In this document: piece by piece, positions 1 through 34,719 of the stretch | Numbering within the stretch: the first letter of the stretch is position 1 | How the letters are laid out: each line of letters begins with the position of its first letter | IMG/VR virus record: IMGVR_UViG_3300032216_000682 | Coordinates: 1 to 34,719 of that record | Strand: one strand, 5' to 3' | DNA from: a virus | Lineage: Duplodnaviria; Caudoviricetes | DNA length: 34,719 bases | Notes under the pieces: model-generated | The model's database searches: none | Seen by the model: the letters and a program-made list of their open reading frames with translations, nothing else | What the model was told of the DNA's origin: nothing | Position numbers and translations under genes: made by a program

Positions 1-123
1 ATAAAATATTAGTTTTTACTTACCACAATTATAAGCTGAAAATACTATTTTGTTTGCCAAGGCATACCGGTTTGTTTAACTTCATTTTTGCGCAGTTTGT
101 ATGCAGCAAGTTCAGCATCAGCC
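1..123. repeat. Terminal direct repeat, left copy (123 bp, identical to 34597-34719)
   Basis: ataaaatattag...gcatcagcc occurs identically at both ends; joining the ends gives a continuous minus-strand operon. Confidence 0.95.
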
Positions 124-350
124 GATTCTTCAGATTGTGTACCTACCAATTCTTTTACCCATGCTATAACGTCAGCCTCGGTCAAATCGGTGTAATCAAT
201 TGGATCGCCTTTAGGAGCAGGTAACGCAGTAAAGTAATTGTGCGTAAAACTATCAACACCATCTAACGCTGTGATAGTAAAAGCTACCGTTTGCACAATG
301 CCTGATCCGTCGCGCACCATGTCAATAATTTTGTAGTCGTATGTATTCAT
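45..350 (-). CDS. Small acidic protein downstream of the fibre gene; possible fibre-associated or assembly protein
   Basis: 101-aa ORF starting 2 nt after the fibre stop; motif IDYTDLTEADVIAWVK...GMPW resembles proteins that follow fibre genes in aquatic phages (recalled, not searched). Confidence 0.65.
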   Translation of the reverse strand: MNTYDYKIIDMVRDGSGIVQTVAFTITALDGVDSFTHNYFTALPAPKGDPIDYTDLTEADVIAWVKELVGTQSEESADAELAAYKLRKNEVKQTGMPWQTK

Positions 351-351
351 T

Positions 352-2064
352 TTAGTTAATCACAATAAAGTTGACTCTTGTTGCTGCTGTTGGTGCAGTA
401 CTTGGATAAAGAGTAAATGAACCAGCCGCCGCAACAGCTTGGACGGATTTCATGGTTGCATCATTTGTTCCTACTGTGCAAATAATAATACTGTTTGCGG
501 TTACTAAACTATTGGTCACTACTAAAGATGCGGCTGCTGTTGCAAAGTTTACTGTACCCGCATTTTTGTTAATTGTTTGCGCGCCATTTGTACCACTAGC
601 TGTAACAGTTTTATCAAACTGCATATCGCCAGCAAAATAATTGGCAGCAGTACCGGCCATGTACAAATTATAGCGACCAGTAGCAGCAGGTATGTTTCCG
701 TAAAATGCGTAGTTGTTAGTTGCCCCTATTAAAGAAGCCTCTACTAAAAAACCATACTGATTAGTCACAGCAGAACCAGCACCTATTGTTGATTGGTTAG
801 CTGTAAAATGTGAAAGTGTTGGTAACGTAAAAGAAGCGGCAGCAGTTGAAACCGATGAAAAAAATGAGTCTGCTCTTGCGGTTACATCTGATGCAATACT
901 GCTATTTGCGATAACTTGACGGATAGTTGTATTTCCAGTTGCATTTCCACCAATTCTTAAAATTTGTCCTGCTCCCGCACTAGTACCAATGCCAACCGCG
1001 CCAGCACTATCAATACGCATACGCTCAGTAGGAGATGACGCGCCATCGGCAGTAGTGCTAAATGTTAATCTAGTTGGCATATCGTTAGTGCCGGTAGCGC
1101 CGTCTACGGCAGCCGTAATCCTAGCTCCAGCGATATAGTTTGTTCCATCATACCCACTCCATTGGATATTGCCTATAGCATCACCAGATTGAACAATAGC
1201 CCCTGCTCTATCTTTTGAAAACAAAATATAAGGCGCACTTGAATCATTTGTCTTATTTCTTATTTGGTACTGAGGGCCAAAAGCAGTGCTACCAACCATA
1301 AGCCATGCAGGTCCAACCATTGATGCGCCCGCAAATGATGTTGCGCCTTGAACAATGCTTCCTGAGGCATCAATCACAAACGGCGTACTATCAGGACTAG
1401 CACTATCCTCTACTACTAGAGCATTACCCGATCCAGTTTGTGTAATACGCAAAGCGTCAGCTGATGATGAACTTGTAATTACAGAATTGGGGGCAGTAAA
1501 CGTAGTTCCATCAAACGTTAATGCAGAAGACCCAGCAAAAGTCCCATTATTGTTATATTGAATCTGAGTATCTGATCCAGCAGGTACATTGCCACCACCG
1601 CTGTTGATAATGACTCGTAAACGATCCGTAATGTCCGGCGGTAATATCTCGCCAGCATTAACTTCACGACCATTTGATAGCGTGATGATTAAGCTATTGT
1701 CGAAGTCGATACGTATATCAGCGATTGATATACCGTCAGCGCCATCCAGACCGTTGATGCCATCGATGCCATCGCGGCCATCGCGCCCTGGCATTCCATC
1801 ATTACCGTTACGACCATTTAGGCCATCCATACCATCACGGCCATCTTGAATCCTAGCAATGCGATTCTCTAGCATTGCGTAGATATCGTCGTACTTGCCT
1901 TCCAAGTCTCCCTTCATTTTTTGAAGTGCTTGGATAACAGCCTGTGCGCTCTCACCCGCTTTTTTCTTTTGCAGCATGCGTAATTCAGAGACTGAGCTGT
2001 TTACAGAATCAAATAGCTCATCGGAAAACTGATTTGCGTTAAATACTTTTTCGATATCCATCAC
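352..2064 (-). CDS. Fibre protein with N-terminal coiled coil, collagen-like Gly-X-Y segment and beta-rich fibre body
   Basis: 570 aa; 13 consecutive Gly-X-Y triplets (aa 75-113); fibre-type motifs GSDTQIQYNNNGTFAGS and PTERMRIDSAGAVGIGT; G/A/T/S-rich. Confidence 0.8.
   Translation of the reverse strand: MMDIEKVFNANQFSDELFDSVNSSVSELRMLQKKKAGESAQAVIQALQKMKGDLEGKYDDIYAMLENRIARIQDGRDGMDGLNGRNGNDGMPGRDGRDGIDGINGLDGADGISIADIRIDFDNSLIITLSNGREVNAGEILPPDITDRLRVIINSGGGNVPAGSDTQIQYNNNGTFAGSSALTFDGTTFTAPNSVITSSSSADALRITQTGSGNALVVEDSASPDSTPFVIDASGSIVQGATSFAGASMVGPAWLMVGSTAFGPQYQIRNKTNDSSAPYILFSKDRAGAIVQSGDAIGNIQWSGYDGTNYIAGARITAAVDGATGTNDMPTRLTFSTTADGASSPTERMRIDSAGAVGIGTSAGAGQILRIGGNATGNTTIRQVIANSSIASDVTARADSFFSSVSTAAASFTLPTLSHFTANQSTIGAGSAVTNQYGFLVEASLIGATNNYAFYGNIPAATGRYNLYMAGTAANYFAGDMQFDKTVTASGTNGAQTINKNAGTVNFATAAASLVVTNSLVTANSIIICTVGTNDATMKSVQAVAAAGSFTLYPSTAPTAATRVNFIVIN
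1726..1842 (-). repeat. Collagen-like (Gly-X-Y)13 coding repeat
   Basis: GRD GMD GLN GRN GND GMP GRD GRD GID GIN GLD GAD GIS; 9-nt periodicity (ccatc/ccgtt) in the DNA. Confidence 0.9.
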
Positions 2065-4112
2065 TGCATCCTTTTCTGCAATTCATTGAGAAAGTCATTT
2101 TCAACATTAATGACATTATCTTGTGCTTTTCCGTGTTCTCTTGACATCTGCAACTCAACAATCTTGGACTTGTTCTTAATATCCGCTTCTTTAAGCATCA
2201 AATCGGCGATTCTTACGCGCTTGTCAAACTCTTTAGACGCCAAATCTGCTTGATTAGGAAGGTTAGCTGTCAATCCTTGCTGAATCTTAGCCTGTACTTC
2301 CAATGGTTTTAGCTTGGTATCGATCATAATCTTCGTAGCTTCAGCACGATTCTGTTCTGCTTGCGTAGTATTGACCGCAATCTGTGCTTGAGCTGCTTGT
2401 AAGGCTAATTGCTCTTGAATCTGCTGTTTCTGCTGCGCTTGTGGATCAACTTGACCCATCTGATCTAGACGTTGCATCAGTTCGGCACGGTTCGATAGCG
2501 AACTATTAGCAACAATGCCCTTCAAAATGATCGGCAGCACTGGCGTATTTGGCCCCAACGTCTGAAGCAAACTAATAAACTGCGCTTGCTCGTACTCACG
2601 CGCAATAATACCTAATGTAGCGGTAGGAATGAAAACCATATCCACCGATGGATACCGTTCGGGATCAAACTGCATAAAGCGGTACGCTGCTTTGTTGATA
2701 AACGGGATCAAGAAGTCTTCTTGGAAGTTCACTAACGTGCGTTTGTACTTCTTGATAATCGAGGCCACCGCCATCGACATGCCCGTACCAGCTGCATCTC
2801 GTCCAACAGCAGACACCATGCCGTTTGAGTCCAACGTGCCGGTCGCTTGCAAAAGCATTTGCTGGAACTTCTCAGCTGTGGTGATGCTTGATCCATCAGT
2901 CTGACCAAACTTGAATGGGTATAGAATCTCGTTCGGATTACCGTTGGTGTAAATAGCCTTGCCAGGTTGCACTGTTAGCTTTGCACCCCGTGGCAGTCGT
3001 GTCGCATCTACTGCCATCATGGGTGAAGCGGTTAACGCCAGCGAATCCAGATGCGTTCTTACCTGCGCATCAATGGATTTTTGCATGTTGTAGGCTTTTT
3101 CAATCGTCCCACGGCCTGGCAATCTATTAGGCACAGTATCGGCCTGATACGTAATGACTGGCCGATCCTTCATCATGTATGGGCTTTCTTCAGCCTTTAA
3201 TAACAGACCATCGTTGGCGATAACAACAATCGCCTCAACCATGTCTTGATAATCTTCAGCTGCTGAATCGTCCGGAAACAGCTCAACGATCTCTTCGCCA
3301 TCCGTCTCTTCTACTTTTTTCAGATACTCTCTAGGTACCAGACCGTAGTAGGTAAGCAATAACACCTTTTCATCGTGAAACTGACTTATCTCTTGTGTTG
3401 GCTCTAGGCTGGCGTCGTCATAGGTAGGAACAATATCCACCTTGCGATAGATGCCATTCTCAATGCCCCGCACTATCTTGTGGATCGATACGTACTTCTC
3501 AATGGCCACACCCATGCAATCATCAACCGTCGTGCCATTGGGGTCCCATAAGAAGTTCTTAGGGTTGATCGGCATCGGCTTAATCGATACACGCATCTTT
3601 TCAGTCGTGCCAATGGCTGCTTGTGGCTGCCCTGGCATCGGCATCGTCGCTGGAACGAGTTCCTTCTCCATCGAGGTCGTAATCTCAGCAATGCCGGTGC
3701 CATAAATCTCAGCCAACAGCACTACTTGGTCAACGTGTTTGCGCAACTTATCACGCTTGAAGTCTTCCATCATCTGGAGCTTCAAGAACTCGATATCCAT
3801 TGGGTCGCCGTTGACATCCTTGATATCATCTTTGATGTCAAAGAACTCGCCAGAACCAAAGATCGCTTCGATAATCTCTGCATGGCGAGTTTCTACCGCT
3901 TGTTGGGTAGCTGGCGTTACGATGCGTGAGCGTTCAGAGTCTCTCGTCTTGTCTTCGGAAGCCCATTGGCCACGGAAGATGCGCTCATACTCTTCCCAGT
4001 CAGATAGGAAGTTAGCGTCTCGATAGTTGCGCCACCTATCGCAGTGATCCACCACAAAATCGACTAGTTCTTTGTCGTTTTCTGTGGGTTGATCGAAGTC
4101 ATTTTGATCCAT
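2061..4112 (-). CDS. Portal protein (P22-like podoviral type)
   Basis: 683 aa directly after TerL; LAEIYGTGI and GRGTIEKAYNMQK segments; Gln-rich C-terminal coiled coil consistent with a portal barrel. Confidence 0.88.
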   Translation of the reverse strand: MDQNDFDQPTENDKELVDFVVDHCDRWRNYRDANFLSDWEEYERIFRGQWASEDKTRDSERSRIVTPATQQAVETRHAEIIEAIFGSGEFFDIKDDIKDVNGDPMDIEFLKLQMMEDFKRDKLRKHVDQVVLLAEIYGTGIAEITTSMEKELVPATMPMPGQPQAAIGTTEKMRVSIKPMPINPKNFLWDPNGTTVDDCMGVAIEKYVSIHKIVRGIENGIYRKVDIVPTYDDASLEPTQEISQFHDEKVLLLTYYGLVPREYLKKVEETDGEEIVELFPDDSAAEDYQDMVEAIVVIANDGLLLKAEESPYMMKDRPVITYQADTVPNRLPGRGTIEKAYNMQKSIDAQVRTHLDSLALTASPMMAVDATRLPRGAKLTVQPGKAIYTNGNPNEILYPFKFGQTDGSSITTAEKFQQMLLQATGTLDSNGMVSAVGRDAAGTGMSMAVASIIKKYKRTLVNFQEDFLIPFINKAAYRFMQFDPERYPSVDMVFIPTATLGIIAREYEQAQFISLLQTLGPNTPVLPIILKGIVANSSLSNRAELMQRLDQMGQVDPQAQQKQQIQEQLALQAAQAQIAVNTTQAEQNRAEATKIMIDTKLKPLEVQAKIQQGLTANLPNQADLASKEFDKRVRIADLMLKEADIKNKSKIVELQMSREHGKAQDNVINVENDFLNELQKRMQ

Positions 4113-5387
4113 TTATACACCCGAAATAATGTCCACCGGCTCCCAATCATCCGATTCATCCTCTTGCATGTAGGATGTTACCGCTAATTGGTCGATATAA
4201 GACAAGGCATCAGGCAGATCATCATGCACCCCTTGTGCAGGAAACATTAGCATCTGATCCAAAAATACGTCCCAATCCTCGTCTGAATTAAGCACTATCC
4301 GTCCATGCTCAAAACGCCCTTGGAGGCTCCAGATTATCCGGTCAGCCTTTTTCCGGTTACCATGCGTTAGGTCAACTATGTGAGAATATACATTATTTTT
4401 ACGCATTAAGTCACTTAAATAGGGTAGAACGGCGTTTTTTAGCGCTCCTCGCTCAATCCCAATCGACATCGGTCGGTAGTCACGTATGGCCATCAGTATC
4501 TTAGACGCTGTCTCACGGATATCCCACCGGCCATGCTCGATCTTCTTAATCCACCATTTGCCCTCGTCTGTCACCTTGACGATCGCAATGGCTGACTCAT
4601 CTAGGCGCTTCTTAGAATTCGCCGCTTGTCGTGCCACTTCTTCAAATCCGGCCAAGTCCACTGCTATGAAGTAGCTGCCTTGCGTTGGCTCTTCGCCGTA
4701 CTTGATCCACTCTTCTTTGAATATGTTCGAGCCAGCATTACTAAAGCTGGCCATATATTCCTGCTTAAACGCAAAGCTGGACAGCGTCTTCTTAGCCGAC
4801 TCGATCTCTTCCGGATCAATTAACGGGTTGTCCTTGGTGGTGAAGTGCCAGCTCTTCCAATCCGGATCGTAGTTCTTATCATCTTTGTCAACGTCACCTA
4901 AGTTGTACAAGTCATAGAACCAATTTCTACCCTTGGGCGTACCAATGAACATGGCGCGACCCTTCTTGTCTGACAAGGAGGCTCGGATAACTTGCTCCCA
5001 TGTCTCTGGCTTAATGTCAGCCACCTCGTCCAGCACGGCATAGGTCAAGGACACACCGCGCAGGGTATCGGGTCGATCAGCGCCACGAACGTAAATAGCC
5101 GCACCATTGATTAGGGTAATGTCTTGGTTGTTGATGTGACTGTTGGCGATCACATCCCGCCCCAGATCCATTAGGACGCTCCAGATAATCTGCCTAGCCT
5201 GACCGTTGGTGGGTGCTACGTACAGCACAGCCGATCCAGCGGGACACTTTAGCCCTTCCAACAGCAAGGTAGTGGCCGCTAACCTAGACTTGCCGCATCG
5301 ACGGCCAGCAGCAATCACTTTGAATCGGGTTGGGTCAGCAAACACCTGCTCTTGCCACGGCAGGAACTGAAAGTGTACGTCAGACAT
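4113..5387 (-). CDS. terL: Terminase large subunit
   Basis: Walker A AAGRRCGKS, YVAPT, Walker B AVLDEVAD, coupling motif IGTPKG, nuclease AVDLAG and HDDLPDAL. Confidence 0.96.
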   Translation of the reverse strand: MSDVHFQFLPWQEQVFADPTRFKVIAAGRRCGKSRLAATTLLLEGLKCPAGSAVLYVAPTNGQARQIIWSVLMDLGRDVIANSHINNQDITLINGAAIYVRGADRPDTLRGVSLTYAVLDEVADIKPETWEQVIRASLSDKKGRAMFIGTPKGRNWFYDLYNLGDVDKDDKNYDPDWKSWHFTTKDNPLIDPEEIESAKKTLSSFAFKQEYMASFSNAGSNIFKEEWIKYGEEPTQGSYFIAVDLAGFEEVARQAANSKKRLDESAIAIVKVTDEGKWWIKKIEHGRWDIRETASKILMAIRDYRPMSIGIERGALKNAVLPYLSDLMRKNNVYSHIVDLTHGNRKKADRIIWSLQGRFEHGRIVLNSDEDWDVFLDQMLMFPAQGVHDDLPDALSYIDQLAVTSYMQEDESDDWEPVDIISGV

Positions 5388-5715
5388 CAGTGGCCTCTAC
5401 GTCCGTTATGTTGTCGTCTGGCGGGGAGTCAATCACTGTTGGAGCGCCTAGCGTTGATATAGTGATGTTAATCGCACTGCGTTGCGCGGCAGTCTTCTCA
5501 AACAGGCTGGCCGGTAGCGCGCGATCCATGCACATCTTAAGTGCTGCCATCTGCCCTGGGTGCCCATCTTCCAAGGCAATGTCCAACACCTTCTGGACTA
5601 CATGCTCACCTTGGCCTTCGATCAGCATGCGCTTTAGTTCTTTGATGCGCTGCGTATCAGTCTTAGCAAGCGTCGTTGGCATGACGTAAGGCGGGTCTTT
5701 GATTGGTGCTGGCAT
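5380..5715 (-). CDS. Probable terminase small subunit
   Basis: 111-aa helical protein overlapping the TerL start by 8 nt; strong SD (AAAGGAGA); assigned by position. Confidence 0.65.
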   Translation of the reverse strand: MPAPIKDPPYVMPTTLAKTDTQRIKELKRMLIEGQGEHVVQKVLDIALEDGHPGQMAALKMCMDRALPASLFEKTAAQRSAINITISTLGAPTVIDSPPDDNITDVEATDV

Positions 5716-6048
5716 TGCTTTTCTCCTTTAATTGGAAGCAATCGGATTGTATAGCTTTTTTTGCTATTTTGCTTTTTTTGTGGGTAGGGGGCACCCGCAA
5801 ATATTACAAGCCGGCCATACCCCCTCCCCCCCCATGCCAAAAAAGCAACAGAATCATAGCCAAAACCTATCAGTCGCATTTTACATAATGCTAGTTCAGC
5901 GACATTATGGCCGGAAAATAGCCTGGCTGATAGGCAAAATCTATATGGGCGGGAGGATATGCAGCCTGGATACCGAAAGAGAGGGTCTATCTGATCCTAA
6001 TTAAATTGTGTCTGGGAGGGGCGCCTTCATGACACAATTCGCAAAGCA

Positions 6049-6288
6049 TTATTTAATATGATCTGACCCTAATATTTTTACTAAATTAGATATACACAAA
6101 TCAATATCATCGCCTTTCACCATACCCAAATCATATAACTGACGATATAGATCGATCAAGTTATGAAAGCCGATTGACATGTCGCCCGCGCCAGCGGCCG
6201 CAATAACGGCGGCCTGACTATCGGATATCTGACGTTGAAATCTGCGTGTTCTAATTGACGGTGGTCTACCAGGCTTAAATCTTGTCAT
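6049..6288 (-). CDS. Hypothetical protein with basic AT-hook-like N-terminus (KPGRPP); possible DNA-binding protein
   Basis: ORF 6049..6309; ATG at 6288 (MTRFKPGRPP) preferred because the upstream part lies in the repeat region; start uncertain. Confidence 0.5.
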   Translation of the reverse strand: MTRFKPGRPPSIRTRRFQRQISDSQAAVIAAAGAGDMSIGFHNLIDLYRQLYDLGMVKGDDIDLCISNLVKILGSDHIK

Positions 6289-6293
6289 AATAG

Positions 6294-6540
6294 TATGCAC
6301 GTCATGCACGTCATCGAAAAGCGGATTTTGAATCGCACGACCCCTTTTGTACAGTACTTTCTAGCGTGGCCTGTACGTATACATGTACGGATATACAGTA
6401 CTGTATAAAGTAATTTGTGACTTGTGATATTTGATGACTGTCTGACGTGCATAAAGCAAAAAATCCAGTATTCATGCGCTATCTCGGGCGTTTTATGCTC
6501 TTTGCTCGATGACGTGCACAATGACTGTCAATGACTGTCA
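6294..6540. repeat. Iteron/palindrome cluster; putative replication origin
   Basis: TGCACGTCA at 6296 and 6305, inverted copies at 6443 and 6510; ATGACTGTC at 6434, 6521 and 6531; perfect 16-bp palindrome TATACAGTACTGTATA at 6392-6407. Confidence 0.7.
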
Positions 6541-6576
6541 AGACCCACTAACTTGTAGGGTTATTCAAAATAATTC

Positions 6577-6604
6577 TGTACACCATAAAATAATGTTTTA
6601 TAAT
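6577..6604 (+). promoter_or_regulatory. Sigma70-like early promoter
   Basis: TGTACA-16 nt-TATAAT with an AT-rich upstream tract, ahead of the plus-strand small-gene cluster. Confidence 0.6.
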
Positions 6605-6652
6605 AGCTCTACCGCAGCAAGAAAGCGGGCCAATAAACCGAGGGGTAACAAA

Positions 6653-6799
6653 ATGACAGCTAATCAATCTCAAGCTCAAGAAAATCTGAATAAAGCATAT
6701 TTCGCAATGGAAAAGAATCCAGGCAATCAAGTATTAGCAGACGCATACTGGGCCGCGCGTGATGCACTCTGCGCTGCGCTAATGACTCAATCTAATTAA
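6653..6799 (+). CDS. Early hypothetical protein (48 aa, MTANQSQAQENL...)
   Basis: SD GAGGGG upstream of ATG 6653, in frame with ORF 6509..6799. Confidence 0.7.
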   Translation: MTANQSQAQENLNKAYFAMEKNPGNQVLADAYWAARDALCAALMTQSN

Positions 6800-6813
6800 T
6801 AAGGAAAATCAAA

Positions 6814-7047
6814 ATGAAGAAAATTACTATTGCTCAATCAAAGCGCATTGCGCGCGGAGTAATCAGATATGCGAATAGCGTCGGCTATTCACGCTCCATC
6901 GATTTTAATGCGCAAATAGACGGACATTTATCCGAGATAGGCCTGGGATGGATTCTAAAATCAGGTACGTATATTGACGGACTCGATTGTCAATTTATCG
7001 GCGCGTTGTCTAAGACAATTCGCGCAAATGCGATCTCTATCTACTAA
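6814..7047 (+). CDS. Early hypothetical protein (77 aa)
   Basis: SD TAAGGA; packed in the operon. Confidence 0.75.
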   Translation: MKKITIAQSKRIARGVIRYANSVGYSRSIDFNAQIDGHLSEIGLGWILKSGTYIDGLDCQFIGALSKTIRANAISIY

Positions 7048-7061
7048 CGAGGGAAAATCAA

Positions 7062-7220
7062 ATGCAAAAGCTCAATTTAATCACAGCTATATTAGCTGGT
7101 GCTGGAATCGGAGTGCTGTGCATAGGCGCAGCGGAAAATATATTTAATCCTAGTGAGTGCGTGGTTGGCGGTATCGCATGCGCGCTCTCGTTCATCGTAT
7201 CAATTACTTGGAAGCAATAA
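7062..7220 (+). CDS. Small membrane protein with two hydrophobic segments (52 aa; not in the ORF track)
   Basis: Manual translation MQKLNLITAILAGAGIGVLCIGAAENIFNPSECVVGGIACALSFIVSITWKQ; SD GAGGGA; fills the gap between neighbours. Confidence 0.75.
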   Translation: MQKLNLITAILAGAGIGVLCIGAAENIFNPSECVVGGIACALSFIVSITWKQ

Positions 7221-7222
7221 CT

Positions 7223-7546
7223 ATGAAAATTACTCTATCAGTTTATGATTTCCGCGATGCCTTTGCGCGCGCAGGCCGCAAAGATCAATTCAGTTATGAG
7301 GCGCTCGGTCTTATCTTTGAATATCTAGAAGACCAAGAGCGAGACTTAGGCGAAGAATATGACCTAGACGTCGTGGGCCTTTGTTGCGAATTATCTGAGG
7401 AAACGCCGGAGGAAATAGCGCGTAATTACTCAATTGATTTAGAAGACGACGGAAACGAGCTTAATAACGTCTTAGATTATTTGCACGATGAAACGACAAT
7501 TATCGGTACCACCGACGCCGGCGCTATTGTTTACGTTCAATTTTAA
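7223..7546 (+). CDS. Acidic early protein (107 aa); candidate DNA mimic
   Basis: ATG 7223 lies 2 nt after the upstream stop; about 27 D/E versus 7 K/R. Confidence 0.8.
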   Translation: MKITLSVYDFRDAFARAGRKDQFSYEALGLIFEYLEDQERDLGEEYDLDVVGLCCELSEETPEEIARNYSIDLEDDGNELNNVLDYLHDETTIIGTTDAGAIVYVQF

Positions 7547-7559
7547 ACAAGGGGATTTT

Positions 7560-7847
7560 ATGAACACAATAAACGTAGACGGCACTACGTATAAACTGAA
7601 ATTCGACCGCGATCCACTCGAAATAATCAAGCTGGCGAGAAAAGCGTATCGGCCAAAAAAACCTAAAGATATCCGCAAGTTTCCAAAATGCGCGCCGGAT
7701 TGCCCAACTGCCGTTTATATCCGCGAATTTGACCGGATTAACATGCTACGCGCCGTTGACTATATCGGCGCAAGTGAAACAAGTACGCCACAATATGATC
7801 CATCAATCCCACTATTTGAAATTTTACCGGACGAGATAACAATATGA
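7560..7847 (+). CDS. Hypothetical protein (MNTINVDG...)
   Basis: SD AAGGGGA before ATG 7560, in frame with ORF 7488..7847. Confidence 0.75.
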   Translation: MNTINVDGTTYKLKFDRDPLEIIKLARKAYRPKKPKDIRKFPKCAPDCPTAVYIREFDRINMLRAVDYIGASETSTPQYDPSIPLFEILPDEITI

Positions 7848-8062
7848 ATTACGACTTAGCAGAAAAAGAAAATTTCATTGTTTATACTTTGGCCGGTATA
7901 ACGTACCTGCCACACTATATAAAGAAAAACTCTTATGTAAAGCCAGGTTATGGGCGCCAACACTATTGCGAGTTTACAGCGGCTCAGTTAGTCAACGCGG
8001 GTGCTATAACGTTAACTGAGCACTTATTTTCACGTATAGGGGGCGTTAATGGGCAAGCTTAA
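7844..8062 (+). CDS. Hypothetical protein (72 aa)
   Basis: ATGA overlap with the upstream gene. Confidence 0.7.
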   Translation: MNYDLAEKENFIVYTLAGITYLPHYIKKNSYVKPGYGRQHYCEFTAAQLVNAGAITLTEHLFSRIGGVNGQA

Positions 8063-8309
8063 AGAATCATTAATCGACGTGCGTTCGCCGTGGTGGCCGC
8101 AACACTTAGAAGTTTACGAATACGAGTACGATACAGGGGTGCTGTTATGTTTTCTGGAATATAGCGCGCCCGATAAGACTGTAGGCTATAACGGTGGCGC
8201 CTGGCTAGTGCATGCGTATGCTGGAGGGGTTGACGTTATAACCCTGCTAAAAGATAACGTAATTAAAGCTATTGAGGCCCTCGCATGTTCGTCATTATCG
8301 CTAAAGTAA
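8049..8309 (+). CDS. Hypothetical protein (86 aa)
   Basis: SD AGGGGG; overlaps the upstream stop. Confidence 0.7.
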   Translation: MGKLKESLIDVRSPWWPQHLEVYEYEYDTGVLLCFLEYSAPDKTVGYNGGAWLVHAYAGGVDVITLLKDNVIKAIEALACSSLSLK

Positions 8310-8344
8310 TATCCGTTTTAGTTATCCTAATGCGTCGCATATAA
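8285..8344 (+). CDS. Putative 19-aa hydrophobic peptide MFVIIAKVISVLVILMRRI
   Basis: GAGG 7 nt upstream of the ATG; ends just before the terminator. Confidence 0.4.
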   Translation: MFVIIAKVISVLVILMRRI

Positions 8345-8367
8345 TCCGCTTACAGAACATCCTCTTT

Positions 8368-8395
8368 GGCCCGCCGTTATAGCGGGCCTTTTTTT
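8368..8395 (+). terminator. Rho-independent terminator of the early operon
   Basis: GGCCCGC-7 nt-GCGGGCC followed by T7. Confidence 0.88.
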
Positions 8396-8401
8396 ATCCG
8401 C

Positions 8402-10681
8402 TTATTTAACGCTAACTAGTTTAGGCGCCGGCGTTTCTTCTACCAGGCGTCGGAGTTCCGCTTTCGGTTTATCGGCCATATCGGCCGCTGCGTATATCTG
8501 TCTTTTGGTTGTCAGTTCACGTGTATTAATTCGCCCGCAATCAATCCAACCAGCTTCGCGTAGCGCATGCAATAGCGCCGCCGGTGGGATTCTTACGCCA
8601 GATGGCGCGCCACCTGCTAGCCGGTCGCACAATGGAAAGAAGGGCGAAGCGATTACTCCGCTTGCGAACTCGCCTAGCCGATTCGATATCAGATCAATCA
8701 GGTACGACTCGGCCATTGAGCGCCCTTGATCGATCATAATCGCTTTTGCTTCAGTCATTGGCGGAGTACCGGCCGGATTGAACGCGCTAACGTCCCGTTT
8801 AGCTAAGTAATCAGCGACCGCTGCGAACCCGTTTTGCGTTTGATACCAGCGCCATAATGCCAGGGCGTCAGTTTCAGGCAAGCGGCCCTCGTCAGACCAT
8901 ACACAGAACCATCGGCGGTCGTCAGAGGGGATACTGATAGCTGCCCTCTCGTTTGAGAAAGCGATAACGAAAACGCGATTCAGGGCCTGATAAGGGTGTA
9001 AGCCTTTTCGGTTAACCGATAAATACTCAGGAGGCGCCGCGATAATCGGCTTAAGCGCGTTTTCTAATGCGCGCCGGTCCTTCGCTTCGCTCTGTCTTAG
9101 TTCAGCAATCTCCATTACTTCGCACTCTAAGGCGTAACCCCATTGTGAATTCAGGTCTTCGTTACGGACTAGGCTACAGTTCAGTTTTGATTCACCACCG
9201 ATAGACCAGAAAAATGGTGCCAGCATAGTGTCTTTGCCGGATCCAGGGTGCCCACCGATTAGAATCGCGTGATTGATTTTCCGGTTCGGGTTTTGTACTT
9301 TGTACGCCAGTGCATTTAAAAAATGCTCACGCTCGAACTCAATGGGTATCATCCGGTTAACGTGAGCTAACCATAGGTTTACATCTCCCGCTTTGCCCGC
9401 TGGCCTTGCGTTTACCCATCGGTTGCCGTGCGTGCCGTTAACGATCACCGGCTCACCGGCGGCGTAGGTTATGCCTTGCAAGGCTAAAGCGCCCTTGTTA
9501 GCTCGGTTTTCGTCAAAGCAGGTAGATGCTTCGATCTTGCCGTTGTTGTGTATCGAGTTGCAGCCAATGTGTCGATACAGCGCGTTAAACGTACTGCGCC
9601 CCAGTTCACGACGAGTTATCAGGTCGAAATAGGCGTCGTCTTCCTGAACGTAAGCATAACGCTCATACCATGCAGCCTTTTCATCTCTGGCGCTCTGTTT
9701 GCGATCTGACTCAGCAATGATTATCTCGGTAGCATCGGGAAAGTCGTCGGTAGGCGTCAGTTTAGCTAATGCGGCGTCCATCGCTTTGGTTAGTAGCCCC
9801 TCACGTAAACCTGGCACGTGAGCTGGCCCTCCGTTAGCAGCTACCCAATCCAGAAATGCTTTAGAACCAAAACCTAAACAGTGCCCGTGATAACAGCAGA
9901 ACGCACGGTTAACCGGCATGTAACGCGCTTCAGGGTTACCGTCGGAATGCTCACCGGCATTCGGACAATGTACGGACAGCCAGCCCTCGGCGTTGGTTTT
10001 CGAGTAGACCATACCCTGCGCTGACAGCCAAGCCATAACGTCGTCGTTGCCGTCGTCGGTTAAGCGGATAGCTGATGGGCCATCGCTGACAGCTTCGCTC
10101 GGTGTTACTTCACAGGCTGCGCAGATTTGCTCTAAGGTGTACTCGCGCTCAGGGTGGAACTCAACTAAGCGCGCAACGAAATTACCACGCTTGAAGTTAA
10201 CCGCGCCAGGTAAACGGAAGTTGCGCACTGGATTATTAGCGCCAGGGTCGGTATAACCGGCGGCTGCCAATGCGTTAACGGCTGCGCAGAACTCACCCTT
10301 TGGCGGCTGCTCTGAGAATGCGTAACCCCATTGATAGTTGCCCTCAGACGTCTCGATAATCCACGTAGGGGCTAATGGTGGGGTTTTGGATTTGGTACCG
10401 ATGTCGTCTAGCATCATCGCTAACACGTACTCGACATGATGCTTAGAGGCTGAGGGTTTATTCTTATCTAGCCGGTCGCTAATAAACGATCCGGTATTGC
10501 CGAACCACGCTTGACCTTCTTTAACTAGGCTTGGGTTTGGTAAAAATGACGGCCAAGTGGCTTTGATTGCGCCGTCAGCGTGGAATTGAATCTCGCCGTT
10601 TTGTAAAATAGGCTTTTGTCGTACAAATAGCGCCGTTTCACCCTCTGGCGCTAGACTCATGAGATAATCCAGAAATTGCAT
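8402..10681 (-). CDS. Primase-helicase (RepB/primpol-like N-terminus, Zn-binding segment, SF3/DUF5906-like ATPase)
   Basis: MLDDIGTK and IETSEGNYQWGY primase motifs; CPNAGEH...CCYHGHC; Walker A GHPGSGKDT; FSNE and DRRW helicase motifs. Confidence 0.88.
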   Translation of the reverse strand: MQFLDYLMSLAPEGETALFVRQKPILQNGEIQFHADGAIKATWPSFLPNPSLVKEGQAWFGNTGSFISDRLDKNKPSASKHHVEYVLAMMLDDIGTKSKTPPLAPTWIIETSEGNYQWGYAFSEQPPKGEFCAAVNALAAAGYTDPGANNPVRNFRLPGAVNFKRGNFVARLVEFHPEREYTLEQICAACEVTPSEAVSDGPSAIRLTDDGNDDVMAWLSAQGMVYSKTNAEGWLSVHCPNAGEHSDGNPEARYMPVNRAFCCYHGHCLGFGSKAFLDWVAANGGPAHVPGLREGLLTKAMDAALAKLTPTDDFPDATEIIIAESDRKQSARDEKAAWYERYAYVQEDDAYFDLITRRELGRSTFNALYRHIGCNSIHNNGKIEASTCFDENRANKGALALQGITYAAGEPVIVNGTHGNRWVNARPAGKAGDVNLWLAHVNRMIPIEFEREHFLNALAYKVQNPNRKINHAILIGGHPGSGKDTMLAPFFWSIGGESKLNCSLVRNEDLNSQWGYALECEVMEIAELRQSEAKDRRALENALKPIIAAPPEYLSVNRKGLHPYQALNRVFVIAFSNERAAISIPSDDRRWFCVWSDEGRLPETDALALWRWYQTQNGFAAVADYLAKRDVSAFNPAGTPPMTEAKAIMIDQGRSMAESYLIDLISNRLGEFASGVIASPFFPLCDRLAGGAPSGVRIPPAALLHALREAGWIDCGRINTRELTTKRQIYAAADMADKPKAELRRLVEETPAPKLVSVK

Positions 10682-10702
10682 CTATTCCCCTCCGTTGTGT
10701 TT

Positions 10703-10730
10703 AGACCGCCCCGCTAGGCGGTCTTTTTTT
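10703..10730 (+). terminator. Terminator-like hairpin whose U-tract is on the strand opposite the flanking genes
   Basis: AGACCGCC-CCGCTA-GGCGGTCT then T6 on the plus strand. Confidence 0.6.
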
Positions 10731-11430
10731 ATAGTGAACAAACGCGGCAAGTAGTATTGCGTTTGTATTCTCGTAGTTTGCGGCCAGATTTAAACTCCTC
10801 GCCAAGCGATTCTAAATCAGCGGGCCAAGTATCGCGGCCTGGACTACGGAACGTATGGCCTAAATCTTTTTCTAGTTGTACACCACGTGCCCAAATAACG
10901 GGGTAATTGTTATACAAGTCGCGCCATTCGCCCAAACGCTGATACGGACAGAATGCGCAGTCGGTGCGTACTGGGATACTTACTCCACGGCTTTCAAGAT
11001 ACTTCCAGACGTCTTCCTCTTTCCAGCCCCATTCGCGCATCGGAAAACGTATTGATATGTCTTCCCCGTACAAGCCACGTCGGGCTTCTTCATCCGCACG
11101 TAAACCCACGTACAGAACTGAATCATCCGAAAGATCATCCATGTACTTAATGGTCGGCTCAATTTTTAAGACTCGCGTACACCAACGGGCAAACACGCTG
11201 GGAAGCATATTCATCTCTTTGATTGTGCCCTCAAGATCATGCTTGTAACGCACCCGCTTGATCGGTTTCCCCAGCATTTCCTCTAGTTTTTTCCAGTGGT
11301 CGTGCATTTCAGGCAGCTCATTACCTGTTTCGTTACAGATATATTCGTAATCACGTGGCTCAATCTCAGCCAAACGAAGCGCCAAAGCGGTACTATCTTT
11401 CCCGCCAGATAATCCAACAACATGGGTCAT
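10729..11430 (-). CDS. PAPS-reductase/DndC-like PP-loop protein with Fe-S-type cysteines
   Basis: SGGKDS PP-loop, ETGNE, RWCTRVLKIEP, VGLRADE, CAFCPYQ, terminal CRVC. Confidence 0.88.
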   Translation of the reverse strand: MTHVVGLSGGKDSTALALRLAEIEPRDYEYICNETGNELPEMHDHWKKLEEMLGKPIKRVRYKHDLEGTIKEMNMLPSVFARWCTRVLKIEPTIKYMDDLSDDSVLYVGLRADEEARRGLYGEDISIRFPMREWGWKEEDVWKYLESRGVSIPVRTDCAFCPYQRLGEWRDLYNNYPVIWARGVQLEKDLGHTFRSPGRDTWPADLESLGEEFKSGRKLREYKRNTTCRVCSL

Positions 11431-13376
11431 TTTCCGTACCTCGCCATAATTTCAGTTTCTGCATTCAATGGTAAACCCGCCGCCCAATCGGGCGGGGTAC
11501 ACATAACATCACGGAGTTTTGCAGCTGACAGTTCGGGTGTATTGGACTCTAGGACAATTTCATCGTGTACATGCAAGACTACATTATCCAGTTGGCGTAA
11601 AGAGTGCCGTAGCAAGTCGTTTGCGATTGCTTGCGTAATATTCTCACAGGCTAGACCCTTCCACAAGCGCGCCCTCGGCCATTCTTTTGCATCAGCTGCC
11701 GGTTTCCATGCAGCCTTTACATAACTGACACCATCGGCTTCTAGTTTAGCAAACGGATAGCACAGGATGCGGCCAGATGGCAGCGCGTACCACAAATGCT
11801 GCTTATCAAACAGGTACGTTACCCGACCGGCGGTGAATTCTCGGTTTGGATTTCGCATAGCGCGCATGTAGGCGCTCTCTAGCTTTGCCCAATACGACAC
11901 CGCCCACTGATTTGACCGACGCCAAGCGTCAACGATACGCCGCGCATCGGACTCCGGCACATGCAGACCATAAGCGCGACCCATAGCAGCGAAAGCGCCG
12001 ATGCCACCGGCAAAGCCAAGGGATAGAATAGCGACCTTGCCGATCTGGCGCTGGTCTTTGGTTATCTTATCTTCAGGTACTCGGTAGATACCGGCGGCTT
12101 CGCGGATGTAGATGTCACGGCCATCACGAAATACGTCTAGGACGTCTTCGGCTTGTTGGTCAGCTGACGCCCACGCAGTCACACGGGCTTCAACGGCTGA
12201 CCAATCAGAGACAACGAACGAATGGCCGTCTTCTGGAATTAGTGCGGGCCGGAGCATGCCTTTAAGAACATCTGTAACCCGTTTTCCAAATCTTGGGACG
12301 ATTGAGTGTCCACGTACCATAGCGTGGCGTACTCCGTCGGGGTCGTCGGCGCACTTTCGCGTGAAGTTGTGGACTTGCGCCCCATACGATGAAGCTCGTC
12401 CTGTAGCGCTTCCTCCAGCGAAGACGAAGGCCCCACGGACACGGTGATCCTCGACGTCGGCAAGCCCTGCGAGGCGGCTGAACTTCGCAACTGACGACGC
12501 CCAAAGATCGTCTGCGCATTGGATGACTTCAGCGACAGTGGCCGGAATCTCATCGGGGTTTTCCTTTGCAAAAACTAATAAGTTAGCGCGAACTGATTTA
12601 TCAATACTGTACTTCAGTTCGTCGTCTTTATACGTTTCCATCAGCTTCAACGCTTGTGGCCCAACTCTGGCCATCACCCATTGCTTCATTTTCGGGCTGC
12701 GCACTGAAGTGATTTCTTTTTCGGTGATCTCTTCGACGATACCTTCGATCTCTTCAAGCTCGATCGATGCGTAGTCGATCGCAGCACGCGCCAGAGGTAA
12801 ATCTAACTTAACACCTCGGTCGTTGATACGTTCGTTAACGTGGTAGTCGGCCAGCTCTTGATCTGATAGTGGACGCATAGCTTGCGAGACGGCACGCATA
12901 GCGCGCACGTCTTGCTCGCAATAGCGAACCATTTCAGCCATTAAGTCGGGCGAATCGTTAAACGATCCATCAGGGCGAGGGATGGAAAGTGCACGGATAA
13001 GCTGGCTTCCTCGGTGGTCTTTTCGCATGTTACTGCTGATGGCTCGTCCGACGTCTTCGAGGCTTCCAGGTAAGCAGTTAGCACGCGCTTGCGTAGCGGT
13101 GCAGTAGAACTGCTCGAGTTCAAAGTTAATTTGCAGTACGTACCAGAAAACAAGGCGCTCAAAAGCGGCATTGTGCGCGTGTATGCGCCCTCGGTGGTTC
13201 CGCACTGCATGTGGGAATTGTTGGTCTGGAGTCCAGGTGAGAACTTCACCATCATCAAAGGCGTAGGACATACAAAGTACATCTGTTGAGGCATCTTGTG
13301 CATAGTTATAAACTCCACGGGAGGATAGGTCGCAGCGACTGCGAGTCTCGAAATCAAGCCAAAGTATCAGCCCCAT
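11427..13376 (-). CDS. DNA polymerase family A with 3'-5' exonuclease (APSE-like phage type)
   Basis: ExoI LDFET, ExoII AHNAAFE, ExoIII YCEQD; motif A SDWSAVEAR, motif B RQIGKVAILSLGF, motif C HVHDEIV. Confidence 0.95.
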   Translation of the reverse strand: MGLILWLDFETRSRCDLSSRGVYNYAQDASTDVLCMSYAFDDGEVLTWTPDQQFPHAVRNHRGRIHAHNAAFERLVFWYVLQINFELEQFYCTATQARANCLPGSLEDVGRAISSNMRKDHRGSQLIRALSIPRPDGSFNDSPDLMAEMVRYCEQDVRAMRAVSQAMRPLSDQELADYHVNERINDRGVKLDLPLARAAIDYASIELEEIEGIVEEITEKEITSVRSPKMKQWVMARVGPQALKLMETYKDDELKYSIDKSVRANLLVFAKENPDEIPATVAEVIQCADDLWASSVAKFSRLAGLADVEDHRVRGAFVFAGGSATGRASSYGAQVHNFTRKCADDPDGVRHAMVRGHSIVPRFGKRVTDVLKGMLRPALIPEDGHSFVVSDWSAVEARVTAWASADQQAEDVLDVFRDGRDIYIREAAGIYRVPEDKITKDQRQIGKVAILSLGFAGGIGAFAAMGRAYGLHVPESDARRIVDAWRRSNQWAVSYWAKLESAYMRAMRNPNREFTAGRVTYLFDKQHLWYALPSGRILCYPFAKLEADGVSYVKAAWKPAADAKEWPRARLWKGLACENITQAIANDLLRHSLRQLDNVVLHVHDEIVLESNTPELSAAKLRDVMCTPPDWAAGLPLNAETEIMARYGK

Positions 13377-13957
13377 TGTGCCGCCATCGCGTCAGCAATG
13401 CCCTGATACGTCTCACTACGTATTTTCCAACGGTCTGCCGATGGCCCTAGCTTATTCTGGCCAGAATCCGTCTGATTACCCCACCGCTTTTTACCGTCAA
13501 TAATACGAGGTGCAATCATTTCTGTAGAAATTAACGGGGGTAAATCTTTCAGCCAAAGGCAAGTCTTTTTACTTGCGTTATGACCAAACATGTACGGCGT
13601 AATGATCTGGTCAGGCTTTCTAATGCGCGAACTAATAACGCTAATTGGATTTTCTAACGCGATACGCTTGATAGGCGCGTCCAATAGCAGACGCACAAAA
13701 TTAAGCGCATCTTCAGTCAGTTGCGGGTCACGCAAGCCTCGCGTAGTCCAGTGCATACCTGAAACGGACAAATATGTACATGGTGGGTGGGCGACCATTA
13801 AATCCCATCCATCGTTAATAATATCGGTAACGTCGCCCTGATAATGCGGCCCCGCTACGTCTGTAGGTAATAGATCACAACTCATAGCGTCATGCCCTGC
13901 GCGTATAAAAGCGTCACGGACACGGCCTGAGTATTCGCAAGCAATAAGTATTTTCAT
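13367..13957 (-). CDS. Short phage C5-cytosine DNA methyltransferase-like protein
   Basis: Motif I variant IACEYSG, SCD, QGDV, catalytic HPPC, ENP; only 196 aa. Confidence 0.8.
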   Translation of the reverse strand: MKILIACEYSGRVRDAFIRAGHDAMSCDLLPTDVAGPHYQGDVTDIINDGWDLMVAHPPCTYLSVSGMHWTTRGLRDPQLTEDALNFVRLLLDAPIKRIALENPISVISSRIRKPDQIITPYMFGHNASKKTCLWLKDLPPLISTEMIAPRIIDGKKRWGNQTDSGQNKLGPSADRWKIRSETYQGIADAMAAQWG

Positions 13958-13967
13958 AGGGATAGGT

Positions 13968-14032
13968 GGGGTACTTGCTTCGTCTGTAAGCGCCGTGCAT
14001 CCGCACTCGGTTCACAGCATCCGCTTTCCCCC
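13968..14032 (-). ncRNA. Putative structured RNA element with AGUA/GAA loop-E (sarcin-ricin-like) motif
   Basis: Minus strand GGGG-GAA-AGC-GGAUG-CUGUGA...GUGC-GGAU-GCAC...UUACAG-ACGAA-GC-AAGUA-CCCC; nested stems fill the intergenic gap. Confidence 0.6.
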
Positions 14033-14039
14033 GTTTTAC

Positions 14040-14660
14040 TTAGCTACGACGACGACGTGCTGGCGCTGCATCCTCGCCAGACTGTGACTCACCGGCTGCA
14101 CCTTCCATCGAAACCCACTCCACAACATCAAATTCAGGCGTGTAAATCTTGCCGTATGACTTGTGGTTGTAGAACGATTTCTTCAGCTGAACTACAGGCA
14201 CTGGGTTAGTTTGATCTAGCTCAACTTGCGCAGTAATACGTGCGGCCAATGCTGCAACGCCACGTAGGCCACCTTGGCTAGTTGTTGTGTAACGCGCTTC
14301 CAGACCTTTGTCTTTACCAGACACGCAACGAAGCGCAAAGCCTAATTGCTTTTCCCAACCCTTTTTGCAGCCATTTGGTGCTGGCTCCAGTTCAGGCAGC
14401 GGTTGCGCTATAGGCACCAACTTTTCAGCCAATACTTCACGATCACCCCAAGCGATAAAGCCGTGGACGAACGAGAACGGATTAATAGCCCATGTTGACC
14501 CAACTTCGGCTTCAGTTTGATCTGCACCAAATACCCAATTACCACCTTTGTCCATCTTTAGAATGGCAAAACCCGTAGGGGCAACTTCAGTCTCAAGGGT
14601 ACGTAATGCTGTGGTCAACGACGCTACGTTTGGAAGATTTGCTACTGCGAATGTACTCAT
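14040..14660 (-). CDS. Putative ssDNA-binding protein
   Basis: Sits between the DUF2800-like nuclease and Pol A; aromatic beta-rich (GNWVFG, FVHGFIAW, YGKIYTP); assigned by synteny. Confidence 0.6.
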   Translation of the reverse strand: MSTFAVANLPNVASLTTALRTLETEVAPTGFAILKMDKGGNWVFGADQTEAEVGSTWAINPFSFVHGFIAWGDREVLAEKLVPIAQPLPELEPAPNGCKKGWEKQLGFALRCVSGKDKGLEARYTTTSQGGLRGVAALAARITAQVELDQTNPVPVVQLKKSFYNHKSYGKIYTPEFDVVEWVSMEGAAGESQSGEDAAPARRRRS

Positions 14661-14679
14661 GTAAGTTTCCTTTAGTGGA

Positions 14680-15807
14680 CTAGATTTTAGAAAGGGCCGC
14701 AGCTAACTGCTTCCCGATTTGCAACACCGCTGGCCTCGAATCAGATTCCGGTGCCAACGTACTACCCGACGAAACCGATACGACTAATTTCGACGGTAAT
14801 TCCATACTATGTTTCTTTAAAACTTTTTCTAGCTGTGCGGGCGACTTTAATTTACGGTCATAAATAGCATCGACGTCGGTGAACATAAGGTTATACCAAT
14901 TATGAACTTCATTTTCATCAACCCATTGGCGCGTACCACGCTTGGCTACCAGTTTAAATCCTGGCACAGGTTGACCATTCTCAAGCATCTGCATTGCTAA
15001 CGCACGCAAGTCTTTGATGTAGTCTTCAATCATATCGGCTTGCGATAACTGCATAGCTATTTGATCGATCGGCAACGCTTGTAATTTGTTCTGCAATACG
15101 CGCTCGACTTGGCCTGTCATCTTAGGGCAAATTGGTTTAGCTGCGCACCACCGGCAATGGTCACCCGTATTAAATGTAGCCGCTTCGCTTTGACTAGCAT
15201 GTACCGCACGGCGCAACTCTTGCTCAAACAATGCAACCCGTTCTGGTGTTGTTACCCATCGACGAATTTCAGGTGGCTGCACGATGATACATTCAATTTG
15301 ATGAGCACCATCAAACACCCACTTAGCCGCTTCAGTTCGCATTGCGGCTGCCGCGTAGAATAGCAGTTGGTAATTCTCTTCAGCATCTACAAATACGCCG
15401 TCGCCAAACTTCCAATCTAAAACAATAGCGCGATTGCCAATGCGGCCAAGTAAGTCAGTGCTGCCGAACACGCCAGGTAGAAAATCGCCAAATCCCACTC
15501 TCGTTTCAACCATGTAATCCATTGAACCGTCGTGGTTGATTTCTTTAAGCGCCTCGAGCGCAAAGTTAAGTTTCTCATCAATTAACTCCTGAGTAAGTGT
15601 TTGCTCTTTATATTTCGTGCCAAGATATTTTTCAGGGGCTTCGTTAAATTCAAGCATATCAGCGATTACGTTATGCAGTAGCGTACCGCGATCGGCATGT
15701 TCGTTTGGGATGTCTTTTGATGGTATCTGTTGGACTAACTTAACAGAGGCTGGGCATGCTATGACGCGCTTGGCAGTGCTGCCACCTACGATGTTGGAAT
15801 GTTGCAC
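14680..15807 (-). CDS. DUF2800 / Cas4-like PD-(D/E)xK nuclease
   Basis: CPAS, RGTLLH, GSTD...VLDWKFG, QLLFYA, HCRWC...CP. Confidence 0.9.
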   Translation of the reverse strand: MQHSNIVGGSTAKRVIACPASVKLVQQIPSKDIPNEHADRGTLLHNVIADMLEFNEAPEKYLGTKYKEQTLTQELIDEKLNFALEALKEINHDGSMDYMVETRVGFGDFLPGVFGSTDLLGRIGNRAIVLDWKFGDGVFVDAEENYQLLFYAAAAMRTEAAKWVFDGAHQIECIIVQPPEIRRWVTTPERVALFEQELRRAVHASQSEAATFNTGDHCRWCAAKPICPKMTGQVERVLQNKLQALPIDQIAMQLSQADMIEDYIKDLRALAMQMLENGQPVPGFKLVAKRGTRQWVDENEVHNWYNLMFTDVDAIYDRKLKSPAQLEKVLKKHSMELPSKLVVSVSSGSTLAPESDSRPAVLQIGKQLAAALSKI

Positions 15808-15835
15808 TTTACTCTCCTTTACTGTTTGAACCCAA

Positions 15836-15865
15836 AGAATAAAACATTAAAGAATCTCTTGTCAA
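15836..15865 (-). promoter_or_regulatory. Sigma70 promoter of the replication operon
   Basis: TTGACA-18 nt-TATTCT on the minus strand; SD AAAGGAGAG downstream. Confidence 0.75.
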
Positions 15866-15887
15866 CATATTTTTTGTGCGGTATATT
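15859..15887 (+). promoter_or_regulatory. Sigma70 promoter of the VRR-NUC/helicase arm
   Basis: TTGTCA-17 nt-TATATT; expected +1 falls at about ATG 15894. Confidence 0.7.
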
Positions 15888-15893
15888 TCGGAC

Positions 15894-16190
15894 ATGCTAG
15901 AAAAAGAAATCGAAAACTACTTTGTCTGGACGGTCGAACATGCTGGCGGCAAAACGTACAAATTCAAGTCGCCAACACAACGTGGTGTAAGTGATCGCTT
16001 GGCGTGTATGCCTGATGGCTCAACGTGGTTTGTAGAATTGAAACGACCTAAGGGTGGCAAGTTATCGCCGCTACAAGTGATATTTCGAGATGACATATTA
16101 GATTTGCATCAGAAGTACGCGCTACTAAATACTAAGGAGATGATAGATGAGTGGGTTAAGTACAGAAGAAATTATCCGCATGGCGCGTGA
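15894..16190 (+). CDS. VRR-NUC domain nuclease
   Basis: MLEKEIE, GVSDR, FVELK, KLSPLQ; start moved from 15876 to ATG 15894. Confidence 0.9.
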   Translation: MLEKEIENYFVWTVEHAGGKTYKFKSPTQRGVSDRLACMPDGSTWFVELKRPKGGKLSPLQVIFRDDILDLHQKYALLNTKEMIDEWVKYRRNYPHGA

Positions 16191-16434
16191 AGCTGGCGCT
16201 TATACGCCTGAACGCTATCCAGAGGAATTTAGGATGGACGATGAAGACCTTAAAAGCTTTGCAGCTTTAATCGCAGCAGCAGAGCGCGAAGCGTGTGCAA
16301 AGGTGTGTGATGCAGAAATTAACCCAGAAAATTACGATAAATTCAAACCTATCACTCAATACCAAAGTGGTAGAGATATTACTGCTCAATATTTAGCAAA
16401 CGAAATCCGCGCTAGAAATAATAATGCAGCTTAG
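16147..16434 (+). CDS. Hypothetical phage protein (EIIRMAREAG...AEREACAKVC type)
   Basis: SD TAAGGAG; recurrent phage motif (recalled). Confidence 0.75.
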   Translation: MSGLSTEEIIRMAREAGAYTPERYPEEFRMDDEDLKSFAALIAAAEREACAKVCDAEINPENYDKFKPITQYQSGRDITAQYLANEIRARNNNAA

Positions 16435-17761
16435 GCCGTACCAAGACGAAGCTGCTGACTTTCTCTATGAGAATGACAAGGCAATGATCTTGGCTCCGGT
16501 TGGCGCTGGTAAGACTGCGATTACGCTAACAGCAATGGCTGCGATGATTAAAGACGGCCACGCAAAACGGTTTTTGGTTGTAGCACCCAAGCGCGTTTGT
16601 ACTGATGTGTGGCCTGTCGAATTACCGAAGTGGGCGCCAACTCTCACATTGAATCTAGCTGTCGGTTCTCCGTTAGATCGATTGCGCGCTGTCGATAAAC
16701 CGTCAGATATTGTTGTCATTAACTACGACAATTTGCAATGGTTAGCTGATTACGGTGTGGCCGGATTTGATGCAGTTGTGTTTGACGAGCTGACACGATT
16801 AAAGAACCCATCTGGCGCGAGATTTAAAGCGCTGCATAAGGTAATGGATCAGTTTGCTATCCGCTGGGGCTTGACTGGATCGTTTACTAGCAATGGCCTT
16901 GAAGACGTATTTGGCCAGTGCAAGATCATCGACGAGAAATTGCTTGGCCGTAGCAAGGGCGCGTTTATGCAGCAGCACTTTATTTTGGTTAACCGCGACT
17001 ACGGTGAGTGGATGCCCAAGCGTGGTGGCTTGCAAGCGGTGATGCAGAAGATTAAGCCGGCAACGTATCTGCTAGAGCCTGGCGAGTACAGCGACACGTT
17101 GCCGCCGCTAAACGTCGTTGAAATTCGTAGCACGATGGGCATGACACACTACTCAAAGATGAAGCGAGATTTCGTAGTTGAGTTTGGTGGAGACGATAGA
17201 GCAATAGCAGCAAATGCAGCAGTAGTTACAGGAAAATTGCAACAGATGGCGTCTGGGTTTGTTTATCATACAGAAAAACAAACATTAAACCAACCAGGCA
17301 AGTTTGCTACAACAAAAACTGCCATTTGGTTTAGCACGCATAAGTTTGACCGACTAGACGAACTACTAGAGGAGAATCAACATGCAAATACGATCATTGC
17401 GTATATGTATCAGGAAGAACTTGCAGAGATTAAAAGGCGCTATCCCAAGGTGGTTACGCTGGATGACGAGAACGCAATCGAGCGTTGGAACCGAGGCGAA
17501 GTGGGGTTACTCGCTGTCCATCCAAAATCAGCAGGACATGGGCTTAATTTACAGCACGGCGGCTCCCACATTGTATTTCTGTCGTTGCCGTGGAGCTTGG
17601 AGTTGTACGAGCAAACGATTGGCCGATTGCACCGATCCGGACAAACCAAAAGCGTCTGGTGCTACATCATGATGACCGATAAAACAGTAGACGAAAAAAT
17701 ACTCGGCGTATTAAAAGATAAGCGCGCTATATCAGACGTTGCATTGGAGGAGTTGAAATGA
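16424..17761 (+). CDS. SNF2-like superfamily 2 helicase
   Basis: LRPYQ, GAGKT, VFDELT, GLTGS, GHGLNLQ, QTIGRLHRSGQ. Confidence 0.93.
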   Translation: MQLRPYQDEAADFLYENDKAMILAPVGAGKTAITLTAMAAMIKDGHAKRFLVVAPKRVCTDVWPVELPKWAPTLTLNLAVGSPLDRLRAVDKPSDIVVINYDNLQWLADYGVAGFDAVVFDELTRLKNPSGARFKALHKVMDQFAIRWGLTGSFTSNGLEDVFGQCKIIDEKLLGRSKGAFMQQHFILVNRDYGEWMPKRGGLQAVMQKIKPATYLLEPGEYSDTLPPLNVVEIRSTMGMTHYSKMKRDFVVEFGGDDRAIAANAAVVTGKLQQMASGFVYHTEKQTLNQPGKFATTKTAIWFSTHKFDRLDELLEENQHANTIIAYMYQEELAEIKRRYPKVVTLDDENAIERWNRGEVGLLAVHPKSAGHGLNLQHGGSHIVFLSLPWSLELYEQTIGRLHRSGQTKSVWCYIMMTDKTVDEKILGVLKDKRAISDVALEELK

Positions 17762-17919
17762 CTAACGAAGATAAGTTTTATGAGTGGTGGAATGGTGACG
17801 AAATGGCTGACGATCTTGATGTTGTAAAACACACACCACTTTATTGGGCTATGCAAGGATGGGAAGCTGCATTACGAGAAATGAATAAAGAAGCCGAGAA
17901 GAACGGGGAGAAACTGTAA
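17758..17919 (+). CDS. Hypothetical protein (53 aa, MTNEDKFYEWW...; not in the ORF track)
   Basis: ATGA overlap with the helicase stop; SD GGAGGAG. Confidence 0.75.
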   Translation: MTNEDKFYEWWNGDEMADDLDVVKHTPLYWAMQGWEAALREMNKEAEKNGEKL

Positions 17920-18074
17920 TGGATTTTCAAACAAAGGTAGTGAATGCGATGGTGCAAGTAGAAAAAGGTTGCTCACTAAAAGATTTTTTAAGTGATGAAG
18001 AAATAATAGAGGCACTTGTAATGCTTGCGGACATCCTTGTGATAACAGGTGTACTACCGCCGGAGGAAGTATGA
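17919..18074 (+). CDS. Hypothetical protein (51 aa, MDFQTKVVNA...; not in the ORF track)
   Basis: TAATG overlap upstream, ATGA overlap downstream; SD GGGGAG. Confidence 0.75.
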   Translation: MDFQTKVVNAMVQVEKGCSLKDFLSDEEIIEALVMLADILVITGVLPPEEV

Positions 18075-18469
18075 GCAACTACGACATACACAGTTGCGGA
18101 TACTACTGCGACCAACCTGCTTGCATCGTAGCGCAACGCAATGAGTTGAGAGATAAGTTATTTTCAGAGCAGCCTGACCCGATGGTTTTACACAAATTGG
18201 CGCGTCGATGCTTGTGGATTGCTTATGTATGGAATGACCACAACTTTGATGCGGCATATAAGTGCGCTAGGAAAACGGCAGAAGAATGCGGGGTTCACAG
18301 TTTTGATGACGCAAATGATTGGCTGAACGCTTTGCCACCGCAACGCGAATGGGTAGACCTGACAGACGAAGAAATTGAGGAAGGTCAAAAGCAAAGTTGG
18401 GTTTCTAAGCAAGCATTTGAATCGGCTGTGTGGTGGGCAATGGAAGCATTAAAAGAAAAAAATGCCTAA
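18071..18469 (+). CDS. Hypothetical protein with an N-terminal Cys/His cluster and REWVDLTDEEI motif
   Basis: SD GGAGGA; coupled to the upstream ORF. Confidence 0.75.
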   Translation: MSNYDIHSCGYYCDQPACIVAQRNELRDKLFSEQPDPMVLHKLARRCLWIAYVWNDHNFDAAYKCARKTAEECGVHSFDDANDWLNALPPQREWVDLTDEEIEEGQKQSWVSKQAFESAVWWAMEALKEKNA

Positions 18470-18689
18470 GAAAAAAATTGATTTTGATTGGGAAGCAATC
18501 ATTAACGGCAACCGTATAGGTGTGCATCAAGTAATAGCAAGCATACGTAAGGGTGAGGTAGATGAGCAAGAGCTAGAGAAGTTACAGAACTTTGTGCAAT
18601 TTTCTCTAGCTTTAATGCAACTATCTGGCCCGACTAAATGGGCACAAGCAAAGATGAATGCCGAGATGATGAATTATCTAAAGGAATAA
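18462..18689 (+). CDS. Hypothetical protein (75 aa)
   Basis: Overlaps the upstream stop; packed in the operon. Confidence 0.7.
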   Translation: MPKKKIDFDWEAIINGNRIGVHQVIASIRKGEVDEQELEKLQNFVQFSLALMQLSGPTKWAQAKMNAEMMNYLKE

Positions 18690-18691
18690 GA

Positions 18692-18988
18692 ATGAAAAAA
18701 CCAAATTGGGTTGAGATGAATAAAGCGTTAGCATTTCTTAGTGAGGAGCAGGTATTTATACTGCTTCAAACTGAAATAGAATCCTATTGCAGACCATCAT
18801 ACTTAAATCGTTTACATCAACGCTATTGCGCGCTACGCGACGCCAGAGAGCGCAAAGAAATACTATCGAAAGCTGAAGAAGTAAAGCAAAAATTTCTCTA
18901 CAGTAAAGAAGAAGTAGCGCTAATAAAAAAGAAAGCAGTTTTAACCCGAAGAAAAAACGAAGATAGGAGAGAAAATGAAGAGGAATAA
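18692..18988 (+). CDS. Hypothetical protein (MKKPNW...RLHQRYCALRDARER)
   Basis: SD AAGGA before ATG 18692, in frame with ORF 18638..18988. Confidence 0.7.
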   Translation: MKKPNWVEMNKALAFLSEEQVFILLQTEIESYCRPSYLNRLHQRYCALRDARERKEILSKAEEVKQKFLYSKEEVALIKKKAVLTRRKNEDRRENEEE

Positions 18989-19163
18989 TCACATAAGCAT
19001 AAGTGACCATTACATTTACACACCATCAACTACGGATGTAACTATTCGCTGGCGTGCAAATCATAACTGGGTGCCTCCATCAGAAGACCCAAAGTATATG
19101 AAAAAATGGGCTGAGTTTCGTATGCGCTGCGCTCAAGGTATTGAGCAAATCGTCAATCATTAA
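18975..19163 (+). CDS. Hypothetical protein (62 aa)
   Basis: SD AGGAG; last gene of the arm. Confidence 0.72.
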   Translation: MKRNNHISISDHYIYTPSTTDVTIRWRANHNWVPPSEDPKYMKKWAEFRMRCAQGIEQIVNH

Positions 19164-19191
19164 AAAAAAGCCCAGGCTAGTTGCCTGGGCT
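19162..19191 (-). terminator. Rho-independent terminator at the convergence point
   Basis: AGCCCAGGC-5 nt-GCCTGGGCT with an A8 tract on the plus strand (U-tract on the minus strand). Confidence 0.88.
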
Positions 19192-19223
19192 AAGATGCTG
19201 TTAGTGGCAGCATGAGAAATTAA

Positions 19224-19466
19224 TTAAGCAGCGATATCAAACTCAACCCAAGCATCTACTTCGTCGTCGAAGTACAGCCAAACTTCCAAGTCTTCATCGA
19301 AGTAATAAGCATAGCCAGCGTCGTCGTAATCAACATCATCGCACTCAACGACTTCATCTTGCTCTTCGTCGTAGTAGCAAAGCGTGCCGTCTTCAGCGTA
19401 GAAAAACTCAATTTCATTATCTTCAAGGGTAACAACATCAATTGTTACTAAAATTGCAATAGACAT
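19224..19466 (-). CDS. Ultra-acidic aromatic-rich protein (80 aa)
   Basis: 28 D/E and no K/R/H; SD GGAGA. Confidence 0.8.
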   Translation of the reverse strand: MSIAILVTIDVVTLEDNEIEFFYAEDGTLCYYDEEQDEVVECDDVDYDDAGYAYYFDEDLEVWLYFDDEVDAWVEFDIAA

Positions 19467-19523
19467 AATATCTCCAAGTAGATGCAGCCCCCACGGCCAC
19501 GCATCTATCTTAGCCGACGATTC

Positions 19524-20486
19524 TTACACTTTAAAGACGTTTCCACGGAAATAAATAATGCCTTCTTCCTCATCTAACACTTCGCATAATTCCGGCGGCA
19601 ACAGCTTGCCATTATAGAATGTAAGCACGGCATAGCCTGAGCGGTGGTTCTTTGGGTTATCTTCCGAGTAGCTAAACTGTTGGCCGTTAACGTCTGCCAG
19701 GCTGCCGGTATCGACGCCATAGCGCGTGCCGGTATAGTCAGTCCACGGAGTTACTTTAAGGCTATGCAAGTGCCCTGTAACTATTGACGTGCCCGACTTA
19801 AGGGTATTGTTGTAGATAGCATGTACACCATTATGATAACGATGCTTAATCATGCAACTTTTATTTACCATAACCGATGTTGAAAATTTCCAACGTGGGA
19901 AATGATCGGTTAAGTTCATACCGACTATGCCCTTAAAGCCATCGCCTACCTGAGCGGCCAGACGAGCATTAAAGCGTTGATCGTGATTACCCCACGTCCA
20001 ATGTAACTTCGAGTTAAGCGATGCCGCCTCGATCTCGGATAGACGCTCCTGACACGCTTCAAGCTCCTGCTTAACTGACGGTGTAGCTTCCCACATGCCA
20101 CCAGGTGGATGGCGGCTAATTGATGCGCCATCGAATACGTCGCCGTTCATTACAATCGCTTTAGGCTTTAGCTCTTTCGCAAACAATACAAACGCTCGAT
20201 GCGCCGTTGATACAATGCCAGGCCAGTAGTGACAATCACTAGCGACCATGATTGTCCCGCTATCAAGCTCAAAATTAACGCGAACACCGTTTTCAGGTAT
20301 AGATATTTTAAAATCAGGACTGCGTGGGCTTGCTGCGTTTAGAATGATGCTGTGATTTTGTTCTAACTTGCGACGACGTGCATTTATGCCCCGCACCGAT
20401 ATCCCTGTTTCATTAGCCATATCGGTCACAGATTGCAATCGACGCCAAGTCGAAATAAACTCCTCATCCGATATTTTAGTGGCCAT
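19524..20486 (-). CDS. Calcineurin-like metallophosphoesterase with a putative N-terminal HTH
   Basis: SDCH, NGDVFD, GNHD, KHRYH, GHLH motifs. Confidence 0.9.
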   Translation of the reverse strand: MATKISDEEFISTWRRLQSVTDMANETGISVRGINARRRKLEQNHSIILNAASPRSPDFKISIPENGVRVNFELDSGTIMVASDCHYWPGIVSTAHRAFVLFAKELKPKAIVMNGDVFDGASISRHPPGGMWEATPSVKQELEACQERLSEIEAASLNSKLHWTWGNHDQRFNARLAAQVGDGFKGIVGMNLTDHFPRWKFSTSVMVNKSCMIKHRYHNGVHAIYNNTLKSGTSIVTGHLHSLKVTPWTDYTGTRYGVDTGSLADVNGQQFSYSEDNPKNHRSGYAVLTFYNGKLLPPELCEVLDEEEGIIYFRGNVFKV

Positions 20487-20686
20487 TAGTTCACCTTACG
20501 CACAAACTCCCCACACCAATCAGTTCTATCAGTTACTGGTGAGCAGCTATCATAGCCGCCTTCCATTTCGATTATTGTGGGAGGATATCGGAAACAAAAA
20601 CCTAAATCGTCTTTAGGCTCACATGAAAAGAAAGCACACGATACACACGCGGGCATACAGTCGATGGGGATAGATTTTTTAGGCAT
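20486..20686 (-). CDS. Small Cys-rich metal-binding protein (HiPIP-like spacing)
   Basis: CVSC...GFCFRYPP...DWCGEF; TAATG-coupled to the phosphoesterase. Confidence 0.7.
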   Translation of the reverse strand: MPKKSIPIDCMPACVSCAFFSCEPKDDLGFCFRYPPTIIEMEGGYDSCSPVTDRTDWCGEFVRKVN

Positions 20687-20715
20687 TTAAGCTATATACC
20701 ATACAATTATTAAAA

Positions 20716-21192
20716 TTATGTTAAATATAGAGCGCGTTCATCTTTTCTACGGTTTTCTAAACCTTTAAGTATCTTTCCGCCAGCCTTACAATACTTCAAG
20801 AACTCATCAGCAGCACCAACATAGTCGCCACGGTTATGCTTCTGGCGCAGGGTTGATCGTTGCAGCGTACCTAACCCAACGTTAAAACTAAAGCTCACAA
20901 GAGCGTCAAGCCAGCCTTGATTATTAGAAGCGTTAGGGCAATAGCGCAGAACTCCCGCAACAAACCGATCAAGGTCTTTTTGAAGAATGGCATCGACTTC
21001 CTCCATCGTAAATATTCGATTCCACTCAGTAGGGCAAGGTAGGAGCTTCCTAACATCTACCGACAATTTCGTATGATTAGGATCAATTACGTGGCCAACA
21101 CCGATTGTCCAAAGAAATGCAGGGCACCGATACGGTTTAAGTTTTACGCCTTCATGGTGTTTAATTAGCGTAAGTGCTTTGGCGCTTATCAT
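20716..21192 (-). CDS. Endolysin, GH24 phage lysozyme
   Basis: HEG...YRCPA..WTIGVGH (E-x8-C-x5-T), DALVSFSFNVG, GLENRRKDE. Confidence 0.93.
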   Translation of the reverse strand: MISAKALTLIKHHEGVKLKPYRCPAFLWTIGVGHVIDPNHTKLSVDVRKLLPCPTEWNRIFTMEEVDAILQKDLDRFVAGVLRYCPNASNNQGWLDALVSFSFNVGLGTLQRSTLRQKHNRGDYVGAADEFLKYCKAGGKILKGLENRRKDERALYLT

Positions 21193-21704
21193 TTTCCGAA
21201 TGCACGACCGCCAAAATGAAACGCAATAATCGAAGCGAATAACGCTTGAGTCTCGTCATCCCATAACTGATTGGCCAGTGCGTTAAAGTCAGTACCGCTT
21301 GTAAGTCCTTTGTACGCCAGTACACTATCAATTCCAACCAGTAGAAAGAAGAATCCATACGTAATGACAGGGCGCACACTAGCGCGTAAGTCTTTCATCC
21401 AAGTAGAGGTACCTTCGGAAAGTGCCGAATCATGGGCATAAATAGCTTGCATTTCGGATTTTTGAGCATCCACAAGAGATATTTTCTCATTCGATGCTGA
21501 TTGAGTCTTAATCTCATCTAGCTTAATCTCTTCAATGCGTTGCTGCGCTACAAACCCAGCAGCAGCTAGTTGTAGCTCTCGGTCTGTCTGCATTTGAGCT
21601 AGTTTTAGCTCATGTGATTTATCTGACTTGTCTTGGAAGAAGTCGAGAATCTTAGGCAATCCGCCCATCAAGAAAGACACAAGGGTAGAAAAAATTGTTA
21701 GCAT
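21189..21704 (-). CDS. Holin-like protein (3TM/GTA-holin-like)
   Basis: LRASVRPVITY, hydrophobic segments, IIAFHFGGR; overlaps the lysozyme start. Confidence 0.75.
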   Translation of the reverse strand: MLTIFSTLVSFLMGGLPKILDFFQDKSDKSHELKLAQMQTDRELQLAAAGFVAQQRIEEIKLDEIKTQSASNEKISLVDAQKSEMQAIYAHDSALSEGTSTWMKDLRASVRPVITYGFFFLLVGIDSVLAYKGLTSGTDFNALANQLWDDETQALFASIIAFHFGGRAFGK

Positions 21705-21907
21705 TATTCTCTCTCAAGTAAAATTTTTGCTCGTAAGTCACGCATCTTTTTTATCTCTTCCATTGCTGCAATGGTGGCGTTATTCATATCCATGTACATC
21801 ACGCCCATAATGGGTAACGCAATGATTAACACAAAACACAAAACGATGACGGCGATGAGTAAAGACCACGGTATGTTGCGCTCGTCCTGATTAGAATCAT
21901 TAGCCAT
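21704..21907 (-). CDS. Single-pass membrane protein in the lysis region
   Basis: TM WSLLIAVIVLCFVLIIALPIMGVMY plus a short coiled coil; start uncertain (21907 or 21991); stop coupled to the holin start. Confidence 0.62.
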   Translation of the reverse strand: MANDSNQDERNIPWSLLIAVIVLCFVLIIALPIMGVMYMDMNNATIAAMEEIKKMRDLRAKILLERE

Positions 21908-22437
21908 AGAAACCACATCGTTATGAACAACACTGCGAAAATGGAAGTCATTTGACTTTGGAGTTGCTTTTTTATCTTTGCCCGTCGCCATTGAGCCATC
22001 CGTTGTTTTATTGTTTCTTGCCGCTGAATTTCAGCGCGCTCTGCCTTAACCTTATCTCGCATTACTTCAAATTCTGACCAAATAGCACCTAATTCTGGTG
22101 GAGCTTGATAAACCAACATCTCACGCAGTTCTGTCTCAAGACGCTGCATTTCTTTTTTTGCTAGTACGCGATTAAAAGCCTCCTGATTTAATGACAATTC
22201 AGGATCATGAGCTTTCTTAACCTTTAATTCTTCCTCATGCACATGTTTTTCAAGAGCCTCATGCGATTTGAAAAAACTACTGAGATGCGTGCTAAGGTCG
22301 GAGACGACATCTTTGGCTTGGCCGTAAACGTCCACCAGCTCCATACCTTGTGCTTTGTACTCTCGATATAGTTCGCAGCCTTTTCGTATAGCGGCAGCAG
22401 CAGTTTTTGCAGTAGCAAGAATGGTGATTGGATCAAT
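21826..22437 (-). CDS. Coiled-coil protein with C-terminal TM; probable ATT start (203 aa)
   Basis: The frame is open 31 codons upstream of ATG 22344 to ATT GAT CCA ATC (MDPITIL), with SD AAGGA 6 nt upstream. Confidence 0.72.
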   Translation of the reverse strand: MDPITILATAKTAAAAIRKGCELYREYKAQGMELVDVYGQAKDVVSDLSTHLSSFFKSHEALEKHVHEEELKVKKAHDPELSLNQEAFNRVLAKKEMQRLETELREMLVYQAPPELGAIWSEFEVMRDKVKAERAEIQRQETIKQRMAQWRRAKIKKQLQSQMTSIFAVLFITMWFLWLMILIRTSATYRGLYSSPSSFCVLC

Positions 22438-22456
22438 GGCTTATCCTTCTTAAAGT

Positions 22457-25192
22457 TTATTGCGCTGCATCTTCAGTAGTCATATCTGGCTGCTGCATTT
22501 GAACTGGCTCTTGCATACCCGCTCTTGCGCCACGTAATGCACCGGCTTGTGCATCTTTTACAGCATCTTGTACCCAGTTAATGCCGTACTTCTTTCCTAC
22601 GTCTAGTAACGTTTTAATCTGTTCCGCGCTAATACCTTCAGCACGAGGGGCTATTGTTTTAGCAACCTCTATAAAATCAGCGGGATTTAACAATAATGCT
22701 TTAAGTTTTTTTTCTGTTTCATCTGCGGCTTTATGCGCCCAAAATTTACTAAATAAAGATGAGACAGCATATCTCCATCCAGATACTGGATTAAAAAACC
22801 TAGAAATAAGCTGTTCTATAGGAATACCTGTAGCTTGTTCAAACGGTGTTTTTGGTACAGTTTCAGGACGGAAAGCTACTTGCGTTAAGTCTTTATTCAA
22901 ACGCTCAGAAACTGCCGCAAAGTCAGATACTTTCTTAGAGTAGCCTGGCCCAAATACTCTGTTAAATATAGCGACGTTATCACGGTTATTTAAAAAATCA
23001 ACTGCGTTACCACCTTTGGCCACAATGTCATCCAGCATGTACGCACGCGCAGCATTAACAGCATCTTTGTTAGCGCCATACTGGCGCATGAACTTATTAG
23101 TGAAGTCCACGCTGCTGTACATTTTCTTAACCAAATCTGCCGGATCGCTAATACCTTCTTTACCTAAAATCTGCTGACCTGCCACGCGACGAAACTCGCC
23201 ATCTAACCTAGCCTGTTGAGCGCGTAATGCCTGTACGTTATTAACTGATGCGCGTAATTCATCTTCAAGACCTTCTATACCGGCCATTTTTTGGCTATTC
23301 TTTTGCAGCCATTGATTAGCTGCTTTTGGGTCAATAACGTCATTCTTTAATACCGACTTAGTAAAACTATCGTAAAACGCATCTTTAGCAAGTTGCTGTC
23401 CTTCAGCACCTGTCACACGTAGGAAGTCATCGACATTAGTACGATTAGCAATTAAGGCTGGCGCGATCTGTTCTACAAACTTTTTACGGTCTACTGACTT
23501 AATTGTTTCAGCGTTAAAGGGTAAGCCAACACGTGCTAAGTATGCTTTATCCGCATTGCGATACGCATTAACAAAGTCGGGGTCAAGGCTTTCAATGTGG
23601 CCATTAACGCGGGCTTTTAAGTCATTTAATAGACGTACATTATTTTCATCACGGCTACCGCGCAACTGCTTATTAATTTCTCGTTTTAGCGAATCCAAAT
23701 CTTCAACACTTGCAGCCGCAAACTTAGTACCGCCAGGTATTGCCGGTACACCTTCAGCGGTTAACACTGCGCTTGGCTCAGTTACCGCAGGGCGGAACTT
23801 AGCTTTTACGTTGTTGTATATTGATGGAAACCTAGCAAAAATATCTGCATTTTGTCCAGCCACAACAAATCCATAAATATCATCTACTGCGCTTGCTGGC
23901 AATTCAAGCCCTTTATCAGCAGCGATTTTAAGTGCTTCCGCATATAATGGCTTAGTTGAATCACGGGCATTTTTTTCTTTTTGCCCAATTAATTGTTCAA
24001 CTTTTGTACCAAAAGCTGTTGGATCTAAATCTTGACGGCTATATGCGTCTGATATTTGCTCATCTAAAGAACGTACCTTACGTTGTTGAGCTTTAGCAAT
24101 ATCGTATCCAGTAACCAATGGCTTACCAGCTTCAGCGCGCGCAGCCGCTTCAATCGATATTTTTGATGGGTCACCAAATAGACGAACTTGATTTTTACGT
24201 AAATCATTAACGGCTTGTTCAAACTGCAAACCATATTGAGTACGGAACTTTGGATCGCGCGACGATAGATTTTGAATAAAGCTAACAATAACAGGGTTAT
24301 CAGCAATCAACGATGATATAGGTAATTGCACTTCTGGCGCACCTGGGGCTTTAAGCGATACATTACCTTGTGCCTTAACCGCTGCTTCTACTTTGCTCAT
24401 CATGCTAGGATCAGCTGCCATAGCAGCAATTAATACGTTACTAATGCGGTTATCAACTTCGCGCAAAATTTCATTCTCTGGAGTTAATCCGCGCAATTGA
24501 TCCCATTTACCTTTAGCCGCAGTCCATGCTTTATCACCAACGTTAACTAAACGTGTAGATGTACCTAATACATTTCCAGTAGCAACCCCACCTAACAACC
24601 CACCTACTATGCGACCAGCTGTTGGTGCGTTAACTTTCTGACCAGCAGCTTCACCGGCCATAGCACCAGCTTCACCACCAGCGCCAAATAAAAATTGCTC
24701 TACTGGTGCTAATCCTGCCCTAACTAATGGGCTAGCACGCTGTACTGCTGATAGACCAGGGAATAAATATGATTCGGGTGACGTTACCGCTTCAATGCCT
24801 CTCGCTGTAATAGTTTGGCCAGCTGTAGTTGGCTCTGCACCTGTACTACCAAACAGACGCATTAGCGGATCGTAGCTCGCAGCACGACCAGCTTGAAACG
24901 ATGCTGTTGCGCTAGGTGGAGGCTTTGGAGTTGGAGCACCAACCGCAGTCGCACCTAAAGAAATAGGGTTGATACCCAACGCTGTTAGTTGGTCACTTAA
25001 CGCACGACCTAAACCTGTTAATGTACCGACTGAGCTAGCAAAACCTTTACGCGCTGCTTCTACGCGATAATCGCCCGTAGGAGCAGGAGCAGGAGCAGTC
25101 GCAGCGCCACCGGATAATTCTTCAAGATCGTTATCCGATAGCGGTGTTTCGCTCCGGTACACTTTTCCATCAATAGTGTATTTGTACGCCAT
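22457..25192 (-). CDS. Large internal virion / DNA ejection protein (911 aa)
   Basis: Ala/Gly-rich hydrophobic N-terminal region, helical body, third of three genes after the tail module. Confidence 0.7.
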   Translation of the reverse strand: MAYKYTIDGKVYRSETPLSDNDLEELSGGAATAPAPAPTGDYRVEAARKGFASSVGTLTGLGRALSDQLTALGINPISLGATAVGAPTPKPPPSATASFQAGRAASYDPLMRLFGSTGAEPTTAGQTITARGIEAVTSPESYLFPGLSAVQRASPLVRAGLAPVEQFLFGAGGEAGAMAGEAAGQKVNAPTAGRIVGGLLGGVATGNVLGTSTRLVNVGDKAWTAAKGKWDQLRGLTPENEILREVDNRISNVLIAAMAADPSMMSKVEAAVKAQGNVSLKAPGAPEVQLPISSLIADNPVIVSFIQNLSSRDPKFRTQYGLQFEQAVNDLRKNQVRLFGDPSKISIEAAARAEAGKPLVTGYDIAKAQQRKVRSLDEQISDAYSRQDLDPTAFGTKVEQLIGQKEKNARDSTKPLYAEALKIAADKGLELPASAVDDIYGFVVAGQNADIFARFPSIYNNVKAKFRPAVTEPSAVLTAEGVPAIPGGTKFAAASVEDLDSLKREINKQLRGSRDENNVRLLNDLKARVNGHIESLDPDFVNAYRNADKAYLARVGLPFNAETIKSVDRKKFVEQIAPALIANRTNVDDFLRVTGAEGQQLAKDAFYDSFTKSVLKNDVIDPKAANQWLQKNSQKMAGIEGLEDELRASVNNVQALRAQQARLDGEFRRVAGQQILGKEGISDPADLVKKMYSSVDFTNKFMRQYGANKDAVNAARAYMLDDIVAKGGNAVDFLNNRDNVAIFNRVFGPGYSKKVSDFAAVSERLNKDLTQVAFRPETVPKTPFEQATGIPIEQLISRFFNPVSGWRYAVSSLFSKFWAHKAADETEKKLKALLLNPADFIEVAKTIAPRAEGISAEQIKTLLDVGKKYGINWVQDAVKDAQAGALRGARAGMQEPVQMQQPDMTTEDAAQ

Positions 25193-25194
25193 AA

Positions 25195-26571
25195 TTATTC
25201 CGTTTCTACAGTGACGGTCTTACCACTTTTAAGTGTACGTGTTTGCATCTGACCTTTTGCTGGCTCTTGCGTTTGTGTTGCTCCACCGGATTTTTTTTCG
25301 AACTCAGGGAAGTTAAAAATAACTTTCATTTGCCCTTCATCATATCCAGATTGTTCTGCAATTTGTCTTTGAATACCTAATTCACTTTGACCTTTTTCTC
25401 TAGCAACTTTACGTATAGCCGTTAAAGTAGACTTTATTTTTTTCTGTGTATCCGTTGTTGGAGTACCAGTAAACATCGTAGACGCAGTATCCATTAATCC
25501 GCCAATAATAGACGGGTCTCCACCGGCTTGTTCAACATCTCTACGGCTTAGCGTACCATCACCCAACGCTTTAGCTAATTGAGTACGTGCCGCATTAAAC
25601 GATATAAAGTTTCCAGTTTTAATGGAATCATCAATTGATTGTATCGCCTGATCTGCCGATATAACTGTATTACGAAAAGGTTTAACAGTATCGATAACAG
25701 AACTACGGAATTCAGAAACGCCTTTAACTCCAGCTTTATCTTGGCCAGGCAAAGTTAATTTTATGTCAGTAGAACCTTTAGCTTTACGACCCGTTATTTC
25801 ATTAACCAAAAATTGATCCATTAACTGCGCTCGTTTAGCGGCATTTTCAGGTGTATCTGGATAGCGGGAATTCAATACACGCTCAAACTCACCTAATTTT
25901 TCTTGCGCTGTTTTAGTAGTTAAGTCACCTAACTTTTTAGTATATTCCATTTTGTACGCATCAGAACCTTCAGGCCCTTTTGCAAGCGCGAAATCGCGAG
26001 CGATTTGCTGTTCACGTACAAGCCCTTCTGCTTTAACTGGTAATGAGACAAGCGTATTTTCAATCAAAGCTAGAGCTTGTGCTTTCTCAGGTGAATCAGG
26101 CAGTTGCTCTATTTGTCCTTTACGATTTAAAAGATCAGCGCGGGCTTGAGCAATCAGTAACTCTTTAGGTATAGCTTGCTGACGTTCTCTTCCAGCCGCA
26201 GCAGTGCGTTGTTGCGTTTGCGCCATCTCGCTTTGCGCTTTACGAGCATAATCCGATAGCGTCAATGCAAACTGTTGATCGCCCATTTGCCCAGCTCTTT
26301 GAGCTGCACGCAATATAGACTCAGGATCAGATGGATCAATTTCTTTAGACAGCATTTGGCGCTGCGAGATCATACGCAGTTGTGGGTCTTCGCCACCAAG
26401 CAAGCGACCACCAAAGTCAGCTAATCCTCGGCCACCTTGATATGCGCCGTAACTAGCTTTTTGCATTGGGTCAAGTTGAGCAAACTGAAACGCTTGATTC
26501 TGCGCCATCTGTTGCTGCCCTAGCTGATAGTTTTCTGGCGATGTAAACAGCCCTAGAATTTCGCTTGCCAT
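25195..26571 (-). CDS. Internal virion / ejection protein (458 aa)
   Basis: Gln/Ala-rich helical protein; synteny. Confidence 0.68.
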   Translation of the reverse strand: MASEILGLFTSPENYQLGQQQMAQNQAFQFAQLDPMQKASYGAYQGGRGLADFGGRLLGGEDPQLRMISQRQMLSKEIDPSDPESILRAAQRAGQMGDQQFALTLSDYARKAQSEMAQTQQRTAAAGRERQQAIPKELLIAQARADLLNRKGQIEQLPDSPEKAQALALIENTLVSLPVKAEGLVREQQIARDFALAKGPEGSDAYKMEYTKKLGDLTTKTAQEKLGEFERVLNSRYPDTPENAAKRAQLMDQFLVNEITGRKAKGSTDIKLTLPGQDKAGVKGVSEFRSSVIDTVKPFRNTVISADQAIQSIDDSIKTGNFISFNAARTQLAKALGDGTLSRRDVEQAGGDPSIIGGLMDTASTMFTGTPTTDTQKKIKSTLTAIRKVAREKGQSELGIQRQIAEQSGYDEGQMKVIFNFPEFEKKSGGATQTQEPAKGQMQTRTLKSGKTVTVETE

Positions 26572-26580
26572 TATTGCTCC

Positions 26581-27633
26581 TTAAATACCGAACTCCGTCA
26601 TATTGCCGCTAAAGTCATAGCCTCTACCACCACCCATACCGTAGCCTGTTTGAGCATTAGTTCCGTAGGGATTATATGATCCACCACCAAAAAGGCTATT
26701 TATTCCTTGCTGAATATAAGGACTACTTCCCGCACCCTGCAAAACATCACCTAAAAAACTATATGAGTTAGGGCCTTGCATAGTACGTGCTGCATTTGTT
26801 CCTCCTGCAAACAATGCTTGCGCTCCTACTGTATTAACATTTCTACCGCCTAACTCTGAACCAATATTCAATGGTTGTTGGCCAAGAGTTTCTAATCCAG
26901 TTGCGCCACCAAGGTATGATGTAAATGGCGATAAAGCGCCGATCTGACCTTGTTGATACTGGCCTAGCAAGTTAGCGCCTTGGCCAAACAAGCCTGTACC
27001 GAACGCCAACTGTTGTTGACCGGCTTGTTGTGCTTGAGCAGATAACGCTGCGTCTTGCTGCGCTATTGCGTTGTAGTACGCTTCCAATTCTGGATTACTA
27101 GCGCCAAGGCCAGCGCCGCCGCCTGGTCGCGTACCTGTAGCACCAACAGCTAAACCACCACGACCAGTTTGGAATAGTTGGTTTTGCAGTTGTGAATATT
27201 GACGCTCACGGCTAGGAGCTAACAAGTCTTGCTGGCGCTGCATATACTGAGCCGCTACTTGTTCTGGAGACTGTGCAAGATACTGCTGGCCTAGATTAAA
27301 TAGATTAGACGCTGCACCAGTTAGCGGAGCATACTGACCTTGTGCTGCTTCAGCTTGCGTTAATCCTTGGCCACTAAGGGCCATCAAGCGATCTTGATAG
27401 GCTTGTAGCTCAGGGGATAATTCGTACCCAGCACCAGTTAAGTAACCCTTTTTTGGGTCAAACTGAAAATTACTTTGGCCGAATCTAGTCGTTACCCCTA
27501 CAGGCCTAAACCTAGAAGCCTCAGCAGCTATTTTAGCTGCCCTTACTTGAGCATCGGCTGACGCCTGAGCTGCGTCTTTAGTAGCCTCGCCCTGAAGATA
27601 CGAGCCAACTAAATCAAATAGACCTCCTGCCAT
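26581..27633 (-). CDS. Internal virion / pilot-type ejection protein (350 aa)
   Basis: G/Q/A-rich low-complexity; AKDAAQASADAQ-type N-terminus; synteny. Confidence 0.7.
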   Translation of the reverse strand: MAGGLFDLVGSYLQGEATKDAAQASADAQVRAAKIAAEASRFRPVGVTTRFGQSNFQFDPKKGYLTGAGYELSPELQAYQDRLMALSGQGLTQAEAAQGQYAPLTGAASNLFNLGQQYLAQSPEQVAAQYMQRQQDLLAPSRERQYSQLQNQLFQTGRGGLAVGATGTRPGGGAGLGASNPELEAYYNAIAQQDAALSAQAQQAGQQQLAFGTGLFGQGANLLGQYQQGQIGALSPFTSYLGGATGLETLGQQPLNIGSELGGRNVNTVGAQALFAGGTNAARTMQGPNSYSFLGDVLQGAGSSPYIQQGINSLFGGGSYNPYGTNAQTGYGMGGGRGYDFSGNMTEFGI

Positions 27634-27674
27634 ATCAATCCCCTCTAATTAAAACGTTATCCATTACTCGTAGA

Positions 27675-28613
27675 TTAATCATAGAGAATGTTAACGGTGC
27701 CAGCATCAAATGTTTGAGTGCCGTCAATAGTAAATTGTAGTCTAGTTAACGCTGCTCCAAGAGACTTATGCCCACCACTTCCTCGCGTACCTGCACCAGA
27801 AGAAAGACCTAAGTATCCTGCCTCAGACCATACATTCCCATCGAGATTAACGATAGTAATAATTCCACTCCAAAGATTAGCGGCAGCATTTGAATTTACT
27901 AACTTAAAACCTGTCGAGAACGCTTCTGCTGTTCCTGAAGCACTAGCTACAGTACCCACATAACTAGTTGTTTCATATGAGCTAGATGTTCCTAACTGAA
28001 CCAATATGTCGCCAGTCCCTGATGTGGATAAACCAGCAATTGCTATCGTAATTCGTTTTCCCCACGATGGGATAGTAGTAAACTCAAATGACGTACCTGA
28101 TGCAGTCACAACTGTTTTTGGCGTAAGTGTATTAACAGTCACCGCACCAGAACCACCATTAACACTAGTTACTCCAGAATTAGCAATAGTAGGATTTCCC
28201 GATACTCCATCACCGTTTGTTACTGTAATTCCAGTTCCAGCAGTAATTGTTCTGGCTGTCAATGTATTGGCTGCTGTTCTAGCCGCAATGCCATTAGCAG
28301 CAGTATCCGCAACAGTGCCTAAATTTGCTCTAGCATTAGTCGCTGTTGACGCACCTGTTCCACCATCAGCAATGGCCAAGTCGGTAATTCCACTGATTGA
28401 ACCGCCAGTAATTGTTGCATTAGCCGTTGATAAAGCGTTAAATGTCGCAGTTCCACTAAACGTCGGACTTGCTGAATCAGATTTAGTAGCTATTGCAGTA
28501 GCAATATTATTAAACTCAGTATCAATCTCTGTACCCTTTACAATCTTGCCCGCACTGCCTGAAGCTAACGAGTCTTTAGATGCAAAGTCAGTTGATTTGG
28601 TGTAGTTAGACAT
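27675..28613 (-). CDS. Tail fibre / tail needle-like protein (312 aa)
   Basis: N-terminal EIDTEFNNIATAI anchor, DLAIADGGTGAS, GVTSVNG; T/S/G-rich. Confidence 0.78.
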   Translation of the reverse strand: MSNYTKSTDFASKDSLASGSAGKIVKGTEIDTEFNNIATAIATKSDSASPTFSGTATFNALSTANATITGGSISGITDLAIADGGTGASTATNARANLGTVADTAANGIAARTAANTLTARTITAGTGITVTNGDGVSGNPTIANSGVTSVNGGSGAVTVNTLTPKTVVTASGTSFEFTTIPSWGKRITIAIAGLSTSGTGDILVQLGTSSSYETTSYVGTVASASGTAEAFSTGFKLVNSNAAANLWSGIITIVNLDGNVWSEAGYLGLSSGAGTRGSGGHKSLGAALTRLQFTIDGTQTFDAGTVNILYD

Positions 28614-28623
28614 GTACTGCCCC

Positions 28624-30180
28624 TTAGCTTATACGGCCACGCTTGGCCAAAATTTCAATCTTTTGAATAGACAATTCAAAACCATTAATTTCTGCTTCAT
28701 AACCTGTTTGAACGATTTTTCCTGACCCACTAGATTGCGCATTTACTGTTTGAACTACAATACCGCCGGAATATTCTGCTAGTGGTGAACCATTAGAGCC
28801 ATATTCAGCAACGCCATACTCAGCGACAGTTTGCGTTGGTATTGATATGTTTTGCGATAGATAATTTTCGCTAAAATCATATCCCCACTTAATAGTAATA
28901 ACTTGATTGCTCCCACCAATTAACACGGCCGAGATTCGTTTAAGAATCGATGTAATGGATTGATCGCCTAGATCAGCATGATTGGTGTAGTAAGACAGTC
29001 GATACGTCGATGTATAGTCAAGATACCCGTTATATTTACCAACATAGCCGTTCTTACCAAGAAGCAGATCGCCATTGCGCAGCGCATATAATGCTGTTGG
29101 TTCAATCTTAGTCCATGTGGTTACTCTGGACGATCCATCTTGCATTACACTTCGAGTATCGAATGCGTATACTTGTTTAGCTGTTGGGAACGTTATCAAA
29201 TAAAACGCATCAACTTCTGAATAGACTGCTTTAATATTTGCTGGCGTTTCACCAGCAACTAACTGCATCAGATCATTACGAACATTCTTACTCAAGTCAC
29301 GAAACGGCGCTGACTTTTCTTGTATGGTTCGTAAGACTGAGCGCACACCGCTATTGGATAAAAATACAACGTCGGTATTAGTGCTTTGAATCGAATCGCG
29401 CCATTGGGTACCAATACCTACCACTGTGTCATACAGCGACATTGTGCTAGGTGCTGTCGCCCCTTGGTAAACTAAAATCTGTCGCTTACCAAAGATAAAC
29501 AAGAACCCATTATGTGCTGCTAGGCCAGTAATTTCATCAGCACCATTAGCCCATACGTTATTCACATTCAACGTGCCAGATGTGCCGCCCGTATAAACGT
29601 GGCCAGAAATCAAATCAGAAAACGTGAGCGTCGTTTTATTGCTTGCGGTATTTGCGATCCATAAACGACCGTAGGCTGAAATGCAGATATTTCCTTGCGG
29701 AACTGTACCTGTATACCCAGTTTTTTCGCTTACCCGTCTATACGTCGTAGTGCTAACTGCTGGATCGTAGATTAATGGGTCATATCCAGACTGGAAAAAA
29801 TACGTTATCCCATTAAGCGATGCACAATGCCAATTGTTAGCCGTAATAGTTGGCGCTGTACCACCGCCGCCATACGTCAATTCAACTACACTTGCCCCAC
29901 TTAATTTGAATAACTTATTGTTTCCCGCAAAAAGAGTAGTTACTGATCCATCAGTCTGCACTAACTCATGGATAACACTGACATCATTAGCACCTAAATT
30001 GCCTGAAGCGCTATTTACTCTTGTCCAACCTTTACGAGCGCCAATTCGACCATATTGATCGATCACGCAATTAGTCGCAGTCAGTGCAAAACCAGACGCT
30101 AAATCAAGTGGCGAGTCTTGCGTATTCAGGCCATAAAAGCCTGGCGCAGATACGCTGAAGCGTTCAAGCTGCTGACTCAT
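28624..30180 (-). CDS. Tail nozzle / packaged-DNA stabilisation protein (P22 gp10- or tubular-B-like)
   Basis: 518 aa, beta-propeller-like; GFYGLNTQDSP N-terminus; follows the adaptor. Confidence 0.78.
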   Translation of the reverse strand: MSQQLERFSVSAPGFYGLNTQDSPLDLASGFALTATNCVIDQYGRIGARKGWTRVNSASGNLGANDVSVIHELVQTDGSVTTLFAGNNKLFKLSGASVVELTYGGGGTAPTITANNWHCASLNGITYFFQSGYDPLIYDPAVSTTTYRRVSEKTGYTGTVPQGNICISAYGRLWIANTASNKTTLTFSDLISGHVYTGGTSGTLNVNNVWANGADEITGLAAHNGFLFIFGKRQILVYQGATAPSTMSLYDTVVGIGTQWRDSIQSTNTDVVFLSNSGVRSVLRTIQEKSAPFRDLSKNVRNDLMQLVAGETPANIKAVYSEVDAFYLITFPTAKQVYAFDTRSVMQDGSSRVTTWTKIEPTALYALRNGDLLLGKNGYVGKYNGYLDYTSTYRLSYYTNHADLGDQSITSILKRISAVLIGGSNQVITIKWGYDFSENYLSQNISIPTQTVAEYGVAEYGSNGSPLAEYSGGIVVQTVNAQSSGSGKIVQTGYEAEINGFELSIQKIEILAKRGRIS

Positions 30181-30827
30181 ACCGAGATAAACTCCTGTGA
30201 GTCAGGGAATCGTGTCGCTTCTAAAGCAATGTAGTCAGCCAGCATAGAGCGATATAGATTGTATGCCTCAGATGACGATAATCCGCCATCTTCACCACGT
30301 TCAACCAATGCTCTGGCGTACGCATTTTGCTCAACCAACGTATCAGATACCAATATGGTAGTGCTGTCTGTAGTTAGTATATCTTGCGGAATAGTCAGGA
30401 AAAACTTGATGTTATAAACGCCATCAGGACGGCCATATAGCTGAATTTGAGCATCGCCATTATTGTCAATACCTTCAAAGCAATACTGAGTAGGTGGATT
30501 ACTAACAATAGGCGTGAAGTTTTGCTTTCGACGCATATCGCCAGAGCCAATTTGCTGCATGACGACATTGCTTGTAGTATTTAATGGGTCGCTAGATACA
30601 CGGAATTTTTGACCGGCACCTAATAATGAATAGATATACGTGCCAGCAGTGGTGGTGAGTATTATTTCTTGGCCAAGGACATTCCAATCGTAGGCATCCT
30701 CAACCTGACGCTTGGCATCATTAACAAACTTGCCGATAAGACTTGAATAGGAATTTAAAGCGACAGTTGATACTGTCGGCTCGCGTAGCCGAATCAATAC
30801 TGCATTAACTAATTCCAGATAGGTCAT
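30177..30827 (-). CDS. Head-tail adaptor (tail tubular protein A-like)
   Basis: MTYLELVNAVLIRLRE N-terminus; VNDAKRQVEDAYDW; 216 aa. Confidence 0.8.
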   Translation of the reverse strand: MTYLELVNAVLIRLREPTVSTVALNSYSSLIGKFVNDAKRQVEDAYDWNVLGQEIILTTTAGTYIYSLLGAGQKFRVSSDPLNTTSNVVMQQIGSGDMRRKQNFTPIVSNPPTQYCFEGIDNNGDAQIQLYGRPDGVYNIKFFLTIPQDILTTDSTTILVSDTLVEQNAYARALVERGEDGGLSSSEAYNLYRSMLADYIALEATRFPDSQEFISV

Positions 30828-30895
30828 TCGCTTCCCCGTAAAACTTAACAGAGCCAGCTTTTGCCTATCCCCAATGGGAAGAAGCCTTTGCCCCT

Positions 30896-30925
30896 ATTAT
30901 AAAGAAATTACTTTATCTTTGGCTA
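30896..30925 (-). promoter_or_regulatory. Putative promoter for the tail genes
   Basis: TAGCCA-18 nt-TATAAT on the minus strand. Confidence 0.5.
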
Positions 30926-30970
30926 CCATTTAACCTTGGCATTGATATTGGCATAGAGTCCGTTTTTCAT
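30923..30970 (-). pseudogene. 15-codon ORF MKNGLYANINAKVKW; possible deletion remnant
   Basis: ATGA-coupled to the upstream gene but very short. Confidence 0.4.
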
Positions 30971-31143
30971 TTCATCATCTTCTTTTTTGGTTTAGCCATA
31001 CCAGCTTCAGAAAGTGCAATAGCTACTGCTTGCTTGCGACTTTTAACCATTGGGCCAGTTTTGCTACCAGAGTGCAAAGAGCCAGCTTTATACTCACCCA
31101 TTACCTTACCAACTTTTTTAGCTGCTTTAGTCATCTTTTTCAT
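30967..31143 (-). CDS. Small basic protein, DUF6496-like (58 aa; not in the ORF track)
   Basis: KVGKVMGEYKAGSLHSGSKTGPMVKSRKQAVAIALSEA; ATGA overlap with the upstream gene. Confidence 0.82.
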   Translation of the reverse strand: MKKMTKAAKKVGKVMGEYKAGSLHSGSKTGPMVKSRKQAVAIALSEAGMAKPKKKMMK

Positions 31144-31457
31144 ATTAACTCCGTAACTGTTACTGTGGAAGTAGTGATAGTAGCATCTTTAATGAAAGCA
31201 ATTTTTTGCCCTGGAGTTACAGCAATAATTTCTGATTGATTAATGCCAATTAATGGACTTGCTGCAAGTGAGGCTGTTGGGTTAGTTCCAATTGCAAAGT
31301 GACAGTGCCCTTGAGCGCACGCAATGCGAATCAATGTAGTATTTGCGCCAAAAGCAGTCATCTGTACGCTAGCGGTTGTTACTGTAGCTGCTTGGGTAGT
31401 GCCCATACTGCCCACGCCCAAAGCTACTTGATTAGGGTCTAACTGAAATGTTGACAT
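31140..31457 (-). CDS. Hypothetical beta-rich virion-type protein (105 aa)
   Basis: T/A-rich; SD AAGGA; within the structural operon. Confidence 0.72.
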   Translation of the reverse strand: MSTFQLDPNQVALGVGSMGTTQAATVTTASVQMTAFGANTTLIRIACAQGHCHFAIGTNPTASLAASPLIGINQSEIIAVTPGQKIAFIKDATITTSTVTVTELI

Positions 31458-31459
31458 TC

Positions 31460-31867
31460 TTAGTCCTTAGTTATTGGACCACCAGATTTCCACGCATCAC
31501 AAGTACGAGCAGCTGCACATACAAACTGAAACAAATCACAATACCCAAGATCAGCCGCAGCTATAAACTGCTCATCATACGATAACGTATTAGGCTTTTC
31601 ATCTTTCTCCAAACCACTAAGAATGCACTCCATCATTTTAGGTGTCTGAATAAATGCTGCGCAATTACCACAACGCATCGTTTTTACTGCGGTTGTCGGT
31701 GCGTTATACATTGTGGCTTTTTTTACCCAAAAGACAGTATTAGTCTCATTGGGGTCAGGTGGGCCATAGCCGTATTCTTTGAACGCATGATTTCTATTTT
31801 TCAGATTAACTGAAATATCCTGCGTCGCAATAGGGCAGGTTTTGCCAGTTAATAGTCCTTCTTTCAT
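31460..31867 (-). CDS. Cys-rich hypothetical protein (135 aa)
   Basis: RCGNC...GYCDLFQFVCAAARTCDAW. Confidence 0.78.
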   Translation of the reverse strand: MKEGLLTGKTCPIATQDISVNLKNRNHAFKEYGYGPPDPNETNTVFWVKKATMYNAPTTAVKTMRCGNCAAFIQTPKMMECILSGLEKDEKPNTLSYDEQFIAAADLGYCDLFQFVCAAARTCDAWKSGGPITKD

Positions 31868-32070
31868 CTGAAAAATATCCGATCTAAAATAAATGCAGCA
31901 CCACCGCTAATGGCCGATGCAATGGCCATACCGACCCAGAACCCGCCTTTAGATTTATTGGCCATAGCTAATAGCTTTTTGACGTCGTCGCGCAATGCAG
32001 TAACCTCAATTTGAAGCACTTCAACTTGAGCTTCTAGCTTACCGAATTCACGCAAATCGATGTCAGGCAT
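31864..32070 (-). CDS. Small coiled-coil protein with C-terminal TM (holin-like or XhlA-like architecture)
   Basis: Heptad LEAQVEVLQIEVTALRDDVKKL then GFWVGMAIASAISGGAAFIL. Confidence 0.72.
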   Translation of the reverse strand: MPDIDLREFGKLEAQVEVLQIEVTALRDDVKKLLAMANKSKGGFWVGMAIASAISGGAAFILDRIFFR

Positions 32071-32269
32071 TATCTAGTTTCCTTGGTCTTCCAGGACGTT
32101 TTTGCTCTTCTGGAGGACGCATGATTAGCTGATGTTCTTCACTATTGTCGCCTGAATTTTCAGGTTCATCAATACGAATATAACCAGCATGGCCAGCCAT
32201 ACTATTAATGTCATGCGGTAATATAAACTCAACCGTTTGACCACTTTGAAGACATCTAAACACAGCCAT
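32063..32269 (-). CDS. Small protein with a C-terminal AT-hook (KRPGRPRK)
   Basis: SD TAAGGA; first gene after the capsid terminator. Confidence 0.75.
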   Translation of the reverse strand: MAVFRCLQSGQTVEFILPHDINSMAGHAGYIRIDEPENSGDNSEEHQLIMRPPEEQKRPGRPRKLDNA

Positions 32270-32282
32270 AATAATCCTTAAT

Positions 32283-32308
32283 AAAAATCAGGGGCCGAAG
32301 CCCCCGAT
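32283..32308 (-). terminator. Rho-independent terminator after the major capsid gene
   Basis: AUCGGGGGC-UUCG-GCCCCUGAU-UUUU with a cUUCGg tetraloop. Confidence 0.9.
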
Positions 32309-32317
32309 CTCTAACAG

Positions 32318-33301
32318 TTACGCAGGTACAGCCAAAGCAAAAGCTGCTGAAGACTGCGCAGCTCCAACGCTTGAAGCAGCGCGGAGTGCTTTAACACCAT
32401 AAATAGTATCAGCAGTAAACAGAGTGCCGAGGTACTCTTGCTTGTACTGAGTCTGTGAGCGAACAGCTAATTGCTCAACCAATACCATTGCGTCCTTGTG
32501 ACCCATCAAGCAGATACGGTCAGCACCAGAGCTACCAGCGCCAGTATCAGCGTTTGAGCTAACAAATACGGGGATACCGTATAGGTTACCGATTTCACCG
32601 TTGCGGATGGTATTGCCATTGCCAGACTCACCAACGAATGCTTGCTCAGTGTAACGAGCCAAGCCCATCAATGTATTGCGGCTTGATGGTGGGATCAGGA
32701 AGAAGCGGCCATCCATTGGCGTATCGTTGTCATCTAAACGCTGGATTGTGCGACGGATAGCAGCATCAGTCAGAGCAGCAGCATTCGATGAAGATGAGTT
32801 GTAAGCTGTTGTACCGTTTGAGCCAATATAGGCTTTGGTGCTTGCTGCTGACGTTGCATAGTCATCGGTGCCAACAGTAGCACCGTTAAATGCACGACCC
32901 AACTGAACCAAATCAGTATCAACACGACGAGCCAAAGCATAACCGGCATCAGCAGTGTAGAACTGACGCATTGAATTCAACGCTTGAACTTCAGCGATGT
33001 CTTCGATCAAACGGCTATACTCGTAGTGTTTGTCAATTGAAACTTGAACGTCAGCGTTGCTACCAGCAATCAAGGTAACTGCATCAGTTGCGGCTTTAGC
33101 GGAAGCCGAACCACGAGTTGGTGCTGGAATGTGTACTAAGTCACCTTTTTTGCCACGGAAGTTCATCTTCATGACCAGATTGGCCAAGACGAGATTCTTC
33201 TTGTACGCAGCAATAATCTCATCACTCCAAATTTCTGGAACGAAACTACCTGCGCTAGAGTTAGTAATGCTATTGGTTGGGGAAAATGCTGTATTTGCCA
33301 T
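32318..33301 (-). CDS. Major capsid protein (HK97 fold; P22/T7-like podoviral type)
   Basis: FVPEIWS, KGDLVHIP, GYALARRVD, GEIGNLYGIPVFVS, ADTIYGVK; follows the scaffold, followed by a terminator. Confidence 0.93.
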   Translation of the reverse strand: MANTAFSPTNSITNSSAGSFVPEIWSDEIIAAYKKNLVLANLVMKMNFRGKKGDLVHIPAPTRGSASAKAATDAVTLIAGSNADVQVSIDKHYEYSRLIEDIAEVQALNSMRQFYTADAGYALARRVDTDLVQLGRAFNGATVGTDDYATSAASTKAYIGSNGTTAYNSSSSNAAALTDAAIRRTIQRLDDNDTPMDGRFFLIPPSSRNTLMGLARYTEQAFVGESGNGNTIRNGEIGNLYGIPVFVSSNADTGAGSSGADRICLMGHKDAMVLVEQLAVRSQTQYKQEYLGTLFTADTIYGVKALRAASSVGAAQSSAAFALAVPA

Positions 33302-33327
33302 GTTAATGCTCCTAGATCAAAAGTAAG

Positions 33328-34086
33328 TTATTTGACCCGTCCCTCTTGATACGCCGCCATAATCTCATCAGATAATGCGTCGTATCGGGCCGGATCGTTC
33401 ATTTTTAGCCGAATTAGATCAGCACGGCGGTAAACTCTCTTTGAACTCTCACCACTTCCACCACTATCAACCTGCACAGATTTCATCGTTTGCTGGCGCG
33501 CTGCATTAGATTGCTGCGTCGCTTGCTTCGTCTGAACTCCACGCAACTCTTTATAGGTAGACAACAATTCGTTAGCCGAATCAAAATCAAACTCAGCATC
33601 TGCCCGTTTGAATAAGTCCAAACGAATAGGTGACGACTTAACCCAATTCACAAACCCATCATCTCGAACCACTTGTTCAAAGTCGGGATGTGCTTGAGCT
33701 AGTTTTTGTTGAGTCTGAAGCGCCCTTAGTTCAGATGCGGCTTTACGAGCCTCAATGATGTCGGGGTGCCTATCAATCGTATTACGAACTGCCTTTTGTG
33801 GGTCTTCATAGAAGTCCACTTCCGGCTCTGCCTCTGCAATAGGTTGCTGCCTAGAACTAAGGTTCTGCTTAATCAGTTCATCTGCTAATTTCCGCACTTC
33901 GCCTACTTCTTGCGCTTGGCGTCCAATGACTTTTTCCGCTTCCTGGTGCATCTTCATAACGTCTTCAAGAGACTTATTCCGATAGCGTTCTGGAAGTTCT
34001 GGCTTGTCACGGCCAATCGAAGAATCTAGCTTGGCGTATTCAACATCTAACTCACTAGGCGACTCAGGTTCTTTGTCAATCAACAT
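33328..34086 (-). CDS. Capsid scaffolding protein
   Basis: Acidic helical protein, LPERYRNKS, C-terminal EIMAAYQEGRVK; SD AAGGA before ATG 34086. Confidence 0.82.
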   Translation of the reverse strand: MLIDKEPESPSELDVEYAKLDSSIGRDKPELPERYRNKSLEDVMKMHQEAEKVIGRQAQEVGEVRKLADELIKQNLSSRQQPIAEAEPEVDFYEDPQKAVRNTIDRHPDIIEARKAASELRALQTQQKLAQAHPDFEQVVRDDGFVNWVKSSPIRLDLFKRADAEFDFDSANELLSTYKELRGVQTKQATQQSNAARQQTMKSVQVDSGGSGESSKRVYRRADLIRLKMNDPARYDALSDEIMAAYQEGRVK

Positions 34087-34147
34087 ATTAGGTTTCCTTT
34101 TCCTGCCACTTTTGGTTCTCAGGATCACATAAACAGGCCATTACTGG

Positions 34148-34375
34148 TTATCTGTTCGCTTTTTGCTCCGCAGCGAGTTTCTCTCGATGCCTACGATCAA
34201 ATTGGGCTGCGGCAGTCGGGAATGCTCCTGACCAACCCTCCAATTGAAACGCTGGAGCGGATATTATGCGGTCGGCTTTGCTTCCGCACTCGCATTGAAC
34301 TTGAACCAGCTCATAACTGACCAATTTCTCAATACGATGCCCGTTCTTACAGGCAAATTCATACATTCGGCGCAT
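34148..34375 (-). CDS. FmdB-like zinc-ribbon protein
   Basis: MYEFACKNGH...CECG...RIISAP. Confidence 0.78.
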   Translation of the reverse strand: MRRMYEFACKNGHRIEKLVSYELVQVQCECGSKADRIISAPAFQLEGWSGAFPTAAAQFDRRHREKLAAEQKANR

Positions 34376-34598
34376 TTAATTCCTCATAAGCATCTGAGCT
34401 GACTTGCTTCAAGTTTTTCAGCCATAGCAAAATAGAAAGTTCGCCCTTCTTAAACCGTAAACTTTTCTCATCTTCAATTGCGGAAATATTATTCAACGCA
34501 TTTATCATTTCTTCAATATCTTCCGTTAAGTCTAACCAGCCTTGGGTAGACATCATGGAAAATCGATCTTCATAGTATTTCTGTAATTCTGGAGCCAT
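34359..34598 (-). CDS. Hypothetical protein of the head module (79 aa)
   Basis: LRFKKGELSIL motif; its upstream region is the terminal repeat. Confidence 0.75.
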   Translation of the reverse strand: MAPELQKYYEDRFSMMSTQGWLDLTEDIEEMINALNNISAIEDEKSLRFKKGELSILLWLKNLKQVSSDAYEELNAPNV

Positions 34599-34719
34599 AA
34601 AATATTAGTTTTTACTTACCACAATTATAAGCTGAAAATACTATTTTGTTTGCCAAGGCATACCGGTTTGTTTAACTTCATTTTTGCGCAGTTTGTATGC
34701 AGCAAGTTCAGCATCAGCC
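34597..34719. repeat. Terminal direct repeat, right copy
   Basis: Identical to 1-123. Confidence 0.95.

What the first reader, a model, noticed from the sequence alone, without database searches (positions are those of the whole stretch)
10729..13957. Methyltransferase - Pol A - PP-loop/Fe-S cassette: candidate DNA-modification system
Seen: the polymerase is flanked by two overlapping genes, a minimal C5-MTase-like protein (10-nt overlap) and a PAPS-reductase/DndC-like protein (ATGA overlap) with an intact PP-loop and Cys motifs (RWC, CAFC, CRVC). No sulfate-assimilation genes and no dndA/B/D/E or ssp partners are present. Established: DndC and SspD belong to this family and act in DNA phosphorothioation, and PP-loop enzymes adenylate substrates for thiolation or amidation. 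Inference: rather than a sulfur-metabolism gene, this may be a stand-alone, replication-coupled DNA or nucleotide modifier, possibly using a host cysteine desulfurase.
Basis: partly seen in the sequence, partly recalled or inferred. Interest (0 to 1): 0.78.

Follow-up and report, generated by a model that had tools for sequence, protein, structure and literature searches.

The report
Lone phage sister of SspD
This complete phage genome carries, slotted in at the stop codon of its DNA polymerase gene, a lone relative of SspD, the bacterial enzyme that puts sulfur into the DNA backbone; it likely marks the phage's own DNA with help from host proteins to escape sulfur-sensing defences, while the methyltransferase gene on the polymerase's other side is a separate optional insert.

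Summary
Observation confirmed; the 'cassette' mostly not. The window is a whole 34.7-kb phage. The 233-aa PP-loop protein is SspD-like, not CysH or DndC. It scores PADLOC SspD E 2e-48, its nearest cellular kin (33-42%) lie in ssp operons, and its phage clade is sister to operonic SspD. Its only PDB sequence match is PptA (21FY), an entry that also holds E. coli IscS. Both flanking genes are optional. A phage with a 93%-identical polymerase lacks both, with clean junctions at the polymerase start and stop. Only 2 of 24 near-complete relatives carry any PAPS-like gene. The same slots hold other methylases, DpdA and four other PAPS-like subfamilies, including a PptA orthologue. The polymerase is ordinary. 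Best reading: a counter-defence phosphorothioate writer that borrows host IscS and probably SspB/C (about 0.5; no activity shown). Phage PAPS-like anti-phosphorothioate genes are published (Piel 2022; Wang 2026, title only seen), and this scan noted orphan phage SspD-like genes on two other genomes. What differs: an intact PP-loop (PptA's is degenerate) and a basic tail where SspD's is acidic.

The parts
10729..11430 (-). SspD-like PP-loop protein, 233 aa: PP-loop SGGKDS 8-13, predicted [4Fe-4S] ligands C84/C158/C161, RADE 111-114, C-terminal CxxC 228-231 after a basic tail
11427..13376 (-). Family A DNA polymerase, 649 aa, core gene with ordinary motifs; its two ends are the insertion points
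13367..13957 (-). Short C5-cytosine methyltransferase-like protein (phrog_757), 196 aa; PPC 58-60 and EN 102-103 invariant in 49 homologues; a separate optional gene
13946..13975 (-). Upstream junction: leader and ATGAAAATACTT that start the polymerase in relative L052 start the methyltransferase here; ATACTT recurs at the polymerase start
10703..10731 (+). Downstream junction: stop codon plus G+C hairpin with a T-run (terminator-like on the + strand) that follow the polymerase directly in L052
8402..10681 (-). Primase-helicase, core neighbour downstream
14040..15807 (-). 206-aa protein (probable single-strand binding protein, label from recalled gene order) and DUF2800 exonuclease, core neighbours upstream

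Best explanation
The 233-aa protein is a stand-alone phage sister of SspD that likely writes phosphorothioate marks on the phage's own DNA by borrowing the host's cysteine desulfurase and probably the host's SspB/SspC, and so would protect the phage from sulfur-sensing restriction. Shown here: family placement, intact motifs, absence of ssp partners from the whole genome, optional status, and insertion at the polymerase stop. Inferred steps: (1) C84, C158 and C161 bind a [4Fe-4S] cluster with a free iron; (2) host IscS/SspA loads sulfur, perhaps through the C-terminal CxxC; (3) the PP-loop uses ATP to adenylate the DNA phosphate and sulfur displaces AMP; (4) site choice and DNA handling come from host SspB/C; (5) the site after the polymerase gives expression at replication time, which is transcriptional timing rather than a physical or chemical link to the polymerase. 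The methyltransferase is a second, independently inserted anti-restriction gene.
For: PADLOC SspD 163 bits against DndC 29. Of 80 best genome loci, 65 have SspC, 54 SspB and 30 SspA nearby. The phage clade (SH-aLRT 99) is sister to operonic SspD (97), join 86. The RWC, RxDE, CxxC and terminal CxxC motifs are shared by 60-65 of 65 SspD and 44-46 of 46 viral homologues. DndC's three cluster cysteines have the same layout (PMC12193691 passages). The only PDB sequence hit is PptA 21FY (E 7e-5), and the same entry holds E. coli IscS. A PptA orthologue (E 8e-65) fills the same slot in related phage L140. The slot's other occupants are DNA modifiers or HNH nucleases. One homologue is fused to a D12 adenine methyltransferase, and two carry an intein inside the CxxC. 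A vibriophage PAPS-Dam fusion plus one small gene conferred escape from Dnd (Piel preprint passages). IscS replaces SspA in E. coli Ssp (PMC13251355 passages). The genome avoids many palindromes (CCSGG 0 vs about 20 expected, ATGCAT 0 vs 14.7), a sign of restriction pressure.
Against: No activity or modified DNA is shown. PptA is only a distant relative (22% in profile alignment, degenerate PP-loop), so its biology may not carry over, and I saw only the title of the paper that probably describes it. The host is unknown (best named polymerase match 56%), so whether it has Ssp is unknown. The phage clade has lost SspD's acidic tail (median charge +3 vs -6) and is about 35 aa shorter, which may break docking to SspB/C. 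CCA, the Ssp target, is not clearly enriched in carriers (p 0.026, rank 17 of 64). The join of the phage clade with SspD has only 86 support in a quick tree with long outgroup branches.
Confidence: 0.5

Rival explanations
1. Self-sufficient phosphorothioate writer: it needs only host IscS and ATP, binds DNA through its basic tail, and acts on newly replicated DNA, like single-gene TdpC. This is closest to the first reader's idea.
For: The genome has no ssp partners. The PP-loop is intact, and the tail is basic in 74 of 74 close homologues while acidic in SspD. tdpC alone suffices for PT (one sentence in PMC12914056). 36 of 44 close homologues abut the polymerase.
Against: It has no extra DNA-binding domain in 233 aa. 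PT in Dnd, Ssp and BREX-4 needs an NTPase partner (PMC12914056 passages). No polymerase co-adaptation was found. Distant homologues are mostly not beside PolA.
Confidence: 0.17
2. Decoy or inhibitor: it ties up host IscS or SspB/C so that host PT falls and PT-activated effectors such as SspE are not licensed.
For: SspE is switched on by PT-DNA (PMC13251355 passages). The tail charge is altered. The PptA type has a degenerate PP-loop.
Against: All catalytic motifs are kept across the clade, and inteins sit in the CxxC, both of which point to needed catalysis.
Confidence: 0.13
3. Thiolase or amidase of a base or free nucleotide, whose product the polymerase incorporates.
For: The fold also matches the NcsA/TtuA/LarE thiolases (Z 12.6-13.1). 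It sits next to PolA, and DpdA occurs in the same slot.
Against: Sequence kinship is to SspD, not to those enzymes. The polymerase motifs are the same with and without the gene. No nucleotide-metabolism genes were seen in the genome scans.
Confidence: 0.1
4. Ordinary CysH-like (P)APS reductase acting as an auxiliary metabolic gene.
For: The Pfam and PHROG names; the best structural matches are CysH/APS reductases (Z 14-16).
Against: It has no ECGLH tail and no CC pair. E. coli CysH has none of the RWC/CxxC/RxDE motifs. NCBIfam PRK02090 gives E 0.16 and no cysH/APS-reductase model hits at E<=1. The fold library ends in April 2026 and listed no SspD/PptA chain.
Confidence: 0.04

Closest known systems
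SspD of SspABCD-SspE single-strand DNA phosphorothioation systems
   Same: 33-42% identity; same PP-loop, RWC, RxDE, CxxC and terminal CxxC; sister clade
   Different: No sspA/B/C in the genome; about 35 aa shorter; basic instead of acidic tail; phage accessory gene
PptA (PDB 21FY, entry also holding E. coli IscS); probably the subject of Wang et al. 2026 Nat Microbiol 10.1038/s41564-026-02387-3 (title only seen; the link is my inference)
   Same: Homologous over about 190 residues with the three cluster cysteines aligned; lone PAPS-like protein; an orthologue fills the same slot in a related phage
   Different: About 22% identity and a separate long branch; PptA has SCGAPS in place of SGGKDS
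Vibriophage 44E38.1 p0018 PAPS-Dam fusion, anti-Dnd (Piel et al., bioRxiv 10.1101/2021.05.05.442762)
   Same: Phage PAPS-domain gene in a swappable anti-defence slot beside methylases
   Different: Fused to Dam; mechanism not shown in the passages read; sequence not compared here
DndC and TdpC
   Same: PP-loop plus three-cysteine cluster site
   Different: DndC is about 540 aa with an extra cysteine dyad; TIGR03183 gives 24 bits against a 290 cut-off. TdpC was not compared
CysH PAPS/APS reductases
   Same: Fold
   Different: No ECGLH, no CC pair
phrog_757 short phage C5-methyltransferase-like proteins
   Same: Full-length member; relatives in 561 of 50,697 phage records
   Different: None found; target unknown

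Membership tests
SspD (protein family) | Sequence match to the SspD profile above other PT enzymes | tested here: met
   163 bits, E 2.4e-48, 3-211 on 2-218/277; a true SspD scores 465
SspD (protein family) | PP-loop, RWC, RxDE, CxxC, terminal CxxC | tested here: met
   the PP-loop tally in fetched loci is circular because that motif was the search pattern
SspD (protein family) | Nested within the operonic SspD clade | tested here: not met
   Sister clade, not nested; quick tree, 63 rows
SspABCD system | sspB and sspC encoded alongside | tested here: not met
   None in the whole genome; among non-cellular loci only 6 (L349-L359) have them
SspABCD system | PT at CCA on one strand | not testable with these tools
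   Needs LC-MS or PT-seq; the k-mer proxy was inconclusive
PptA | Orthology to 21FY chain C | tested here: not met
   E 7e-5 against 8e-65 for a true orthologue
PptA | Binds IscS | not testable with these tools
   Needs a pull-down or a structure
DndC | Full-length DndC profile, with dndD/E neighbours | tested here: not met
   24.4 bits against cut-off 290.4; no such neighbours in the genome scans
CysH (PAPS/APS reductase) | C-terminal ECGLH catalytic cysteine; CC...CxxC in APS reductases (motifs recalled; ECGLH seen in E. coli CysH) | tested here: not met
CysH (PAPS/APS reductase) | PP-loop/PAPS reductase fold | tested here: met
   Z 15.9, rmsd 3.2, 158 aligned to 7rge
TdpC | Sequence family and single-gene PT synthesis | not tested
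   No TdpC sequence or profile turned up in the calls
C5-cytosine DNA methyltransferase (196-aa ORF) | Fold plus catalytic PC and EN motifs | tested here: met
C5-cytosine DNA methyltransferase (196-aa ORF) | Target-recognition domain and demonstrated methylation | tested here: inconclusive
   188 aligned residues span HhaI 12-319, so about 120 residues are missing; no Pfam hit
DpoZ-like modified-base polymerase | Profile match or altered motifs | tested here: not met
   16 bits against cut-off 500; motifs shared with non-carriers

The most novel reading that the evidence does not exclude
This phage clade, sister to SspD, has swapped SspD's acidic tail for a basic one and become a 233-aa single-protein DNA phosphorothioate writer. 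It would need only host IscS and ATP, and the several PAPS-like subfamilies that trade places beside the polymerase (two in tandem in some phages) would be writers of different specificity. Virion DNA with a phage-written sulfur backbone would then be widespread, and much phage 'cysH' would be misread.
Probability: 0.17. Interest if true: 0.85.

Novelty: new variant of a known kind. Interest (0 to 1): 0.5.

Why it matters
Phage genes named 'PAPS reductase' are filed as auxiliary metabolic genes (the PHROG category). Here motifs, phylogeny and gene company point to DNA modification and counter-defence instead. A small, catalytically intact, partner-free SspD sister gives a direct test of an open mechanistic question: what SspD can do without SspB/C. 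If it works alone it would also be a minimal enzyme for writing phosphorothioates into DNA.

Tried and rejected
(1) Fixed three-gene cassette: rejected. (2) Polymerase adaptation: the best column, S393 (94% vs 41%), differed in only about 3 of 13 independent pairs, p 0.25. (3) CCA or GAAC bias in carriers: CCA p 0.0008 on whole loci fell to 0.026, rank 17 of 64, on shared genes; the lineages are not independent, so this was not used. (4) Predicted complex with E. coli IscS gave no verdict, score 0.00. (5) The fold searches listed no SspD, DndC, TdpC or PptA chain; the library ends in April 2026. (6) Host: not identified. (7) Wang 2026 is not held under its DOI or PubMed id. Searches for PptA, or for a phage SspD with PT, found no description of this clade; the library lacks most subscription papers, and the Wang paper and its supplements may already cover this clade. 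(8) The search for longer forms found 3 of 1330 candidates: two intein-bearing and one unexplained 436-aa form. Rows dropped: L143 (internal stop) from the methyltransferase alignment; records under 20 kb (38 of 80 and 28 of 80 used); from the polymerase tree, loci under 55% identity or 560 aligned residues, and exact duplicates.
Full report
Setting. The window is a complete 34,719-bp phage genome with direct terminal repeats. It has portal, terminase, capsid and lysozyme genes, and a replication block of DUF2800 exonuclease, a 206-aa protein, family A polymerase and primase-helicase. The host is unknown; the best named polymerase match is 56%.

What the 233-aa protein is. Pfam and PHROG call it PAPS reductase, but PADLOC scores it 163 bits as SspD against 29 as DndC. 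NCBIfam gives DndC 24 bits (cut-off 290) and CysH PRK02090 E 0.16. A profile scan of species genomes returned 80 best loci from a partial scan (5 of 64 parts). Of these, 65 have SspC, 54 SspB and 30 SspA within 7 kb, and the SspC-linked proteins are 33-42% identical to ours. In a quick tree of 63 proteins the phage homologues form one clade (SH-aLRT 99), sister to operonic SspD (97), join 86; the other phage PAPS-like types and E. coli CysH are long outer branches. E. coli CysH has ECGLH and lacks the RWC, RxDE and CxxC motifs, while our protein, 44-46 of 46 viral homologues and 60-65 of 65 SspD have them and lack ECGLH and CC. The model (pLDDT 88.5) has the PP-loop fold of CysH and of the thiolases NcsA, TtuA and LarE, which does not decide function. 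Three cysteines in this layout bind a [4Fe-4S] cluster in DndC (PMC12193691 and PMC10853773, passages); that ours do is inference. The phage clade differs from SspD in being about 35 aa shorter, with a basic 20-residue stretch before the last CxxC (median +3 in 74 close homologues and +1 in 43 distant ones, against -6 in 60 SspD). The family is large (3658 proteins at E<=0.001) and under purifying selection. One member is fused to a D12 adenine methyltransferase, and two have an intein inserted between the CxxC cysteines.

Known relatives. The only PDB sequence hit is 21FY chain C, PptA (E 7e-5), and E. coli IscS is listed in the same entry. A reference list gave Wang et al. [quoted passage not shown] The paper is not held, so I saw its title only, and tying it to 21FY is my inference. 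PptA is a different subfamily, with 22% identity in a profile alignment to its orthologue and SCGA in place of SGGK. In the Piel preprint (passages), moving a PAPS-Dam fusion and one unknown gene into a vibriophage gave escape from Dnd. PMC13551039 and PMC11437467 (passages) already suggest that phage PAPS reductases modify DNA. PMC12914056 (passages) says PT needs a PAPS-domain protein plus an NTPase, except for tdpC. PMC13251355 (passages) says IscS stands in for SspA and that PT activates SspE. PMC12707154, PMC12839542 and PMC8569181 were read in passages for background.

Is it a cassette? Among 44 loci with close homologues (69-100%, many near-copies), 30 have the gene directly after the polymerase, 6 directly before, 3 one gene away, 3 near a distant polymerase and 2 with none in view. 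Seen from the polymerase's side it is rare: 3 of 80 loci by tblastn, plus one of another subfamily, and 2 of 24 near-complete genomes by profile. Presence needs 13-17 changes on a 110-protein polymerase tree, and no polymerase residue tracks it. Of 44 more distant viral homologues (40-65%), 5 have a PolA-like gene within 7 kb (only this window's genes were used as probes). L052, with a 93%-identical polymerase, lacks both genes. Its polymerase starts with the same leader and ATGAAAATACTT that start the methyltransferase here, and its stop codon and hairpin are those that follow the PAPS-like gene here. So the overlaps are the marks of precise insertion (or precise loss) at the polymerase's two ends. 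The methyltransferase is found in 4 of 44 carriers and 2 of 11 near-complete ones, against 6 of 77 non-carrier loci (p 1.0). Against my reading, PAPS-like genes of any subfamily occur in 5 of 12 near-complete methyltransferase carriers against 1 of 22 methyltransferase-free polymerase relatives (p 0.014). The sets are small, related and not matched by phage type, and shared pressure from heavily defended hosts would explain this, but a functional pairing is not excluded.

What else uses the slots. In related phages they hold full-size C5 methyltransferases (6 loci), Dam (L099), an N4/N6 methylase (L124), DpdA (L174), a DruA-like protein (L067), HNH nucleases, and four further PAPS-like subfamilies. 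One of these is a PptA orthologue (L140, E 8e-65), and in L004 and L040-L042 two subfamilies lie in tandem. The genome also avoids many palindromes. The slots look like a shelf for swappable DNA-protection genes, expressed with the replication operon.

The 196-aa protein. It is a full member of phrog_757, with relatives in 561 phage records. PPC and EN are invariant in 49 homologues, and the model matches DNMT3 and M.HhaI over its whole length while lacking about 120 residues of the target-recognition region. It is likely an active short-specificity C5 methyltransferase; this is inference.

Verdict. The best reading, at about 0.5, is a phage SspD sister that writes phosphorothioates on phage DNA with host IscS and probably SspB/C, as counter-defence. 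Rivals are a self-sufficient writer (0.17), a decoy (0.13), a base or nucleotide thiolase (0.10) and CysH (0.04). It works like SspD and PptA but is not a member of an Ssp system and not a PptA orthologue. The scan's earlier notes on two other genomes reached the same reading; they are not independent evidence. It is a new variant of a known kind, interest 0.5.

Noticed in passing
window 1-34719: Strong avoidance of restriction-like sites: CCSGG 0 (about 20 expected), ATGCAT 0 (14.7), TGATCA 0 (11.5), CTGCAG 0 (10.1), GGWCC 4 (about 20), while CCWGG (40) is normal.
   Followed up: partly
L140 3114-3881 (-): PptA orthologue between the 206-aa gene and the polymerase of a related phage; its family hits 61 named phage records, including vibrio-, pseudoalteromonas- and mycobacteriophages.
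   Followed up: partly
L004 2232-3769; L040 1202-2739 (also L041, L042): Two different PAPS-like subfamilies in tandem after the polymerase, suggesting non-redundant roles.
   Followed up: no
P0135, P0147 (P0272 has the same domains): LAGLIDADG intein inserted inside the CxxC motif of homologues.
   Followed up: partly
P0173: Fusion of a D12-class adenine methyltransferase to a member of this family.
   Followed up: no
L174 2885-3604 (-); L067 5387-5998 (+): DpdA (Pfam E 5e-43) and a stand-alone DruA-like protein (E 5e-20) in the same slot before the polymerase.
   Followed up: no
window 19524-20486 (-): Calcineurin-like metallophosphoesterase next to the lysozyme; in L002 and L020 its homologue lies after the primase, so it is another mobile accessory gene.
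   Followed up: no
window 8368-8388 and 10703-10724 (+): Two strong terminator-like hairpins on the + strand bracket the - strand primase gene.
   Followed up: no
L349, L350, L351, L353, L355, L359: Records of the viral collection that carry sspB/sspC (two also sspA) beside an SspD-like gene: phage-borne Ssp operons or host DNA in the records.
   Followed up: no
window 352-2064 (-): Tail-fibre-like protein with collagen repeats.
   Followed up: no
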